64,000 bases of DNA, from positions 947,444 through 1,011,443 of the forward strand of contig JBMNFL010000001.1 of assembly GCA_050949315.1 (NCBI GenBank), read 5' to 3'. The notes under the pieces are model-generated. The model was given only the letters and a program-made list of their open reading frames with translations. It was not told the origin of the DNA and ran no database searches. Shown here one piece after another: positions 1-64,000 of this stretch (positions are counted from its first letter, which is position 1; the number at the start of each line of letters is the position of its first letter). Both the position numbers and the translations under genes were made by a program. Origin of the DNA: Bacilli bacterium (GTDB lineage Bacteria; Bacillota_I; Bacilli_A; RFN20; UBA1709).

Positions 1-44
1 AGGCCAAACTTATTGATGCCGGCGCTGAAGTTGAGATTAAGTAA
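1..44 (+). CDS. rplL: 50S ribosomal protein bL12 (L7/L12), 3' end (truncated by window)
   Basis: Frame from base 3 reads AKLIDAGAEVEIK*, the typical L7/L12 C-terminus; lies upstream of rsmC-rpoB. Confidence 0.9.
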   Translation, partial: AKLIDAGAEVEIK

Positions 45-56
45 TTAAAAAAGTAG

Positions 57-88
57 AAACCCGCGCCTTTTAATCAAGCGGGTTTTTT
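57..88 (+). terminator. Intrinsic terminator after rplL
   Basis: aaacccgc...gcgggttt stem followed by T run. Confidence 0.7.
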
Positions 89-108
89 ACTGATTTTAGG
101 AGCAGGTT

Positions 109-708
109 ATGGGGCAGTATTTTGATAATGATCCAAATTTAAAAAGCGAAAAATTTAACATAAAATACTATGTTAATAATCAAGAATTGCTTTTTAAAAG
201 CGATAGAGGTGTCTTTTCAAAAAGAACCGTAGATTTCGGTACAAAAACGATGTTGGAATACCTGTTAAAACAGCCGCTTTCAGGTCGAGGTGTAGACCTT
301 GGTTGTGGCTTAGGAATAATCGGTATTACGCTGTCTTTATTTAAGGATGTTACTATCGATATGGTCGACATTAATAAACGCGCGGTTTTGTTAGCGAAAG
401 AAAATGCCAAACAATACAACATTGACAAAAGTTTGATTTTAGAGAGCGATGGTTTAAAGGCCTTAACTCAAAAAAACTATGACTTTATTTTGACCAATCC
501 GCCGATTCGTGCCGGAAAAGCCACAGTCTATTCCTTTTTCACAGAAGCCTATGAATACTTAAAAACTGGCGGTTTTTTACTAGTGGTCATTCAAAAGAAA
601 CAAGGAGCCCCAAGTGCCAAAAACAAAATTCTTGAACTTTTTGGCAATTGTCAAATAGTAGACCGGAAAAAAGGATATCATCTTTTAAAAGCATTTAAAG
701 AAGTTTAA
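109..708 (+). CDS. rsmC: Class I SAM methyltransferase, RsmC/YbxB family
   Basis: GVFS, DLGCGLG and TNPPIRAGK motifs; conserved position between rplL and rpoB. Confidence 0.88.
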   Translation: MGQYFDNDPNLKSEKFNIKYYVNNQELLFKSDRGVFSKRTVDFGTKTMLEYLLKQPLSGRGVDLGCGLGIIGITLSLFKDVTIDMVDINKRAVLLAKENAKQYNIDKSLILESDGLKALTQKNYDFILTNPPIRAGKATVYSFFTEAYEYLKTGGFLLVVIQKKQGAPSAKNKILELFGNCQIVDRKKGYHLLKAFKEV

Positions 709-755
709 AAAAGCCAGACTTTCACATCAATTATTGGAAAAGTGTAAAAAAAGAC

Positions 756-784
756 TTGCAAAGCAATTGTTAAATTGCTATAAT
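756..784 (+). promoter_or_regulatory. sigmaA promoter of rpoBC
   Basis: TTGCAA-N17-TATAAT with TG extension; spacer holds AGCAATT-N4-AATTGCT palindrome. Confidence 0.75.
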
Positions 785-869
785 GCACAATTGCCTTTAT
801 ATGCACTTTTTTCATTTAAAAAAAGATTTGCTAAAGCAAAAGAAGTCAAATTCGAAGGAGTGAAAGCTA

Positions 870-3800
870 GTGGTTAAAAAAAATCAGCCTATACCTAGTG
901 AAACAAAGAGAATAGATTTCTCAAAGATTAGCGGCACTTTAGAGTTACCATATTTGGTGAGAATTCAAACTGATTCTTTCAGAAATTTTGTTGAAGAGGG
1001 AATTGTTGAGGTGTTCAACGATATTTATCCCATAGTTGCACCTAGTGGAAACATTGAATTAAATTACTTAGACTCGCATTTTGAGGAACCAAAATATTCA
1101 ATTGAAGAATGTAAAGATCGTGATATGACCTATGCCAAACCCTTAAAGGTTCGCTTAGGTCTGTTTGATAATTCTGAACACGGAGAGATTAAAGTCAGTG
1201 AAGTTTTTATGGGAGATTTTCCCTGGATGACCGATAGTGGCACTTTCATTATCAATGGTGCTGAAAGAGTCATCGTTTCACAATTAGTTAGATCACCCGG
1301 TGTTTATTTTAGCAAAGAAAGAGACAAATCTGGTAAATTCGTTTTTGGTGGCGATATTATTCCAGGGCGTGGGACTTGGTTACAATTTGAGACCGACGCT
1401 AAAGGTTTAATCAATGTAAGAATTGATCGAAATCGTAAGGTTTCAGCAACTACTTTGTTAAGAGCTTTGGGGTTGACTGGTGATGTCAAAGATTTGTTTG
1501 GTGATTGTGAACAATTAAGACAGACGATTGAAAAAGATAATACGATGAGCGAAATGCTTGATCGTGAAGATATTATTCGGGCAGCGATGATTGAAATCTA
1601 CAACCGCTTGCGCCCAGGCGAGCCCGCAACTGAGGAAGGAGCAAGAACTCTCCTTTTCCAGAAGTTTTTTGATGCTCGTCGCTATGATTTAGCTAAGGCT
1701 GGGCGCTTTAAATTCAAAAAGAAACTAGGTCTTTACAACCGTTTACTTGATCGTGTTTTGGCTGAAGACTTATGTGATGAAAATGGTGAACCTATTTATC
1801 GGGCAGGCACCCATATTGGTAAAGAAGAGTTGGCTGATTTAAGAGAGCGAAAAGTCTTCGAAAAAGGCGCACATAATCTAGAGTTACAGACTAATACAGC
1901 AATTGAAGATGGTGATACCAGTTGTCGGACCATTGTTCAAAAAATTCTAGTTTATAGCGATGAATCTCGTGAAAAAGTTCTTCCAATCATTGGAACTGAT
2001 TTGACGATTGAAAAACGCTGTTTAACTATAGCAGATATCATCGCGGCTTTTTCCTATTACGTCAACATCATTGAGGGTATTGGTGATACAGATGACATTG
2101 ATCATCTTGGGAATAGACGCGTTAAGACCGTTGGTGAACTATTGCAAAATCAATTTAGAATTGGCCTTTCTCGGATGGAAAGAAGCGTTAAAGAAAGAAT
2201 GACAATTGCGGAAAGTGATAAAATTACCGCTCAAAATTTAACCAACATTCGCCCTTTAACTTCCTCTATTAAGGAGTTTTTCTCTAGTTCTCAATTATCA
2301 CAATTTATGGATCAGACTAATCCTTTAGCTGAACTTACTAATAAACGTCGGCTTTCGGCTCTAGGGCCTGGGGGCTTATCGCGTGAGCGCGCAGGGATGG
2401 AAGTTCGTGACGTTCACTCCAGTCACTATGGGCGGATTTGTCCAATTGAAACGCCCGATGGTCCCAACATTGGTTTAATTAACAATCTTGCGACTTATGC
2501 TCGAGTAAATGAATATGGTTTTCTTGAAACCCCCTATCGTAAGGTCGTAAAACAAGATGACAAATATGTGGTATTAGAAGAAGAAATAAGATATCTTTCG
2601 GCTGACGATGAATATGATAAGTATATCGCTCAAGCCAATGTGCGTTTAGATGCTGATCATTCCATTGCTGATGAGGTAGTAGTTGTTCGTCATAAAGGCG
2701 AAAACATGATGGCGCCTAGAGAGATCGTTGATTTTGTTGACGTTTCTCCTAAGCAAATTGTTTCTGTAGCCGCCGCTTGTATTCCCTTCTTAGAAAACGA
2801 TGATGCCAAACGTGCCCTTATGGGGGCAAACATGCAGCGGCAAGCCGTTCCTTTACTGAAGCCTGAAGCGCCTTTTGTTGGTACGGGTATTGAAGCCAAG
2901 ATAGCCCATGACTCGGGTTTAGCGGTGATCGCCAAAGATGATGGCTTGGTCACTTATGTTGATTCAAAGAAAATTATCGTTCAAGAAAGTGGGGGCACAC
3001 GCGAGTATCGTCTTAGCAAGTTTGCCCGCAGCAATCAAGGCACAGCCATCAACCAGACGCCTATTGTTAAAAGAGGCCAGAAAATACGGGCTCGGGAAGT
3101 TATTGCTGATGGTCCTGCTATGGAAAATGGCGAACTAGCGCTCGGTCAAAACGTCACCATCGCTTTTATGACTTGGGATGGTTATAACTATGAAGATGCG
3201 GTCATCATGTCTGAACGCATGGTTAAGGATGATATTTATACTTCCATCCATATTGAAGAATATGATGTCGAATGTCGTGATACTAAACTGGGACCTGAAG
3301 AAATAACTAGGGATATTCCCAATATTTCGGAAGATTCAATGACCCAACTTGATGAACGCGGCATTGTTATTCCGGGGGCGGAAGTTAAAGAAGGCGACAT
3401 TTTAGTCGGTAAGATTACCCCTAAAGGTCAAAGTGAACCGACCCCTGAAGAAAAACTTTTGATGGCTATCTTTGGTGACAAAACTAAAGATGGCAAAGAT
3501 AACTCTTTGAGAGTTCCTCATGGCGGGGCGGGAATTATTTTGGATGTTAAGGTTTTCTCGCGCTCTAAAGGTGATGAGTTACCACCAGGGGTTAACGAAG
3601 TTGTTAGAGTTTTCATTGTTCAGAAAAGAAAGATTTCTGAAGGCGATAAAATGGCTGGTCGTCATGGTAACAAAGGTGTTATCAGTCGGATTTTGCCAGT
3701 TGAAGATATGCCATATCTAGCGGATGGTACGCCAATTGACATCATGCTCAATCCTTTAGGTGTCCCCAGCCGGATGAATATTGGTCAAGTTCTTGAAGTG

Positions 3801-4460
3801 CACTTGGGTGTTGCTGCCAAAAAACTAGGTCTAAAAGTAGCATCTTCTGTCTTTGATGGTTGCACTAATGAAGAACTACTTGATTTTATGGAAAAAGCCC
3901 AACTAGAAAAAGATGGTAAAGTTGTTCTTTATGATGGACGTACAGGGGAACCTTTTGATGAAAGGATTACCGTTGGAATCATGTATATGATTAAGCTTGC
4001 CCACATGGTTGATGATAAATTGCATGCCCGGGCTGTTGGTCCTTATTCTTTGGTAACTCAGCAACCATTAGGAGGTAAGGCGCAAAATGGTGGTCAACGT
4101 TTTGGCGAAATGGAAGTTTGGGCCTTGGAAGCCTATGGTGCCGCCCATACATTACAAGAAATTTTAACGGTCAAATCGGATGATATGATCGGTCGTGGTA
4201 AGACCTATGAAGCGATTACTAAGGGAAACATTATTCCAGATCCTGGTATTCCCGAATCCTTTAGAGTCTTACAAAAAGAATTACAAGCTTTAGCAATTGA
4301 TGTGAAGATTTTAGATAAAGACGGTCAAGAAATTGACATGAAAGAAATGGTCAAACATCGCGACCGCGAAGAAAGGCGCATCAGCGATTATGCGCGTGAG
4401 GTTGTCAGTGATTTCCGCTACGAGAGTAGTGAACAAGTCAATGATGACTTGGTAGAATAG
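870..4460 (+). CDS. rpoB: RNA polymerase beta subunit
   Basis: [33 protein letters not shown] and [18 protein letters not shown] motifs; GTG start with GAAGGAG SD. Confidence 0.99.
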
Positions 4461-4473
4461 GGGGTGTAGGGTA

Positions 4474-7400
4474 ATGTTTGATGTTAATCGTTTCGCCGCC
4501 ATTCAGGTTGGCTTAGCATCGCCAGAAAAAATCCGTGAGTGGTCCCATGGGGAAGTAACTAAACCCGAAACCATCAATTATCGCAGCCAAAAACCCGAAA
4601 GAGATGGGTTATTCTGTGAGAGAATTTTTGGACCTAGTCGCGACTATGAATGTTACTGTGGTAAGTATAAGAAAATGTACTATCGGGGTTTTATTTGTGA
4701 AAAGTGTGGTGTGGAAATAACCACCAAGTCTGTAAGACGGGAAAGAATGGGGCATATTGATTTAGCGGCACCAGTCGCTCATATTTGGTATTTAAAGGGC
4801 ATCCCTTCTAGAATGGCTCAAGTCCTCAATGTTTCACCTAAAGATTTAGAGGAGGTCATTTACTTTATTTCCCGCATTTGTTTAAATCCTGGAACCACCA
4901 AGTACTTATCATACCGCGAGATTTTAGATGAGCGTAAAGCTCGTGAGAGTTTTTGTATGATTGTTGAAGAAATTCAAAACACTCTTGCCGAAGACGACCC
5001 TGATTATGCTCGTTGCAGCGAGATGATTTTAAAGATGAAAAATCTTAAAGAAACCTTTGATTTTTATAGTGTTTCCAATTTTATTAATAAATATACTGGG
5101 GCAGAATTTGGCGTTGGAGCTGAAGCGGTCCAAAGACTTTTAAGAGAAGTTGATATTGAAAAAGAATTCCAACAGGCCCAAGAAGAGTATCGAGAAACCC
5201 AAGGAACCAAGAATCCCAAAAGAGCGAAATTAATCAAAAGGCTTGAGGTTCTTGATGCTTTTAGACAGTCAGAAAACAAACCTGAATGGATGGTTCTCGA
5301 TGTCTTGCCAGTTTTACCACCGGAGTTAAGACCGATGCTACCTTTGGATGGTGGACGCTTTGCTGCCTCCGATATGAATGATCTCTATCGGCGGGTAATT
5401 TCGCGTAATCTTCGTTTGAAGAAACTTTTAGAAATCAAAGCACCATCAGTCATTTTGATGAATGAAAAGCGAATGTTACAAGAAGCCGTTGATGCCTTAA
5501 TTGATAATGGGCGTAGGGCGAAGGCTGTAACTGGACCCAGTGGCCGGCAATTAAAATCCTTGTCGCATAGTCTCAAGGGAAAACAAGGACGCTTCCGTCA
5601 AAATTTACTCGGCAAACGGGTGGATTATTCAGGACGTTCTGTCATCGTCGTTGGTCCAGATCTTAAGATGGATCAATGCGGGATTCCTCGTGAGATGGCG
5701 ATTCAACTATTTAAACCTTTTATCGTCTGTAAGATGATTAAGCAGGGTTTAGCTTTGAGTAGTAAGAATGCTGATAGATTGATTGAAAGATATGATGACC
5801 GCATCTGGGGTGTTTTAGATGAGGTTATCATTGATCATCCCGTTTTACTAAACCGGGCACCAACTCTACACCGCTTAGGTATTCAAGCTTTTGAACCCAA
5901 ACTAGTGGATGGTCGAGCCATTCGTTTACACCCCTTAGTCTGTGCGGCTTTCAACGCTGACTTTGATGGTGACCAGATGGCCGTCCACGTTCCCTTAAGC
6001 AACGAGGCGATTTGGGAAGCGCGTAATTTAATGCTTGGTGCTAACAATATTTTGGGTCCTAAGGATGGTAAGCCCATCGTTACCCCTTCGCAAGATATGG
6101 TTTTAGGTAACTATTACCTTACTAGTGAAGAAACCGCTGAGGGTTTTCAAAAGCAGGCGGAACAAGCGCGCAAATGGCATAATGTTAAGAAAGCCGAGAG
6201 ATATGAACTTTATGCCCAATGTGAAGGCAAGGTTTTTGGTTCCCCAGAAGAAGCAATAATGGCCTGTCAAACTAAACAAATTCATATTCAAAACCGCATT
6301 GCTATCCGTGCAAGCGCGATGCATAAAACAACTTTTAGTGAAGAGCAGAAAAAATGTTATCTTGTCACTACGGTTGGCAAGTTGATTTTTAATCAAATTT
6401 TCCCTGAAGATTTCCCTTACATCAATTGTACCGATACTGCTAATATCCAGGCGACTCCTGATTATTTCTTCCTAAGACCGGGAGAAAACATCAAGGATTG
6501 TATTGCTAAAATGCCGCTTAATAGTCCTTTCAAGAAAAAGGAACTTGGCAAGGTTATCAATGCTTTCTTTGGTCGTTATGGAACGCAGGCAACTTCTAAG
6601 ATGTTAGATATGCTTAAAGATCAAGGCTTCAAATATGCCACTTTTGCAGCAGTCACGGTTTCTTTGTCGGATATTGTTGTCATGGAAAAGAAGGAAATCT
6701 TTGATGCGGCAGAAAAAGAAATCGCTGAATACACCGAATATTACAATGATGGTTTATTGACCGATGATGAACGCCATAATCAGGTAATTAAAATTTGGTC
6801 TCGGGTTAAAGATAATCTTACAGAAGAACTTTACGATAAGTTTGCTGAAAATAAACGCAACCCCATCTTCATGATGGCTGATTCGGGAGCGCGTGGTGAC
6901 AAATCCAACTTCGCTCAATTAGCAGGTATGCGTGGCCTTATGAACAACCCGACAGGAGAAATTATTGAATTACCAATCAAATCTTCTTTCCGGGAAGGTC
7001 TTAATGTTTCAGAATACTTTATTTCAACTCACGGTGCCCGTAAGGGTGGAGCGGATACCGCTCTTAAAACCGCGGAGTCTGGTTACTTAACTAGGCGTTT
7101 AGTCGACGTCGCTCATGATGTCATTGTCCGCGAAGAGGATTGTCATACTGATCATGGAACAATGGTTTCTAAGATTGTTGATTCCTTTGATGGTTCCATT
7201 ATTGAAGAATTCCGCGATCGTTTGATTGGCCGTTATGCCATGCATGATATTATCAGTCCCAAAACCAAAGAAGTGTTGGTGGCGGCGAATGAGATGATTA
7301 ACGAAGCTGAAGCCGATGCCATTATTGATTCAGGCTTAGAAAGCGTGGAGATTAGGACGCTCTTTTCCTGCAAAACTAAAGAAGGCGTTTGTAAGATGTG

Positions 7401-8334
7401 TTATGGTCGCAATTTGGCGACCGGTCGTCCCGTTGAAATTGGTGAAGCGGTTGGCGTTATGGCGGCCCAGTCCATCGGTGAACCAGGAACTCAATTAACC
7501 TTAAGAACTTTCCACACCGGTGGTGTGGCGGGTGGTAGTGATATCACACGTGGTCTACCAAGAGTTCAAGAACTTTTTGAAGCAAGAAATCCCAAAGGCG
7601 AAGCTTTAATCACCGAAATTAGTGGTGAAGTTGCTTCAATTGAGGAAAAAGAGCCAGGTCGCTCCGAAGTGACAATTAAGAATGATTTTGAGGAAAAGAA
7701 ATATTTGACACCTTTTAATGCTAAACTGAAGGTCGCTCAAAAAGATAAGGTTCAAAGTGGTCAAATGTTGACCGAAGGAGCAATCAATCCCAAACAGTTA
7801 CTGGATGTTACTGATGTTACGACCGTTGAGAATTACCTTCTCAAAGAAGTTCAAAAAGTTTATCGTCCTGTTCAGGGTATTGAAATTGCCGATAAGCATA
7901 TTGAAGTTATTATTCGTCAGATGTTTAGAAAAGTTTCCATCATCGATGGAGGCGATACCAATCTTTTGCCAGGACGTAGAGTTAGCTTAAGGAAATTTAC
8001 GGAAGCGAATAGAAAGATTTTACTAGAAGGTAAAAGACCAGCAGTGGCTCGTCCCATCATTCTTGGCATTACCAAGGCCTCATTAGAAACAGATTCCTTC
8101 CTTTCAGCGGCTTCTTTCCAAGAAACCACCAGAGTCTTAGCTGATGCTACCACGAAAGGTAAAACTGATTATCTGCATGGTCTTAAGGAAAACGTTATTA
8201 TTGGTAAGTTAATTCCGGCTGGCACTGGCTTATGTCGCAACCGGCGTTTTGCCACTGAAGGCTTTGATGAAGACGGGAATCCTATCCCTGTTGTCAAAGA
8301 AAAAGTTGAGGACGAAGAAATAGAAACTGAATAG
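4474..8334 (+). CDS. rpoC: RNA polymerase beta' subunit
   Basis: N-terminal Zn finger, NADFDGDQM catalytic motif, SAASFQETT. Confidence 0.99.
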
Positions 8335-8339
8335 TTAAT

Positions 8340-8364
8340 AGGGCTCACAAAAAGTGAACCCTTT
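8340..8364 (+). terminator. Intrinsic terminator after rpoC
   Basis: aggg(c)tcac-aaaaa-gtga(a)ccct followed by ttt. Confidence 0.6.
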
Positions 8365-8435
8365 ATCTTGAAATATCCTTTGATTATGGCATAAAATAAA
8401 ATAAAGCATTACTATAAAAGGGGAGAAAATCAAAG

Positions 8436-9617
8436 ATGCCCAAAAAACTCAGAGTCTTAGAAGGCATGGATGTCTATTTACCAGACACTGATGGGGTAAT
8501 CAACGCCTTACATAATTATAGTTTGAACCTCTATAAAAGAGTTGATTTAACTGTCATGGCCCCTAAGCATCGCGGTCATATTGATAATCAAGCGTACAGA
8601 ATTATTCGCTGTCGTTCTTTGCGTGTGCCTATTATCGATAATTATTATGGTTTACCAAGTAGAGATAGCAAGTTTAAACAAAGGCTTTTGCGAGAAGATT
8701 ACGATATCATTCATATTCATTCACCTTTTGCCATGTTGCGTTTTGGACTTAAACTTGCTAGGAAAAAGGGCATTCCTATCGTCGCTACTTTTCATAGTGA
8801 TATGCGCACAATTTTTAAAAGCATGTTCTTCTTTAATTGGATTGTTAATGCTTTGGTCAATAGGATAGGCAAACTTTATAATCAAGTAGATGAAGTCTTC
8901 TGTATTTCCTCTTTAGTTGAAGAGCAATTGCGCTCTTATGGCTATACAGGCAAGGTTACTTATTTACCTTATGGTACTGATTTTGCGCGTTCAAATAAAG
9001 TAGAAGAACTTTGGGAAGAAGGCAATCAAAAATTCGATCTTGAGAATGAAGAAACGCTCTTTATTTTTGTTGGTAGAATCATGAAATTAAAAAGGATTGA
9101 TTTCATCCTTGAAAGTTTAAAAATTGTCAAGGAAAATGGCTACAAATTTAAATTCAAAATTGTAGGAAAAGGCCCTGAAACTCGTATTTTAAAAAGAAAA
9201 GTTAAAGAGTTAAAATTAGAGAATGAAGTTTGCTTCCTTGGTTTCATTCCGCGTGAAGATTTTCCAGCCCTTTATGCACGCGGCGATCTACTTTTATTTC
9301 CCTCTTTATATGACAATTTCGGTCTTGTTAAAGTGGAAGCTGCCGCCTTTGCTACCGCGGGTTTATTTATTGAAAATTCCTGTGCTGGCGATGGGATAAT
9401 TGATGGAGTTAATGGCTACTTAGCCGCTAACAATCCTGAGGCTTTTGCTAGTAAAATTATAGAAGCAATTAAGGATAAAGAAAAACTTCGACAGGTGGGT
9501 TTAAAAGCCTGGGAAGATGTTTATATTTCTTGGGATGAATGTTCGCAACAATTATTAAAGCGACTTGAGGCCATTGTTTTAGATAAGAAAGCTCAAAAGG
9601 AAAAGGTGTCCGCGTGA
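8436..9617 (+). CDS. GT4 glycosyltransferase (1,2-diacylglycerol glucosyltransferase-like)
   Basis: DVYLPDTDGV, DIIHIHSPF, FVGRI..LK and DNFGLVKVEAAA motifs. Confidence 0.85.
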   Translation: MPKKLRVLEGMDVYLPDTDGVINALHNYSLNLYKRVDLTVMAPKHRGHIDNQAYRIIRCRSLRVPIIDNYYGLPSRDSKFKQRLLREDYDIIHIHSPFAMLRFGLKLARKKGIPIVATFHSDMRTIFKSMFFFNWIVNALVNRIGKLYNQVDEVFCISSLVEEQLRSYGYTGKVTYLPYGTDFARSNKVEELWEEGNQKFDLENEETLFIFVGRIMKLKRIDFILESLKIVKENGYKFKFKIVGKGPETRILKRKVKELKLENEVCFLGFIPREDFPALYARGDLLLFPSLYDNFGLVKVEAAAFATAGLFIENSCAGDGIIDGVNGYLAANNPEAFASKIIEAIKDKEKLRQVGLKAWEDVYISWDECSQQLLKRLEAIVLDKKAQKEKVSA

Positions 9618-9625
9618 CACCTTTC

Positions 9626-9856
9626 TTATTTAACAACTTCGACTCCGCAAACGCCAGGGACTTCATCCATGAGAATCATTTCGATGCCGCCATAGACGGT
9701 ACTATCTTGTAGGGGGCAATCAACACAGGCACCTTTCATTCGAATTTTAACGATGCCATCCTGATAACTGACAAATTCACAATCGCCACCTTCCCTTTGG
9801 ATAAAGGGCCGGATTTTATCTAAAACTTCCTTAATTTGTTCTTCAATATTTTCCAT
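9626..9856 (-). CDS. NifU C-terminal domain protein (Nfu/YutI-like Fe-S carrier)
   Basis: IRPFIQREGGD and GACVDCP (CxxC) motifs. Confidence 0.9.
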   Translation of the reverse strand: MENIEEQIKEVLDKIRPFIQREGGDCEFVSYQDGIVKIRMKGACVDCPLQDSTVYGGIEMILMDEVPGVCGVEVVK

Positions 9857-9947
9857 AATACACCTCTATTAGTTTGTGTAGTCAGTATAGCATCTTGCAC
9901 TAATTTCGTAAAGAAATTATAATCAAGAAAACACGATGGGGGATTCA

Positions 9948-11585
9948 ATGGCCAGAATTTATCGAACAGGAGAAATCATTTACGGGATAGTTACCGGTTT
10001 TCAGCCTTATGGGGCTTTTGTCGAATTAAAGGATGGTGGCACGGGTTTAGTACACATCTCTGAGATCTCGGCGGACTATGTTCGTAATATTGAGGATTAT
10101 CTTAAATTAGGCGAGGAGACACTTTTTTATGTCATTGATTATGATGAAGAACGCGCCCACGCCCGTTTAAGCTTAAAGCGTTTAAGAAAAGAGGGAAGAA
10201 ATAAAAGAAAGGCCGCCTTGTTTAAACGCAATAAGAAAGAACTAGATAAAAACAAGGATCTTTTCCCCTTTATTTCCGAAATAGTAGATGAAATTTTAAA
10301 GAAAGAACAGGCTCAAAAAATGTTAAGTATTGATAAAAATTATTGTTTAAGAGATTTCGATTATCAAAATTATCAAAGTGAAATTGATAGGGTCGATGAA
10401 TTAATTCGTAAGCGAACAGGACTTGGTGGGGATTTTTTAGGTTTCTTAGATTATGCCCATACTTTTGATGATAAAGAACTTTTAAGAATCCTGCGTTTAG
10501 CAGAAGAAATTCGTGGCAAATACGACACCTTTGTTGTCTGTGGTATCGGGGGTTCTTATCTAGGGGCAAAAGCAGGCATTGAAATGCTTAAAACACCTAA
10601 TTTTACTAATGATATAGAACTATTATTTTTAGGCAACACCTTTTCTTCTGACTATACGAAAAACCTTTTAGAATATTTAGAGAGCCGTGATTTTGCTATC
10701 AATGTTATCTCTAAGAGTGGCTCAACCTTAGAAACCGCCATCGGCTTTCGTTTCCTAAGGGAGTTGCTAATCAAAAAATATGGCAAAGAAGAGAGTAGAA
10801 GACGCATTTTTATCACTACTGATAGTGAAAAAGGCGAGTTGCGAACTTTAAGCAACAGGGAAGGTTACACTTCTTTTGTAATACCCGATAATATTCAAGG
10901 TCGTTACTCGGTTTTCACTCCCGTCGGTCTTTTTCCTTTAGCAATAGCAGGTGTAGATATCGCTAGTTTGTTACAGGGAGTAAGAAAAGCGATGCTTGAT
11001 CTTGAAAGTAAAAGTGTCCAAGAAAATGCTGCTTATCAGTACGCTCTTTTAAGAAGAGAGTTAGCAAAAGAAAAAACGGTTGAACTTTTCGTCAGTTATG
11101 AACCCACTTTACTTTATTTTGCTGAATGGTGGAAACAACTATTTGGAGAGTCAGAAGGTAAAGAAGGAAAGGGTCTTTTCCCAGCCAGTGCTATCTATTC
11201 AACTGACTTACATTCTCTAGGACAATTTGTTCAAGATGGTAAAAAAACATTATTTGAAACCATGCTTTTATTTGATGAAAGCGCAGAGTTAGCTATTCCC
11301 GAACTGTCTGATGGTCAAAGTGTATTAGATAGACTTGAAGGAAGGGACTTAAGTTTTCTTAATAAAATTGTCAGCAAGGCGACTATTAAGGCCCATAATT
11401 TAGGGGGAGTTCCTATTATTTTACTGCGTTATCCCAAACGTGATGCCTTCGGCTTTGGTTACCTTTGTTATTTCTTTATGTTTAGTATTGTAGCTTCCGC
11501 TTATCTAATTGGGGTCAATCCCTGTGATCAGGAAGCGGTTGAGGTCTATAAAAAAGAAATAAAGAAGTTATTAAGTGAAGATTAA
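9948..11585 (+). CDS. pgi: Fusion: S1 RNA-binding domain (GSP13/YugI/CvfD-like) + glucose-6-phosphate isomerase
   Basis: N-terminal GIVTGFQPYGAFV..GLVHISEIS S1 motif; from about 10320 the PGI motifs GIGGSYLG, SKSGST, GRYSV, QLFGESEGK, DLHSLGQ; one uninterrupted frame. Confidence 0.9.
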   Translation: MARIYRTGEIIYGIVTGFQPYGAFVELKDGGTGLVHISEISADYVRNIEDYLKLGEETLFYVIDYDEERAHARLSLKRLRKEGRNKRKAALFKRNKKELDKNKDLFPFISEIVDEILKKEQAQKMLSIDKNYCLRDFDYQNYQSEIDRVDELIRKRTGLGGDFLGFLDYAHTFDDKELLRILRLAEEIRGKYDTFVVCGIGGSYLGAKAGIEMLKTPNFTNDIELLFLGNTFSSDYTKNLLEYLESRDFAINVISKSGSTLETAIGFRFLRELLIKKYGKEESRRRIFITTDSEKGELRTLSNREGYTSFVIPDNIQGRYSVFTPVGLFPLAIAGVDIASLLQGVRKAMLDLESKSVQENAAYQYALLRRELAKEKTVELFVSYEPTLLYFAEWWKQLFGESEGKEGKGLFPASAIYSTDLHSLGQFVQDGKKTLFETMLLFDESAELAIPELSDGQSVLDRLEGRDLSFLNKIVSKATIKAHNLGGVPIILLRYPKRDAFGFGYLCYFFMFSIVASAYLIGVNPCDQEAVEVYKKEIKKLLSED

Positions 11586-11589
11586 AATA

Positions 11590-11620
11590 AAAAAAATTCC
11601 TGACTGATTTAGGAATTTTT
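11590..11620. terminator. Bidirectional terminator between pgi fusion and surE
   Basis: aaaaaattcct...aggaatttttt. Confidence 0.6.
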
Positions 11621-12334
11621 TATTTTGTCTTGAAGTTTTTTATAAGTTTTTTCATCAAACCACGAAGCTTTTAAAGGACAGATTGAGATATAACCATTGG
11701 CAAAAGCATAGACATCACTATCTTCGGGGGCATCTTTAAAATCTTCATGGCGATCGGTATAGTATTTACCATCTTTTTCCCAATAATAGAAACCATCGGC
11801 TTTTCTAAATTCTTTACAAAGCCTTAAGCCCTTAGATTTATTGAATTTTTTCAAGGGGAAATTAATATTTAGACACCAAGAAGTACTTAAAAGTTGATGT
11901 TTAAAAACATACTCTATTACGGTTTTAACTTCTTTTTTAACGATATCAAAATGCTCATAATCGGTAGAGATAGCCATACTTGGCAGAGAGTGATTTAAAC
12001 CTTCAATGGCGGCGGCGACCGTACCAGAATAAAGACTATCATAAGAAATATTAGGACCATTATTACAACCACTGACTAGCAAGTCAAATTTCACATCAAA
12101 GATTTGGGTTGCTAATAAGATGACATCAACTGGTGTCCCATCAATAGAGTAAGTATAATCATCGTGTTTAGTTACTGTAAAGCCCCGATTTAAAGAAAAA
12201 TGGGTACCAACACCACTTTGTTGCGAAAAGGGGGCAATTAAATAGACAGTGCCAAAATCCTTGAGTATTTCCTGTAAAATTTTAATTCCTGTGGCGTTAT
12301 AACCATCATCATTTGTTAATAAGATATTCATCAT
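11609..12334 (-). CDS. surE: 5'/3'-nucleotidase SurE
   Basis: ILLTNDDG, GTP.D, VSGCNNGPN, YSGTVAAA. Confidence 0.93.
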   Translation of the reverse strand: MMNILLTNDDGYNATGIKILQEILKDFGTVYLIAPFSQQSGVGTHFSLNRGFTVTKHDDYTYSIDGTPVDVILLATQIFDVKFDLLVSGCNNGPNISYDSLYSGTVAAAIEGLNHSLPSMAISTDYEHFDIVKKEVKTVIEYVFKHQLLSTSWCLNINFPLKKFNKSKGLRLCKEFRKADGFYYWEKDGKYYTDRHEDFKDAPEDSDVYAFANGYISICPLKASWFDEKTYKKLQDKIKNS

Positions 12335-12354
12335 TTACTCCGTTTTTTAAAAAA

Positions 12355-12430
12355 TGGCTGGGGCACCTGGATTCGAACCGGGGAAATGGTAGAGTCAGAG
12401 TCTACTGCCTTACCGCTTGGCTATGCCCCA
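12355..12430 (-). tRNA. tRNA-Gln(CTG)
   Basis: TGGGGCATAGCCAAGCGGTAAGGC...GTAGA-CTCTGAC-TCTAC...GTTCGAATCC...CCA. Confidence 0.95.
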
Positions 12431-12502
12431 AAACAACAACATTATGGTAGCATAAATAAAAGTGTTTGGAAAGATAAAACAATCTCGCTATCGAAATAAC
12501 GA

Positions 12503-13546
12503 TCTTAATTGTCAAGACATATGTTACACTTTGAGAAATATTCTGTTACAACTTGATTAGGGCTTTTAAAGTTAAGACATGTTTTAGCTGTATTGTTATA
12601 TCGCTGCTCGTGTTTAGCTACTTGTTGTCTAAGTTCTTTCTCGCTAATAAAGATTTTTCGCCCATACAGAATTTTTCCATCTTCTCTATGACTTCTTTCA
12701 ACTTTTCCGTTCTGCCACGGTGAATAAGGTCTCGTCCTTTTTAATTTTATTCCTAACTTATTGGCCATCAGTTCAAATATACTCGTTTTATTAGTACGAT
12801 CATCATCATTTACAAATTCGGCTCCGTTGTCCACTTGTATCATATTAATTGGAAATCCCATGGCTTTTTCTAGGCTTTTAAGATATTTTGTCGTTTCGTA
12901 CGTACTCTTCTCTTTGACTATACAGAGAATTCTTTTGCGACTAAACTCATCAATTCCAGTGATTTGATAATATCTGTCTCCATATGTTGGGAATTTTATG
13001 CATTCAAGGGGAACATACTTTATATCTATCTGCACCTTGTCTCCAGGATATTTTCCGTCCAATCTTTCGTATTTTGTATAACTCTTACGATGAATTTCCG
13101 GGGTTTTATAACCCTTTTTTCGTATTTGTCGACACATACTCCCAAAACTTCTTTTATACCCTTTTTGACAACATCGAACATATACTTCTGCCAATCCATA
13201 AACACCATTTCTTCTTAACATTCGCTTAATTAGCGACAGCTCATCATCTGTATGAGCATTTGGACTAGTCAGGGGTCTTCTTGAGCGTAAGGCAAGACTT
13301 CTGATGTCCCCATCATATTTGTTTAATTGCCTATAAACAAACTGACGGTTGGTGTGATAACGCCTTGCGGCTCTTGTTACACCATTTTTGAGCGCATATT
13401 CACACATTTTCTGGCGAAAGCGCATTTCTTCGGTTATACTAGTCATGAGAGAGCTCCTTTCGGTACCTTTTTTTGGATAAACTTATTGTACCAGAGTCTC
13501 TCTCTTTTTTTATTTATTTCTGTAACATATGTTTTATCACACTACA
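12503..13546 (-). mobile_element. IS481/IS1202-like element, type A copy 1 (1044 bp), no matching target duplication
   Basis: Imperfect 26-bp terminal IRs (TGTAGTGTGATAAAACATATGTTACA / TCTTAATTGTCAAGACATATGTTACA); same length and protein as 58576-59619. Confidence 0.92.
12505..13446 (-). CDS. DDE transposase (HTH + rve core), IS481-like
   Basis: VQIDIK / QVDNGAEF / NGKVER catalytic triad; N-terminal HTH. Confidence 0.93.
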   Translation of the reverse strand: MTSITEEMRFRQKMCEYALKNGVTRAARRYHTNRQFVYRQLNKYDGDIRSLALRSRRPLTSPNAHTDDELSLIKRMLRRNGVYGLAEVYVRCCQKGYKRSFGSMCRQIRKKGYKTPEIHRKSYTKYERLDGKYPGDKVQIDIKYVPLECIKFPTYGDRYYQITGIDEFSRKRILCIVKEKSTYETTKYLKSLEKAMGFPINMIQVDNGAEFVNDDDRTNKTSIFELMANKLGIKLKRTRPYSPWQNGKVERSHREDGKILYGRKIFISEKELRQQVAKHEQRYNNTAKTCLNFKSPNQVVTEYFSKCNICLDN

Positions 13547-13811
13547 ATATTGATAAAAAACACAAAGCAGGTTTTTAGTCAAAAACCTATATAATATTTT
13601 TTTAAAGAAATAATGGTGCGGAGCTTTAATCTAAGATTGGTTTATTATTAATATAAGATTTATTTGAAGTGGTTGAGAAAATCCACTCTTAAATAGTTAT
13701 TTGAATTTTGATAATATAATGTTAAAATACTAGTAGTTAGTAAAAGAGTAATAAATTCGGTGCGCTTTACAACTATGCCGACAATTACATATATAGTACA
13801 TTCAAAGAAAG

Positions 13812-16800
13812 GTGAAGTTTGTGGAATACGATATTTTGATATCCGTAATATTGTATATTTGTGGCTGTTTTTACTTGTTTTTTGGCGTGTATGCGATAAT
13901 TTCTAATGTAAAAAGTTGGACCAACAGATTATTTTTATTTTTAACGCTCTCTATGATGGTTTGGTCAATTACCTATTCCATTGTGATTTCGGCTCCAACA
14001 GAAGAATTCGGAGGTCTTTGGCAGTCCCTATCTATTTTCGGTAGAGGCACATTTTATTGTTTGTTACTCCACTTTGTATTATTGCTGACAAAAGTTTATG
14101 ACCGTTTAAAAAACAAGAGGTTTATTGTCTTCCTAATCTATTTACCAGCGGCGATAAATATAATTCTTTTTGCCCCTTACGGGCTTATGGCAAAGGAAAT
14201 ATATCACTTAGTACCGAGCAAATTCGGCTGGATAAATGTAACACCAACAAATTTTGGAAGCATTTGGCTTTTTTTATACGTCCTCATTTATTCAATCATT
14301 TCTATTATATTAATTGTTCATTGGTGGAAAAGACTTGAATCTGGTACTATTCTAAAACGAAATGCAACGTATTTTCTAATATCAATACTATTTTCTTTTT
14401 TTGTTGGAATTTTAATAGATGCTTTACCTGATATTTTTGGAGAAGCCGTTTTTCCAAAAATTTCTATTTTATTTTTTGTTGGTCCTATAATGTTGTTATT
14501 TTTATCATTGAAAAATTTTGGAATACTTCTCGAAAAAAGCAGAGCGATAGTTCTATTACCCAAATCCAATCACGATTTAAACCAAGATAGAACGCGCCTG
14601 TTCCATGTGACTGCAATATTGTTTATGGTGGGTGGAATAGCATCCTTTTTGCTAGGATATTTTGGCATGGGAAGACCGTTAGAACGGGAGCTTTTAATCT
14701 CCGCGCTTATTTTTTCAACGGGTATATTTTTAATGTTCTTGCCTTCTATAACGAAAAAACATTCCATACAAAATGTTATTTTCTTTTTAATATGTTCGGC
14801 AGGTATGTTGTTTTTCATGTTAGTAACCAAGGATACAGCGGCATTAACGATATGGGCGGTATATATAATCTTTCTTTTAGTTACCGTTATCTTGGGAAGC
14901 AAACGCCACGCGCTTATCTTTGCTATATTTTGCATCGCGCTTCAGATTCTTTTTTGGATATTTATACCAGAAGTCACTGTTGTTGTTAATGTAAACGAGT
15001 ATGTAACTAGAATTTTTATTATTTTCCTTTCGTTTTTCGTTGTGAGATATTTGACAAATGAATATGCTTCAAAGATGAGCGGATATCAAAAATTTGCCGA
15101 AGAACATGAAATACTCGAAAGAATCTCCACCAACTTCATTTCGATTAACAGTGAAAATGCCCACGAGAAAATTGATGAAATGTTTAAAATGTCGGCGGAA
15201 GTGCTTGATTTTGATCAAGGATACTTGATTGAATTTAACGCTGATTATAAAAAAGCCAATGTTTTAAATGCGTACACAAAATACGGAGCTGTTAAAACGG
15301 AGAGTAAGGAAGTTGAAACCGCAGCTTTTCCTATGGCCAAAATGATAATTAATCAAAAACAGCCCATAGGATATACGGATACTACAAGTATCTCCTTTCA
15401 GGAAAACAAAGAGGAAAGAGACTTCTTTTTATCAAGAGGAATTTTGTCTTATTATGCCTTACCAATAGCAATTGAGGATGAAGTAATCGGAATGCTGGTT
15501 GTTGAAAATCGTAAAAAAGTTGATTCAAGAGTTTGGGAGAATCAAATAAATTTTTTAGGTATAATAGCCAATATGTTGGCGGATGCAAAGAAAAAGATCA
15601 TGTATGAGCAACAACTATATGATAACGCTTATTATGATGAACTCACAAAACTGCCTAATAGAAACATGTTGATAAAGAAACTAGAACAAAGCATAAACAA
15701 CAAGAAAAAATCAGAAAAAGTAGCCGTTTTATATATTGAAATTGAAAATCTAAGAATGATAAATGATACCTTTGGTCATATAGTAGGGGATAAGATGGTA
15801 ACAAAATCGGCCTCAATTCTCAAAGATTTGTTGGATGAATGTTGTTATCTCTCAAGAATAGAAAATGGGGCTTTTGTTATTGTTGTTTCTAATATGAAAA
15901 ATGTTAAACAAATAGAAGATTTTATCGAGAAAATAACAAATGCCTTCTCTGTTCCTATCATATCTACTGGAGGAAAAGGAACATTATTTATTGCGATTGT
16001 CATCGGTGTTTCCATTTATCCTGATAACGGGAATAATGTAGACACTTTATTGCAAAATGCGGATTTAGCAGGATATGAAGCTAGATATGCGGACCACAAA
16101 GTCGTTTTCTGTTCAGACCAATTGACAAACCGTATTGCCGAAACCACTTTATTCACGAATAAGCTTTTTACAGCGCTACAGAATGAAGAGTTTTTCTTGG
16201 AGTTTCAACCTTTGATTAGTAGTAAAACGGATAAAACAGCCGGTGTTGAAGCCCTACTTAGATGGAATTATGATGATAACAAAAGAATACCTCCAGATGT
16301 ATTTGTTCCTATTCTTGAGAAAACAGGCCTAATTCATGATGTAGGACTTTGGGTGCTTGAACAAGCGCTTAAAGAACACAAAAGGCTTGTCTCTAAGGGC
16401 TTTCCTCCTCTTCGCTTTTCTGTAAACTTGTCAATTGTTCAATTTAGAGAGGAAAATTTTGTTCTTGAAATTACAAAAATAATAGAGGAAAGCAAAGTAG
16501 ACCCGAAGTATATTGAGTTAGAAATTACTGAAAGCTTTTTGTCCATTAATTTCGCGGATACGATTGAGAAGTTATCTAAATTGAAAGAGTTTGGTGTAAG
16601 TATTGCCATCGATGATTTTGGCAAGGGATATTCATCATTACACCGTTTAGAACTAGTGCCTTTTGATAGAATAAAGATAGATAAAAGCATTGTAGACGAT
16701 ATCATTTCAGAAAAGAAAAAAGCCGTTGTTGTTAAAACAATAGTTTCCCTTGCTAGAGCTCTTATGGCCAATATCACCGCTGAAGGAGTGGAAACAAAAG

Positions 16801-16907
16801 AGCAGTTAGATTTCTTGAAAGATATGGATTGTGATGAGATACAAGGATATTATTATTATAAACCTTTACCTATAGAGGCCTTAGAAAAATTCCTTAAAAA
16901 TGAATGA
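13812..16907 (+). CDS. Multi-TM sensor + GAF-like + degenerate GGDEF + EAL phosphodiesterase
   Basis: About 12 hydrophobic segments; DELTKLPNR with GGDEF replaced by ENGAF; intact EALLRW, ELEITE, DDFGKGYSS, IKIDK and AEGVE. Confidence 0.9.
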   Translation: MKFVEYDILISVILYICGCFYLFFGVYAIISNVKSWTNRLFLFLTLSMMVWSITYSIVISAPTEEFGGLWQSLSIFGRGTFYCLLLHFVLLLTKVYDRLKNKRFIVFLIYLPAAINIILFAPYGLMAKEIYHLVPSKFGWINVTPTNFGSIWLFLYVLIYSIISIILIVHWWKRLESGTILKRNATYFLISILFSFFVGILIDALPDIFGEAVFPKISILFFVGPIMLLFLSLKNFGILLEKSRAIVLLPKSNHDLNQDRTRLFHVTAILFMVGGIASFLLGYFGMGRPLERELLISALIFSTGIFLMFLPSITKKHSIQNVIFFLICSAGMLFFMLVTKDTAALTIWAVYIIFLLVTVILGSKRHALIFAIFCIALQILFWIFIPEVTVVVNVNEYVTRIFIIFLSFFVVRYLTNEYASKMSGYQKFAEEHEILERISTNFISINSENAHEKIDEMFKMSAEVLDFDQGYLIEFNADYKKANVLNAYTKYGAVKTESKEVETAAFPMAKMIINQKQPIGYTDTTSISFQENKEERDFFLSRGILSYYALPIAIEDEVIGMLVVENRKKVDSRVWENQINFLGIIANMLADAKKKIMYEQQLYDNAYYDELTKLPNRNMLIKKLEQSINNKKKSEKVAVLYIEIENLRMINDTFGHIVGDKMVTKSASILKDLLDECCYLSRIENGAFVIVVSNMKNVKQIEDFIEKITNAFSVPIISTGGKGTLFIAIVIGVSIYPDNGNNVDTLLQNADLAGYEARYADHKVVFCSDQLTNRIAETTLFTNKLFTALQNEEFFLEFQPLISSKTDKTAGVEALLRWNYDDNKRIPPDVFVPILEKTGLIHDVGLWVLEQALKEHKRLVSKGFPPLRFSVNLSIVQFREENFVLEITKIIEESKVDPKYIELEITESFLSINFADTIEKLSKLKEFGVSIAIDDFGKGYSSLHRLELVPFDRIKIDKSIVDDIISEKKKAVVVKTIVSLARALMANITAEGVETKEQLDFLKDMDCDEIQGYYYYKPLPIEALEKFLKNE

Positions 16908-16920
16908 TGAATAGAACGTT

Positions 16921-17001
16921 AAATTGTTCTAAAGTGTGTTTCATAACAAAAGCTCCCTTATCATAGTACCGTTTTGGATCCAAATTGAGGGAGCAGTTTC
17001 A
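16921..17001 (-). mobile_element. Remnant left end of an IS3-family (IS150-like) element
   Basis: Minus strand begins TGAAACTGCTCCCTCAATTTGGATCC, then an AAGGGAG SD and ATG giving MKHTLEQ, resembling an OrfA start; truncated. Confidence 0.5.
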
Positions 17002-17008
17002 TTTTAAG

Positions 17009-17082
17009 TGGAGCATGTGACGGGAATCGAACCCGCATAACCAGCTTGGGAAGCTGGGGTTCTACCACTGAACTACACATGC
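17009..17082 (-). tRNA. tRNA-Gly(CCC)
   Basis: GCATGTGTAGTTCAGTGGTAGAAC...CCAGC-TTCCCAA-GCTGG...TCCA. Confidence 0.95.
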
Positions 17083-17215
17083 ATCGCATGATTAAATTAA
17101 ACTATTCCATCTAAAATGTCAATTAAGGAAAGCAGGGAAACGTTTTTTATTGTTGACTAAAAAGCGTGAAAAGTGGTATATTTTATTAGCGTTAGTGAAT
17201 GATGTGATTCTCTAG

Positions 17216-17291
17216 GGATGCTTAGCTCAGTTGGGAGAGCACTGCCCTTACAAGGCAGGGGTCGGGGGTTCAAGCCCCTCAGTATCCACCA
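17216..17291 (+). tRNA. tRNA-Val(TAC)
   Basis: CTGCC-CTTACAA-GGCAG anticodon arm, CCA end. Confidence 0.95.
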
Positions 17292-17310
17292 TTCCTAATT
17301 AGATACCTGT

Positions 17311-17395
17311 GGGGGGATAGCGAAGTGGCCAAACGCAGATGACTGTAAATCATTTCCCATCGGGTTCGGCAGTTCAAATCTGTCTCCCCCCACCA
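17311..17395 (+). tRNA. tRNA-Tyr(GTA)
   Basis: GATGA-CTGTAAA-TCATT arm, long variable arm, CCA. Confidence 0.95.
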
Positions 17396-17418
17396 TGTTT
17401 ATCAATTATTGAGTCTGT

Positions 17419-17494
17419 TGGGGTGTAGCCAAGGGGTAAGGCAACAGACTTTGACTCTGTCATTCCGCTGGTTCGAATCCAGCCACCCCAGCCA
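17419..17494 (+). tRNA. tRNA-Gln(TTG)
   Basis: ACAGA-CTTTGAC-TCTGT arm, CCA. Confidence 0.95.
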
Positions 17495-17496
17495 AA

Positions 17497-17572
17497 GACC
17501 CGCTAGCTCAGTCGGTAGAGCACTTGACTTTTAATCAAGGGGTCTGGGGTTCGAATCCCCAGCGGGTCACCA
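17497..17572 (+). tRNA. tRNA-Lys(TTT)
   Basis: CTTGA-CTTTTAA-TCAAG arm, CCA. Confidence 0.95.
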
Positions 17573-17579
17573 TGTTTTT

Positions 17580-17668
17580 GCCCAGGTGGCGGAATAGGTA
17601 GACGCACAGGACTTAAAATCCTGCGGCTAGCGATAGCCATACCGGTTCGATTCCGGTTCTGGGCACCA
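17580..17668 (+). tRNA. tRNA-Leu(TAA)
   Basis: CAGGA-CTTAAAA-TCCTG arm, long variable arm, CCA. Confidence 0.95.
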
Positions 17669-17674
17669 AAAAGA

Positions 17675-17712
17675 AAAAGAGGCATTCTGATTGCAGAATG
17701 TCTTTTGTTTTT
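17675..17712. terminator. Terminator after tRNA cluster (probably bidirectional)
   Basis: ggcattctg-attg-cagaatgtc followed by ttttgttttt. Confidence 0.7.
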
Positions 17713-17740
17713 CGAAGCAAAGAAAAAGTCTAGAATCGCT

Positions 17741-18004
17741 CTAGACTAATTTCATATCTTTCAGTACATTTTTAAGACCAATCAAGGCCGCATGTTCGTC
17801 TTTTCCATCAACCACTAAACTGAAGGTTTCTTGATTACGAATTACTAAAGCCATGACATTCATAATTGACTTTAAGTCCACCTCTTCGCTTGAGTATTCA
17901 AGGCGAATGTTAGACTCGTATTTATTGGCTTCGTTTACCAAAGAAGCGCTGGCGCGCGATGATAAGCCGTTGATTGATTTGAGTGTGAATTCTTCTCTTT
18001 GCAT
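17741..18004 (-). CDS. HPr-family protein lacking His15 (Crh-like)
   Basis: HPr-like sequence; GLSSRAS replaces GLHARPA; Ser46 motif KSIMNV kept; start at 18004 chosen from SD and promoter position. Confidence 0.82.
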   Translation of the reverse strand: MQREEFTLKSINGLSSRASASLVNEANKYESNIRLEYSSEEVDLKSIMNVMALVIRNQETFSLVVDGKDEHAALIGLKNVLKDMKLV

Positions 18005-18073
18005 CGCTTCTTCATCCCTACTTTCCATCTCTAATTATAAAAGATTGGGGTGGGAAAGCAAGATAAAAGAACA

Positions 18074-18087
18074 AGAAAGCGTTTTCA
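18074..18087 (-). promoter_or_regulatory. cre-like (CcpA/LacI) site upstream of the HPr-like gene
   Basis: TGAAAACGCTTTCT, one mismatch to TGWAANCGNTNWCA. Confidence 0.55.
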
Positions 18088-18092
18088 AGTTG

Positions 18093-19472
18093 CTAAAGCA
18101 ATTTTTTGAGAAGTTTTAATTTCTTTTCCGTATATTTGGGATAGCGCAATTTGATATCCATATTGTGTTTATAGACTATTCCTTTATAGTGAGTGAAGGC
18201 ATCAAAGGTGCGTTTGCCATGATAACAACCCATCCCCGAAAGACCAACCCCACCAAAGGGAAGATGTTCAGTAGCGACATGCATTAAGGTATCATTGACA
18301 CAACCGCCACCAAAAGAGAGTTCTTTTAAAATATAATCGGCTTTATTCTTGTCTTGGGTAAAGATGTAACAAGCTAAGGGTTTAGCACCGCCATTGACCT
18401 TGCGAGCTAAAGCTAAACCTTCTTCAAAGTTTTTGATCCTTATAACAGGCATTACTGGTCCGAAGATTTCATCAGACATGATTTTATCATCTAGATTAAC
18501 ATTGTCTTCAATTGTGGGGTAGAGAAGGCGTTTATCTTCTTCTCTTTCACCACCAAAGACTACCTTTTCTTCATCGATTAAAGAGGTGACTTTTGCATAA
18601 TGTCCCTTATTGATTAGATAGGGGAAATCAGGAGAAATTCTACCATCCTCCAAAAAATAAAACTCTTTGATTTGCTTCTTACAAGCTTCAATAAACTGAT
18701 CGTGTATTTCTTCTTCAACCATAACATAATCTGGGGCGACACAGGTTTGTCCAGCATTGGTGTATTTACCCCAAATTAAACGGCGGACAGTTGTTGTGAG
18801 ATTACAATCTTTACTGATAAAGACTGGCGATTTTCCACCTAGTTCTAGAATACAGGGGCAGAGATGTTCGGCGGCCTTTTTGAGGACGATTTTGCCAACG
18901 GTGACCCCACCAGTAAAGAAGATAAAGTCAAATTGAAGGTTTAAAAGTTCAGTGTTTTCTTCATGACCACCCAAGACCACACTGACATAAGCAGGATCAA
19001 AAACCTCATCACAAACCTTTTTTATGACATCGGTTGTATGGGGCGAACGGTTAGAGGGTTTAATCAAAACACAGTTACCGGCCGCTAGAGCCCCAGCCAC
19101 AGGAGACAGAGTAAGCATGTAAGGATAATTCCAAGGCGCCATAACTAGCACCACCCCATAGGGTTCAGGAATCTCTTTGCCATGGCTAGGGAAACTTGAT
19201 AGACCCAGGAACTTTCTTTTCGGGCGCATCCATTTGCGCAGATTTTTAATTTTGTTTCTAATCTCTGCGTAAACTAAAGAGATTTCGGTGGCATAACTTT
19301 CAAAACGTGGCTTATTAAAATCGGCCTTCATCGCCTCCATAAATTCTTCTTCATGGGCTTTTAAAGCGGCTAGCCACTTGCGCAGATAATGTAGACGAAA
19401 ATCGACATCTTTGGTCTTCCCAGTGTTAAAGTATTCTCGCATGTTTTCAACGGTTTTAGGAATATTTTGCAT
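18093..19472 (-). CDS. Aldehyde dehydrogenase (ALDH3/YwdH-like)
   Basis: PWNYP, FTGG, LELGGKSP, GQTCVAPDY, EIFGP; AGGAGG SD before ATG at 19472. Confidence 0.93.
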   Translation of the reverse strand: MQNIPKTVENMREYFNTGKTKDVDFRLHYLRKWLAALKAHEEEFMEAMKADFNKPRFESYATEISLVYAEIRNKIKNLRKWMRPKRKFLGLSSFPSHGKEIPEPYGVVLVMAPWNYPYMLTLSPVAGALAAGNCVLIKPSNRSPHTTDVIKKVCDEVFDPAYVSVVLGGHEENTELLNLQFDFIFFTGGVTVGKIVLKKAAEHLCPCILELGGKSPVFISKDCNLTTTVRRLIWGKYTNAGQTCVAPDYVMVEEEIHDQFIEACKKQIKEFYFLEDGRISPDFPYLINKGHYAKVTSLIDEEKVVFGGEREEDKRLLYPTIEDNVNLDDKIMSDEIFGPVMPVIRIKNFEEGLALARKVNGGAKPLACYIFTQDKNKADYILKELSFGGGCVNDTLMHVATEHLPFGGVGLSGMGCYHGKRTFDAFTHYKGIVYKHNMDIKLRYPKYTEKKLKLLKKLL

Positions 19473-19629
19473 TATTGTTTTCCTCCTAAAGAAACTTCTA
19501 CTAAATATCATAAACAAACAGGAATAAATTCTCAAGAAAAAGAACTCGGAGTTTGATAGATGTAGGGTAACTTTTTGTGATTTTTTTCTCTATTTGTCGT
19601 TTTTAAATGAAAAAACGTGCTTTTTTTGC

Positions 19630-19658
19630 TTGCGTGCGCGAGAACGTTGTGATAGAAT
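19630..19658 (+). promoter_or_regulatory. S10 operon promoter
   Basis: TTGCGT-N17-TAGAAT with TG extension. Confidence 0.7.
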
Positions 19659-19664
19659 ACCCAT

Positions 19665-19790
19665 GCGAGTGCGTAGAAACTTGAGGTTGCTAGGTGCCGA
19701 CACCTCAAAACGCTGATAGGTGTTGTCATGACGGCATTACTAGGGAATTCAAGTGGAGCACGGTCTATGCCAAGATTTTAGACAAGGAGG
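19665..19790 (+). ncRNA. Structured rpsJ leader RNA (putative r-protein autoregulatory leader)
   Basis: GC-rich nested stems cttga/tcaag, ctag/ctag, tgcc/ggca and gacacct/aggtgtt between promoter and SD. Confidence 0.55.
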
Positions 19791-19797
19791 ATTATTC

Positions 19798-20109
19798 ATG
19801 GCAAAAGCAAAAAAGATTCGGATTAAACTCAAGGCTTATGATCACAAGATGATTGATGCGTCAGCTGAGAAGATCGTGTTAGCCGCCAAAAAAACTGGTG
19901 CCCGTATCGTTGGCCCCGTTCCTCTTCCCACCGAGAAGCAGGTTTATACCTTATTAAGGGCAGTTCATAAGTATAAAGATGCCCGGGAACAATTTGAGAT
20001 TAGAACTCACAAACGTTTAATTGATATCGTTGATCCCACCCCCGCGACGGTCGATACCCTAACTAGGCTTGACCTACCCAGTGGTGTGGACATTGAGATC
20101 AAGTTATAG
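19798..20109 (+). CDS. rpsJ: 30S ribosomal protein uS10
   Basis: [25 protein letters not shown]; AAGGAGG SD. Confidence 0.98.
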
Positions 20110-20121
20110 GAGTAATTGGTT

Positions 20122-20880
20122 ATGAAATCAATACTTGGACGCAAGGTTGGTATGACCCAAGTGTTCACAACTGCCGGGGAGGTTATTCCCGTTACCGTTG
20201 TGGAGGTCTTGCCAAATGTGGTCTTACAAGTGAAGACCAAAGAAAAAGATGGTTATGAAGCCATCAAAGTCGGCTATGAGAATAAAAGAGCCGCGCTAGT
20301 CAATAAGCCAGATGCTGGTCAATTCTTAAAAGCTCAAAGCCCAACCAAACAATTTGTTAGGGAATTAAAGGGCGATGAAATGATGAAGTATGAAGTCGGC
20401 AGTGAAGTCAAAGTAGATTTATTTAAAGCCGGTGAAGTAGTTGATGTCATTGGAAAGACCAAAGGTAAAGGTTTTACTGGTGTTGTTAAGGCTTATGGTT
20501 TCCGTAAGGGGCCCAGTGCTCATGGTTCCGGCTATCATCGTGGTGTAGGTTCTTTAGCGACCAGTGGTCGTTGGAACAACAGAATTCACCCAGGGCGTAA
20601 AATGCCAGGACATTTTGGTTTCACCACCAAGACTGTTCAAAATTTAGTTGTCATTTCAGTTGATGTTGAAAACAACGCCATGTTAATCAAAGGACCAATT
20701 CCTGGAGCCAATCGCTCCTTAGTCCTGATTCAAAGTGCGGTTAAAGCACAAAAGAAACCCCAACCGGAGCGCATTCTAGTTAAGTATGAAAAAGAACCCG
20801 CGCCGGTTTTAGAAGAAGTAAGTCCTGCTGTTGAGGAAGTTAATGTCCCAGAAGAAGTAGTGACTGTCGAAGGCAAATAG
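20122..20880 (+). CDS. rplC: 50S ribosomal protein uL3 (acidic C-terminal extension)
   Basis: GRKVGMTQVF, KGKGFTG, MPGH. Confidence 0.98.
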   Translation: MKSILGRKVGMTQVFTTAGEVIPVTVVEVLPNVVLQVKTKEKDGYEAIKVGYENKRAALVNKPDAGQFLKAQSPTKQFVRELKGDEMMKYEVGSEVKVDLFKAGEVVDVIGKTKGKGFTGVVKAYGFRKGPSAHGSGYHRGVGSLATSGRWNNRIHPGRKMPGHFGFTTKTVQNLVVISVDVENNAMLIKGPIPGANRSLVLIQSAVKAQKKPQPERILVKYEKEPAPVLEEVSPAVEEVNVPEEVVTVEGK

Positions 20881-20904
20881 TAGCAAGAAAGGAGAAATCA
20901 AATT

Positions 20905-21558
20905 ATGCCAAGAGTAAATGTATTGGATCAAAATGGCGAGAAAGTAAGTACCCTTAATCTTGCGAAAGAGGTCTTCGCTATTGAGCCCAATGAACAAGCG
21001 ATGTTTGATGCCGTTCAAGTCGCTTTAAGCAATCGTCGTCAAGACACGGCCAAAACCAAGACACGGGCAGAAGTCCGTGGTGGTGGTAGGAAACCCTGGC
21101 GACAAAAAGGAACTGGTCGAGCAAGACATGGTTCCACGCGTTCTCCCCAATGGCGCCATGGTGGTGTTGCCTTTGGGCCAACTGGAGAACAAGATCATTC
21201 AATTAAGATGAACAAAAAAGAGCGCGTTTTAGCACTGAAGTCCATCTTATCTGCGAAATTAGCTATGAAAGAGTTAACTGTTGTTGATAAGTTCGAATTC
21301 GCTGAGCCTAAAACCAAGGCTATGGAAGCTTCTTTAAAGGCCCTTGGGCTAGAAGGCAAGAAAACACTCATAGTTATGAGTGCGGATTCAATGAATGATG
21401 AAGCCTTATTATCAGTCCTCAACTTACCTAAAGTTGGACTGCTCTATTTCTTTGAAATTAATGTTTATGATGTGATGAATGCCGAACATTTAGTTCTAAC
21501 TAAAGAGGCGGCAAAAATTCTTGGGGAGGTGCTAGGCAATGGCGCGGAAGGCAAGTAA
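20905..21558 (+). CDS. rplD: 50S ribosomal protein uL4
   Basis: KPWRQKGTGRAR motif. Confidence 0.98.
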   Translation: MPRVNVLDQNGEKVSTLNLAKEVFAIEPNEQAMFDAVQVALSNRRQDTAKTKTRAEVRGGGRKPWRQKGTGRARHGSTRSPQWRHGGVAFGPTGEQDHSIKMNKKERVLALKSILSAKLAMKELTVVDKFEFAEPKTKAMEASLKALGLEGKKTLIVMSADSMNDEALLSVLNLPKVGLLYFFEINVYDVMNAEHLVLTKEAAKILGEVLGNGAEGK

Positions 21559-21883
21559 GAGTGCGGAAGTTCGTAAATTCCCACTTCCGACCGAACATGA
21601 TTATGCGGTTTTAAAAACTCCGCTAGTCACGGAAAAAAGTATGAAACTGATGCAAGATGGTCAAAGAATAGTCCTAAAAGTCGCCGTTGGCGCAACAGCA
21701 CCAGAAATTAAAAAGGCTTTTGAATCGATCTTTAATCGCAAGGTTAAAAGAATCAATACGGCTAATGTCCGTAGCAAACCTAAAAAGATGGGAAAATTTG
21801 AAGGTACAGTTCCCGCTTATAAGAAAGCAATTATTATCTTAGCGGAAGGCGAGAGTCTTGATCTCTTCGCGGAAGAGAAGTAG
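21539..21883 (+). CDS. rplW: 50S ribosomal protein uL23 (N-terminal extension)
   Basis: PLVTEKS, YKKAII. Confidence 0.95.
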   Translation: MARKASKSAEVRKFPLPTEHDYAVLKTPLVTEKSMKLMQDGQRIVLKVAVGATAPEIKKAFESIFNRKVKRINTANVRSKPKKMGKFEGTVPAYKKAIIILAEGESLDLFAEEK

Positions 21884-21893
21884 GTGAGAAAAT

Positions 21894-22727
21894 ATGGCAA
21901 TTAAAAAATATAAACCAACCTCTCCTGGTCGCCGCAACATGACTATCCTCGATAATCGGGAACTCAGTAAAAAGCAACCAGAAAAGAGATTGACTGTCGG
22001 TCTTAAGAAAACCGGTGGTCGTAACAACATGGGGCTCATCACCTGTCGACATATCGGTGGTGGAGCCAAAAGAAAGTATCGTTTAATTGATTTTAAACGC
22101 AACAAAGATAACATCCCCGCTCGGGTTCAGGCCTTAGAGTATGATCCTAACCGGACTTGTAACATTGCCCTTCTGGCTTATGCTGATGGGGAAAAGCGTT
22201 ACATTCTCGCGCCAAAGGATTTGAAAGTTGGCGATCAGGTCATCTCGGGTGAACAGGCGGATATTATCGTTGGTAACTGTTTACCACTAGCCAATATTCC
22301 TGAAGGTACCTTTATTCACAATATTGAATTAAAACCAGGAGCTGGTGGTCAGCTCGTGCGTAGCGCGGGCACCAGCGCCCAGCTGCTCGCGAAAGAAGAA
22401 AAATACATTACTGTGCGTTTGGCTTCGGGCGAAGTTCGTAAAATCCTAGCCACTTGTCGGGCAACGATTGGTCAAGTTGGTAATGAGGACCATGGCCTTG
22501 TTAAGCTAGGCAAAGCTGGCAAAAGTCGGCATCTAGGGATACGGCCAACCGTTCGTGGTTCGGTTATGAACCCTGTCGATCACCCACATGGTGGTGGTGA
22601 AGGTAAATCACCAATCGGTCGTGACGCACCAAGAACACCTTGGGGCAAACGGGCCCTTGGTGTTAAGACAAGAAATAAAAAGAAGGCCTCTAGTCGTTTG
22701 ATAATTAGACGCCGGAATGTTAAGTAG
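21894..22727 (+). CDS. rplB: 50S ribosomal protein uL2
   Basis: [19 protein letters not shown]. Confidence 0.99.
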
Positions 22728-22746
22728 AAAAGGAGGAAAATAAGAA

Positions 22747-23037
22747 ATGGCACGCAGTGTAAAAAAAGGACCCTTCGTTGATGCTCATCTAATGAAGAAG
22801 GTTGAAGCTTTAAACAAAGCTCATAAAAAAGAAGTTATTAAGACTTGGTCCCGCCGGTCAACTATCTTCCCCCAATTCGTCGAACATACCTTCGCCGTCT
22901 ATAACGGAAGAGAGCATATTCCAGTTTATGTTACTGAGGATATGATCGGACATAAATTAGGGGAGTTTTCTCCCACGAGGACCTACCGTGGTCACACCGG
23001 GCACACCGCTGAAGATAAGGCAGCGAAAGCCAGATAG
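22747..23037 (+). CDS. rpsS: 30S ribosomal protein uS19
   Basis: [20 protein letters not shown]. Confidence 0.98.
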
Positions 23038-23048
23038 GAGGAGGGCAT

Positions 23049-23390
23049 ATGGCAAGTGAAGCAAAAGCCGTCGCGCGTACCGTGAGGATGACGCCACGCA
23101 AAGCCCGCCTCGTTCTCGATTTAGTTCGCGGGAAGACTATCAAAGAGGCGCAAGCGATTTTAGTAAATACCAATAAAGCCGCCGCATCTGTTGTTCTAAA
23201 GGTTATCAATTCTGCCGCTGCGAATGCGAGCAACAACTTTAACATGAATCCCGATAACTTGTATGTTAAAGAAATATATGCGGATGATGGAATTCGCATG
23301 AAGCGTTATATGCCAAGAGCTAAAGGTAGCGCTAGTAGCATAATCAAAAGAACATGTCACATTACCGCCGTGGTGGCGGAGAAAGAATAA
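23049..23390 (+). CDS. rplV: 50S ribosomal protein uL22
   Basis: PRKARLV, PRAKG, KRTCHIT. Confidence 0.98.
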
Positions 23391-23403
23391 GGAGGGAGAT
23401 ACT

Positions 23404-24069
23404 ATGGGTCAAAAAGTTAATCCAGTTGGACTGCGCGTTGGCGTGAACCGTGATTGGGATTCCTTATGGTATGCCGATAAAGAGTACTCCAAGTTCTTAC
23501 AAGAAGATATTAAGATGCGGGAATTACTGGAGAAAGAGTTAAATGATGCTGGCCTTTCTCGGACTGAAATTAGAAGAATCAAAGATAACATTGAAGTCAT
23601 CGTTTGGGTGGCTAAACCTGGTGTTGTCTTAGGTCAAGACGGTAAACATGTTGAAGAAATAGTTAAGAAATTAACAAAACTTTGTAATGGCGCCAAGGTT
23701 AAAATCAGCGTTCAAGAAGTTAAAAACGTCGATCTAGATGCGACTTTAGTTGCTAGATCTATCGCCTTACAACTTGAACAAAGAGCTTCCTTTAGAACCG
23801 CTCAAAAGAAAGCGATACAAAGAGTTATGCGGGCGGGGGCTAAGGGAGTTAGAACGATTGTTTCTGGTCGTTTAGGTGGCGCGGAAATCGCGCGTAGTGA
23901 GGGCTACTCCGATGGTGTTGTTCCTCTTCACACCCTAAGAGCAGATATTGATTTTGCTATCGCCGAAGCGGCCACACAGTATGGCCGTTTAGGTGTCAAA
24001 GTTTGGATTTGTCGGGGCGAGATTCTCAAGAAGAAAAAAGCTCATGACTTTAATGCGAAAGGAGAGTAG
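23404..24069 (+). CDS. rpsC: 30S ribosomal protein uS3
   Basis: MGQKVNP, GRLGGAEIAR, PLHTLRA. Confidence 0.98.
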   Translation: MGQKVNPVGLRVGVNRDWDSLWYADKEYSKFLQEDIKMRELLEKELNDAGLSRTEIRRIKDNIEVIVWVAKPGVVLGQDGKHVEEIVKKLTKLCNGAKVKISVQEVKNVDLDATLVARSIALQLEQRASFRTAQKKAIQRVMRAGAKGVRTIVSGRLGGAEIARSEGYSDGVVPLHTLRADIDFAIAEAATQYGRLGVKVWICRGEILKKKKAHDFNAKGE

Positions 24070-24075
24070 TTATTT

Positions 24076-24489
24076 ATGTTAATGCCTAAGAGAACTAAAT
24101 ACAGAAGACCCCATCGCATAAGTTATGAGGGCAAGGCTAAGGCAGGGACGACTGTTAATTTTGGGGAGTTTGGTTTACAAGCCATTGAAGGCGGCTACGT
24201 AACCAATAACCAAATTGAAGCCGCCCGTATCGCTTTATCCCGTTATACTAGAAGAGCGGGTCAAATTTGGATTCGCATCTTCCCCCATTTATCAAAGACC
24301 AAAAAACCTTTAGAGGTTAGAATGGGTTCTGGTAAAGGTGCCCCAGATTCTTGGGTCGCTGTAGTTAAAGCTGGAAGAATTATGTTTGAAATTGGTGGCG
24401 TGTCTGAAGAACAATGCCGTGAGGCCTTGCGTTTGGCATCTCACAAGTTACCAGTCAAGACAAGAGTTGTCACTAAGGAGGGTGAGTAA
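24076..24489 (+). CDS. rplP: 50S ribosomal protein uL16
   Basis: [17 protein letters not shown]. Confidence 0.98.
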
Positions 24490-24491
24490 TC

Positions 24492-24692
24492 ATGAAAAGC
24501 TCAGAAATTAGAGAAATGAAAACCCCAGATCTCAAAAAGAAAGTTTTAGATTTAAGAGAAGAATTATTTATGTTGAAGTTCCAACAAGCCACTGGTAAGA
24601 CTGAGGGTGTTGAGAAATGTCGCTCAATTCGTAAAGATATCGCCCGCATTCTAACAATCTTAAAAGAAAGGGCCACGGCTGAGGCTAAATAG
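24492..24692 (+). CDS. rpmC: 50S ribosomal protein uL29
   Basis: ELFMLKFQ..TG, IRKDIARILT. Confidence 0.95.
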   Translation: MKSSEIREMKTPDLKKKVLDLREELFMLKFQQATGKTEGVEKCRSIRKDIARILTILKERATAEAK

Positions 24693-24705
24693 GAGGTTTT
24701 GAACA

Positions 24706-24972
24706 ATGGAAGAAAGAAAAAGTCGTCGGACACTAAGTGGTGTCGTAGTTTCTGACAAAATGGCCAAAACCATTACCGTTTTAGTCGAAACAGCTAAGAA
24801 ACATTCTTTGTATGGTAAAAGAGTTATCAGTACCAAGAAATACAAAGCTCATGATGAGCAAGAAAGCGCTAGAGTTGGCGACAAGGTAGAAATTATGGAA
24901 TGCCGTCCGCTCTCAGCGACCAAGCATTTCCGTTTGGTTAGAATTTTAGAAAGAGCCGAACAGGTTGAATAA
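24706..24972 (+). CDS. rpsQ: 30S ribosomal protein uS17
   Basis: [21 protein letters not shown]. Confidence 0.97.
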
Positions 24973-24985
24973 GGAGGATGTAGCT

Positions 24986-25360
24986 ATGATTCAAAAAGAA
25001 ACAAATTTAGTCGTTGCTGACAACTCCGGAGCTCGGAGCGTCCGGGTTTTTAACCTTCACGGTGGATCTTTTCGTCGCTCCGCATCGGTTGGTGATATTG
25101 TCACTGGTTCGGTTAAGGATGCCATCCCTAATAGTGCGGTGAAAAAGGGCGAAATTGTGCGGGGCGTTATCGTTCGTACAAAAAAAGAAATTACCAGAGC
25201 AGATGGCGCAAGAATTCGCTTTGATGATAACGCAATTGTTTTGATTAAAGAAGATGGAACCCCAAGAGGTACACGGGTTTTTGGACCCGTTGCTCGGGAG
25301 TTAAGAGATAAGGGCGAGGGCTTTATGAAAATTGTGTCCTTAGCACCCGAAGTCCTATAA
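24986..25360 (+). CDS. rplN: 50S ribosomal protein uL14
   Basis: [26 protein letters not shown]; AAGGAGG SD. Confidence 0.98.
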
Positions 25361-25374
25361 GGAGGCGATCGCAG

Positions 25375-25794
25375 ATGAAAATTAGAAAAGGCGATACCGT
25401 AAAAATTATAGCGGGTGGCAACTCAAAAAAGAATCAAGACAAGGGTAAGGTTGGCGAAGTTCTCGACGTTAATCTTAAAAAGAATACTGTCGTTGTTCAA
25501 GGAGTCAATATTGTGGTTAAACACCATAAACCCACGCAGCAACATCCAGAAGGCAACATTGAAACTAAGGAAGCGCCCATTGATGCTTCTAATGTCGCTT
25601 ATTACGACAACAAAGAGAAAAAGATTGTAAAAATCGGCTACAAATTCGTAGAAGGCAAAAAAGTTCGAGTTGATAAAAAGACCGGCATTCCTTTAGAAAA
25701 GAAGGTTGCTAAAAAGGTCGCTAAAGCCGAAAAGAAGAAAGTCGACAAAAAGAAAACTAGTAGTAAAAAGACTAGCAAGGTTAAGGAGGGTTAA
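25375..25794 (+). CDS. rplX: 50S ribosomal protein uL24 (Lys-rich C-terminal tail)
   Basis: KGDTV.IIAG KOW motif, EAPIDASNV. Confidence 0.97.
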   Translation: MKIRKGDTVKIIAGGNSKKNQDKGKVGEVLDVNLKKNTVVVQGVNIVVKHHKPTQQHPEGNIETKEAPIDASNVAYYDNKEKKIVKIGYKFVEGKKVRVDKKTGIPLEKKVAKKVAKAEKKKVDKKKTSSKKTSKVKEG

Positions 25795-25797
25795 ACT

Positions 25798-26337
25798 ATG
25801 AGTCGTTTATTAGATAAATATCGCAACGAAGTTGTACCTGCCCTTAACAAAAAATATAAGTATAAGTCGGTAATGCAGACTCCGCGTTTAGTCAAAATTG
25901 TGGTTAACGTTGGAGTCGGTGATGCGACAGGTAATGCCAAGTTACTTGAAGATTCGGTTAGAGAATTAACGCAGATTACCGGTCAAAAACCCGTAATTAC
26001 CAAAGCCAAGAAATCCATTGCCACTTTTAAATTAAGAACAGGCATGCAAATTGGCTGTAAAGTTACTCTAAGGGGCGAGAGAATGTATGAATTTTTAGAT
26101 AAACTCATCAACATTGCCTTGCCACGAGTTCGGGACTTCAGAGGTGTTTCTAAAACCGCCTTTGATGGTCGGGGCAACTACACCTTAGGAGTTAAAGAGC
26201 AATTGATCTTCCCCGAGATTAACTATGAAGATGTTAACCGCGTGCGGGGAATGGATATTGTTATTGTTACCAGCGCTAAGCAAGATGAGCAGGCTCGTGA
26301 GATGTTAGCTCTCATGGGTATGCCGTTTGCTCGCTAG
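25798..26337 (+). CDS. rplE: 50S ribosomal protein uL5
   Basis: [19 protein letters not shown]. Confidence 0.98.
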
Positions 26338-26352
26338 AAGGAGGAGCGATTT

Positions 26353-26538
26353 ATGGCAAAATTATCACAAAGAGTTCGTCATGCACGGCCCAAAAAGTAT
26401 GCCGTTAGAGAGTATAGCCGCTGTGAACGCTGCGGTCGCCCTCGTGCTGTATTAAGTAAATTCAAGCTGTGTCGGATTTGTGTCCGTGAATTGGCCTATA
26501 AAGGTCAAATTCCTGGCATGAAGAAGTCCAGTTGGTAG
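26353..26538 (+). CDS. rpsZ: 30S ribosomal protein uS14, Zn-binding type
   Basis: RCERCGR...LCRIC, 61 aa. Confidence 0.96.
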
Positions 26539-26563
26539 AAAGGTTTAGAAGGAGGAAATAAAC

Positions 26564-26956
26564 ATGGGAATGACAGATCCAATTGCTGATATGCTGACGA
26601 GAATTCGTAATGCCAATCAGATGAGAAACGCCACTGTTATTATGCCTCACTCCAAAGTCAAGGAAGAAATTGCCCGGATTTTGAAAGAGGAAGGCTATAT
26701 TGAAGATTACTTTGCTTCAGGTGACGTTAAAAAAGAACTAACATTGACTTTAAGATATGTTGGTAATGATCGCGTTATTACTGGTTTAAAGAGAATTTCT
26801 AAACCAGGTTTACGCGTTTATGTTAGAGCAAAACAAATGCCTAGAGTTTTGAACGGCTTAGGTATTGCTCTTATTTCTACCGCTAATGGAATGCTTACCG
26901 ATAAGGAAGCTAGAAAGAATAATGTGGGCGGCGAAGTCGTCGCTTACATCTGGTAG
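26564..26956 (+). CDS. rpsH: 30S ribosomal protein uS8
   Basis: [20 protein letters not shown]. Confidence 0.98.
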
Positions 26957-26968
26957 GGGAGGGGTTTT

Positions 26969-27517
26969 ATGTCACGTATAGGTAAAAAACCCATCGTCTT
27001 ACCGGAAGATGTAACGGTGGAGTTAGAAGGTCAAACAATCACTGTTAAAGGGAAAAATGGGAGCCTAAATTACACTTATCCCCAATTGATTAAAGTTGCA
27101 CTTGAGGGTAATGAAATTTTAGTTAGCCGGCCTGATGATGAAAAAATATCACGGCAGTTACACGGTACAGTTCGCTCTCTTATCCAAAACATGGTTGTTG
27201 GTTGTCACCAAGGCTTTAAGAAAGTTTTGGTCTTAAAGGGTACGGGCTTTAGATCGGCAATCGAAGGAAAAGATGTAGTTTTGAATGTCGGTTACTCTCA
27301 TCCCATTCGTGTAGAGATAATCCCTGGTTGCAAGGTAGAATGCAGCGGTCCTAACAACACCATTATTACCGTTACTGGGATTGATAAACAAGCGGTAGGT
27401 CAACTGGCAGCCCAAATTCGCGGCGCTAGAAAACCCGAACCTTACTTAGGCAAAGGCGTTTCTTATCAGGATGAACGCATCCGGCGTAAGGAAGGCAAGA
27501 AAGCCGGTAAGAAGTAG
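26969..27517 (+). CDS. rplF: 50S ribosomal protein uL6
   Basis: MSRIGKKPI, PEPYLGKG. Confidence 0.98.
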   Translation: MSRIGKKPIVLPEDVTVELEGQTITVKGKNGSLNYTYPQLIKVALEGNEILVSRPDDEKISRQLHGTVRSLIQNMVVGCHQGFKKVLVLKGTGFRSAIEGKDVVLNVGYSHPIRVEIIPGCKVECSGPNNTIITVTGIDKQAVGQLAAQIRGARKPEPYLGKGVSYQDERIRRKEGKKAGKK

Positions 27518-27539
27518 AACTTAGGAAAGGAGAAAAAAG

Positions 27540-27896
27540 ATGATTAAATTTGTTTCAAAAAATGTTGCGCGTCAAAAACGCCATCAACGGATTCGTCATA
27601 AAGTAAGTGGTACTGCCGAATGTCCTCGCCTAAGTGTTTACCGTTCGAATTCGCACATTCATGCCCAAATTATTGATGATAGCAAGGGTCTTACTTTAGC
27701 GGCGGCCTCTTCTGTCCAATTAAAATTAGCCAAAGGCGGAAGTATAGAGGCGGCTACTCAGGTTGGTAGTGAATTAGCTAAAGTGGCCAAGAAAAAAGGC
27801 ATCAGCCAAGTGGTCTTTGATCGCAGTGGCTATCTTTATCACGGACGTGTTAAAGCCTTAGCGGAAGCTGCCCGGGCTGGCGGCTTGGTCTTTTAG
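27540..27896 (+). CDS. rplR: 50S ribosomal protein uL18
   Basis: [21 protein letters not shown]. Confidence 0.98.
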
Positions 27897-27907
27897 GAGG
27901 TTGAAGT

Positions 27908-28543
27908 ATGGAAAACGAAGAGAAAGTTATTGTTAGTGAAGAAAAAGTTAGCGAAGCAACGAAAACTCAAGAAAAACCTCGTGAAGGGCAAGGACACGCT
28001 CGTCCAGAACGTAGAGGACCTCGGCGTGAAGGCCGTGGGCGCGGAAGAAGAGGGGATCGAGACAAGCAATTTAAAGAGCAAGTTATTGAGATCAATCGCG
28101 TCTCTAAAACTGTTAAAGGTGGCCGGAGAATCCGTTTCAATGCTTTAGTGGCGGTTGGTGATGGGAAAGGACAAGTCGGTTTTGGTACCGGCAAGGCCAA
28201 TGAAGTTCCCGATGCCATTAAAAAGGCTTTAGAAGTTGCAAGAAAGAGTGTCTTTAGAGTACCGGTTGTTAAGGGTGATACCATCCCTCATGAAATCACC
28301 ACTAGATATGGAGCCTGCAAGGTCTTCTTAAAACCAGCTAAGGTTGGTACTGGGGTTATTGCTGGTGGTCCAGTAAGAGCCGTGGTTGAATTGGCAGGTA
28401 TTCGCAACATCTATTCTAAAGTTTATGGCTCACGTACCGCCATCAATATGGTGCGGGCAGTCTGCGCCGGTCTTAAAGACTTAAAAACTGTTGGGAAAAT
28501 TGCTGCTCTACGGGGCAAGGCACCCAAGGATATTAAATATTAG
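27908..28543 (+). CDS. rpsE: 30S ribosomal protein uS5 (N-terminal extension)
   Basis: [18 protein letters not shown]. Confidence 0.98.
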
Positions 28544-28556
28544 GAGGTAAAGTATT

Positions 28557-28997
28557 ATGAAGTTACATACACTTACCTATCAAGAAGGTTCCCGCAAGAA
28601 AGCGACTCGTCGGGGTCGGGGCATTGGCTCAGGGCTTGGCAAGACGTCTGGTGCGGGACAAAAGGGACAAAAGTCGCGTAGTGGGGGTGGCGTTCGCCCT
28701 GGTTTTGAAGGTGGTCAAAACCCCATTTATCGTCGGGTTTCTAAAAGAGGTTTTACCAATGCTGCTAAAAAGCTTTACGCGATTGTCAATGTCGAAAAAT
28801 TAAATGCTTTTGAGGATGGAGCAACCGTCTGTCCCACATGCATGAAAGAAAAGGGGTTAGTTAAAAAAGAATACGACGGTGTCAAGATTCTTGGTAACGG
28901 CAAACTTACGAAAAAACTAACAGTGAAAGCTCATGTTTTTTCCAAGACTGCACAAGCTGCTATTGAAAGTGCCGGCGGAACAATTGAGGTGATTTAG
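28557..28997 (+). CDS. rplO: 50S ribosomal protein uL15
   Basis: [23 protein letters not shown]. Confidence 0.98.
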
Positions 28998-30311
28998 GTG
29001 TTTAAAAAGATTGCTACAATCGTTAAAAACCGCGAAGTCTTCAATAGAATTATCTTCACTTTAGTGATTCTGTTTGTCTTCAAGATTGGCTCATCTATTA
29101 CCATTCCTCGTGTTGATGCCAGCAGTATCAATTATGGGGCAACAGGTGGGATCTTTGAACTACTTAATATGTTTGGTGGTGGAGCCTTATCATCTTTCTC
29201 GATCTTTGCCTTAGGTGTTTCACCTTATATTACGGCGAGCATTGTTGTTAACTTGCTTTCCAAGGGTGTTCTTCCCAAGTTAGAAGAACTTTCTAAATCA
29301 GGCGAACAGGGCAAAAGGAAAATTGATAATGTCACCCGCATGCTGACCTTGGTGTTAGCTGGTGTTCAAGCTTATGGCATCATTCTTACGATGCAGAATA
29401 ACTATGGTCTAAAATCTATTTCGGGAGCAGCCTTTACGGTGCCAGATTACATTTATTTAATCATTGTCATTGTAGCAGGCACCTTCCTACTGATGTGGAT
29501 GGCCGATCAAATTACTGTTAAAGGGGTGGGAAACGGCTTATCGATGATTATCTTTGCTGGTATCATCATGCAACTACCTTTCCAGATCTCCACCGCTTAT
29601 CGCAGTTTTGTCACTGTTGGTGGTTCTGGCAATGCCATTTTCAATGGAATTATCAATTTTGCCATCTATTGTCTATGTTATATTGGACTAATCATCTTTG
29701 TTATCTTTATGGAGAAGTCAGTGCGCAAAATTCCCATGCAGTATGCGGGAAGTAGCGCTCGGGCGCGGACCAAGGATGTTTCCTTCCTACCGATTAAAGT
29801 TAACTCGGCAGGAGTTATTCCGGTTATCTTTGCTTCTTCAATTTTAACAGCGCCACCCATTATTATGAGTTTCCTTGGCTACAAATCATCGCACTGGCTC
29901 TACAAGTTCTTCTCAATTGGAGCTGTGGCCAATGATGGTGTACCTTGGGGAACGATCTTCTACATTATTCTCATCTTCATCTTTGCCTACTTCTATACGA
30001 TGCTGCAGATGGATCCGGAACAGATGGCGGAAAACTTCCAAAAATCTGGGGCTTATATTCCAGGTGTGCGTCCAGGCAAAGAAACCGAGAAGTATTTAAA
30101 AAAGATTATTTACCGCGTAACCTTAATTGGTGCCATCTTCTTAGTTTTACTAGCGGGGGTACCGATGTTCCTGACAATGGTGCTAGGACTGTCTAGTGCA
30201 ATCGCCTTTGGTGGCACGGGTTTAATCATCGTTGTTGGCGTTGCAACTGAAACGGCGCAACAAGTTGATGGGTTATTAGCAGGTAAAGAATATCAGGGTT
30301 TTATTGGCTGA
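28998..30311 (+). CDS. secY: Preprotein translocase SecY
   Basis: SIFALGVSPYITASI, GVGNG.S, AGVIPVIFA, IPGVRPG. Confidence 0.98.
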   Translation: MFKKIATIVKNREVFNRIIFTLVILFVFKIGSSITIPRVDASSINYGATGGIFELLNMFGGGALSSFSIFALGVSPYITASIVVNLLSKGVLPKLEELSKSGEQGKRKIDNVTRMLTLVLAGVQAYGIILTMQNNYGLKSISGAAFTVPDYIYLIIVIVAGTFLLMWMADQITVKGVGNGLSMIIFAGIIMQLPFQISTAYRSFVTVGGSGNAIFNGIINFAIYCLCYIGLIIFVIFMEKSVRKIPMQYAGSSARARTKDVSFLPIKVNSAGVIPVIFASSILTAPPIIMSFLGYKSSHWLYKFFSIGAVANDGVPWGTIFYIILIFIFAYFYTMLQMDPEQMAENFQKSGAYIPGVRPGKETEKYLKKIIYRVTLIGAIFLVLLAGVPMFLTMVLGLSSAIAFGGTGLIIVVGVATETAQQVDGLLAGKEYQGFIG

Positions 30312-30329
30312 AAGTAAGGAGGATTTATT

Positions 30330-30974
30330 ATGCGTATTATCTTTTTAGGGCCACCGGGCTCCGGTAAGGGTACCCAATCACTGATGATTGAAAAAGAATA
30401 TAAAATCCCGCATATTTCCACTGGGGATATCTTTCGAGCGGCTATTGCTAATAAAACTAAAGCCGGGCTTAAGGCCAAGAGTTATGTCGATCAAGGCTTA
30501 CTAGTTCCCGATGCGGTGACCATCGCCGTTGTCGAGGAGAGAATTCGCCAAAAGGATTGTGAAAAAGGCTTTCTTTTCGATGGCTTTCCCCGCACAATCG
30601 CTCAGGCTGTGGCCTTGGATAAACTCTGCTTAAAACTAGGGATTAAACTCGATGTTGTTCTTGATTTAGTCGTTGATAAGGAAGTTCTTTTAGAGCGGAT
30701 TATCAATCGTCGGGTTTGTCCAAAATGTGGGGCCTCTTTCCATTTAAAGAATTTCCCACCAAAAAACGAGGGTTTCTGTGATAACTGTGGTTCTAAACTC
30801 ATCATCCGTAAAGATGATAATCCCGAAGCCATGAAGAAACGTTTAGAAACCTATGAAAAAGAAACCGCACCTTTAACAGCCTATTATGAAAAACAAGGCC
30901 TGTTAAAGAGAGTCAATGCCTTGCAAGACATTGACAAGGTTAGTCAAGACATTAGGAAATGTCTAGGGAAGTAG
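30330..30974 (+). CDS. adk: Adenylate kinase (Zn-lid)
   Basis: [16 protein letters not shown], CxxC...CxxC lid. Confidence 0.98.
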
Positions 30975-30978
30975 TTAT

Positions 30979-31728
30979 TTGATTACGCTTAGAAATGAAG
31001 ACGAGCTAGCTAAGCTACGTCAAGCAGGACGCATTGTGGCTTTAACACATCAGTATTTAAAGCAACATTTAGTCCCGGGGATAACAACGAAAAAACTTGA
31101 TGATCTCGCCGAAAAATTTATCCTTTCGCAAGGAGCCACCCCTTCTTTTAAAGGGCTTTATGGTTTCCCAGGCAGTGTCTGCATCTCTTTGAACGAAACT
31201 TTGGTGCATGGCATTCCCAGTAAAAAGATAGTCTTAAAAGAAGGCGATATCATTACCATTGACATCGGAGCTTGTTGGCAGGGTTATCATGGTGATTCGG
31301 CCTGGACCTATGCTGTTGGTGAAATTTCCGAGGAAGCCCAAAAACTTTTAGATGTAACTGAACAAGCCTTATTTGAAGGCTTGAAGATGGCAAGAGCGGG
31401 GAATCGTATTGGGGATATCTCGCATGCAATTCAAAAGTATGTTGAAAAGTTTGGTTTCTCTCTTCCTCGCGAATACACTGGTCATGGCGTTGGGCGCGAA
31501 ATACATGAAGATCCCATCGTTCCTAATTATGGTAAACCACATCGTGGTCCATTACTTCGAAAAGGAATGGTCATTGCCGTCGAACCGATGGTAAATGCTG
31601 GGGTCAAAGAAACCATCACCCTTAGCGATGGTTGGACCGTAGTAACATCCGATGGTCGCTTGTGTGCCCATTATGAACACACAGTGGCAATTACCGATGG
31701 GGCCTGTGAAATTTTCACTACACTCTAA
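30979..31728 (+). CDS. map: Methionine aminopeptidase type I
   Basis: HGIP, GYHGD, GHGVG, EPM, HYEHT. Confidence 0.97.
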
Positions 31729-31745
31729 AGGAGGCAAGAGAATCA

Positions 31746-31964
31746 GTGGCAAAACAAGATGTAATTGAAGTCGAAGCAACCGTCATTGAAGCATTGCCTA
31801 ATGCAATGTTTAATGTCAAATTGCAAAACGGGGTCGTGATTCTTGCTCACGTTTCTGGTAAAATCCGTATGAACTACATTCGCATTTTACCGGGAGATCG
31901 AGTCACAATCGAAATTTCCCCGTATGATTTAACACGTGGGCGTATAACATATCGCTTTAAGTAG
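31746..31964 (+). CDS. infA: Translation initiation factor IF-1
   Basis: [21 protein letters not shown]. Confidence 0.98.
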
Positions 31965-31979
31965 CAGGAGGTAGAAACG

Positions 31980-32093
31980 ATGAAAGTCAGACCTTCAGTC
32001 AAACCAATTTGCGATAAGTGTCGGGTTATTCGTCGCAAAGGCCGAGTTATGGTCATTTGTGAGAATCCCAAGCACAAGCAAAGACAGGGTTAA
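31980..32093 (+). CDS. rpmJ: 50S ribosomal protein bL36 (not in ORF track)
   Basis: [37 protein letters not shown]. Confidence 0.98.
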
Positions 32094-32110
32094 TAGGGAG
32101 GAAGAAAAAT

Positions 32111-32488
32111 ATGGCACGTATTGCTGGAGTAGACATCCCCAATGATAAAAGGGTTGTCATCTCATTAACTTACATTTTCGGCATTGGTCAATCCAAGGCC
32201 AGCAAGATTTTAGCAGCCGCTAAAGTCGATGAAAACAAGCGGGTTAAGGATCTCACAGAAGAGGAATTAACCGCTATTCGTAGTGAAGTTTTACATCACA
32301 AAACCGAGGGAGATCTCCGTCGGGAAGTTTCTTTAAACGTTAAAAGGCTCCAAGAAATTGGCAGTTATCGTGGTCAAAGGCATAGAAGGGGTTTACCAAC
32401 ACGTGGTCAACGCACCAAGACTAATGCTAGGACCTGTAAAGGTCCAAGAAAGACCATTGCCAACAAGAAAGCAGCCTCAAAAGGTTAG
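32111..32488 (+). CDS. rpsM: 30S ribosomal protein uS13
   Basis: [20 protein letters not shown]. Confidence 0.98.
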
Positions 32489-32506
32489 TAGGAGGATAAG
32501 ATATTT

Positions 32507-32899
32507 ATGGCACAGAAGAAAACTACGACACGGAAACGCCGTGTTAAAAAGGTTGTTGTCAAGGGTGTTGCCCATATTCATTCATCCTTCAATAATACCA
32601 TTGTTACCATTTCCGATGAGGGGGGTAACGCCATTTGTTGGGCTAGTGCTGGCGGGTTAGGTTTTAAGGGAAGTAAAAAGTCGACGCCCTTTGCGGCACA
32701 AATGGCGGCTGAAGCCGCGGCTAAAGTTGCCGTTGATGCGGGAATGAAGACCATTGATGTCAATGTCAAAGGTCCAGGTCCTGGTCGGGAAGCGGCCGTT
32801 AGAGCCTTGCAGACAGCGGGTTTACAAATTCAGACGATTGTTGATGTAACACCGATTCCTCACAACGGTTGCCGTCCGCCCAAACGGCCAAGAGGTTAA
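32507..32899 (+). CDS. rpsK: 30S ribosomal protein uS11
   Basis: [21 protein letters not shown]. Confidence 0.98.
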
Positions 32900-32947
32900 T
32901 TTTTAGTTAATTAGCTAGAAAAAAAGAAAAACAAGGAGGCCAACAAA

Positions 32948-33901
32948 ATGAAAAGATTTGAAAAACCCAATTATACCATTACTAATTTATCGGAAGCGAC
33001 TAATTATGGTAGATTTGTTATCGAGCCATTAGAGCGGGGTTTTGGGACAACTTTAGGAAATGCTTTAAGAAGAGTCTTGCTTTCCTCACTACCAGGAGCT
33101 GCGATTTTCTCAGTGGAGATTGAAAAAGTTCGCCATGAATTCTCGGCTATCGATGGTATTGAAGAAGATGTCACCGCCATTGTCTTGAATTTAAAAGATT
33201 TGGTTCTTACCATTGATGATGAGGCGGGTGTTACTAAAAAGCTAACAATTGAGGTTGAAGGACCGCATAAAGTTACGGGTGCCGATGTTGCTTGCCCGGC
33301 TGGTGTTGAGGTTGTTAATAAAGATCTCCACATCTGTAACGTGACAGAAGGCGTGCGTTTTGCGGCGGTCTTAAGTGCGCGTAATGGACGTGGTTATGTC
33401 ACGGCCGAAAACAACAAAACTCAGGGGTTTAGTGTAGGAATTATTCCTACTGATAGTATGTACACCCCAGTCACTAAAGTGGCCTATGAAATTGAACCCA
33501 CCCGGGTTGGTCATGATGCCAGTTATGAAAGATTAATTATCGAAGTTTGGACCAATGGCGGTGTAGCTCCGCAAGAAGCGATGGCGATTGCTGCTCGCAT
33601 CTTAATTGCTCATCTTGATCCAATTGTCGATTTGGCAAGTCAAGCACGCATGCTTGAGGTCTTGCAAGAACCGGTTTATGAAGAGGAAAATCTCTATCAA
33701 AATAAGACGATTGAAGAACTCGAATTATCGGTTCGTTCACTGAATTGCTTGAAGCGGGCGAAGATTACGACGGTTGAAGAGTTAACTCAAAAGACCGAAG
33801 AAGAAATGATGAAAATCCGTAACCTTGGGAAGAAGTCTTTAAAAGAGGTCAAGGATGTTCTCCAAAGTTTAGGCTTAAGCTTCAAGAGTTATGATGAATA
33901 G
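32948..33901 (+). CDS. rpoA: RNA polymerase alpha subunit
   Basis: [35 protein letters not shown]. Confidence 0.99.
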
Positions 33902-33912
33902 GAGGAGAAAAG

Positions 33913-34308
33913 ATGGCACGAAGGAATATGCATGGTAAAGTCGGTGTTAAATTTAAAGCCGGATTTACCGCCAGCAAACAAAAGAACATGATGCGTAATT
34001 TGACCTCAGAACTCATTAAATATGGGCGCGTTGAAGTTACGGAAAAAGTCGCGGCCGATTTAAAGGTTTCGGCGGATAAAATGGTAACCTTAGCCAAAAA
34101 AGGCGATCTCAATTCCCGTCGTCTTGCTGCTCGTTATGTTCGTGATATCTATGTAGATAAAGAAGAAAAAACCACGGCTTTACAGAAACTGTTTAATGAG
34201 ATTGGTCCTCGTTACGCCGAGCGTCAAGGCGGTTATACGCGGGCGATAAAACTCGTTAATCGTCGTGGTGATAATTCACCAATGTGTCTTGTTGAATTTG
34301 TCGAATAA
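33913..34308 (+). CDS. rplQ: 50S ribosomal protein bL17
   Basis: GGYTR, RRGDNSPM. Confidence 0.97.
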   Translation: MARRNMHGKVGVKFKAGFTASKQKNMMRNLTSELIKYGRVEVTEKVAADLKVSADKMVTLAKKGDLNSRRLAARYVRDIYVDKEEKTTALQKLFNEIGPRYAERQGGYTRAIKLVNRRGDNSPMCLVEFVE

Positions 34309-34322
34309 AAAAAATAGCTAGG

Positions 34323-34343
34323 GGCAGGAACTATCCTGCCTTT
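34323..34343 (+). terminator. Hairpin/terminator after rplQ
   Basis: ggcagga-acta-tcctgcc-ttt. Confidence 0.55.
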
Positions 34344-34366
34344 GGCACTATCTAGGAAATTTGAAA

Positions 34367-35182
34367 ATGGAAAACGCAATTGAAATCCGGAACTTGACTT
34401 TTGCTTATCAAGCAGGTATCAAGGTAATCAAAAACATTTCATTTAATATCAAGACAGGCTCCTATACTGTCATTTTAGGCCATAATGGTTCTGGTAAGTC
34501 AACTATTGCTAGACTCATTCTTGGTCTTTTAATGGCGGATACTGGGAGTATTTTTATCAATGGTGTCGAACTCAATCAAAAGAATGTTTATGATATTCGT
34601 AAACAAATTGGTATTGTTTTCCAAAATCCTGACAATCAGTTTATTGGCTCCACCGTTGCTGATGATATTGCCTTTGGCTTAGAAAATCGTTGTGTTGAAC
34701 ATGAGAAAATGCAGGCCATCATTGATGATTTTGCCGCTAAGGTTGGTATGCAAGAGTTTCTTGATAAAGAACCCTCCAATCTTTCGGGTGGTCAAAAACA
34801 AAGAGTAGCTATTGCGGGTATTTTAGCGATGGCCCCAAAGATTTTGATTTTTGATGAAGCCACTAGTATGCTAGACCCGAAGGGAAAAAGAGAAATTAAA
34901 GAACTCATTAAGAAAACCAAAGAAATCTATCCAGATATTACGGTTGTTTCAATAACACACGATATTGATGAAGCTTATTTAGCCGATGAAGTTATTGTCT
35001 TGAACCAAGGCGAGATTTTCGCTCAGGGAAGTCCAGCCGAAATTTTTAAGGAAGAACAAAATCTTGAGGCCATTGGTCTTGATTTCCCTTTTATATATAA
35101 ACTTACTACAGCTTTAAAAGCGCAGGGTCTTGATTATAGTGGTGCGACAATTGAAGAGTTGGTGATGAAAATATGCCAATAG
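34367..35182 (+). CDS. ecfA1: ECF transporter ATPase EcfA1
   Basis: GHNGSGKST, VFQNPDNQF, LSGGQKQR, DEATSMLD. Confidence 0.93.
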   Translation: MENAIEIRNLTFAYQAGIKVIKNISFNIKTGSYTVILGHNGSGKSTIARLILGLLMADTGSIFINGVELNQKNVYDIRKQIGIVFQNPDNQFIGSTVADDIAFGLENRCVEHEKMQAIIDDFAAKVGMQEFLDKEPSNLSGGQKQRVAIAGILAMAPKILIFDEATSMLDPKGKREIKELIKKTKEIYPDITVVSITHDIDEAYLADEVIVLNQGEIFAQGSPAEIFKEEQNLEAIGLDFPFIYKLTTALKAQGLDYSGATIEELVMKICQ

Positions 35183-36033
35183 AATTTAAAAATGTCAGCC
35201 ATACCTATTACCCTGGGACACCTTTTGAGTATCAAGCCTTAAGAGGCATTGATCTGGTTATCAAAGATCAGTCTTTTACTGCTATCGTTGGTCATACAGG
35301 TAGTGGCAAGTCCACACTTGTTCAACACATCAATGCGCTTTTAAAACCCGATAGTGGGGAAGTACGAGTCAATGATTATGTAATTAATCACAAATCCAAG
35401 ATTAAAAACATCAAAAGTTTAAGAAAACTGGCGGGAATGGTTTTTCAATTTCCAGAATACCAACTCTTTGAAGAGACGATTTTTAAAGATATAGCTTTTG
35501 GACCCAAGAATTTTGGTCTTGAAGGCAAGGAATTAGAAGAGCGCGTTTTAAAAGCTATAAAACTAGTGGGTTTAGATGAGACTTATCTAGAAAAGTCACC
35601 CTTTGATATCAGTGGTGGTCAAAAACGCAGGGTAGCCATTGCCGGTATTTTAGCGATGGAGCCAGAAATTTTAATCTTAGATGAGCCAACCGCAGGACTA
35701 GATCCGCAAGGCGCTAAAGAGATGATGAATCTCTTTGCGGAAATTCATAGACAAGGTAAAACCATTATCATGATAAGTCATGAAATGGATTATGTTTTAG
35801 AATACTGTGATGAGGTTGTTGTCCTTAAAAAGGGTCTAGTTGCCGCTCAAGATAAACCAATTAATATCTTTAGCAAGGCTGAACTTTTAAAAGGACTTCA
35901 TATTACACCCCCAGCTATAATTGATTTTGCTAATCGCCTTATTGCTAATAAATTACCCATTGATATTAAAAAAGTTTTTGACATTGAATCTTTAATTAGC
36001 GAGATTGTAAGAGTTAAGGGGGGAAACAAATGA
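35173..36033 (+). CDS. ecfA2: ECF transporter ATPase EcfA2
   Basis: GHTGSGKST, FQFPEYQLFEET, SPFDISGGQ. Confidence 0.93.
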   Translation: MPIEFKNVSHTYYPGTPFEYQALRGIDLVIKDQSFTAIVGHTGSGKSTLVQHINALLKPDSGEVRVNDYVINHKSKIKNIKSLRKLAGMVFQFPEYQLFEETIFKDIAFGPKNFGLEGKELEERVLKAIKLVGLDETYLEKSPFDISGGQKRRVAIAGILAMEPEILILDEPTAGLDPQGAKEMMNLFAEIHRQGKTIIMISHEMDYVLEYCDEVVVLKKGLVAAQDKPINIFSKAELLKGLHITPPAIIDFANRLIANKLPIDIKKVFDIESLISEIVRVKGGNK

Positions 36034-36860
36034 ATATAGCTTTAGGTCGTTATATCCCCTATGACAGTATTATTCATCGTTTAGATCCTCGTACTAAATT
36101 GTTGGCCTTGATCGCTTTATTAGTGGCCATCTTCTTTAAACTTTCATTTTGGGAGTATGCTTTTTTAATTGTTGTCTGTTTGGCTCTTATCCTTATCTCT
36201 AAAGTTAAATTTCGCTCAATTCTTCAAGCCTTTAAACCGATGTGGTTAATGATGTTGTTTTTGCTAATTATCAATGTTCTTGTTATTAAAAGAGGCGATG
36301 CTCTTTTCACAATCGCTTCCTTTACCTGCTATTCAGGTGCCATTTTTCAAACCTTACAAATTATTATTCGTTTAGCGTTGATGATTAGTTTAACAACCAT
36401 CTTAACTTCAACCACTAAACCTTTAGATTTAACTTATGCGATCGAATGGTTTTTAAGCCCCTTAAGAGTTTTACGTTTTCCAACCCATGAGATTGCGATG
36501 ACTATTTCTTTAGCTCTGCGTTTTATTCCTACTCTTTTTGAAGAGACCCAGAAACTAATAAAAGCTCAGGCAAGTCGTGGTGTTGATTTACAAAGTGGCA
36601 AGCTCAAAGAAAAAATCGGTGGTCTTGTCTCCTTAATTGTGCCTCTTTTTGTCTCGGCTTTTCAAAAATCAGAAGAATTAGCCGATGCGATGGAAGCGCG
36701 TGGTTATAATCCAGGAGCCAAAAGAACCCGTTACCGGAAACTAGATTTTGCCATTAGGGACTTAGTTGGGCTTCTTGTCTGTGCTTTAATTGTCTTTTTG
36801 AGTATTTATTCCAGTTATCATCCCGAGATTGTGAGGACTTTAGAAATATGGAAGAACTAA
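36030..36860 (+). CDS. ecfT: ECF transporter transmembrane subunit EcfT
   Basis: LDPRTKL, ALRFIPT, AQASRG, AMEARGY. Confidence 0.93.
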   Translation: MNIALGRYIPYDSIIHRLDPRTKLLALIALLVAIFFKLSFWEYAFLIVVCLALILISKVKFRSILQAFKPMWLMMLFLLIINVLVIKRGDALFTIASFTCYSGAIFQTLQIIIRLALMISLTTILTSTTKPLDLTYAIEWFLSPLRVLRFPTHEIAMTISLALRFIPTLFEETQKLIKAQASRGVDLQSGKLKEKIGGLVSLIVPLFVSAFQKSEELADAMEARGYNPGAKRTRYRKLDFAIRDLVGLLVCALIVFLSIYSSYHPEIVRTLEIWKN

Positions 36861-37591
36861 GAAAAGTTAAATGTGTCATTAGTTATGACGGTTCTTCTTT
36901 TAATGGTTTTCAAAGTCAAAAAGATGTCCGTAACATTCAAGATGAAATTGAATTAGCCTTGACAACAATACACAAAGAGGAACAGCGTCTTGTCGCTTCT
37001 GGAAGGACTGACCGTGGGGTCCATGCCTATGGACAGGTTATTAGCTTTGTCACAAAACTCAATTTAAGCGAAAAACAATGGTGTCGGGCTTTAAATTCAC
37101 TTTTACCAAGTGACATTCATGTCTTAAAAGTTGAATTTGTGGCTACTGATTTTCATGCTCGTTTGAGTGCGAAGGCGAAAACTTATTGTTACTATTTAAA
37201 CATGAAAGAATACAACCCTCTTGAACGTAACTATGTTTATCAATATAACAAGCATCTTTATTTGGAACCGATGATTAAAGCGGCTCAGTTATTCGTTGGT
37301 AAGCATGATTTTCGTAACTTCTGCTCCAATTCAGCAAGTGAAGTTATCAGTTTTGAACGCTTCATCTATTCTTTCACCATCAGTGAGGTTGATGGACTCT
37401 TACTTTTTAGAGTTAAGGGCTCAGGCTTTTTACGTTATATGGTGCGCATGCTAGTTGGGACTTTGATTGCTATTGGGGCAAAGAAAGAAAAAGAGAAGTA
37501 TATTTTAGAACGCTTAGATAAGCAAGAAAATATGGTCACTATTTACAACGCCCCAAGCATGGGACTTTATTTAGAAGAAGTAGAATACTAG
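36848..37591 (+). CDS. truA: tRNA pseudouridine(38-40) synthase
   Basis: YDGS.F.G.Q, SGRTDRGVHA, FLRYMVR. Confidence 0.96.
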   Translation: MEELRKVKCVISYDGSSFNGFQSQKDVRNIQDEIELALTTIHKEEQRLVASGRTDRGVHAYGQVISFVTKLNLSEKQWCRALNSLLPSDIHVLKVEFVATDFHARLSAKAKTYCYYLNMKEYNPLERNYVYQYNKHLYLEPMIKAAQLFVGKHDFRNFCSNSASEVISFERFIYSFTISEVDGLLLFRVKGSGFLRYMVRMLVGTLIAIGAKKEKEKYILERLDKQENMVTIYNAPSMGLYLEEVEY

Positions 37592-37606
37592 AGTCATCTA
37601 GTATTT

Positions 37607-39316
37607 TTATTTTATATGGAAAAGGTTGACTAAAAGCCAATTCCAAATCCGACTAAAGAAACTGGCAACCGCATTACTGGCTTCACAAATCCAGTTCCAG
37701 ACTAGAGTAAAGAAGCCAACTTTTTCTTTGACATCTAAATTATTGCTTGGGTTTTCTCCATGATTGACATTATCGGCTAAAACATTAATTTTTAAATCAA
37801 GATTTTGAACACTGCCGTCTTGATATTCAATATTGGCCACCAGTTTATAACTTCCTGCTTCTTTTTCGTGACCAGTGTATTCATCGTGGGTAAAGGAGCA
37901 ATAGTAAAGTTTAGTCGTATCAATGGCTTTGGATCGACAAAGATATTGGATGATCTCGTTATGAGTTAAGGTATTATAATTTTCAATGTTTAAAATAACT
38001 TCACTGATATAAAATACTGGTTTGGTATCATCAATAACCGTGATAGTGACTGTAAAAATATTGGACTTATTACCGGCAGCATCACTTACTTGATAGGTAA
38101 TGGTGTAATTACCTACTTTACTTTCTTTACCAGTATAGTTGTTGCTAACTTCAGTGATTTTTGCACTCAAATCTCCATCGTAATTATCAGTAGCGATTAG
38201 ACCGCTTCTAATAGTGGCGGAGGAAAGACTGGCTTTGGTGGACTTACTATAGGTTGAACTACCGCTGATGGTTGGCTTAATATCATCTTTCACTTGGATG
38301 GTTAAGGTTAAAAGAGTATAGTTTCCCGAACTATCTGTCACTTTAAGTACGACATTATAACTCCCGACAATTTCGCTATTAGAACTAAACCCATCACTGT
38401 TAATTACTATTTTATTAGTGATATCCCCATCGTAGTTATCAGTAGCGCTGATATTATTAAGAATACTGTTTAAACTTAATGGTGCCGATAAATTAGAAGT
38501 AAAATTCGCACTGTTATAGACAAAGGTAGGGGCAGTTCGGTCAATAACACTGACATTAATAGTTAGGGAAGCCGTATTGCCGGCCGTGTCACTGACTTCA
38601 AAGACAATAGGCCAAAGGCCTAGGGTATGCATGTTGGCACTATAATCGTCACTTTTGACGACAATCCGATCCGTTATATCGCCATCGACATCATCAACCG
38701 CCGTTAAGTGGGATTTGATAATAGAGACCGAAACGGGATTATTGACATCTGTGATATAAACACCACTATAACCATCAATGACGGGGCTGTTATCGGACAA
38801 GGGGCCAACACTGATTTCGTAATGAGTAGCATCATCATTACTGTTAGGCAAAATTAAAGCTCGAACATTTGGGTTGCTTTGTACGGCCGAAATCGTTTTA
38901 CCAATTGCCGTTTTGGTATCAGTGGGGAATGCATTAGGACCATGACCAAGAATGATAAACATCTCAGGCAGGCATTCATCCCCGTATTCAAAACAGGGTT
39001 CCTGTTCATAAGAATAGAGTAGATCTTCAGCAATAGCCCGCAAGCCATCAAGTTCGTCTTCGCTAGGATCGGCACTTAAAGTATAATTATTAGGACGATA
39101 GCTCCTAGTAGCCATTACATAACCTTGATCTTCCATGGCATGAAATTCACAAAAATAGAAATAAGCGGGCAATTCATAACTAGAGCCATTAATGGTTACG
39201 GCTTTACCACCATCGGCAAAGATAGGAACGACAGGATGATAGTTTAATAAAAGGCAAAGAATAAATACGAGAATTCCAATTGGAATCATCAACAAGAAAG
39301 TCTTGTTTTTGAGCAT
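37607..39316 (-). CDS. Secreted/surface protein with tandem Ig-like (DUF5011-type) repeats
   Basis: N-terminal signal; three repeats of A.D..DGD.T..I...G.Y...V.D.AGN; Trp-rich amphipathic C-terminus. Confidence 0.72.
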   Translation of the reverse strand: MLKNKTFLLMIPIGILVFILCLLLNYHPVVPIFADGGKAVTINGSSYELPAYFYFCEFHAMEDQGYVMATRSYRPNNYTLSADPSEDELDGLRAIAEDLLYSYEQEPCFEYGDECLPEMFIILGHGPNAFPTDTKTAIGKTISAVQSNPNVRALILPNSNDDATHYEISVGPLSDNSPVIDGYSGVYITDVNNPVSVSIIKSHLTAVDDVDGDITDRIVVKSDDYSANMHTLGLWPIVFEVSDTAGNTASLTINVSVIDRTAPTFVYNSANFTSNLSAPLSLNSILNNISATDNYDGDITNKIVINSDGFSSNSEIVGSYNVVLKVTDSSGNYTLLTLTIQVKDDIKPTISGSSTYSKSTKASLSSATIRSGLIATDNYDGDLSAKITEVSNNYTGKESKVGNYTITYQVSDAAGNKSNIFTVTITVIDDTKPVFYISEVILNIENYNTLTHNEIIQYLCRSKAIDTTKLYYCSFTHDEYTGHEKEAGSYKLVANIEYQDGSVQNLDLKINVLADNVNHGENPSNNLDVKEKVGFFTLVWNWICEASNAVASFFSRIWNWLLVNLFHIK

Positions 39317-39383
39317 TTTAAGCCCTCCCTTCTATAAGCAACATAGTTAGGGAAAGCGATAATTCCTAAAAATAAAAAGCCTC

Positions 39384-40502
39384 TTAGAATTTAGAGGCGA
39401 TTTTTAAAGCTTCATTAACGACTTCATCAATATTGAGATATTTATAAGTGGCCAGTCGTCCAAGCAGATAAAGATTGGGGTAATCTTTAGTTAAGGCAAG
39501 ATAAGCTTGATAACGTTTTAAATTATCTTGATTAGATAAGGGATAATAAAGTTTATCATCCTCGCTTGCAAGACGGGGGAATTCTTTGACTGTGACACTA
39601 TAATTTTCACAAGGTTTTTCCATGGTTATTTTATTAAATTCACTTATGCGGGTAAATTTATAGGCATTAGGATAGTTAATGGTGGCCGCCGCTAATTTAC
39701 TACCAAAAGCATATTCTTTAAATTGAAAATCTACGGTGCGGTAGGCAAGACGACCAAAGCAATAGGAAAATAAATCATCAAGACTACCAGTGTAAAAAAG
39801 AGGCTCAGTTATCTTTTTTCCATTTAGTAAAATTATCCCATCTATCAATCTTAAATTGGGCTTGATGCCTAATTTTAGTTTAATGTTTGGGTGCTTTAAC
39901 ATTTTTTCAAAAAGGGCGGTATAGCCGTTTCTAGGCATCATTTGATAGCGATCATCAAAGTAGCGATCATCATAACCCATAATGATAGGAACACGTTTGG
40001 CAATACTGGGATCTAGTTCTTCTAAAGCAAGACCCCACTGCTTTTGGCTGTAGTTTTTAAATACACGTTCATGAATATATTTCCCTAATTTAACTAGACT
40101 AGCATCTGAATTTTTAAGAAGTTCACCTAGAGATATGCGAGAATTATCGGGATAAATTTTCTTTAATTTTGTAATTAATTCTTTAGCATTGCTTTGGGTT
40201 TTTTCGATAGAGGAGAAGTTAAAGGGGATGGGAACAAGTTTAGCATCAACCCTTCCTTTGACACGATGTTCATAGAAAAACCATTCATCAAAATCAATGA
40301 GAAAATCCGCTACATTTTTTAAGTTGGTATGGAAAATATGCGGCCCATATTTTTGAATTAAAAGACCGTTTTTTCTATAGTCATAAAGATTGCCAGCTAA
40401 GGTTTTTCTTTGTTCATAGATCTCGACTTTATAACCTTTATCGGCTAAGAGATGGGCTAGACTACAACCAGCCGGCCCAGCTCCGATAATGTAAACTTTC
40501 AT
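39384..40502 (-). CDS. glf: UDP-galactopyranose mutase
   Basis: IIGAGPAG FAD motif, YGPHIFHT, YS.KQWG, TRISEF, LGRLATYKY. Confidence 0.93.
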   Translation of the reverse strand: MKVYIIGAGPAGCSLAHLLADKGYKVEIYEQRKTLAGNLYDYRKNGLLIQKYGPHIFHTNLKNVADFLIDFDEWFFYEHRVKGRVDAKLVPIPFNFSSIEKTQSNAKELITKLKKIYPDNSRISLGELLKNSDASLVKLGKYIHERVFKNYSQKQWGLALEELDPSIAKRVPIIMGYDDRYFDDRYQMMPRNGYTALFEKMLKHPNIKLKLGIKPNLRLIDGIILLNGKKITEPLFYTGSLDDLFSYCFGRLAYRTVDFQFKEYAFGSKLAAATINYPNAYKFTRISEFNKITMEKPCENYSVTVKEFPRLASEDDKLYYPLSNQDNLKRYQAYLALTKDYPNLYLLGRLATYKYLNIDEVVNEALKIASKF

Positions 40503-41632
40503 AATTTTTTACCTTCCAAGAAATCGGCAAAATCAGTGGTTGCATTAGGCTTCCGTAGTTTTTGAATATTAGCTTTCAAGGCTGTAATTTTTTCAGGATG
40601 ATCAAAAAGATCGGTCAACACTTCGGGGATTTCTTCTACCTTATCTATTTTAATAATGGCTTTTTTCTCGCTTAGATAAAGTCCGTTATCATATTCCTGA
40701 AAGGGGGCTTGACCAACGCTTATTAAAGGCAGTTCTTTGTTAAAAGCTTCAGTGACACCAACGCCTCCAAGTTTGCCAAGCATCAGATCACTAGCGCCCA
40801 TAAGTTCGTCAATATTATTGCAGTAAGCTAGATTGAGAACCGAATTAATTTTCTTTTTTGCAAGATAGTTATCAATTTTTTGTTTCATTTTTTCATTACG
40901 TCCATTAACGACAATAATTTGTAAGGGTCTTTGAACGGTCAGTAAATTTTTGACGATTAAGTCTATTCGGCCATAACCAGCGCCACCAGAAAGACAAAGG
41001 ACAGTAAAAAGTTCAGGATTAAGGCCAAATTTTAAACGCAAAGCCTTTTTGTCACTTATGGTTGAAAATTTAGTTTGTACGGGAATACCAATGTTTAAGA
41101 ATTGCTTTTTATCATAACCCAGTTTTTCTAAAGTAGAGTGAAAGTCTGAACAGGGGGTTAAGATGTAATCATTATTGGTTGTTAATTCGGTGTAGAGATG
41201 AATAACATAATCGGAGACGAGATAAAAGCATTGACAGTTAATCCGTCCTTCTTTTTTCCATTTACTCATTAAAGCGGCGGGATAACTATGGGTTGAAAAG
41301 ACAACATCAGGCTTAAAATCGGCTAAGGTTTTTTCTACCAATTTAATAGACTTAGGTGAATTAAACATAAAGTTATAAGCCGAAAGACGCGGTGGCTTTT
41401 TGTTAGTGTCCCGTCTTTTTAAGCGTTCATAAGTACGATGTGAAAAGCCAGGGCAATTACTTAAAACCCAAAAATACCAATCGTTATTAAACCATTGGCG
41501 TAAGGGTGATACTCCTTTGTGATAATCAATCATCAAAGTAGTATGACCACGTTTATTTAATTCTTCAATCAGCGCTCGGCCGATGGCGTTGTGACCATCG
41601 CCAGCTGATACGGATATAACAAGGAAACGCAA
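40499..41632 (-). CDS. MGDG synthase/UgtP-like GT28 glycosyltransferase
   Basis: SAGDGH, STHSYP, IGIPV, SGGAG, KLGGV...EA; TTG start chosen because the upstream ATG overlaps the -10 box. Confidence 0.85.
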   Translation of the reverse strand: MRFLVISVSAGDGHNAIGRALIEELNKRGHTTLMIDYHKGVSPLRQWFNNDWYFWVLSNCPGFSHRTYERLKRRDTNKKPPRLSAYNFMFNSPKSIKLVEKTLADFKPDVVFSTHSYPAALMSKWKKEGRINCQCFYLVSDYVIHLYTELTTNNDYILTPCSDFHSTLEKLGYDKKQFLNIGIPVQTKFSTISDKKALRLKFGLNPELFTVLCLSGGAGYGRIDLIVKNLLTVQRPLQIIVVNGRNEKMKQKIDNYLAKKKINSVLNLAYCNNIDELMGASDLMLGKLGGVGVTEAFNKELPLISVGQAPFQEYDNGLYLSEKKAIIKIDKVEEIPEVLTDLFDHPEKITALKANIQKLRKPNATTDFADFLEGKKL

Positions 41633-41718
41633 ACTATCTCTCTCTTTTCGTAGACCCATTATATCATACTTTAAAAAAAATATGACAAGAAGCTTTTGGT
41701 GGGTTATAATAAACAAAC

Positions 41719-41809
41719 GGAGAAGTACCCAAGTGGTTGAAGGGGATGGTCTCGAAAACCGTTAGGGGTCGCAAGGCCCGCAAGAGTTCGAATCTCTTCT
41801 TCTCCGCCA
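41719..41809 (+). tRNA. tRNA-Ser(CGA)
   Basis: ATGGT-CTCGAAA-ACCGT arm, long variable arm, CCA. Confidence 0.95.
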
Positions 41810-42186
41810 GATGAGAAAAATAGGTATGATAAACAAAATCACACCTTTTTTTACAATGTTAGAAATGGTTTAAATTGTAATAGTAAACACCACAAATCAT
41901 TAAAGTTGTGACTTACGAGAAGATTGTTATGGACTATAAAAAAGAATCATTGATGGCTTGTTGAATTTAAAGTTTAAGTCCTTTGATGCAATATTAATAG
42001 TGAACTTAGAATTGATAATGGTATTTAGTTGTATCTCTAGGTTGTCTAAAATCCTAATCAAGTTGTAGTAGAATATTTCTCAAAGTATAACATGTGCCTT
42101 AGTAATTAAGGGATTAGTGCTTACAAAAAAGCAAAAGCGATAGCATATCCATAAGAATATGCTATAATATCGCTTGAGGTGATTAA

Positions 42187-43941
42187 ATGCTTTTGTCCTT
42201 TACCTTTCAAATTACTATGCTTGGAATTTTAGGGTTAATCCTAATTCTTTTTGTTATTTACTTTATTCTCAGCCACCGAGGAAATCGGCGTTTAAATAAA
42301 TATGCAAGTATCAATCAACGAAATATTCAGTATACGGTTAGAGCGGATTTTGCAAAACAGAAGCTCTATCTTTATTCACGGCATGGCCCAGGCAGTGGTC
42401 AAGAATATAATATTTCAGAATACATCAATCGCATGGATTTAGAAGAACAGTCCAAATGGAAAAAGTGGATTAACGATATTTTAAATGATGAATATAATCA
42501 TGACGAGGAACAATCGATTACGATTGCTTTAAATGCTCATACTGATGATCATACTATTAGTGATAAGACTAGTGATAAATCTGTTCCTGCAAAACGATAT
42601 TTTCGTTTGATTTTAACTTCCAAAAATGGAGAAAACATCTTCTTTAGCAGTATTGAAATACCAACTAATGTTCACAGCCGTATGGAAAAAACGAAGAGTC
42701 TTGATTTAATTGATTGGGATGAATTTGCTAGTAAGGTCAGTTCTTTCGGTCGCCAAGTTCGTGGGGCGATAATTTGTTTGAATTGCAATCTTTACAATGT
42801 CGTTGATAAACATTACGGCCACTTGGTTTCTGAACAGTTAATGCATGAGATTTGGAAGGATGTTAATTCTTTTAATGGACATGAATGTATTGCCGGTCAT
42901 TATCAAGATGATAGTTATCTTTTCTTTTATCCTCATATTATTAGTCAATCAGTAGCTGAGAAAAAGGCCAAAGAATTGCTTTTAGAGTTTAATCGTCCGG
43001 TCTCCTTTGATATCCACCAATTTGATTTACGTCCCAGTATTGGTATTACTTTTATGGGGGCCTATTCTCAGGATGTCATGGAGGTTTTAAAAGAAGCGAG
43101 TAAGGCGGCCGAAGCAGCGAGAACCACTTCAGATAATCAGCATATCGTTTTCTATAATGATGAGATGGCGGCCGAAACAAGAAAACTAAAGGCTAGTTAT
43201 GACGAACTTTCTACTATCATCAGTGAAAAAGGCTTTGAGCCAATGTATTATCCAGTCTTTTCTCTACATACTGGCGCTGAGGTTGGTTATTTTTGTGAGA
43301 TTGATTTTAGCAAATATGAAATCAAAAATTTTGCCGAAGCCTATTGTCTTGCATTACAAGTTGGCCTTGAAACCGAGTTTTTTAATTCAATAATGACCAC
43401 TCTACTAAATCGCTTTGTTGATTTTGTTGATAAAAATTCGCGACGTCTTTTTGTATTTTGTGATTTAAAACAATTGACAGAACTCCAAGAATTGATAATC
43501 AGTGATTTACGTTACCAACGAATTGAGCTGGTGGCTATTATCACCAATTATGAAGATTTAATTGAAATGGGCGACAAGACCTTACAACTTCTTCAGCAGT
43601 CTAGGCAGTGTCAAATGAGTTTGGGTTTAGTTGCTAATGAAGATATGCAGGCCAGCATTATCTCGGCTTTAAATTACTTTAACTGGTTAATTATTCCTAC
43701 GAGGATGACCAAGTTGTTAAGTTCAAATGAGAAGATGAAAATTGTCATTGGAAACATCGTAGATATGATGGAACGCTTTAATCTAAATACGGTTGCTTGG
43801 CATGTAAATAATTATGCTCAGGCCGAAATTTTAAAATCTTTAGGTGTTAGTTATATTCATGGTTCAATATTAGATTCACGTCAAAATGAAGACAGCAGTT
43901 CAGTTCGGAAGGTTGCCAAACTGATTGATGAAAAGGAGTAG
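42187..43941 (+). CDS. Membrane-anchored protein with degenerate GGDEF and EAL domains
   Basis: N-terminal TM; VDKHYGH..SEQL, YQDDSY in place of GGDEF, SIGI; FEPMYYPVFSL EAL start without catalytic motifs. Confidence 0.68.
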   Translation: MLLSFTFQITMLGILGLILILFVIYFILSHRGNRRLNKYASINQRNIQYTVRADFAKQKLYLYSRHGPGSGQEYNISEYINRMDLEEQSKWKKWINDILNDEYNHDEEQSITIALNAHTDDHTISDKTSDKSVPAKRYFRLILTSKNGENIFFSSIEIPTNVHSRMEKTKSLDLIDWDEFASKVSSFGRQVRGAIICLNCNLYNVVDKHYGHLVSEQLMHEIWKDVNSFNGHECIAGHYQDDSYLFFYPHIISQSVAEKKAKELLLEFNRPVSFDIHQFDLRPSIGITFMGAYSQDVMEVLKEASKAAEAARTTSDNQHIVFYNDEMAAETRKLKASYDELSTIISEKGFEPMYYPVFSLHTGAEVGYFCEIDFSKYEIKNFAEAYCLALQVGLETEFFNSIMTTLLNRFVDFVDKNSRRLFVFCDLKQLTELQELIISDLRYQRIELVAIITNYEDLIEMGDKTLQLLQQSRQCQMSLGLVANEDMQASIISALNYFNWLIIPTRMTKLLSSNEKMKIVIGNIVDMMERFNLNTVAWHVNNYAQAEILKSLGVSYIHGSILDSRQNEDSSSVRKVAKLIDEKE

Positions 43942-43947
43942 TTAAAA

Positions 43948-45384
43948 ATGGATGAGAAAAAAGTTGAGAGTATTACCGCGCGGGATGTTGATTTTGCTCA
44001 GTGGTATACCGATGTGGTTAAAAAAGCTGAATTAATTGATTATAGCCCAGCCAAGGGTTTTATGATCTATCGTCCCTATGGTTATGCGATCTGGGAGCAG
44101 ATTCAAGCCTATCTTGATCGCATGCTTAAAGACTCTGGTCATGAAAATGTCTATATGCCTTTGGTAATTCCTGAGTCCTTGTTTGCCAAGGAAAAGGAAC
44201 ATGTTGAAGGTTTTGCCCCTGAGTGCGCCATTATCACTGAGGGTGGGGGCGAGAAGCTAGAGGATCCTTTAATTATCCGTCCAACATCGGAAACTTTGTT
44301 CTGTTATCACTATAATAAAATTGTCAATTCTTATCGCGATTTACCTAAAAAATATAATCAGTGGTGTTCAGTGGTACGCTGGGAAAAAACTACGAGACCT
44401 TTTTTAAGAGGCAAAGAATTTTTATGGCAAGAAGGGCACACCCTACATGAAAGTGAACAAGAGGCTAGGCATGAGGCTTTAGAAATCTTAGATTACTATG
44501 TCAAAATGGGGCGTGATTTATTAGCGATACCCTTTGTCTGTGGGCAAAAAACTGAGAAAGAAAAGTTCGCGGGCGCTGTCAACACCTATAGTCTTGAGGC
44601 TTTGATGCATGATGGCAAGGCTTTGCAAGCTGGAACAACACATTACTTTGGTGATGGTTTTGCAAGAGCCTTTGATATTCGCTATCAAAGTAAAGAAGGA
44701 AAACTAGAATATCCTTTCCAAACTTCTTGGGGTGTATCTACGCGCCTCATCGGTTCAATTATTATGGTACATGGCGATGATGAAGGCCTAGTAATGCCTC
44801 CTTATGTCGCCCCCATTCAATGTATTGTTATCCCTATTCAAATGGCTAAACCAGGGATTTTAGAGCAAGCACGCTCTATCAAAGAACGTTTAAAAGCTTT
44901 AGGAATTCGGGTACAATTAGATGATTCTGATAAGAGCCCAGGCTGGAAATATTCGGAATATGAAATGAAAGGCGTTCCTTTAAGAATTGAACTTGGACCT
45001 AAGGATTTAACTAAAAAGCAAGCGGTGGTCGTTTTCCGTCATAATCGGGAAAAAGTCTTTGTTCCTTTAGAAGAACTTGAACAAAGAATTCCCGAGCTTC
45101 TTGCAAGAATGCATCAAGAACTTTACGAAGCGGCTAAGAAAAGGGCTGATGAAGCAACTGTCAATTGTTGTGACTACGAAGAGTTTAAGGAAATTATGGC
45201 TCGCCCTTATAGTGGCTATGTCAAGATGATGTGGTGTGGAGATGAGGCATGTGAGAATAAAATCAAGGAAGAAACAACCGCGACCACGCGCTGCATTCCT
45301 TTTCATCAAGAACAATTAGGAAAGACTTGTCCGGTTTGTGGTAAACCAGCGAAGAAAATGGTCTATTTTGCCAAGGCTTACTAA
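43948..45384 (+). CDS. proS: Proline--tRNA ligase, archaeal/eukaryal type
   Basis: [22 protein letters not shown]-terminal Zn domain ending FAKAY. Confidence 0.97.
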
Positions 45385-45441
45385 GGCTAGACAGTTAAGG
45401 TACTAAATGGTATAATACAGAAGAAAAAAAGGAGAGAAATC

Positions 45442-45666
45442 ATGGACTATTTACAGGAATTTATTAAAATTCTTGCCGAAAAAGTTAAGGGCAAGGAAAT
45501 TAAAGAAGAAACCGAATTAAAAACACTAGGTGTTGATTCTTTAGATCTTGTGGAAATTATCATGGATGTTGAAACTAAATACGGCATCACCTTTACCAAC
45601 GAAGAATTAAGTGGTTTTATTACGGTTGGCGATGTTGTTAAAACTATCAAAGCCAAGATGGCTTGA
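45442..45666 (+). CDS. acpP: Acyl carrier protein
   Basis: LGVDSLD phosphopantetheine motif. Confidence 0.9.
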   Translation: MDYLQEFIKILAEKVKGKEIKEETELKTLGVDSLDLVEIIMDVETKYGITFTNEELSGFITVGDVVKTIKAKMA

Positions 45667-45674
45667 TTGAAGTT

Positions 45675-45698
45675 AAGACCGGCCTAGCCGGTTTTTTT
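45675..45698 (+). terminator. Terminator after acpP
   Basis: accggc-cta-gccggt followed by T run. Confidence 0.7.
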
Positions 45699-45719
45699 AT
45701 TGTCAAAGGAGGAGGTTAA

Positions 45720-47584
45720 ATGGCTTTAGTTGAAGTAAGTAAACTTAACAAGGCTTTTGGTATTGTTGAGCTTTTTAACGATCTTTCTTTTAAACTTAAT
45801 AATAATGAAAAACTCGCTATCATTGGACCCAATGGTTGTGGTAAAACCACCCTTTTGAGGATGCTTGTTGGTCAAGAAACAATTGATGAAGGTACGATAA
45901 TAATTAGACCCAAAACTAGTGTCGGGTACCTTTCACAGATGATGTTGCATTCGCTAGATAACAGCCTTTATCAAGAGATGCTTGGAGCCTTTGAAGAGGT
46001 AATTAAACTCGGTAAAAAATTAAAGAAAATAAGTGAAGAATTAAGTAAAAATCCCCATAGTGAAAAACTCCTAAAAGACTATGGATTGATGGAAAGTGCT
46101 TTTCTTGAAAAAGGCGGCTATAATTATGAATATCAGATTGATACCGTCCTTTCAAAGTTTGGTTTCACGAAAGCGGATTATTCAAGAAAAATAGGTACAT
46201 TTTCGGGTGGAGAGCGCAACAAAATCGCCTTTAGTCGCCTCTTATTAGACGCCCCAGATCTTTTGCTCTTAGATGAGCCCACTAACCACTTAGATGTCAG
46301 TACAGTTGAGTGGTTAGAAGGTTATTTAAAAAACTATGCTGGCGCTGTAATTTTAGTTAGCCATGACCGTTATTTTATTGATGCTACTTGTAGCGCCGTT
46401 TTGGAAATTAATAACAAACAAGCAGAATATTATCCTGGTAACTATTCTTTTTATTTACAGGAAAAAGTTTTGCGTTATGAACAGAGATTAAAAGCTTATA
46501 ATTTACAGCAAAAAGAGATTGAGCACTTGACCATGCTTATCAAAAAATTTAAGCCCAAGCCTAGTAAAGTGGCTTTTGCTAAAGATAAAGAAAAGAAACT
46601 CGCTCGCATACTTGATAACAAATTAGAAGCCCCTAAGAAAAGCAGTAAAAGTGTACGGCTTGATTTTCAAGTTCGCGATACTCGTAAACAAAGACAAATG
46701 ACCTTGAGCGCTTTAGAATTTGGCTATGAAAAGCCTTTAGCGGCTCCTTTAGATTTAGCTATCTTTGGTGGTGATAAGATTGGTATTATTGGTGAAAATG
46801 GGGTTGGCAAAACGACTCTATTAAAAACTATTGGTAAAAAACTAGAGCCTTTAGCAGGCTCAATAAGAGCACATCGCGAGTTAGCTATCGGTTATATTGA
46901 TCAAAATCAAATTCAATTAACTTCAGAAGCGACCTTATTTGATTATCTCCACGATCAATATCCTTTATTATCTAATTTTGAAATTCGTTCCCACTTAGCC
47001 TCTTTCCTTTTTAGTGGTGACGATGTTTTTAAAACGGTCAATCAATTAAGCGGCGGCGAGAAGGTTCGCCTTTCTTTTGCAAGCCTACTGTTAAAAAAAT
47101 ATGATCTTCTATTACTTGATGAACCCACCAATCACATGGATATTGAAACGCGGAAGATTTTAGAAAGTGCCCTAGTTGAATATTTAGGGACCATTATCTT
47201 TGTTTCTCACGATCGTTACTTTATTGATGAACTAGCCAAGAAGTTAATAATTTTAAAAAGAAAGGATATCCAACTTTTTGAAGGTGATTATAGTGAGTAT
47301 CAGAGTAGTCTTGAAAATGCTGAAGTTGAATCTGTTGTTACTGCAAAAACTAAGAGGTTAGTTCAAAAAGAGTAAGAGGCAAAGAAAAAGTTGAACAAGA
47401 AATCAAAAAGATTGAAAAGGAAATCGCTGAAGTTCTAGCCGCTGAATATCTAGAAGAGAATTATCTTGATTACAAAAAGATGGAAAAACTAGCCAAGACG
47501 CATTTAGATTTAAAACAGAAACTCCAGGAATTAGAAAGTGAGTATTTACAAATCCTAGAAGAGAGTGAGACTAAAAATCAATGA
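45720..47584 (+). CDS. ABC-F ATPase (YdiF/Uup-like); main frame stops at 47375 and the C-terminal coiled-coil continues in the -1 frame to 47584
   Basis: Two NBDs (GPNGCGKTT, GENGVGKTT, DEPTNH twice, SHDRYF twice); -1 frame reads RVRGKEKVEQEIKKIEKEI...LESEYLQILEE. Confidence 0.88.
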
Positions 47585-47636
47585 AAGTCGTTGAATTTTA
47601 AAAGGGATTTTGTTAGAATAAAGACCGCACATAGAT

Positions 47637-47710
47637 AGGGGCGTAGTTTAATGGTAGAGCAATGGTCTCCAAAACCATTAATGCGGGTTCGATTCCTGCC
47701 GCCCCTGCCA
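47637..47710 (+). tRNA. tRNA-Trp(CCA)
   Basis: ATGGT-CTCCAAA-ACCAT arm, CCA end. Confidence 0.95.
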
Positions 47711-47727
47711 TAAAAAAGTTTAATTAG

Positions 47728-47754
47728 TAAATAGCTCACTTGAGCTATTTTTTT
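47728..47754 (+). terminator. Terminator after tRNA-Trp
   Basis: aaatagctca-ct-tgagctattt followed by T run. Confidence 0.75.
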
Positions 47755-48037
47755 GTAAAAAATAAGATGTTTTTAAATCTAGGATAAGTCGGTGGCTTAT
47801 ATATAGATAATCAAATAATCTGCAAAATATGGAATAAACAAATTAGTTTTATCCATGTAAAATCTATAGTTATCTAATCATAGGCGCCAATTTTTGAGGG
47901 ATCATATATATTAATTTAACCAAGAGTTTTGAAAATACAATTTCAAAAATATATTAAAAAAGGTAGTTTTGAAAATTTGTTTTTGAAACTTTTGACAAAA
48001 CTATACTTTGTTGATATCATATAACTGGTGATAGTGT

Positions 48038-49258
48038 ATGTATAATATTATTGAAAGAAATGAGTATTTAAATCAAATTATATCGTGGAAAGATCATGAT
48101 GTTATAAAGGTTATAACAGGTATTAGAAGATCGGGCAAGTCTTTTTTGTTAAAAGAATTATTTTGTGATTATCTATTAAAAAACAACATTACAAAGGAAC
48201 AAATTATAATCTTAGATTTAGAATCTGTTGAATACGAGCAGTTAAGAGATTATAAAAAATTATATAAATATATAAAAACTAAACTTATTCCTAATAAAAA
48301 AAATTACGTAATATTAGATGAAATTCAAAACGTAACGGATTTTGAAAAAGCACTTGGTTCTCTATATTTAGATAAAAATATCGATATATACATTACAGGC
48401 TCTAATTCTAAAATGCTTTCCGGTGATCTGGCAACCTTATTGACTGGTAGATATATTAAAATTGAAATTTTACCTTTATCATTTTTAGAATATAAAAGTA
48501 CTCTTGATTATTCTATACCAGTAGATAAAGCATTTATAAATTATCTTAAATGGGGTGGCTTTCCTTATATTACGGCCTTGAGACAAAACGATTCGTTATG
48601 TCATCAATATTTAGATGGTATTTATAATACACTAGTTAAAAAAGATATTATTTCTATTAATCGTATAGATGATGTTTTAATACTAGAAGATATAATAAAA
48701 TTTATATTTTCTAATATAGGTAGTGTAATATCACCTAATAAAATTAGTAGTACACTTACTAGTAAAGGTAGAAAGACATCAAGGCCTACTGTAGAAAAAT
48801 ATTTATCATATCTATTAGATAGTTTTATGTGCTATAAAGTTAATAGATATGATCTTAAAGATAAAAGGTATCTTAGTTCATTAGAAAAATATTATGTAAC
48901 AGATATAGGACTTAGAAATTATTTAATTGGATTTAAAAATTTAGATTATGGTCGTCATATATTAGAAAACATAGTTTATCTTGAATTAAAAAGAAGAGGA
49001 TATGATATTTATATAGGAAAGTTTGATGATTTAGAAGTAGACTTTGTAGCTAGCACATATGATGATGTTTATTATATTCAAGTAGCCCATACTATTACTG
49101 AAAAAGAAGTTTTTGACAGAGAAATGTTACCTCTATCAAAAATAAATGATCACCATAGAAAGATAATTTTAACTACAGATTATGCGTTAACTAAAACTCA
49201 TAACGGAATAAAGATAGTTAATGTTTATGATTGGTTATTAAAAGAAGAGGATTTCTAA
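48038..49258 (+). CDS. AAA_14 ATPase with DUF4143 (PD-(D/E)xK-like) C-terminus
   Basis: GIRRSGKS Walker A, ILDEIQ, TGSNS, GGFP, KYYVTDIG, LENIVYLEL, EVDFV..YIQV. Confidence 0.9.
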   Translation: MYNIIERNEYLNQIISWKDHDVIKVITGIRRSGKSFLLKELFCDYLLKNNITKEQIIILDLESVEYEQLRDYKKLYKYIKTKLIPNKKNYVILDEIQNVTDFEKALGSLYLDKNIDIYITGSNSKMLSGDLATLLTGRYIKIEILPLSFLEYKSTLDYSIPVDKAFINYLKWGGFPYITALRQNDSLCHQYLDGIYNTLVKKDIISINRIDDVLILEDIIKFIFSNIGSVISPNKISSTLTSKGRKTSRPTVEKYLSYLLDSFMCYKVNRYDLKDKRYLSSLEKYYVTDIGLRNYLIGFKNLDYGRHILENIVYLELKRRGYDIYIGKFDDLEVDFVASTYDDVYYIQVAHTITEKEVFDREMLPLSKINDHHRKIILTTDYALTKTHNGIKIVNVYDWLLKEEDF

Positions 49259-49382
49259 TAAAAATAAATCAAAATAAAATCTTTTTTAATGTCAATGTAA
49301 ATGTTAATAATAATTTGACTTTCAGGGGTTTTAGATTGGTTTATTAAACTAGAAATGGGTAATGAAAAATGTTTTGAGGAAT

Positions 49383-49760
49383 TTATTTATCTTTTGATTT
49401 TAAAAATTCGAGTAGTTCCTCATAAGAAAAATTCCCAGAGGCAATAGAGGTAGCTAACTCTTCGATTTCTTTATTGCTGAAATTTATTTTAATACCATTA
49501 ACTTCTAAAAAAGACATCATAATATAAAAACCAATTCTTTTGTTACCATCAATAAAAGGATGATTAGAAATTAAACCATATCCTAATCTGGCGGCCTTTT
49601 CTAATTTGGTTGGAAATAGTTCTCTATTATCAAATGTTTGATATGGGGCTTCAATAGCCGATTCTAGCAAACTTTCATCTTTTATACCAAAAGTTCCACC
49701 GGTAGATTCTATTATGTACCTATATAATAGAAGTATTCTCTCTTTAGTGAATTTTATCAT
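49383..49760 (-). CDS. doc: Death-on-curing (Doc/Fic) toxin
   Basis: HPFIDGNKRIG motif, LLESA..P. Confidence 0.9.
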   Translation of the reverse strand: MIKFTKERILLLYRYIIESTGGTFGIKDESLLESAIEAPYQTFDNRELFPTKLEKAARLGYGLISNHPFIDGNKRIGFYIMMSFLEVNGIKINFSNKEIEELATSIASGNFSYEELLEFLKSKDK

Positions 49761-50002
49761 TTTGCCAAGTTTTTAAAAGCATCTATGTGTTTATTTAATA
49801 TTCTGTCGGCGACAATTTTGATTTTTTCATCATCAGTTAAATCAAAAAAATGTTTGTAATCTACAAGTATATATTTTGGCTTATTATTTTTAAAAATTAA
49901 GGCTAGGCCATGTTCGTCTGCAGTTTTTGCCGCTTTTGAAAAATTTTGATTTGCTTCTGTCATGGTAATTATTTGCTTTATTTTAAAGATCATAAATTTC
50001 AC
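49757..50002 (-). CDS. phd: Phd/YefM antitoxin
   Basis: MTEANQNFSKA..IFKNNKPKY; 4-nt overlap with doc. Confidence 0.87.
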   Translation of the reverse strand: MKFMIFKIKQIITMTEANQNFSKAAKTADEHGLALIFKNNKPKYILVDYKHFFDLTDDEKIKIVADRILNKHIDAFKNLAK

Positions 50003-50026
50003 CTCACAAGAATTATATATTAATAA

Positions 50027-50044
50027 TAGGATAAATTCAACCTA
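50027..50044. promoter_or_regulatory. Putative Phd operator palindrome
   Basis: TAGGATAAATTCAACCTA imperfect dyad just upstream of phd. Confidence 0.5.
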
Positions 50045-50229
50045 GATTAAAGATTCGCTTTAAAATATTAATAAAAACCGGTTATAATTTAATTTGCAAA
50101 AAAACGAAAGAAACGCAAATTAAATGACTTTTTATTGATTTAATTTGTGCTGGCCCTAGTTTTAAGTTCAACGATAGTGAACGGCTTTAGTGAAAACTTT
50201 TTCGATTTTTAAAAAACTTTTCAGTTGCA

Positions 50230-50775
50230 GTGAAAACTTTCTTGATTTTTTCAGCAAATTCTATATATAAATATATTAAGCAACAACATTACAATTGTTC
50301 AGTTAATACCATTACTAAATATATTGACTACTTAAAAGAAGCTTATATCGTAGATGAAATCCCACAATATTCAAGTAAACTTAAAAGAGAATTAGCTTAC
50401 TATGGTAAACTTTATAACGCCGATGTAGCGTTTAATTCCCTTAGAGCTACTGGTAACGTATATGATTTAAATCATAATTTAGAAAACGTTATCTATAATG
50501 AACTTTTATATATGGGATACGATGTTAAAGTTTTTAATGTAAAGAATAAAGAAATAGACTTTATGTGTACAAAAGATAACAAGTTATATTACGTTCAAGT
50601 GGCATATAGCGTTTCAAACCAAAAAACTTTTGATAGAGAAATAGAAGCTTTTAATCTATTAGATAACCAACATCAAAAAATTTTGATTACCAAGGATAAT
50701 TTTGATTATTCTTCATCAACGGTGAAACATATTAAATTAAAAGACTTTTTATTCTTGGATTCTTTAGATAAATAA
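50230..50775 (+). pseudogene. C-terminal fragment of a second AAA_14-DUF4143 gene
   Basis: KLYNAD, LENVIYNEL, EIDF..YYVQV present; Walker A/B absent. Confidence 0.75.
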
Positions 50776-50947
50776 AAGATTGTAAATTAGTTTCTAAAAA
50801 CCAGAAAAAGAAATAATAATTTTTTGGTTTATGTGTTTTTTTAACTCAAATTAGGGTTGTAATATTGACGATTTTGTATTACAATCCATTGTAATCACGA
50901 TTTTGTGAAATATAAAAAATCGAAAAATTTAAGAGTAAGGTGAAAAA

Positions 50948-52078
50948 ATGATCGTTTTAGAAGAGATTTTGGTTGCTAACTCGGTAGGTTTACTTATATT
51001 AATTGTTTCTATGTTATCCCGAGTTGAAATGAAAAAAGAAAAACATGTGAGCGGCAAAATATTTAGTGCAATGCTGTGGATCACTTTCTTTGCCCTAATT
51101 GCTGAGACAGCAACTTTTCTATTGGATGGAAAAGCAGGAACTATGGTTCGCTTCCTGCATTATGTAACCAATGCCTATCTTTTCCTAGCTTCAAGTTGTG
51201 TGGGAGCACTTTGGGTGATGTTCGTTGATCTTCGCATTTTTCATAGTATTCTACGGGTCAAAAAGTGGTTCAAAATTATTCTTGTTCCCTACATTATCTT
51301 AGTTGTATTGATCATATGTGACTTTTTTGGAGTGGGTATCATCTTCTCAATCAATGAACAAAATGTGTATCAGCGTGGCAGTTTTGTCTTCTTATCATAT
51401 GCTTTTGTTTTTGGCTGTTATTTGACAACCCTAGTTTTGGCCCTTCTAGCTGTAAAGCGCAACGCTCATGTTCGTTTTTTTCCAGTTCACTACTTCGTGA
51501 TTCCTTCTTTTTTGGGAACGTTGATTCAAGGCCTATTTTATGGTTTGTCTGTAGGATGGCTTTGTTTGAGTATCGCACTATTGTTTATCCAGCTGCATAT
51601 TGCCAATCAAAATTCATATGAGGATGAACTTTCAGGTTTATATAATCGTAAATATTTTGGTTGGATGGTTGAAAAACAAAGAGTTGGCAAAAGGGATCGT
51701 CTCGGCGCCATTACGATGGACATTGACCAGTTCAAATTAATAAACGATAAATTTGGGCATTCAGTTGGTGATGATGCTATCCGCAGCATGGGTTTGATTT
51801 TGGCGAATATTACCACAGACAAGATAATTCCTTTCCGTATCGGTGGTGACGAGTTTGTCATTCTTTATATAGATGGAACAGAATCAGATATTAAACAATT
51901 GAGTTTAAAAATTAATGAACAGTTGGTGGAATTTAATAAAACCGCGGAAAAGCCATATTCATTGTCCGTTTCTATGGGTTATGCGAGTTGTCAACCGGCC
52001 GGCACCAGTTTAGACGATTTCTTCCACCAGTTGGATCTTCAAATGTATAAACAAAAAGGCGAAAAAGCCTTGAGTTAG
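50948..52078 (+). CDS. Membrane diguanylate cyclase (GGDEF)
   Basis: About 7 TM; DELSGLYNR, DIDQFKLINDKFGH..GD, intact GGDEF; no RxxD I-site. Confidence 0.92.
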   Translation: MIVLEEILVANSVGLLILIVSMLSRVEMKKEKHVSGKIFSAMLWITFFALIAETATFLLDGKAGTMVRFLHYVTNAYLFLASSCVGALWVMFVDLRIFHSILRVKKWFKIILVPYIILVVLIICDFFGVGIIFSINEQNVYQRGSFVFLSYAFVFGCYLTTLVLALLAVKRNAHVRFFPVHYFVIPSFLGTLIQGLFYGLSVGWLCLSIALLFIQLHIANQNSYEDELSGLYNRKYFGWMVEKQRVGKRDRLGAITMDIDQFKLINDKFGHSVGDDAIRSMGLILANITTDKIIPFRIGGDEFVILYIDGTESDIKQLSLKINEQLVEFNKTAEKPYSLSVSMGYASCQPAGTSLDDFFHQLDLQMYKQKGEKALS

Positions 52079-52109
52079 AGATCTTAAAGATAGATATTAA
52101 CAAAAAATA

Positions 52110-52147
52110 AAAACCCCATTCCTTTCTAGAAGTGGGGTATTTTTTTA
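52110..52147. terminator. Bidirectional terminator
   Basis: aaaaccccatt...agtggggta followed by T run. Confidence 0.65.
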
Positions 52148-52164
52148 TTTAATGCTTATTGATT

Positions 52165-53082
52165 TTAGGCTTTCTTTAAGCCAAGGATAACTCTAGCCTC
52201 ATCGGGTGTGGCGGGTTCAAAATCAAGTTCGCGCATCAGGCGTACCATTTTAGTGACTAATTCAGCATTGCTCTTGGCTAGAACGCCTTTAGCTAGATAG
52301 AGGTTGTCTTCTAGACCAACTCTAACATGACCGCCTAAGAAAAGGTTAGTGCAGCAGATGGGGAATTCCATTCTTCCCGCACCAAAGGCGGACCAATGAT
52401 AATTACCAACACCAAAGACCCGATCGGCTGTTTGCTTCATATGGACTAATTCATCAATATTAGCTTGAATTGCTCCATTGATGCCCATAACAAATTGAAG
52501 ATATGGTTTGCCGACAATATGTCCATTATCGAGTAACCATTTGACATTGTAAATATGGCCGACATCATAGCACTCAAGTTCGGGCTTCGTTCCGTTTTTG
52601 TTAAAGAAACGGAGCATATCCATCATTTGTTGGAAAGTGTTTTGGAAGATGGCGTTAGAAGTCCATTCTAACCAAGGCTTTTCCCAATCAAAGCGCCATT
52701 CTTTAATCTTATTAACTAAGGGGAATAAACCCCAGTTAATGGAACCAGCGTTCATGGAAGCTAGTTCGGGTTTTAAAGCGGGTATAACCGCCGCTCTTTG
52801 TTCAATGGTCATATCGAGTGAACCACCAGTGGTCAAACAGATGATAACATCTTTATTTTTAGATCTGATGGTGTTGACAATTTGTTCAAAAAGTTTTAAA
52901 TCGGCAGAGGGACGGCCATTTTTAGGATCCCGCGCGTGGATATGGACAACGGCGGCGCCGGCCTCGGCAGCATCTAAGGCTTCTTGAGCGATTTTTTCAG
53001 GTGTTAGTGGTAAATAAATAGATAGTGACGGTACATGGATTGAACCAGTAATAGCACAACTGACAATACGTTTATTCTTCAT
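52165..53082 (-). CDS. Beta-keto acid cleavage enzyme (BKACE/Kce, DUF849)
   Basis: CAITG, GAAVVHIHAR, PELAS, RVGLEDN, ATPDEAR. Confidence 0.92.
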   Translation of the reverse strand: MKNKRIVSCAITGSIHVPSLSIYLPLTPEKIAQEALDAAEAGAAVVHIHARDPKNGRPSADLKLFEQIVNTIRSKNKDVIICLTTGGSLDMTIEQRAAVIPALKPELASMNAGSINWGLFPLVNKIKEWRFDWEKPWLEWTSNAIFQNTFQQMMDMLRFFNKNGTKPELECYDVGHIYNVKWLLDNGHIVGKPYLQFVMGINGAIQANIDELVHMKQTADRVFGVGNYHWSAFGAGRMEFPICCTNLFLGGHVRVGLEDNLYLAKGVLAKSNAELVTKMVRLMRELDFEPATPDEARVILGLKKA

Positions 53083-53230
53083 AATATTCCTCCTTCTTAT
53101 ACTTTATATTTTAAGACTTATTTATTCTTATTTCAAGGGCTTCGCTTTATATCTTAAAGTTAAATATGTGATTGTAAGAAAGAGGCCAAGTCGTTATAAT
53201 TAAACTGATATGAAGTAAAGGAGCGATGTT

Positions 53231-53860
53231 ATGTTTCCCTTTTTAGCTATACAGGTAACCCACATTATCGGTATTATTATCGCCGCTGTTATTATTTTTG
53301 GTATTACCATTTATTTTATAACGGACAAGTATAAGAACAAAAAATTTATTGAAGATATTGAAAAACGTAAAGAGGCCCAAAGACTAGAAGAAGAAGAAAG
53401 AGAAGCCTTAGTTGCCGAATATCGTAAAAGTAAAAAAAGCGGTGAGGAGTTTCTTGATGAAGAAGCCAAAGAACAAGCGATCTCAAAGGCCGAAAAGAGA
53501 AGACCGGTAATTACGGCTTTAATTCAAAATGTGGTACCAATTGAAGACAGCGTTAAATTGAGTGATGAAGATGAAGAAAAATTAGTGGTTGTCGTTAAAG
53601 ACACTAAAGTTTATAGTCAGAAAATGAAGGAAGTTGTGGTAACGACAACTCAGTTAGGCGTCTTTGAAGATGGTGATATTGTTAATCCTTTAACCTTAAT
53701 TGAAAAAGGAATTATTTCTAAATATGGCCATTATTATTTAAAGATTCAGGCTAAAGGACCAATTAAGAAAGCTTTAAATGTTGAGGCTCACGACTATGAT
53801 AATTATGCTGCTAAAATGATCCTTCTAGCAGGTGGAACAGTAATAAAAGTAACAAAGTAA
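53231..53860 (+). CDS. Membrane-anchored protein with C-terminal uL15-like domain
   Basis: N-terminal TM, charged linker; C-terminus FEDG.IV.P...EKG...KI...G...K.L.V.AH...AGGT aligns with this genome's RplO C-domain. Confidence 0.8.
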   Translation: MFPFLAIQVTHIIGIIIAAVIIFGITIYFITDKYKNKKFIEDIEKRKEAQRLEEEEREALVAEYRKSKKSGEEFLDEEAKEQAISKAEKRRPVITALIQNVVPIEDSVKLSDEDEEKLVVVVKDTKVYSQKMKEVVVTTTQLGVFEDGDIVNPLTLIEKGIISKYGHYYLKIQAKGPIKKALNVEAHDYDNYAAKMILLAGGTVIKVTK

Positions 53861-53884
53861 AAGTTTTATAAAATTAGTGATGAT

Positions 53885-53909
53885 AAGGGGCAATATTTGC
53901 TCCTTTTTC
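53885..53909 (+). terminator. Terminator after uL15-like gene
   Basis: aaggggcaa-tat-ttgctcctt followed by T run. Confidence 0.65.
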
Positions 53910-54077
53910 ATAGTCCGAAATTTTGATAAAGAATTAAAATTAACCAAGGCTTATTACTTTTTTGAATGTTCTTCTTTTGCAAACATTTTAGTTAATAAAA
54001 AGATTTTTTTGAAAATTTATGGCAGAAAATGAAAAAAGATTGATAAGTGCTAAACTTTTTAAAATCAAATTTTTAGA

Positions 54078-54115
54078 TGAAAACGCTTAACAAAAGCGCT
54101 TACAAGTGCTATAAT
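54078..54115 (+). promoter_or_regulatory. Tandem cre-like sites overlapping the thiolase promoter
   Basis: TGAAAACGCTTAAC and CAAAAGCGCTTACA, then TGcTATAAT. Confidence 0.55.
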
Positions 54116-54177
54116 ACAAGTGTATTCGTAGCACAATAGTAGTGCAAAAAAAAGAAAAATGGAGGAAATTGAAAAAC

Positions 54178-55380
54178 ATGAAAAAAGTAGTTATCGTTTC
54201 TGCGTGTAGAACACCAATTGGTTCATACGGCGGCGCTCTTGCAAATGTCTCTGCCAGAACCTTGGGTGCCGTCGCTGCCGCTGAAGCCATCAAAAGAGCT
54301 GGCCTAAAACCAGAGCAAATCGAAGAAGTTTATATTGGTAACATTCTTGATGCTGGTAATGGCCAAAACGTCGCCCGTCAAATTATGATTGACGCTGGAG
54401 TTCCGTACGAAGTTCCAGCTATGACCATCAATATCGTTTGTGGTTCTGGCTTACGTGCTGTCTCGCTAGCGGCTCAATCAATTATTAGTGGCAATTCTGA
54501 AGTCGCTCTTGTTGGTGGTACTGAAAGTATGTCCAATACCCCTTACTTGCTACCAAAAGCTCGTTGGGGTGCTAGAATGGGAAATACTCCCTTAGTCGAT
54601 ATGATGATTTCTGATGGCTTAAGTGATATTTATAACGGCTGCCATATGGGAATTACCGCTGAAGAAGTTGCCAAACGCTGGGGTCTCACTAGAGAAGAAC
54701 AAGATGCCTTTGCTTGCAGTTCACAAAACAAAGCTGAAGCTGCTCAAAAAGCTGGCAAGTTTGAAGAGGAAATTGTTCCAGTCGTTATTAAGGGTAGAAA
54801 AGGCGACACTGTCGTTGATAAAGATGAATTTATCAAATATGGTGTTACCATGGAATCCTTAGCCAAAGCTAGACCGGCCTTTGCAGTTGGCAAATACAAA
54901 GATGTTTACAATGGTGGAACCGTTACCGCTGGTAATGCCTCTGGTATTAATGATGGCGCGGCTATGCTCGTTGTTATGTCCGAAGAAAAAGCCAAAGAAT
55001 TAGGCTGCCCAGTCTTAGCTGAAATTGTTTCTTGGGGTACCAAGGGTGTTGATCCCTTCATCATGGGTACTGGCCCAATCCCCGCAACTCGCCAAGCTTT
55101 AGAAAGAGCCGGTTGGAAGATTGAAGATGTTGATTTAGTTGAAGCTAACGAAGCCTTCGCATCTCAATCCTTAGCCGTTGGTAAAGAGTTGAATTTCGAT
55201 CCCGCAAAATTAAATGTCAATGGTGGTGCTATTGCCTTAGGTCACCCAATTGGCGCATCAGGTGCTCGTATTCTCGTCACTCTCTTATATGAAATGAAGA
55301 GAAGAAACGTCAAGAAAGGTTTAGCTACCCTTTGTATTGGCGGCGGAATGGGAACAGCCCTCTTAGTCAAACGTAAATAA
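54178..55380 (+). CDS. thlA: Acetyl-CoA C-acetyltransferase (thiolase)
   Basis: [28 protein letters not shown]. Confidence 0.95.
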
Positions 55381-55389
55381 TAAAGTCTA

Positions 55390-55422
55390 AAAGTGAAGGG
55401 TGAGCACTACGCCCTTCACTTT
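55390..55422 (+). terminator. Terminator after thiolase
   Basis: aagtgaaggg...cccttcactt. Confidence 0.75.
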
Positions 55423-55528
55423 CTAGTTTTTGTTCTACGATACAATAATTAATTTTTAAAAATTAGATATTGGGCCAGAAAATTCTGGCTCATTTTCTTT
55501 TGTTAATAAAAAAACATCCTAGTGGATG

Positions 55529-56089
55529 TTAACAGTAAAATAAAAACTTTAGATAATTAAACAGCATGGCTGCTGTTGAACTTGAGGGGGTAATGATACC
55601 AAGGTCAACTGAAATTTCATAAAAGACATTTATAAACACATAAGTTAAAAGACCACCAGCTGCTGTCATCATAACAACAAAGATAACTCTTAAAACATTG
55701 TTCCGCAGAATTTTAATTAACGAGAGGTTAAGGGCAATATTAATTAAAGCTAGAAAAAAAGCAAAAATTGCGACTTCTAGGTTAAACATCATGCTATAAA
55801 TAACGGGCAAAAAAATGAGCCATTTAAAAAAAGCGGGAATTTTTGGGAAGAGTTCATATTCTTTGCCATCAATATAAAACTGAGGATAATCAAGTACATT
55901 GACAACCACAGCGATTATACGTTCACGATTGAGATTGGGATCATAATAGGAATATTGGCCACGTCTTTTATCAATTAAAGTTGCGGGTTCTCCGTTGGCA
56001 TAAATTTTTTTTACGCCCCAGAATAAACCGGCGACAATATTAATGTCAATTCCTCTTTCAATAGGTGGATATTTAAAGCCTATTCTCAC
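55529..56089 (-). CDS. Hypothetical membrane protein
   Basis: Soluble N-terminus followed by about 3 hydrophobic segments; AAGGA SD before GTG. Confidence 0.65.
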   Translation of the reverse strand: MRIGFKYPPIERGIDINIVAGLFWGVKKIYANGEPATLIDKRRGQYSYYDPNLNRERIIAVVVNVLDYPQFYIDGKEYELFPKIPAFFKWLIFLPVIYSMMFNLEVAIFAFFLALINIALNLSLIKILRNNVLRVIFVVMMTAAGGLLTYVFINVFYEISVDLGIITPSSSTAAMLFNYLKFLFYC

Positions 56090-56120
56090 GTTTTAACATC
56101 CTTTCAAATAAATCGGTATA

Positions 56121-56149
56121 AGTATAACATAAGCCAAAATAAAAGACTA
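56121..56149 (-). promoter_or_regulatory. sigmaA promoter of the 56089 gene; its -35 and spacer lie inside the IS target duplication
   Basis: TAGTCT-N17-TATACT with TG extension. Confidence 0.6.
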
Positions 56150-56152
56150 GTA
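56128..56152 (+). repeat. 25-bp target-site duplication, left copy (IS type B)
   Basis: CATAAGCCAAAATAAAAGACTAGTA, identical to 57273-57297. Confidence 0.95.
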
Positions 56153-57272
56153 TGTTTAATATCAAATGATGTGAGACAAAATTAATAAAAAAAAGTAGGC
56201 ATCTTATCTATAATGAAGTTGAACCAATATAGAAGGAGATGCCCATGGATATTTTAACACAAGAAAGAAATTATATACCAGTAGATATTGAAACAAAATT
56301 ACACGCCTGCTTAAGGAGGACGGTTTCGTCCTGGCCAATAAGAAAAATTCTATCTTTTTATCACGTTAAAAGGAGTTCGTTATATCGTTGGTTAAAGCGA
56401 TTTGATGGAAGTAAAGAATCGTTATTAAATCGATCACATAGGCCTTTATCGGATCATCCTAATAAATTAAAAGCGAATATTGTTAAGAGAATACTAGATC
56501 TCCACAGAAGAAATCCTGATCAATCATTTGTTGAAATATGGGTTAGATTAAAACATGATGGTATAGATATCTCGCCATCTAGTGTTCTAAGAACCTTTAA
56601 AAGAAATGAAGAATTTGTTCCCTACAAACCAAATCCTAAAAAGCATGACAAACAATACCATACGCCCAAAATGGTTCATGAAAAATGGCAAATGGATGTT
56701 AAATATGTTCCCAAAGAATGCAAAATTGATAGTTTGGAAGGTCGATTTTATCAATACACTATCTTAGATGAATGTTCACGAAAAAGAGTTCTTTATTTCA
56801 CGGCCGAACATTCAATGTATGAAAGTGTTCAGGCTTTGATCTTCGCTTATAAGAAAATAGGTTGTTTTCCAAAGGAAATTCAAACAGACAATGGTGTGGA
56901 ATTCACTGATAAAGTTCGCCGCAAAAATAAGGGCGTGAATGTTAGAAAATATGAAAACTATTTAGAAAGATTTTGTAGAACAAACCATATAAATCATCAC
57001 TTGATAAGGCCTAGAACCCCCCAACATAATGGTAAGGTAGAAAGAAGTCATCGAATTGATCAAGATAAATTCTATAAACATTTAAAATTTTATTCCCTCG
57101 ATGATCTTAGATATCAAGGTAAATTATGGAACAAAAGATACAACAATTTACCTAAGCTTGTTCTTAAATTTAAAACACCTAATGAAGTGGAACTTGAAAA
57201 GTTAATTGAATTGGTTCAAACTACTGGTGAGATAAGATGTAAGAAACGTCTCACATCATTTGCAACCTAACA
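56153..57272 (+). mobile_element. IS481/IS1202-like element, type B (1120 bp)
   Basis: TGT...ACA ends; 25-bp imperfect IRs sharing CAAATGATGTGAGAC; 25-bp direct repeats. Confidence 0.93.
56245..57270 (+). CDS. DDE transposase, IS481-like
   Basis: WQMDVK / QTDNGVEF / NGKVER; HTH SSLYRW; stop inside right IR; start may be 56239. Confidence 0.92.
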   Translation: MDILTQERNYIPVDIETKLHACLRRTVSSWPIRKILSFYHVKRSSLYRWLKRFDGSKESLLNRSHRPLSDHPNKLKANIVKRILDLHRRNPDQSFVEIWVRLKHDGIDISPSSVLRTFKRNEEFVPYKPNPKKHDKQYHTPKMVHEKWQMDVKYVPKECKIDSLEGRFYQYTILDECSRKRVLYFTAEHSMYESVQALIFAYKKIGCFPKEIQTDNGVEFTDKVRRKNKGVNVRKYENYLERFCRTNHINHHLIRPRTPQHNGKVERSHRIDQDKFYKHLKFYSLDDLRYQGKLWNKRYNNLPKLVLKFKTPNEVELEKLIELVQTTGEIRCKKRLTSFAT

Positions 57273-57297
57273 CATAAGCCAAAATAAAAGACTAGTA
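57273..57297 (+). repeat. 25-bp target-site duplication, right copy (IS type B)
   Basis: Identical to 56128-56152. Confidence 0.95.
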
Positions 57298-57356
57298 ATA
57301 ATTGAAACCACCTTAAGAAAATTGTATAATGGTCTAAGTGTTAATAAGGAGGCCCT

Positions 57357-57896
57357 ATGGAGTTTGCTCATCCCCTACAAAGAATTTTTGCTTGGCTGGT
57401 TGATTTAGCAGTTCTTTTTGCTCTAATCTTACTTATTCATTCGCTTTTCTATAATCCTGAGGCGGATAATGCGGTTAAGCAACTATTTTTAGATTTCGTT
57501 ACTTTTAAACTCACTTTTTCTTCTTGGGTTCATTATTTTACGATTATGAGCAATGACCGTAGTTTAATGTTTTTTATCTCGGCCGTTCTTATCTACACCT
57601 TTTTTTATGTAATTATTCCCTGTTTAACTAACGGTTATACTATTGGTAAGATTTTCTTCCAAATTAGGGTTGTTAAATTAAATGAGAAAAAGATGTCCTT
57701 TGGAACCATGTTCTTACGGCAAATTTTGGGAAGTTTGGTTCTGGGCTTTTTCTCACTAGGGATAACTTATATAATTTCTGGCTTTTCAATTTTCTATGCT
57801 AAAGGTCTCCGCTCTATTCAAGACCGGATGTGCAACACCTTAGTAGTTAAGGATAATCCTTTAAGAAGAAAAGTTCCTTATACGGAACGCGCTTAA
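57357..57896 (+). CDS. RDD family membrane protein
   Basis: QRIFAWLVD, GYTIGK...IRVV, RSIQDRMCNTLVV. Confidence 0.88.
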   Translation: MEFAHPLQRIFAWLVDLAVLFALILLIHSLFYNPEADNAVKQLFLDFVTFKLTFSSWVHYFTIMSNDRSLMFFISAVLIYTFFYVIIPCLTNGYTIGKIFFQIRVVKLNEKKMSFGTMFLRQILGSLVLGFFSLGITYIISGFSIFYAKGLRSIQDRMCNTLVVKDNPLRRKVPYTERA

Positions 57897-57938
57897 AAAT
57901 AAATTATTTATTACTACGTTAAAAAAAGGGGATTATTA

Positions 57939-58451
57939 TTAATCCCCGTTTTCAATATTAAAAGGGTCTTTGGCTAGTTTGTCTTTTATGTCATCGTAGA
58001 TTTCAACCGGAACAAATTTAGAGAAATTACGATTGAAAGAGGCCAGTTCTTTAACGGCGGAACTTGAGATGTATAGGGAAGTGACATCTGGCATCAAGAT
58101 TACCGTCTCAATAGTGCGATTTATTTTGTGATTGAAATAATATTGGGCAATTTCAGCATCAAAATCTCTGGCATTGCGCACGCCGCGTATCATCGCAACA
58201 GCGCCTTTTTTAATGGCATAGTTGATGGCCATGCCCTCGTAAGAATCGGCTTCAATGTTGGGATATTTGGCCGTTACTTTTTTAAGCATGGCCAAACGCT
58301 CCTCGCTGGTAAAAAGGGAATTTGGTTTATTGCTATTAATACAAACAACCACATAAACCTGATCAAAAAGTTTTGAAGCTTTTTGCATAATTTCCTCATG
58401 ACCCCGAGTGATGGGATCAAAACTCCCTGGATAGATTGCAATTTTAGGCAT
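57939..58451 (-). CDS. coaD: Pantetheine-phosphate adenylyltransferase
   Basis: AIYPGSFDPITRGH, IRGVR, ISSSAVKE. Confidence 0.96.
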   Translation of the reverse strand: MPKIAIYPGSFDPITRGHEEIMQKASKLFDQVYVVVCINSNKPNSLFTSEERLAMLKKVTAKYPNIEADSYEGMAINYAIKKGAVAMIRGVRNARDFDAEIAQYYFNHKINRTIETVILMPDVTSLYISSSAVKELASFNRNFSKFVPVEIYDDIKDKLAKDPFNIENGD

Positions 58452-58542
58452 AATTGTTTTCCTCCACTGATATTAGTATAATACGCTTATTTTGCGGATA
58501 TTGCGACCTTTTTTTATTTTTTGTAATATTTCGCCCTTATTT

Positions 58543-58571
58543 TTTATAAATAATTGTTTTATTCTTGTCAA
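58543..58571 (-). promoter_or_regulatory. Near-consensus sigmaA promoter facing coaD; its -35 and spacer lie inside the IS target duplication
   Basis: TTGACA-N17-TATAAA. Confidence 0.65.
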
Positions 58572-58575
58572 AAGA
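58551..58575 (+). repeat. 25-bp target-site duplication, left copy (IS type A copy 2)
   Basis: TAATTGTTTTATTCTTGTCAAAAGA, identical to 59620-59644. Confidence 0.95.
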
Positions 58576-59619
58576 TGTAGTGTGATAAAACATATGTTAC
58601 AGAAATAAATAAAAAAAGAGAGAGACTCTGGTACAATAAGTTTATCCAAAAAAAGGTACCGAAAGGAGCTCTCTCATGACTAGTATAACCGAAGAAATGC
58701 GCTTTCGCCAGAAAATGTGTGAATATGCGCTCAAAAATGGTGTAACAAGAGCCGCAAGGCGTTATCACACCAACCGTCAGTTTGTTTATAGGCAATTAAA
58801 CAAATATGATGGGGACATCAGAAGTCTTGCCTTACGCTCAAGAAGACCCCTGACTAGTCCAAATGCTCATACAGATGATGAGCTGTCGCTAATTAAGCGA
58901 ATGTTAAGAAGAAATGGTGTTTATGGATTGGCAGAAGTATATGTTCGATGTTGTCAAAAAGGGTATAAAAGAAGTTTTGGGAGTATGTGTCGACAAATAC
59001 GAAAAAAGGGTTATAAAACCCCGGAAATTCATCGTAAGAGTTATACAAAATACGAAAGATTGGACGGAAAATATCCTGGAGACAAGGTGCAGATAGATAT
59101 AAAGTATGTTCCCCTTGAATGCATAAAATTCCCAACATATGGAGACAGATATTATCAAATCACTGGAATTGATGAGTTTAGTCGCAAAAGAATTCTCTGT
59201 ATAGTCAAAGAGAAGAGTACGTACGAAACGACAAAATATCTTAAAAGCCTAGAAAAAGCCATGGGATTTCCAATTAATATGATACAAGTGGACAACGGAG
59301 CCGAATTTGTAAATGATGATGATCGTACTAATAAAACGAGTATATTTGAACTGATGGCCAATAAGTTAGGAATAAAATTAAAAAGGACGAGACCTTATTC
59401 ACCGTGGCAGAACGGAAAAGTTGAAAGAAGTCATAGAGAAGATGGAAAAATTCTGTATGGGCGAAAAATCTTTATTAGCGAGAAAGAACTTAGACAACAA
59501 GTAGCTAAACACGAGCAGCGATATAACAATACAGCTAAAACATGTCTTAACTTTAAAAGCCCTAATCAAGTTGTAACAGAATATTTCTCAAAGTGTAACA
59601 TATGTCTTGACAATTAAGA
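58576..59619 (+). mobile_element. IS481/IS1202-like element, type A copy 2 (1044 bp)
   Basis: Same IRs, length and protein as 12503-13546, in inverted orientation; 25-bp direct repeats. Confidence 0.94.
58676..59617 (+). CDS. DDE transposase, IS481-like
   Basis: Identical protein to 12505-13446. Confidence 0.93.
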   Translation: MTSITEEMRFRQKMCEYALKNGVTRAARRYHTNRQFVYRQLNKYDGDIRSLALRSRRPLTSPNAHTDDELSLIKRMLRRNGVYGLAEVYVRCCQKGYKRSFGSMCRQIRKKGYKTPEIHRKSYTKYERLDGKYPGDKVQIDIKYVPLECIKFPTYGDRYYQITGIDEFSRKRILCIVKEKSTYETTKYLKSLEKAMGFPINMIQVDNGAEFVNDDDRTNKTSIFELMANKLGIKLKRTRPYSPWQNGKVERSHREDGKILYGRKIFISEKELRQQVAKHEQRYNNTAKTCLNFKSPNQVVTEYFSKCNICLDN

Positions 59620-59644
59620 TAATTGTTTTATTCTTGTCAAAAGA
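59620..59644 (+). repeat. 25-bp target-site duplication, right copy (IS type A copy 2)
   Basis: Identical to 58551-58575. Confidence 0.95.
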
Positions 59645-59702
59645 AGGCTTTTTTTATTAGTCACTTTTGTTGTATAATTTATTAGATAGGGAGGTGAATT
59701 TT

Positions 59703-61100
59703 ATGGAAGAGTTACAAGTTGGTTATCAGCCAGAACTTTTACTTGATGCCTTAAAAGAGCGTTCGGTTTTGAAGATCCGTCAAATCTTCGAAAATTTTAA
59801 TATTGTCGATATTGCGGATACGATTAACCAAATGGAAGATATCCAAAGTTTTTTATTTATCTATAAAACTGTTGCCCCCGAATATACCGCGGAAGCCTTT
59901 ACCTATCTAGATAGCAGCGTTAAAGAGCGGATTATCGAAATTTTAACCAGTGAACAAATAAGCAATATTTTAGCAAATCAATATAGTGACGATATTGTCG
60001 ATTTTATCCAAGAAATGCCCGCTAATTTAACAACGAAGATTTTGGCGGCAACACCCAAAGTTCGGCGTAATCAAATCAATCAACTTTTAAATTATCATGA
60101 AGACTCAGCGGGTTCAATCATGACCACCGAATTTATTGCTTTAAAAGAACAAGATACCATGGAGACGGCTTTAGCCAAGGTTAGAAAATTTGGGCGTAAA
60201 GCGGAAACGATTTCCTATCTTTTTGTCATTGATGAGAAAAGAATTTTAAAAGGAACTTTAAGATTAAAGGAAATATTCTTTATGGATGATAAAGAAGTTG
60301 TTTCCGATATTATGGAAAGCGACTTTGTCCATGTTTTAGCTAATGATGACCAAGAAGAAGTGGCTCAAACCTTTAAGAAATACGACTTAAACGCTATCCC
60401 AGTTACCACTAATGATGGTCGGTTAGTGGGCATTATTACCGCTGACGATATCATTGACGTCATTGAAGAAGAAGCGACCGAAGATATCCACATGATGGCA
60501 AATATCCAACCATTGGAATATGAATATAGCAAAACTTCTGTTTGGAGTCTAGCGAAAAAAGGCGTAGTTTGGATTATTATCCTAATGATTTCGGCTACCT
60601 TCACTTCTTTTATCATGAATGGTTACGAAAATGCGATGATAGTGGTTCCGGCACTCAGTATTTTTATTCCGATGTTAATTGACACCGCTGGTAATGCCGG
60701 CAACCAATCGGTTACTTTAGTTATCCGAGCTCTTTCTTTAGGCGAGATAAGTACGCGTGACTATTTGAAAGTTATCAGTAAAGAACTTGGTTCTGGAATC
60801 TTGGTTGGTCTAGCTGTAGCTGTTGTTAATTTTGTTTGGATTCTTTTCTTAGATGCCACCAAGCTTATTTCTTTAGTTAATTCCGATATTTCGCCTGTTT
60901 CTTTGGGAATTTTAGTGGCTTTAGCAATGTTTATCTCAATCGTTATTTCCAAATTCTTGGGAGCAAGTTTCCCCTTAATTATTAAAAAGCTTAAAATTGA
61001 TCCGGCTTTACTTGCCGGGCCTTTATTAACCACCTGTATTGATGCGATTTCTTTAGTAATTTATTTTTTATTAGCGACCCAAATTTTTCAATTGTTATAA
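59703..61100 (+). CDS. mgtE: Magnesium transporter MgtE
   Basis: SAGSIMTTEF, CBS pair, GNAGNQS, DPA..AGP..TT..D; GGAGG SD. Confidence 0.95.
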   Translation: MEELQVGYQPELLLDALKERSVLKIRQIFENFNIVDIADTINQMEDIQSFLFIYKTVAPEYTAEAFTYLDSSVKERIIEILTSEQISNILANQYSDDIVDFIQEMPANLTTKILAATPKVRRNQINQLLNYHEDSAGSIMTTEFIALKEQDTMETALAKVRKFGRKAETISYLFVIDEKRILKGTLRLKEIFFMDDKEVVSDIMESDFVHVLANDDQEEVAQTFKKYDLNAIPVTTNDGRLVGIITADDIIDVIEEEATEDIHMMANIQPLEYEYSKTSVWSLAKKGVVWIIILMISATFTSFIMNGYENAMIVVPALSIFIPMLIDTAGNAGNQSVTLVIRALSLGEISTRDYLKVISKELGSGILVGLAVAVVNFVWILFLDATKLISLVNSDISPVSLGILVALAMFISIVISKFLGASFPLIIKKLKIDPALLAGPLLTTCIDAISLVIYFLLATQIFQLL

Positions 61101-61115
61101 GAAGGAGGATTATTT

Positions 61116-61820
61116 ATGCCAACACCACACAACAGCGCCCCTCAAGACGCTTTTGCTAAAACAGTTCTCTTACCTGGAGATCCCTTGAGAGCCAAGTTTA
61201 TTGCCGACAACTTTTTAAGCGATGTTAAACAGGTAAATGATGTACGCAACATGCTAGCCTATACGGGCTATTACCAAGGTAAAAAAGTTTCAGTAATGGG
61301 ATCAGGGATGGGAATCCCGTCCATTGCCATTTATTGTACCGAACTCTATCAGCATTATGGAGTTGAAAATATCATTAGAATAGGTAGCTGTGGCGCTTAT
61401 CAAAAGCACCTAAAACTCTATGATGTTATTTTAGCGCAAGGTGCTTGTACGGATTCGAACTTTGCCCATCAATTTTTGCCAAATGGGGGCACTTATAGTG
61501 CCTTAGCGGATTTTTCCTTACTCAAAGCGGCGTATGATTATGCTTTGAAGCAGAAGATTAAAGTCCAGGTTGGGAATATTCTTTCTTCCGATATCTTTTA
61601 TAATGCTAATCCCTCAGCCTGGAAACAATGGCAAGCTTTAGGCGTGCTGGCGGTGGAGATGGAGGCTTATGCCCTATTTAGTACCGCAGCTAAATATCAG
61701 AAAAAAGCCTTGGCCATTTTAACGGTTTCGGACAGTCTAGTTTCCAAAGAAGAAACTACGGCTATCGAAAGAGAAAGGAATTTTAAGCAAATGGTTGAGA
61801 TTGCTCTCAATATTGCTTAA
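61116..61820 (+). CDS. deoD: Purine nucleoside phosphorylase DeoD-type
   Basis: MPTPH, PGDPLRA, GMGIPS, RIGSCG, VEME. Confidence 0.96.
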   Translation: MPTPHNSAPQDAFAKTVLLPGDPLRAKFIADNFLSDVKQVNDVRNMLAYTGYYQGKKVSVMGSGMGIPSIAIYCTELYQHYGVENIIRIGSCGAYQKHLKLYDVILAQGACTDSNFAHQFLPNGGTYSALADFSLLKAAYDYALKQKIKVQVGNILSSDIFYNANPSAWKQWQALGVLAVEMEAYALFSTAAKYQKKALAILTVSDSLVSKEETTAIERERNFKQMVEIALNIA

Positions 61821-61835
61821 AAAGGAAGATAATTT

Positions 61836-62831
61836 ATGCAATTAGGAAAAGTTTTTAAAGCCGCCGCCGTCACTTTTAAAGAAAATCGAGCAAAGATAGT
61901 TACTTTTGCTTTATCCTTAGGGATTTTTGCCAGTGTCGTTTATATTCTTTTGGATTTATTATTAGGGATAGGTTTACTTGGCCTAGTATTCTTAATACTA
62001 CCTTTATTAACCAGTGTTCAATATATCGCTCGTAAATGTGTTAATCGGGAAGAGGTTAATAGTAGTGATTTTTATTTAGGTTATAAAATTTATAGTCAGA
62101 GTCTTTTTTTACAAATGAAAACCTATCTTCGTGGTTTCCTTGTAGCCTTAGTTGGTTTTTTAGTTGGGGCCTTTATTATGGGGCTTATTCTTTATAGCAA
62201 AGCCCTTGTTGAATATCCTGAGTATTTTTCAGCGATTACCGATTATCAAGTGTTTTATGATAAACTTTTTTCCATCCCTTGGATGCGTCGTTGGCTAGCA
62301 TATGCTTCTTATGTGGCTTTCTTTTTAGGCGGTTTGAGTTATAGTCTTTTTGGTTTTTATAATCACTTAGGCCCTTATATTTGTTTTGAGACTAAGTTTA
62401 GTATCAATACAGCCATGGCTTTATCTAAAAAGTATTCGCTTGCCAACAAGAAATTTTTTAGTAAATTTGGCCTTGCTTTCTTATTTATTCTTGTGCCAAT
62501 GGTGGCTTTAGGTATTATCTTAAATGAATTACTTTATTTAGCGGGAACAACTAATGTGGTAGCTCATTGTAGTGCTTTCCTTTTGACAGCGATTTTAATG
62601 GCAGTCTATCTATTTTATTATGAGATTAGTTATTATCATATCTATCGTCATTATTTCCAAAAAGCCGTTCTTGCCACTTATAAACGCCATATGGAAACTC
62701 TGATGGGGGTAAATAAGGCTGAAGATGTACCTTTAGATGTTTCGGGAGCTGAAGATGAGGAAAAAAATGAACCCCCTTTCAAAGCCGAAGATTTTGATGA
62801 TCAAGGTGATGATAAAAAGGATCAAGGCTAA
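61836..62831 (+). CDS. Integral membrane protein with acidic C-tail
   Basis: About 6 hydrophobic segments; follows deoD with SD. Confidence 0.7.
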   Translation: MQLGKVFKAAAVTFKENRAKIVTFALSLGIFASVVYILLDLLLGIGLLGLVFLILPLLTSVQYIARKCVNREEVNSSDFYLGYKIYSQSLFLQMKTYLRGFLVALVGFLVGAFIMGLILYSKALVEYPEYFSAITDYQVFYDKLFSIPWMRRWLAYASYVAFFLGGLSYSLFGFYNHLGPYICFETKFSINTAMALSKKYSLANKKFFSKFGLAFLFILVPMVALGIILNELLYLAGTTNVVAHCSAFLLTAILMAVYLFYYEISYYHIYRHYFQKAVLATYKRHMETLMGVNKAEDVPLDVSGAEDEEKNEPPFKAEDFDDQGDDKKDQG

Positions 62832-62886
62832 AAAAACTTGTATTTTTAAGTCCAATGGTGTATATTCCTATTTGGACTTTAATTTT

Positions 62887-62962
62887 GGGGCTGTAGCTCA
62901 CCTGGGAGAGCGCTTCCATGGCATGGAAGAGGTAGCGAGTTCGAGTCTCGTCTGCTCCACCA
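62887..62962 (+). tRNA. tRNA-Ala(GGC)
   Basis: G3:U70 pair, TGGCA anticodon loop, CCA; U6-U67 mismatch in acceptor stem. Confidence 0.93.
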
Positions 62963-63253
62963 CTTAACAAAAAAAACGAACTTTAAGGAAGACACTAGAT
63001 TTTTATTAGGAAGGTTCGTATTGAGGCATAGATTTGAATTTAAATCTAAAACCAAATAGATGAATAGCACTTAGGCTCAGGCTTAGGCGCTATTTTAATT
63101 TTATTAAAGCTAAGGCAAAAATATAGGGCTCAAATGTACTTATAGTCATGAACAAAAATAAAAAAATAAGCACAATTTTTTCTTATAAGTGTTATACTAA
63201 AGCTGGTAGTTATTGATGTATCAAGTATTATTAAATACAAAAGGGGAAGAAAT

Positions 63254-63724
63254 ATGAAAAAAACAATTTTAGCATCCTTGCTTTTGCTCCCAATTATTAT
63301 TGGTTGTAGTCCAACGGCCAATGGCAAACGTCCAGTAAATGAAATTATAAATCAATATTCAATTAAAGATAAACAACCTACAAGGATATGGTACTATCAA
63401 TTTGGAGCGGCTACAAACACAATTTTTGATATTGATACTTCTAAATATTCCGAAGTTATGAGCAAGTTTTCGGATTTAAAAATGGAACAAAAAGATACAA
63501 TTCAAAAAAACACAACGAAAGATTTTTATATCTCTATTTTTTATGATAACGAAAGTGTTGAGGATAAATATGTAATTGGAATGACTGATAATATTGCCTA
63601 TATGACGTTTACTTTTGATGGAGAAGTAAAATCCTATACAGTAAGTATAAGTGATGAACTTTATAAAAATGCAAAAGATTATTTTGATAATATGCAAAAG
63701 AATATAGCTACTCTAAAAAAATAA
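63254..63724 (+). CDS. Lipoprotein of unknown function
   Basis: MKK + hydrophobic stretch + IIGC lipobox. Confidence 0.75.
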   Translation: MKKTILASLLLLPIIIGCSPTANGKRPVNEIINQYSIKDKQPTRIWYYQFGAATNTIFDIDTSKYSEVMSKFSDLKMEQKDTIQKNTTKDFYISIFYDNESVEDKYVIGMTDNIAYMTFTFDGEVKSYTVSISDELYKNAKDYFDNMQKNIATLKK

Positions 63725-63740
63725 AATAAATTTGCTTTCT

Positions 63741-63777
63741 AAAACTAGGTAACCAAGATATGGTCATCTAGTTTTTT
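63741..63777. terminator. Bidirectional terminator
   Basis: aaaactag...ctagttttt. Confidence 0.6.
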
Positions 63778-63782
63778 ATTGA

Positions 63783-64000
63783 TTATAAAGACAAGGAACT
63801 TTGCTCCGAAAACAGATGTTCAGGCAAGGCATATTTATTTAAATACATGCGATAATTTTGTTGGAAGTCTTCGCTTTTTTCACGAAACTCGCGTAGAGTA
63901 GTATGCGTATTCATATTGTTTTTGGCTTTATCAATTAAAGAGATGGCAATATTTGAACAATGGTCGGCGATTCTTTCAAAGTTAGTCAAAAGGTCTGACC
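63783..64000 (-). CDS. Na/Pi cotransporter family protein, C-terminal PhoU-like domain (truncated by window)
   Basis: LTNFERIADHCSNIA motif. Confidence 0.72.
   Translation of the reverse strand, partial: SDLLTNFERIADHCSNIAISLIDKAKNNMNTHTTLREFREKSEDFQQNYRMYLNKYALPEHLFSEQSSLSL

Follow-up and report, generated by a model that had tools for sequence, protein, structure and literature searches.

Insertion of two IS481-like elements just upstream of predicted sigmaA-type promoters in a Bacilli genome

Two insertion sequences with unusually long target duplications are present in a stretch of 64,000 nucleotides of a Bacilli bacterium genome (GenBank assembly GCA_050949315.1, contig JBMNFL010000001.1, positions 947,444 to 1,011,443 of the forward strand; hereafter the window), and they raise the question of what determines where such elements insert. 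The elements were delimited by blastn against the 1.01 Mb genome together with their ends and flanks. The following features were recorded, in window coordinates:

56153..57272, plus strand: ISB, the type B insertion sequence, 1120 bp, ends TGT...ACA
56239..57270, plus strand: ISB transposase, 343 aa, with rve DDE core and N-terminal HTH (Pfam rve, rve_3, HTH_32), IS481-like
56128..56152: left copy of the ISB target duplication, 25 bp, identical to 57273-57297
57273..57297: right copy of the ISB target duplication, 25 bp, identical to 56128-56152
58576..59619, plus strand: ISA (type A) copy 2, 1044 bp, ends TGT...AGA
58676..59617, plus strand: ISA transposase, 313 aa (Pfam rve, rve_3), IS481-like
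58551..58575: left copy of the ISA copy 2 target duplication, 25 bp, identical to 59620-59644
59620..59644: right copy of the ISA copy 2 target duplication, 25 bp, identical to 58551-58575
12503..13546, minus strand: ISA copy 1, full-length, no target duplication
42048..42110, plus strand: degraded relic of the right end of an ISA-type element, 84-86% identity

The two exact 25-bp duplications agree with those given in an earlier, first-pass annotation of the window; they stretch to 26 nt if one ambiguous A is counted. Seven full copies of ISB, all 100% identical, and four of ISA were found in the genome, and duplications of 25-26 bp flank six of the former and three of the latter. Since ISA and ISB stand in tandem at one site, with the duplication present three times, the genome holds eight independent duplicated sites. 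The ISA and ISB transposases are 37% identical (BLASTP).

Promoter-like sites, scored out of 12, were located on both sides of the two window insertions:

56121..56149, minus strand: leftward promoter-like site TAGTCT-N17-TATACT, score 8/12, partly within the ISB duplication and upstream of an ORF at 56089-55529
57302..57330, plus strand: predicted, targeted promoter of an RDD-family gene, −35 TTGAAA (57302-57307), 17-nt spacer, −10 TATAAT (57325-57330)
58543..58571, minus strand: predicted coaD promoter TTGACA-N17-TATAAA, score 11/12
59649..59678, plus strand: predicted, targeted promoter of mgtE, −10 TATAAT (59673-59678), weak −35

The gene following the right side of ISB belongs to the RDD family (Pfam RDD) and has its ATG at 57357; the −35 box of its predicted promoter begins 5 nt beyond the ISB duplication. 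For mgtE (ATG at 59703; MgtE domains found by Pfam) two −35 boxes may be read, both weak: either TTTTTT (59649-59654), followed by an 18-nt spacer, or TTTTTA (59651-59656), followed by one of 16 nt. The predicted mgtE promoter stands back-to-back with that of coaD, whose product is a coaD-like cytidylyltransferase (57939-58451, Pfam).

According to the first-pass annotation, the 25-bp target consists of the −35 box and spacer of a promoter facing off the left end of the element, and the stagger rebuilds that promoter. The motifs are in place. At ISA copy 2, TTGACA (58571-58566) and TATAAA (58548-58543) on the minus strand are 17 nt apart, with 4 nt (58572-58575) separating the −35 box from the left tip at 58576, and the duplication takes in the −35 box and 15 of the 17 spacer bases. 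At ISB, TAGTCT (56149-56144) and TATACT (56126-56121) also have a 17-nt spacer, with 3 nt before the left tip at 56153, and at ISA copy 1 (13546..12503, minus strand) TTGATA (13550-13555) lies 3 nt off the left tip.

An alignment query supplied 80 loci of relatives and ISA 31, with the IS tips set by conserved end motifs. At each left junction we looked for a promoter-like site that scored 8 or more out of 12 and whose −35 box stood at +4/+5, counted from the left tip. This register was occupied at 4/10 left junctions of the present genome (B7, A1, A2, A3); the sites beside coaD (score 11) and at 56121-56149 (score 8) are real, and a further case lies outside the window (A3, TTGACT at +4, score 9.5). 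Against this, it was absent from five of the eight duplicated sites of the same genome, and among relatives it fitted just 2/72 left junctions (L100, L155), with about 2.3 expected; none of their 19 ISA-like left junctions reached a score of 9. The peak that had been predicted for homolog flanks thus amounted to 6/82 left junctions at a score of at least 8 and to 2/82 at 9 or more. Every positive site also has an outward promoter on the opposite side. The leftward promoters, one for coaD and one for the ORF at 56089-55529, each form half of a divergent, back-to-back promoter pair, and a mirrored divergent promoter was found at 4/30 targeted sites (three in this genome and one in relatives; 1.4 expected, P=0.05). 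It is therefore very improbable that the leftward promoter is the target; the core idea, insertion in register with sigmaA-type promoters that are left intact, held, with another register and another promoter.

Insertion is very probably aimed just upstream of predicted sigma70/sigmaA-type promoters in a fixed register, with the targeting promoter outside the duplication, facing away from the IS, and its −35 box starting at +5 past the duplication. In this genome the predicted promoters so targeted are on the right side of the IS: at the eight duplicated sites the right flank carries a promoter-like site with the −35 at +1 to +7 (+5 in five of them) and scores of 7.5-11 of 12. Among relatives, duplications were found in 38 of 70 elements with both tips (25 bp in 19, 26 bp in 18 and 24 bp in 1) and were not found in 32, many of which came from metagenome bins, in which repeats are liable to be wrongly joined.

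Outward promoters scoring at least 9 of 12 were sought in 166 junction flanks. The −35 box began at offset 29 from the IS tip in 21 flanks and at offset 30 in 25, and counts at every other offset ranged from 0 to 3; inward-facing promoters, taken as a control, never exceeded 3 at any offset. The distance is 29-30 nt because the duplication lies in between, the nearer joint being 4 bp upstream of the box. The 46/166 junctions compare with 0.9 expected (binomial P=6e-64, background 39 hits in 14,442 offset tests; this and other P values are overstated, since relatives are non-independent samples), and with a mean of 0.83 and maximum of 4 in 100 dinucleotide shuffles. The positional enrichment of −35 and −10 boxes suggested by the first-pass annotation is accordingly present, at a different place.

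Base counts made without score selection gave a similar picture. On the lineage-preferred side of the duplicated sites (n=37) the counts were T 33 at +5, T 31 at +6, G 23 at +7 and A 23 at +8, and across the −10 box (+28 to +33) they were T 22, A 23, A 18/T 14, A 25, A 24 and T 25; on the non-preferred side base composition was flat. No consensus across sites was found in the duplicated segment itself. At four of the 37 duplicated sites (L077, L103, L153, L117) neither side carried a promoter-like site. L117 adjoins another IS.

The end that faces the promoter is lineage-specific (a tree of the lineages was built). ISA, ISB and ISA-like elements turn the right end towards it, and other lineages mostly the left. 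Promoter-facing ends numbered 29 left and 6 right in the large clade, versus 0 left and 16 right in ISA-like elements plus this genome (Fisher P=1e-8). Orientation is hence non-random within lineages, as had been anticipated, but no single end is preferred throughout.

An empty ISB site was identified on a contig of run X2, where 56126 is joined to 57272 with an overlap of 26 letters. Run X4 shows an ISA right end directly against the 25-mer and flank at which the present genome has an ISB copy; the same position is used by two different elements. The distance from the IS tip to the start of the downstream ORF is 84-275 nt, and by sequence these ORFs resemble trpS, rplU, GAPDH, mgtE and a DegV-like gene (the Pfam scan covering mgtE and RDD only). 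Intergenic insertions account for 32 of the 38 duplicated elements, and the six intragenic ones obey the same register.

The intergenic majority, in a genome of only 1.01 Mb, could also be read as survivorship, in which elements insert almost at random and a compact genome retains only those copies that happen to spare genes and promoters. A peak at a single offset, sharp to 1-2 bp, is beyond what selection can produce, the 100% identity of the seven ISB copies indicates that they are recent, and neither the register of the six intragenic insertions nor the striking of identical positions by two different elements fits such a process. We regard it as extremely improbable.

Direct recognition of the target deserves more weight. 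The transposase multimer might use a spare DNA-binding domain to read either a −35-like hexamer or a promoter resembling the element's own abutted ends, with no part played by RNA polymerase. The remaining motif varies more than the TT at +5/+6, which occurs in 33 and 31 of 37 sites even beside an otherwise poor −35 box, TTGACA or TTTACA occurs in IS right ends 7-8 nt from the tip and TACAAT in left ends 8-9 nt from the tip, and some intragenic targets, such as B2 and L133 (4/6), have only a moderate −10 box. The −10 box itself, 28-33 nt off the nearer joint, speaks against this: a match of at least 5/6 at a spacer of 16-18 nt was found at 21/37 sites, and at 3/6 of those that are apparently intragenic, against a genome-wide null of 3.65% given a TT-starting −35-like hexamer. 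Conservation in the target is confined to canonical sigma70 positions, with the spacer unconserved, and bases specific to the inverted repeats are absent (C at the third −10 position in 2/37 sites, for example). The same target is moreover shared by three lineages with unlike termini (ISA, ISB and the large clade) and is common to IS1202-like elements, which have other ends again. Direct recognition is judged unlikely, and guidance by promoter-bound polymerase is retained as the preferred reading.

Taken as a whole, the explanation we consider likely is that IS481-like elements are aimed upstream of sigmaA promoters, presumably via the polymerase. The DDE transposase of ISA or ISB would join the element ends to target positions 25-26 bp apart, the first joint falling 4 bp upstream of the −35 hexamer and the second a further 25-26 bp upstream, so that the duplication would cover roughly −40 to −65. 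This is the zone of UP elements and activators. As the segment is duplicated, the promoter would retain its own upstream 25 bp and a divergent neighbouring promoter would stay whole, so that insertion beside housekeeping genes may be tolerated. The otherwise puzzling duplications of 25-28 bp would thereby acquire a function, in that the upstream zone of the promoter is kept on both sides. Whether it is the RNA polymerase holoenzyme, bound at the promoter, that positions the transpososome seems evenly poised; sigma region 4 might make the contact, or else the alpha C-terminal domain, in line with what has been proposed for TnGBS. Polymerase-tethered transposition becomes directly testable in this system, which could also inspire tools for promoter-directed insertion, and the insertions may serve as base-precise promoter annotation in uncultured bacteria.

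ISA and ISB are related members of a widespread, mostly Bacillota, IS481-like clade (2719 protein clusters at E<=1e-20). IS481 was their best-scoring NCBIfam family (NF033577, model positions 2-282 of 284), with 176 bits for ISB and 156.5 bits for ISA, both below the curated cut-off of 224 bits. The IS481 traits of a single ORF for an rve DDE transposase (about 310-340 aa), an overall length of about 1.0-1.3 kb (1120 and 1044 bp) and a TGT start (TGT...ACA in ISB and relatives, TGT...AGA in ISA) were all found. The duplications differ: those of IS481 elements in ISfinder are 2-15 bp, mostly 6 (Kojima 2023, PMC10045372), and here 37 of 38 duplicated elements have 25-26 bp and one has 24 bp. No report of promoter targeting by IS481 was found in the literature.

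Membership of IS1202 was considered and rejected, the NF033594 model scoring 42 bits for ISB and 22.5 bits for ISA against a cut-off of 250 bits. Members of NF033594 in the phylum have 465-494 aa, and a range of 465-490 aa is given for IS1202 transposases, with repeats of 27-28 bp in the IS1202 subgroup and 16-17 bp in the ISTde1 subgroup (Siguier et al., 10.1101/2022.12.17.520857). The two groups share very long duplications, similar but not equal in length (26-28 bp in NF033594 elements), a related rve-type transposase and insertion beside promoters. Next to IS1202-like elements, on the side of the left end, the −35 box of a predicted promoter directly adjoined the duplication in 10/15 cases, and in 13/15 at a score of at least 8; the gap is 0-1 nt there and 4 nt in the ISA/ISB group. 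IS1202-type elements thus gain a target rule, the available part of Siguier et al. giving a target for the 5-6 bp subgroup only, namely XerCD sites (10.1101/2022.12.17.520857).

The remark in the first-pass annotation that no such rule had been described was too strong. The insertion point of TnGBS, ISLre2 (p-MULT 3) and ISKra4-group (p-MULT 4) elements lies 15-17 bp away from the sigmaA −35 box, on its upstream side (Guerillot et al. 2014, PMC3942029, citing Brochet 2009 and Guerillot 2013), and in the available text promoter targeting by these Mutator-like elements is termed unique among prokaryotic transposable elements. They resemble ISA and ISB as DDE elements at a fixed distance upstream of a sigmaA −35 box, with orientation tied to the asymmetry of the element ends and a gene-sparing safe haven as target; by analogy with yeast Ty3, they were proposed to contact the RNA polymerase initiation complex (PMC3942029). 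Enrichment of sigmaA promoters at one offset (46/166) and oriented insertion, the marks of TnGBS-type targeting, were both found here. The transposase is Mutator-like there and rve/IS481-like in ISA and ISB (in Pfam, rve and rve_3 only), and TnGBS/ISLre2-type duplications are short, about 9 bp. The gap to the −35 box is 15-17 bp there (PMC3942029) and 4 bp here, with a duplication of 25-26 bp filling −40 to −65. The same promoter-upstream habit, with another geometry and an unrelated transposase lineage, would point to convergent use of promoters as a safe landing site. For the rule in IS481-like elements no published description was found in the literature; what is reported here is a fixed register, a requirement for the −10 as well as the −35 box, re-use of the same position and an empty site. 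The Ty3 integrase, of the same broad fold, is placed by the transcription initiation complex TFIIIB/TFIIIC (PMC3942029); as Ty3 is a eukaryotic retrotransposon at Pol III starts, the likeness is one of analogy only.

More tentatively, the long duplications of the IS481/IS1202 superfamily (about 16-17 and 25-28 bp) could be the footprint of one shared, holoenzyme-guided mechanism. The transpososome would dock on promoter-bound polymerase and make one joint 0-4 bp upstream of the −35 box, beside sigma region 4, and the second one or two helical turns further upstream on the same DNA face; such spacing would quantise the duplication length. If so, the elements would be natural, base-precise markers of active promoters and a second independent bacterial invention of promoter-tethered transposition. 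The IS481EU elements of parabasalids, which have eukaryotic hosts and for which the available part of the account gives no target rule, likewise show discrete duplications of about 4, 15 and 25 bp and TGT termini (PMC10045372).

The genome that holds the window is a single contig of 1,011,443 bp with 37.7% G+C (whole-contig positions carry the prefix G000:C1). The elements and promoters of the window on which the analysis turned were as follows.

56153-57272: ISB, type B, single-gene element, 1120 bp
56128-56152 = 57273-57297: exact 25-bp target duplication of ISB
57302-57307 (-35, TTGAAA), 17-nt spacer, 57325-57330 (-10, TATAAT): predicted RDD-gene promoter
58576-59619: ISA, type A, single-gene element, 1044 bp
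58551-58575 = 59620-59644: exact 25-bp target duplication of ISA
59649-59656 (weak T-rich -35 box), 59673-59678 (-10, TATAAT): predicted mgtE promoter
13546..12503, minus strand: third element, an ISA copy without any target duplication

The transposases (ISB 343 aa, ISA 313 aa) are 37% identical and both contain Pfam rve and rve_3 cores. The best-scoring model for both was NCBIfam IS481 (ISB 176 bits, ISA 156.5 bits), at scores below its 224-bit cut-off. Using blastn, seven full ISB copies, all 100% identical and thus recent, and four full ISA copies (99.7-100% identity), plus fragments, were found in the genome. Duplications of 25-26 bp flank six of the seven ISB and three of the four ISA copies, with a single mismatch in one. 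One target (G000:C1:63023-65212), which lies outside the window, carries a tandem of ISA and ISB, both facing the same way, and its 26-mer occurs three times; since this pair shares a single site, the genome offers eight independent duplicated sites. The ISB copy at G000:C1:244376-245495 has no duplication, and its right flank contains a promoter-like site at offset 28.

Past the duplication on the right flank, a -35-like hexamer starts at +5 in five of the eight sites and at +1, +6 and +7 in the other three, and is followed after 16-18 nt by a -10 box. The match to a promoter, scored out of 12, was 8.5-11 in seven of the eight and 7.5 at one intragenic site. Open reading frames with ribosome-binding sites start 84-275 nt downstream of the IS tip. 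From their sequences these look like trpS, rplU, GAPDH, mgtE and a DegV-like gene; the Pfam check of downstream genes covered mgtE and RDD only. No RNA family was found downstream of five targeted promoters using Rfam at gathering thresholds.

The relatives studied came mostly from Bacillota and Mycoplasmatota. Of 586 confirmed relatives, 80 loci were obtained with an alignment of five transposases as query; ISA alone as query gave 31 further loci, and a metagenome scan with ISB gave three, of which one (L163) was usable; relatives of the same family or order had few copies. The tips were placed by matching end motifs, the element ends being strongly conserved; a generic inverted-repeat search had given too much noise for this purpose. 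Two loci, L002 and L004, were left out, as they have GC-rich hairpins and neither recognisable ends nor a duplication. In both (L002:1150-1420; L004 on the reverse strand; ~41% identity) long GC-rich palindromes lie upstream of the transposase gene, and by their sequence these elements may represent a different sub-type. Among 70 elements with both tips placed, 38 had a duplication (25 bp in 19, 26 bp in 18, 24 bp in one) and 32 had none. Many of the latter are in metagenome bins, where repeats may join unrelated flanks, and junctions were therefore scored singly. Junctions with doubtful tips were dropped (left, L057, L114 and L123; right, L079, L083, L092, L096, L112 and L123), as were L136 and both IS-IS junctions of the ISA-ISB tandem. 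The 75-bp direct repeat of L136 covers the transposase start and is a tandem partial duplication, not a target duplication. The right flank of L117 directly adjoins another IS of the same clade.

In the remaining 166 junction flanks, outward-pointing promoters (TTGACA, 16-18 nt, TATAAT) with a score of at least 9 of 12 were counted by the distance (offset) between IS tip and -35 box. Matches at offsets 28, 29, 30 and 31 numbered 3, 21, 25 and 2, every other offset gave 0-3, and the inward-facing control never rose above 3. Offsets 29/30 were matched at 46 of the 166 junctions, against a background of 39 in 14,442 offset tests; the binomial P of 6e-64 is generous, related sequences not being independent, but the peak is still unmistakable. 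In 100 dinucleotide shuffles the mean was 0.83 and the maximum 4, versus the 46 observed. Counted from the edge of the duplication, +5 is the first base of the -35 box in nearly all positive sites. A base table made without selection for promoters, on the side preferred by each lineage (n=37), read T33 T31 G23 A23 C15 A19 from +5 to +10 and T22 A23 A18/T14 A25 A24 T25 from +28 to +33, while the opposite side was flat. No consensus emerged for the duplicated segment itself, whose A+T content is 73% and whose four promoter-nearest bases are A-rich. A -10 match of at least 5 of 6 with a 16-18 nt spacer was present in 21 of the 37 targets and in 3 of 6 intragenic ones; the genome-wide expectation for such a match after a TT-starting -35-like hexamer is 3.65% of positions. 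In a large clade of IS481-like elements whose duplications are 25-26 bp long, insertion follows a base-precise rule that places it upstream of promoters.

The side on which the promoter lies depends on the lineage. For ISA, ISB and ISA-like elements it was beside the right end (16 right versus 0 left), whereas for the other lineages it was mostly beside the left end (29 left versus 6 right; Fisher P 1e-8 for the difference). Within a single genome one element was found in both orientations (L105/L106). This lineage bias recalls the ISLre2 elements, for which an asymmetry of the ends has been given as the explanation (PMC3942029).

The first-pass annotation had proposed promoter-register insertion of another kind, with a leftward promoter whose -35 box lies 3-4 nt from the left tip. 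All hexamers, spacers and distances that it quoted are correct, including TTGATA at 13550-13555 by the third element, and the idea was right in spirit, but the register was wrong and the observation not general. Even in this genome it holds at three of the eight independent sites (scores 11, 9.5 and 8). Of 82 left junctions overall, 6 fit it at a score of at least 8 with +4/+5, counted from the left tip, as the -35 position; four of the six matches are in this genome, and relatives gave 2 of 72 versus ~2.3 expected. These leftward promoters are the other halves of back-to-back divergent promoter pairs, in which the nearer joint falls 3-4 nt from the second, opposite -35 box. Such an arrangement was seen at 4 of 30 targeted sites, three in this genome and one in relatives (expected 1.4, P=0.05). 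As that annotation suggested, the long stagger leaves coaD with an intact promoter; this follows by construction and applies equally to the mgtE promoter on the other side.

Survivorship was considered as an alternative to aimed insertion, with insertions elsewhere being lost. It was judged very unlikely because the peak is only 1-2 bp wide, beyond what selection can make, and because the ISB copies, being identical, are recent. The register is the same at six duplicated sites inside frames that, once the empty site is rebuilt, stay open over its full length. Two different elements occupied exactly one position in two cases, one being the ISA-ISB tandem. The other was found in contigs of a public sequencing run (X4), where the right end of ISA (a loose end at window 59620) is followed by the 25-mer and flank of the ISB copy at G000:C1:256484. 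In a contig of another run (X2), 56126 and 57272 are joined and share 26 letters; this is the empty form of the site that carries ISB in the window. From the X4 ISA copy and the X2 empty-site form the population is therefore polymorphic for these insertions.

The rule could be read by the transposase from the DNA directly, without polymerase, and two features speak for this: the TT at +5/+6 is near-constant in targets, and the IS ends contain -35-like and -10-like hexamers. Recognition of a polymerase-bound promoter is favoured, though not proved, by the -10 enrichment, by target conservation that is restricted to canonical sigma70 positions with no IS-end-specific bases, and by the same target being used by lineages with differing terminal sequences. 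Relative to the promoter, the two joints lie at about -40 and -65, in the region of UP elements and activators that adjoins sigma region 4. This geometry makes it plausible that sigma or the alpha C-terminal domain is contacted. The transpososome would then be tethered by RNA polymerase. Co-folding of the ISA transposase (31-row alignment) with sigmaA region 4 (29-row alignment) gave a score of zero, which is evidence neither way.

If abutted, the IS ends would make a TTGACA-N16-TACAAT junction, which would fit the circle promoter of a copy-out-paste-in element. That targets mimic this circle junction, or are remnants of the inverted repeats, was considered and rejected; nothing in the spacer or flanks of the target resembles the IS ends.

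IS1202-like elements were searched for using NF033594 against 301 genomes of the phylum; 28 had matches at E<=1e-40, and 21 had matches over the cut-off. Extra copies were added and L221 was dropped as a tandem copy. The set was as follows.

L202-L210, L217, L222, L227-L233 and L241: IS1202-like loci (NF033594), other genomes of the phylum, 1.37-1.62 kb

Fifteen elements had target duplications, of 26-28 bp in twelve and 16-17 bp in three. On the left-end side a promoter with its -35 box directly against the duplication (+1/+2) was present in 10 of the 15 at a score of at least 9 and in 13 of the 15 at a score of at least 8, in a sample that is small and kin-biased; on the right side an abutting promoter was present in 0 of 15. 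The nearer joint appears to be fixed beside the -35 box, with the far joint one or two helical turns further upstream. The set suggests that the promoter habit is common to the long-duplication branches of the IS481/IS1202 superfamily, and it is probably shared with the IS1202-like elements. For a control set of classical IS481 elements, no match over the cut-off was found in any of 299 genomes sampled in the phylum.

Established examples of insertion upstream of promoters are TnGBS, the ISLre2 family and some ISKra4-group elements, which insert, oriented, 15-17 bp from the -35 box, with RNA polymerase contact proposed (PMC3942029). Their transposases are Mutator-like (PMC3942029), unlike those of ISA and ISB with their rve cores. 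Duplications in ISfinder are 2-15 bp for IS481 and 5-6, 15-17 and 24-29 bp for the IS1202 group, according to a paper which states that no clue existed to the origin of the long ones (Kojima 2023, PMC10045372). In the accessible part of an IS1202 preprint a target (XerCD sites) is given for the 5-6 bp subgroup only, and none of four mentions of "promoter" is about a target (10.1101/2022.12.17.520857). In the full-text literature outside ISfinder/TnPedia, subscription journals and supplements, neither a 25-26 bp duplication nor promoter targeting was found for an IS481-like element.

Some copies (L053, L121, L125, L143-L146 and L159) come from bins or genomes that carry the labels Muribaculaceae, Coriobacteriaceae, Fibrobacter, Mucispirillum and Schaalia; either the elements have spread widely by horizontal transfer or some of these bins are mis-binned. 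Decayed ISA/ISB end fragments of 80-94% identity lie at 42048-42110 in the window and near 198.7, 374.9, 434-435.6 and 842.8 kb of G000:C1, and indicate earlier waves of these elements.
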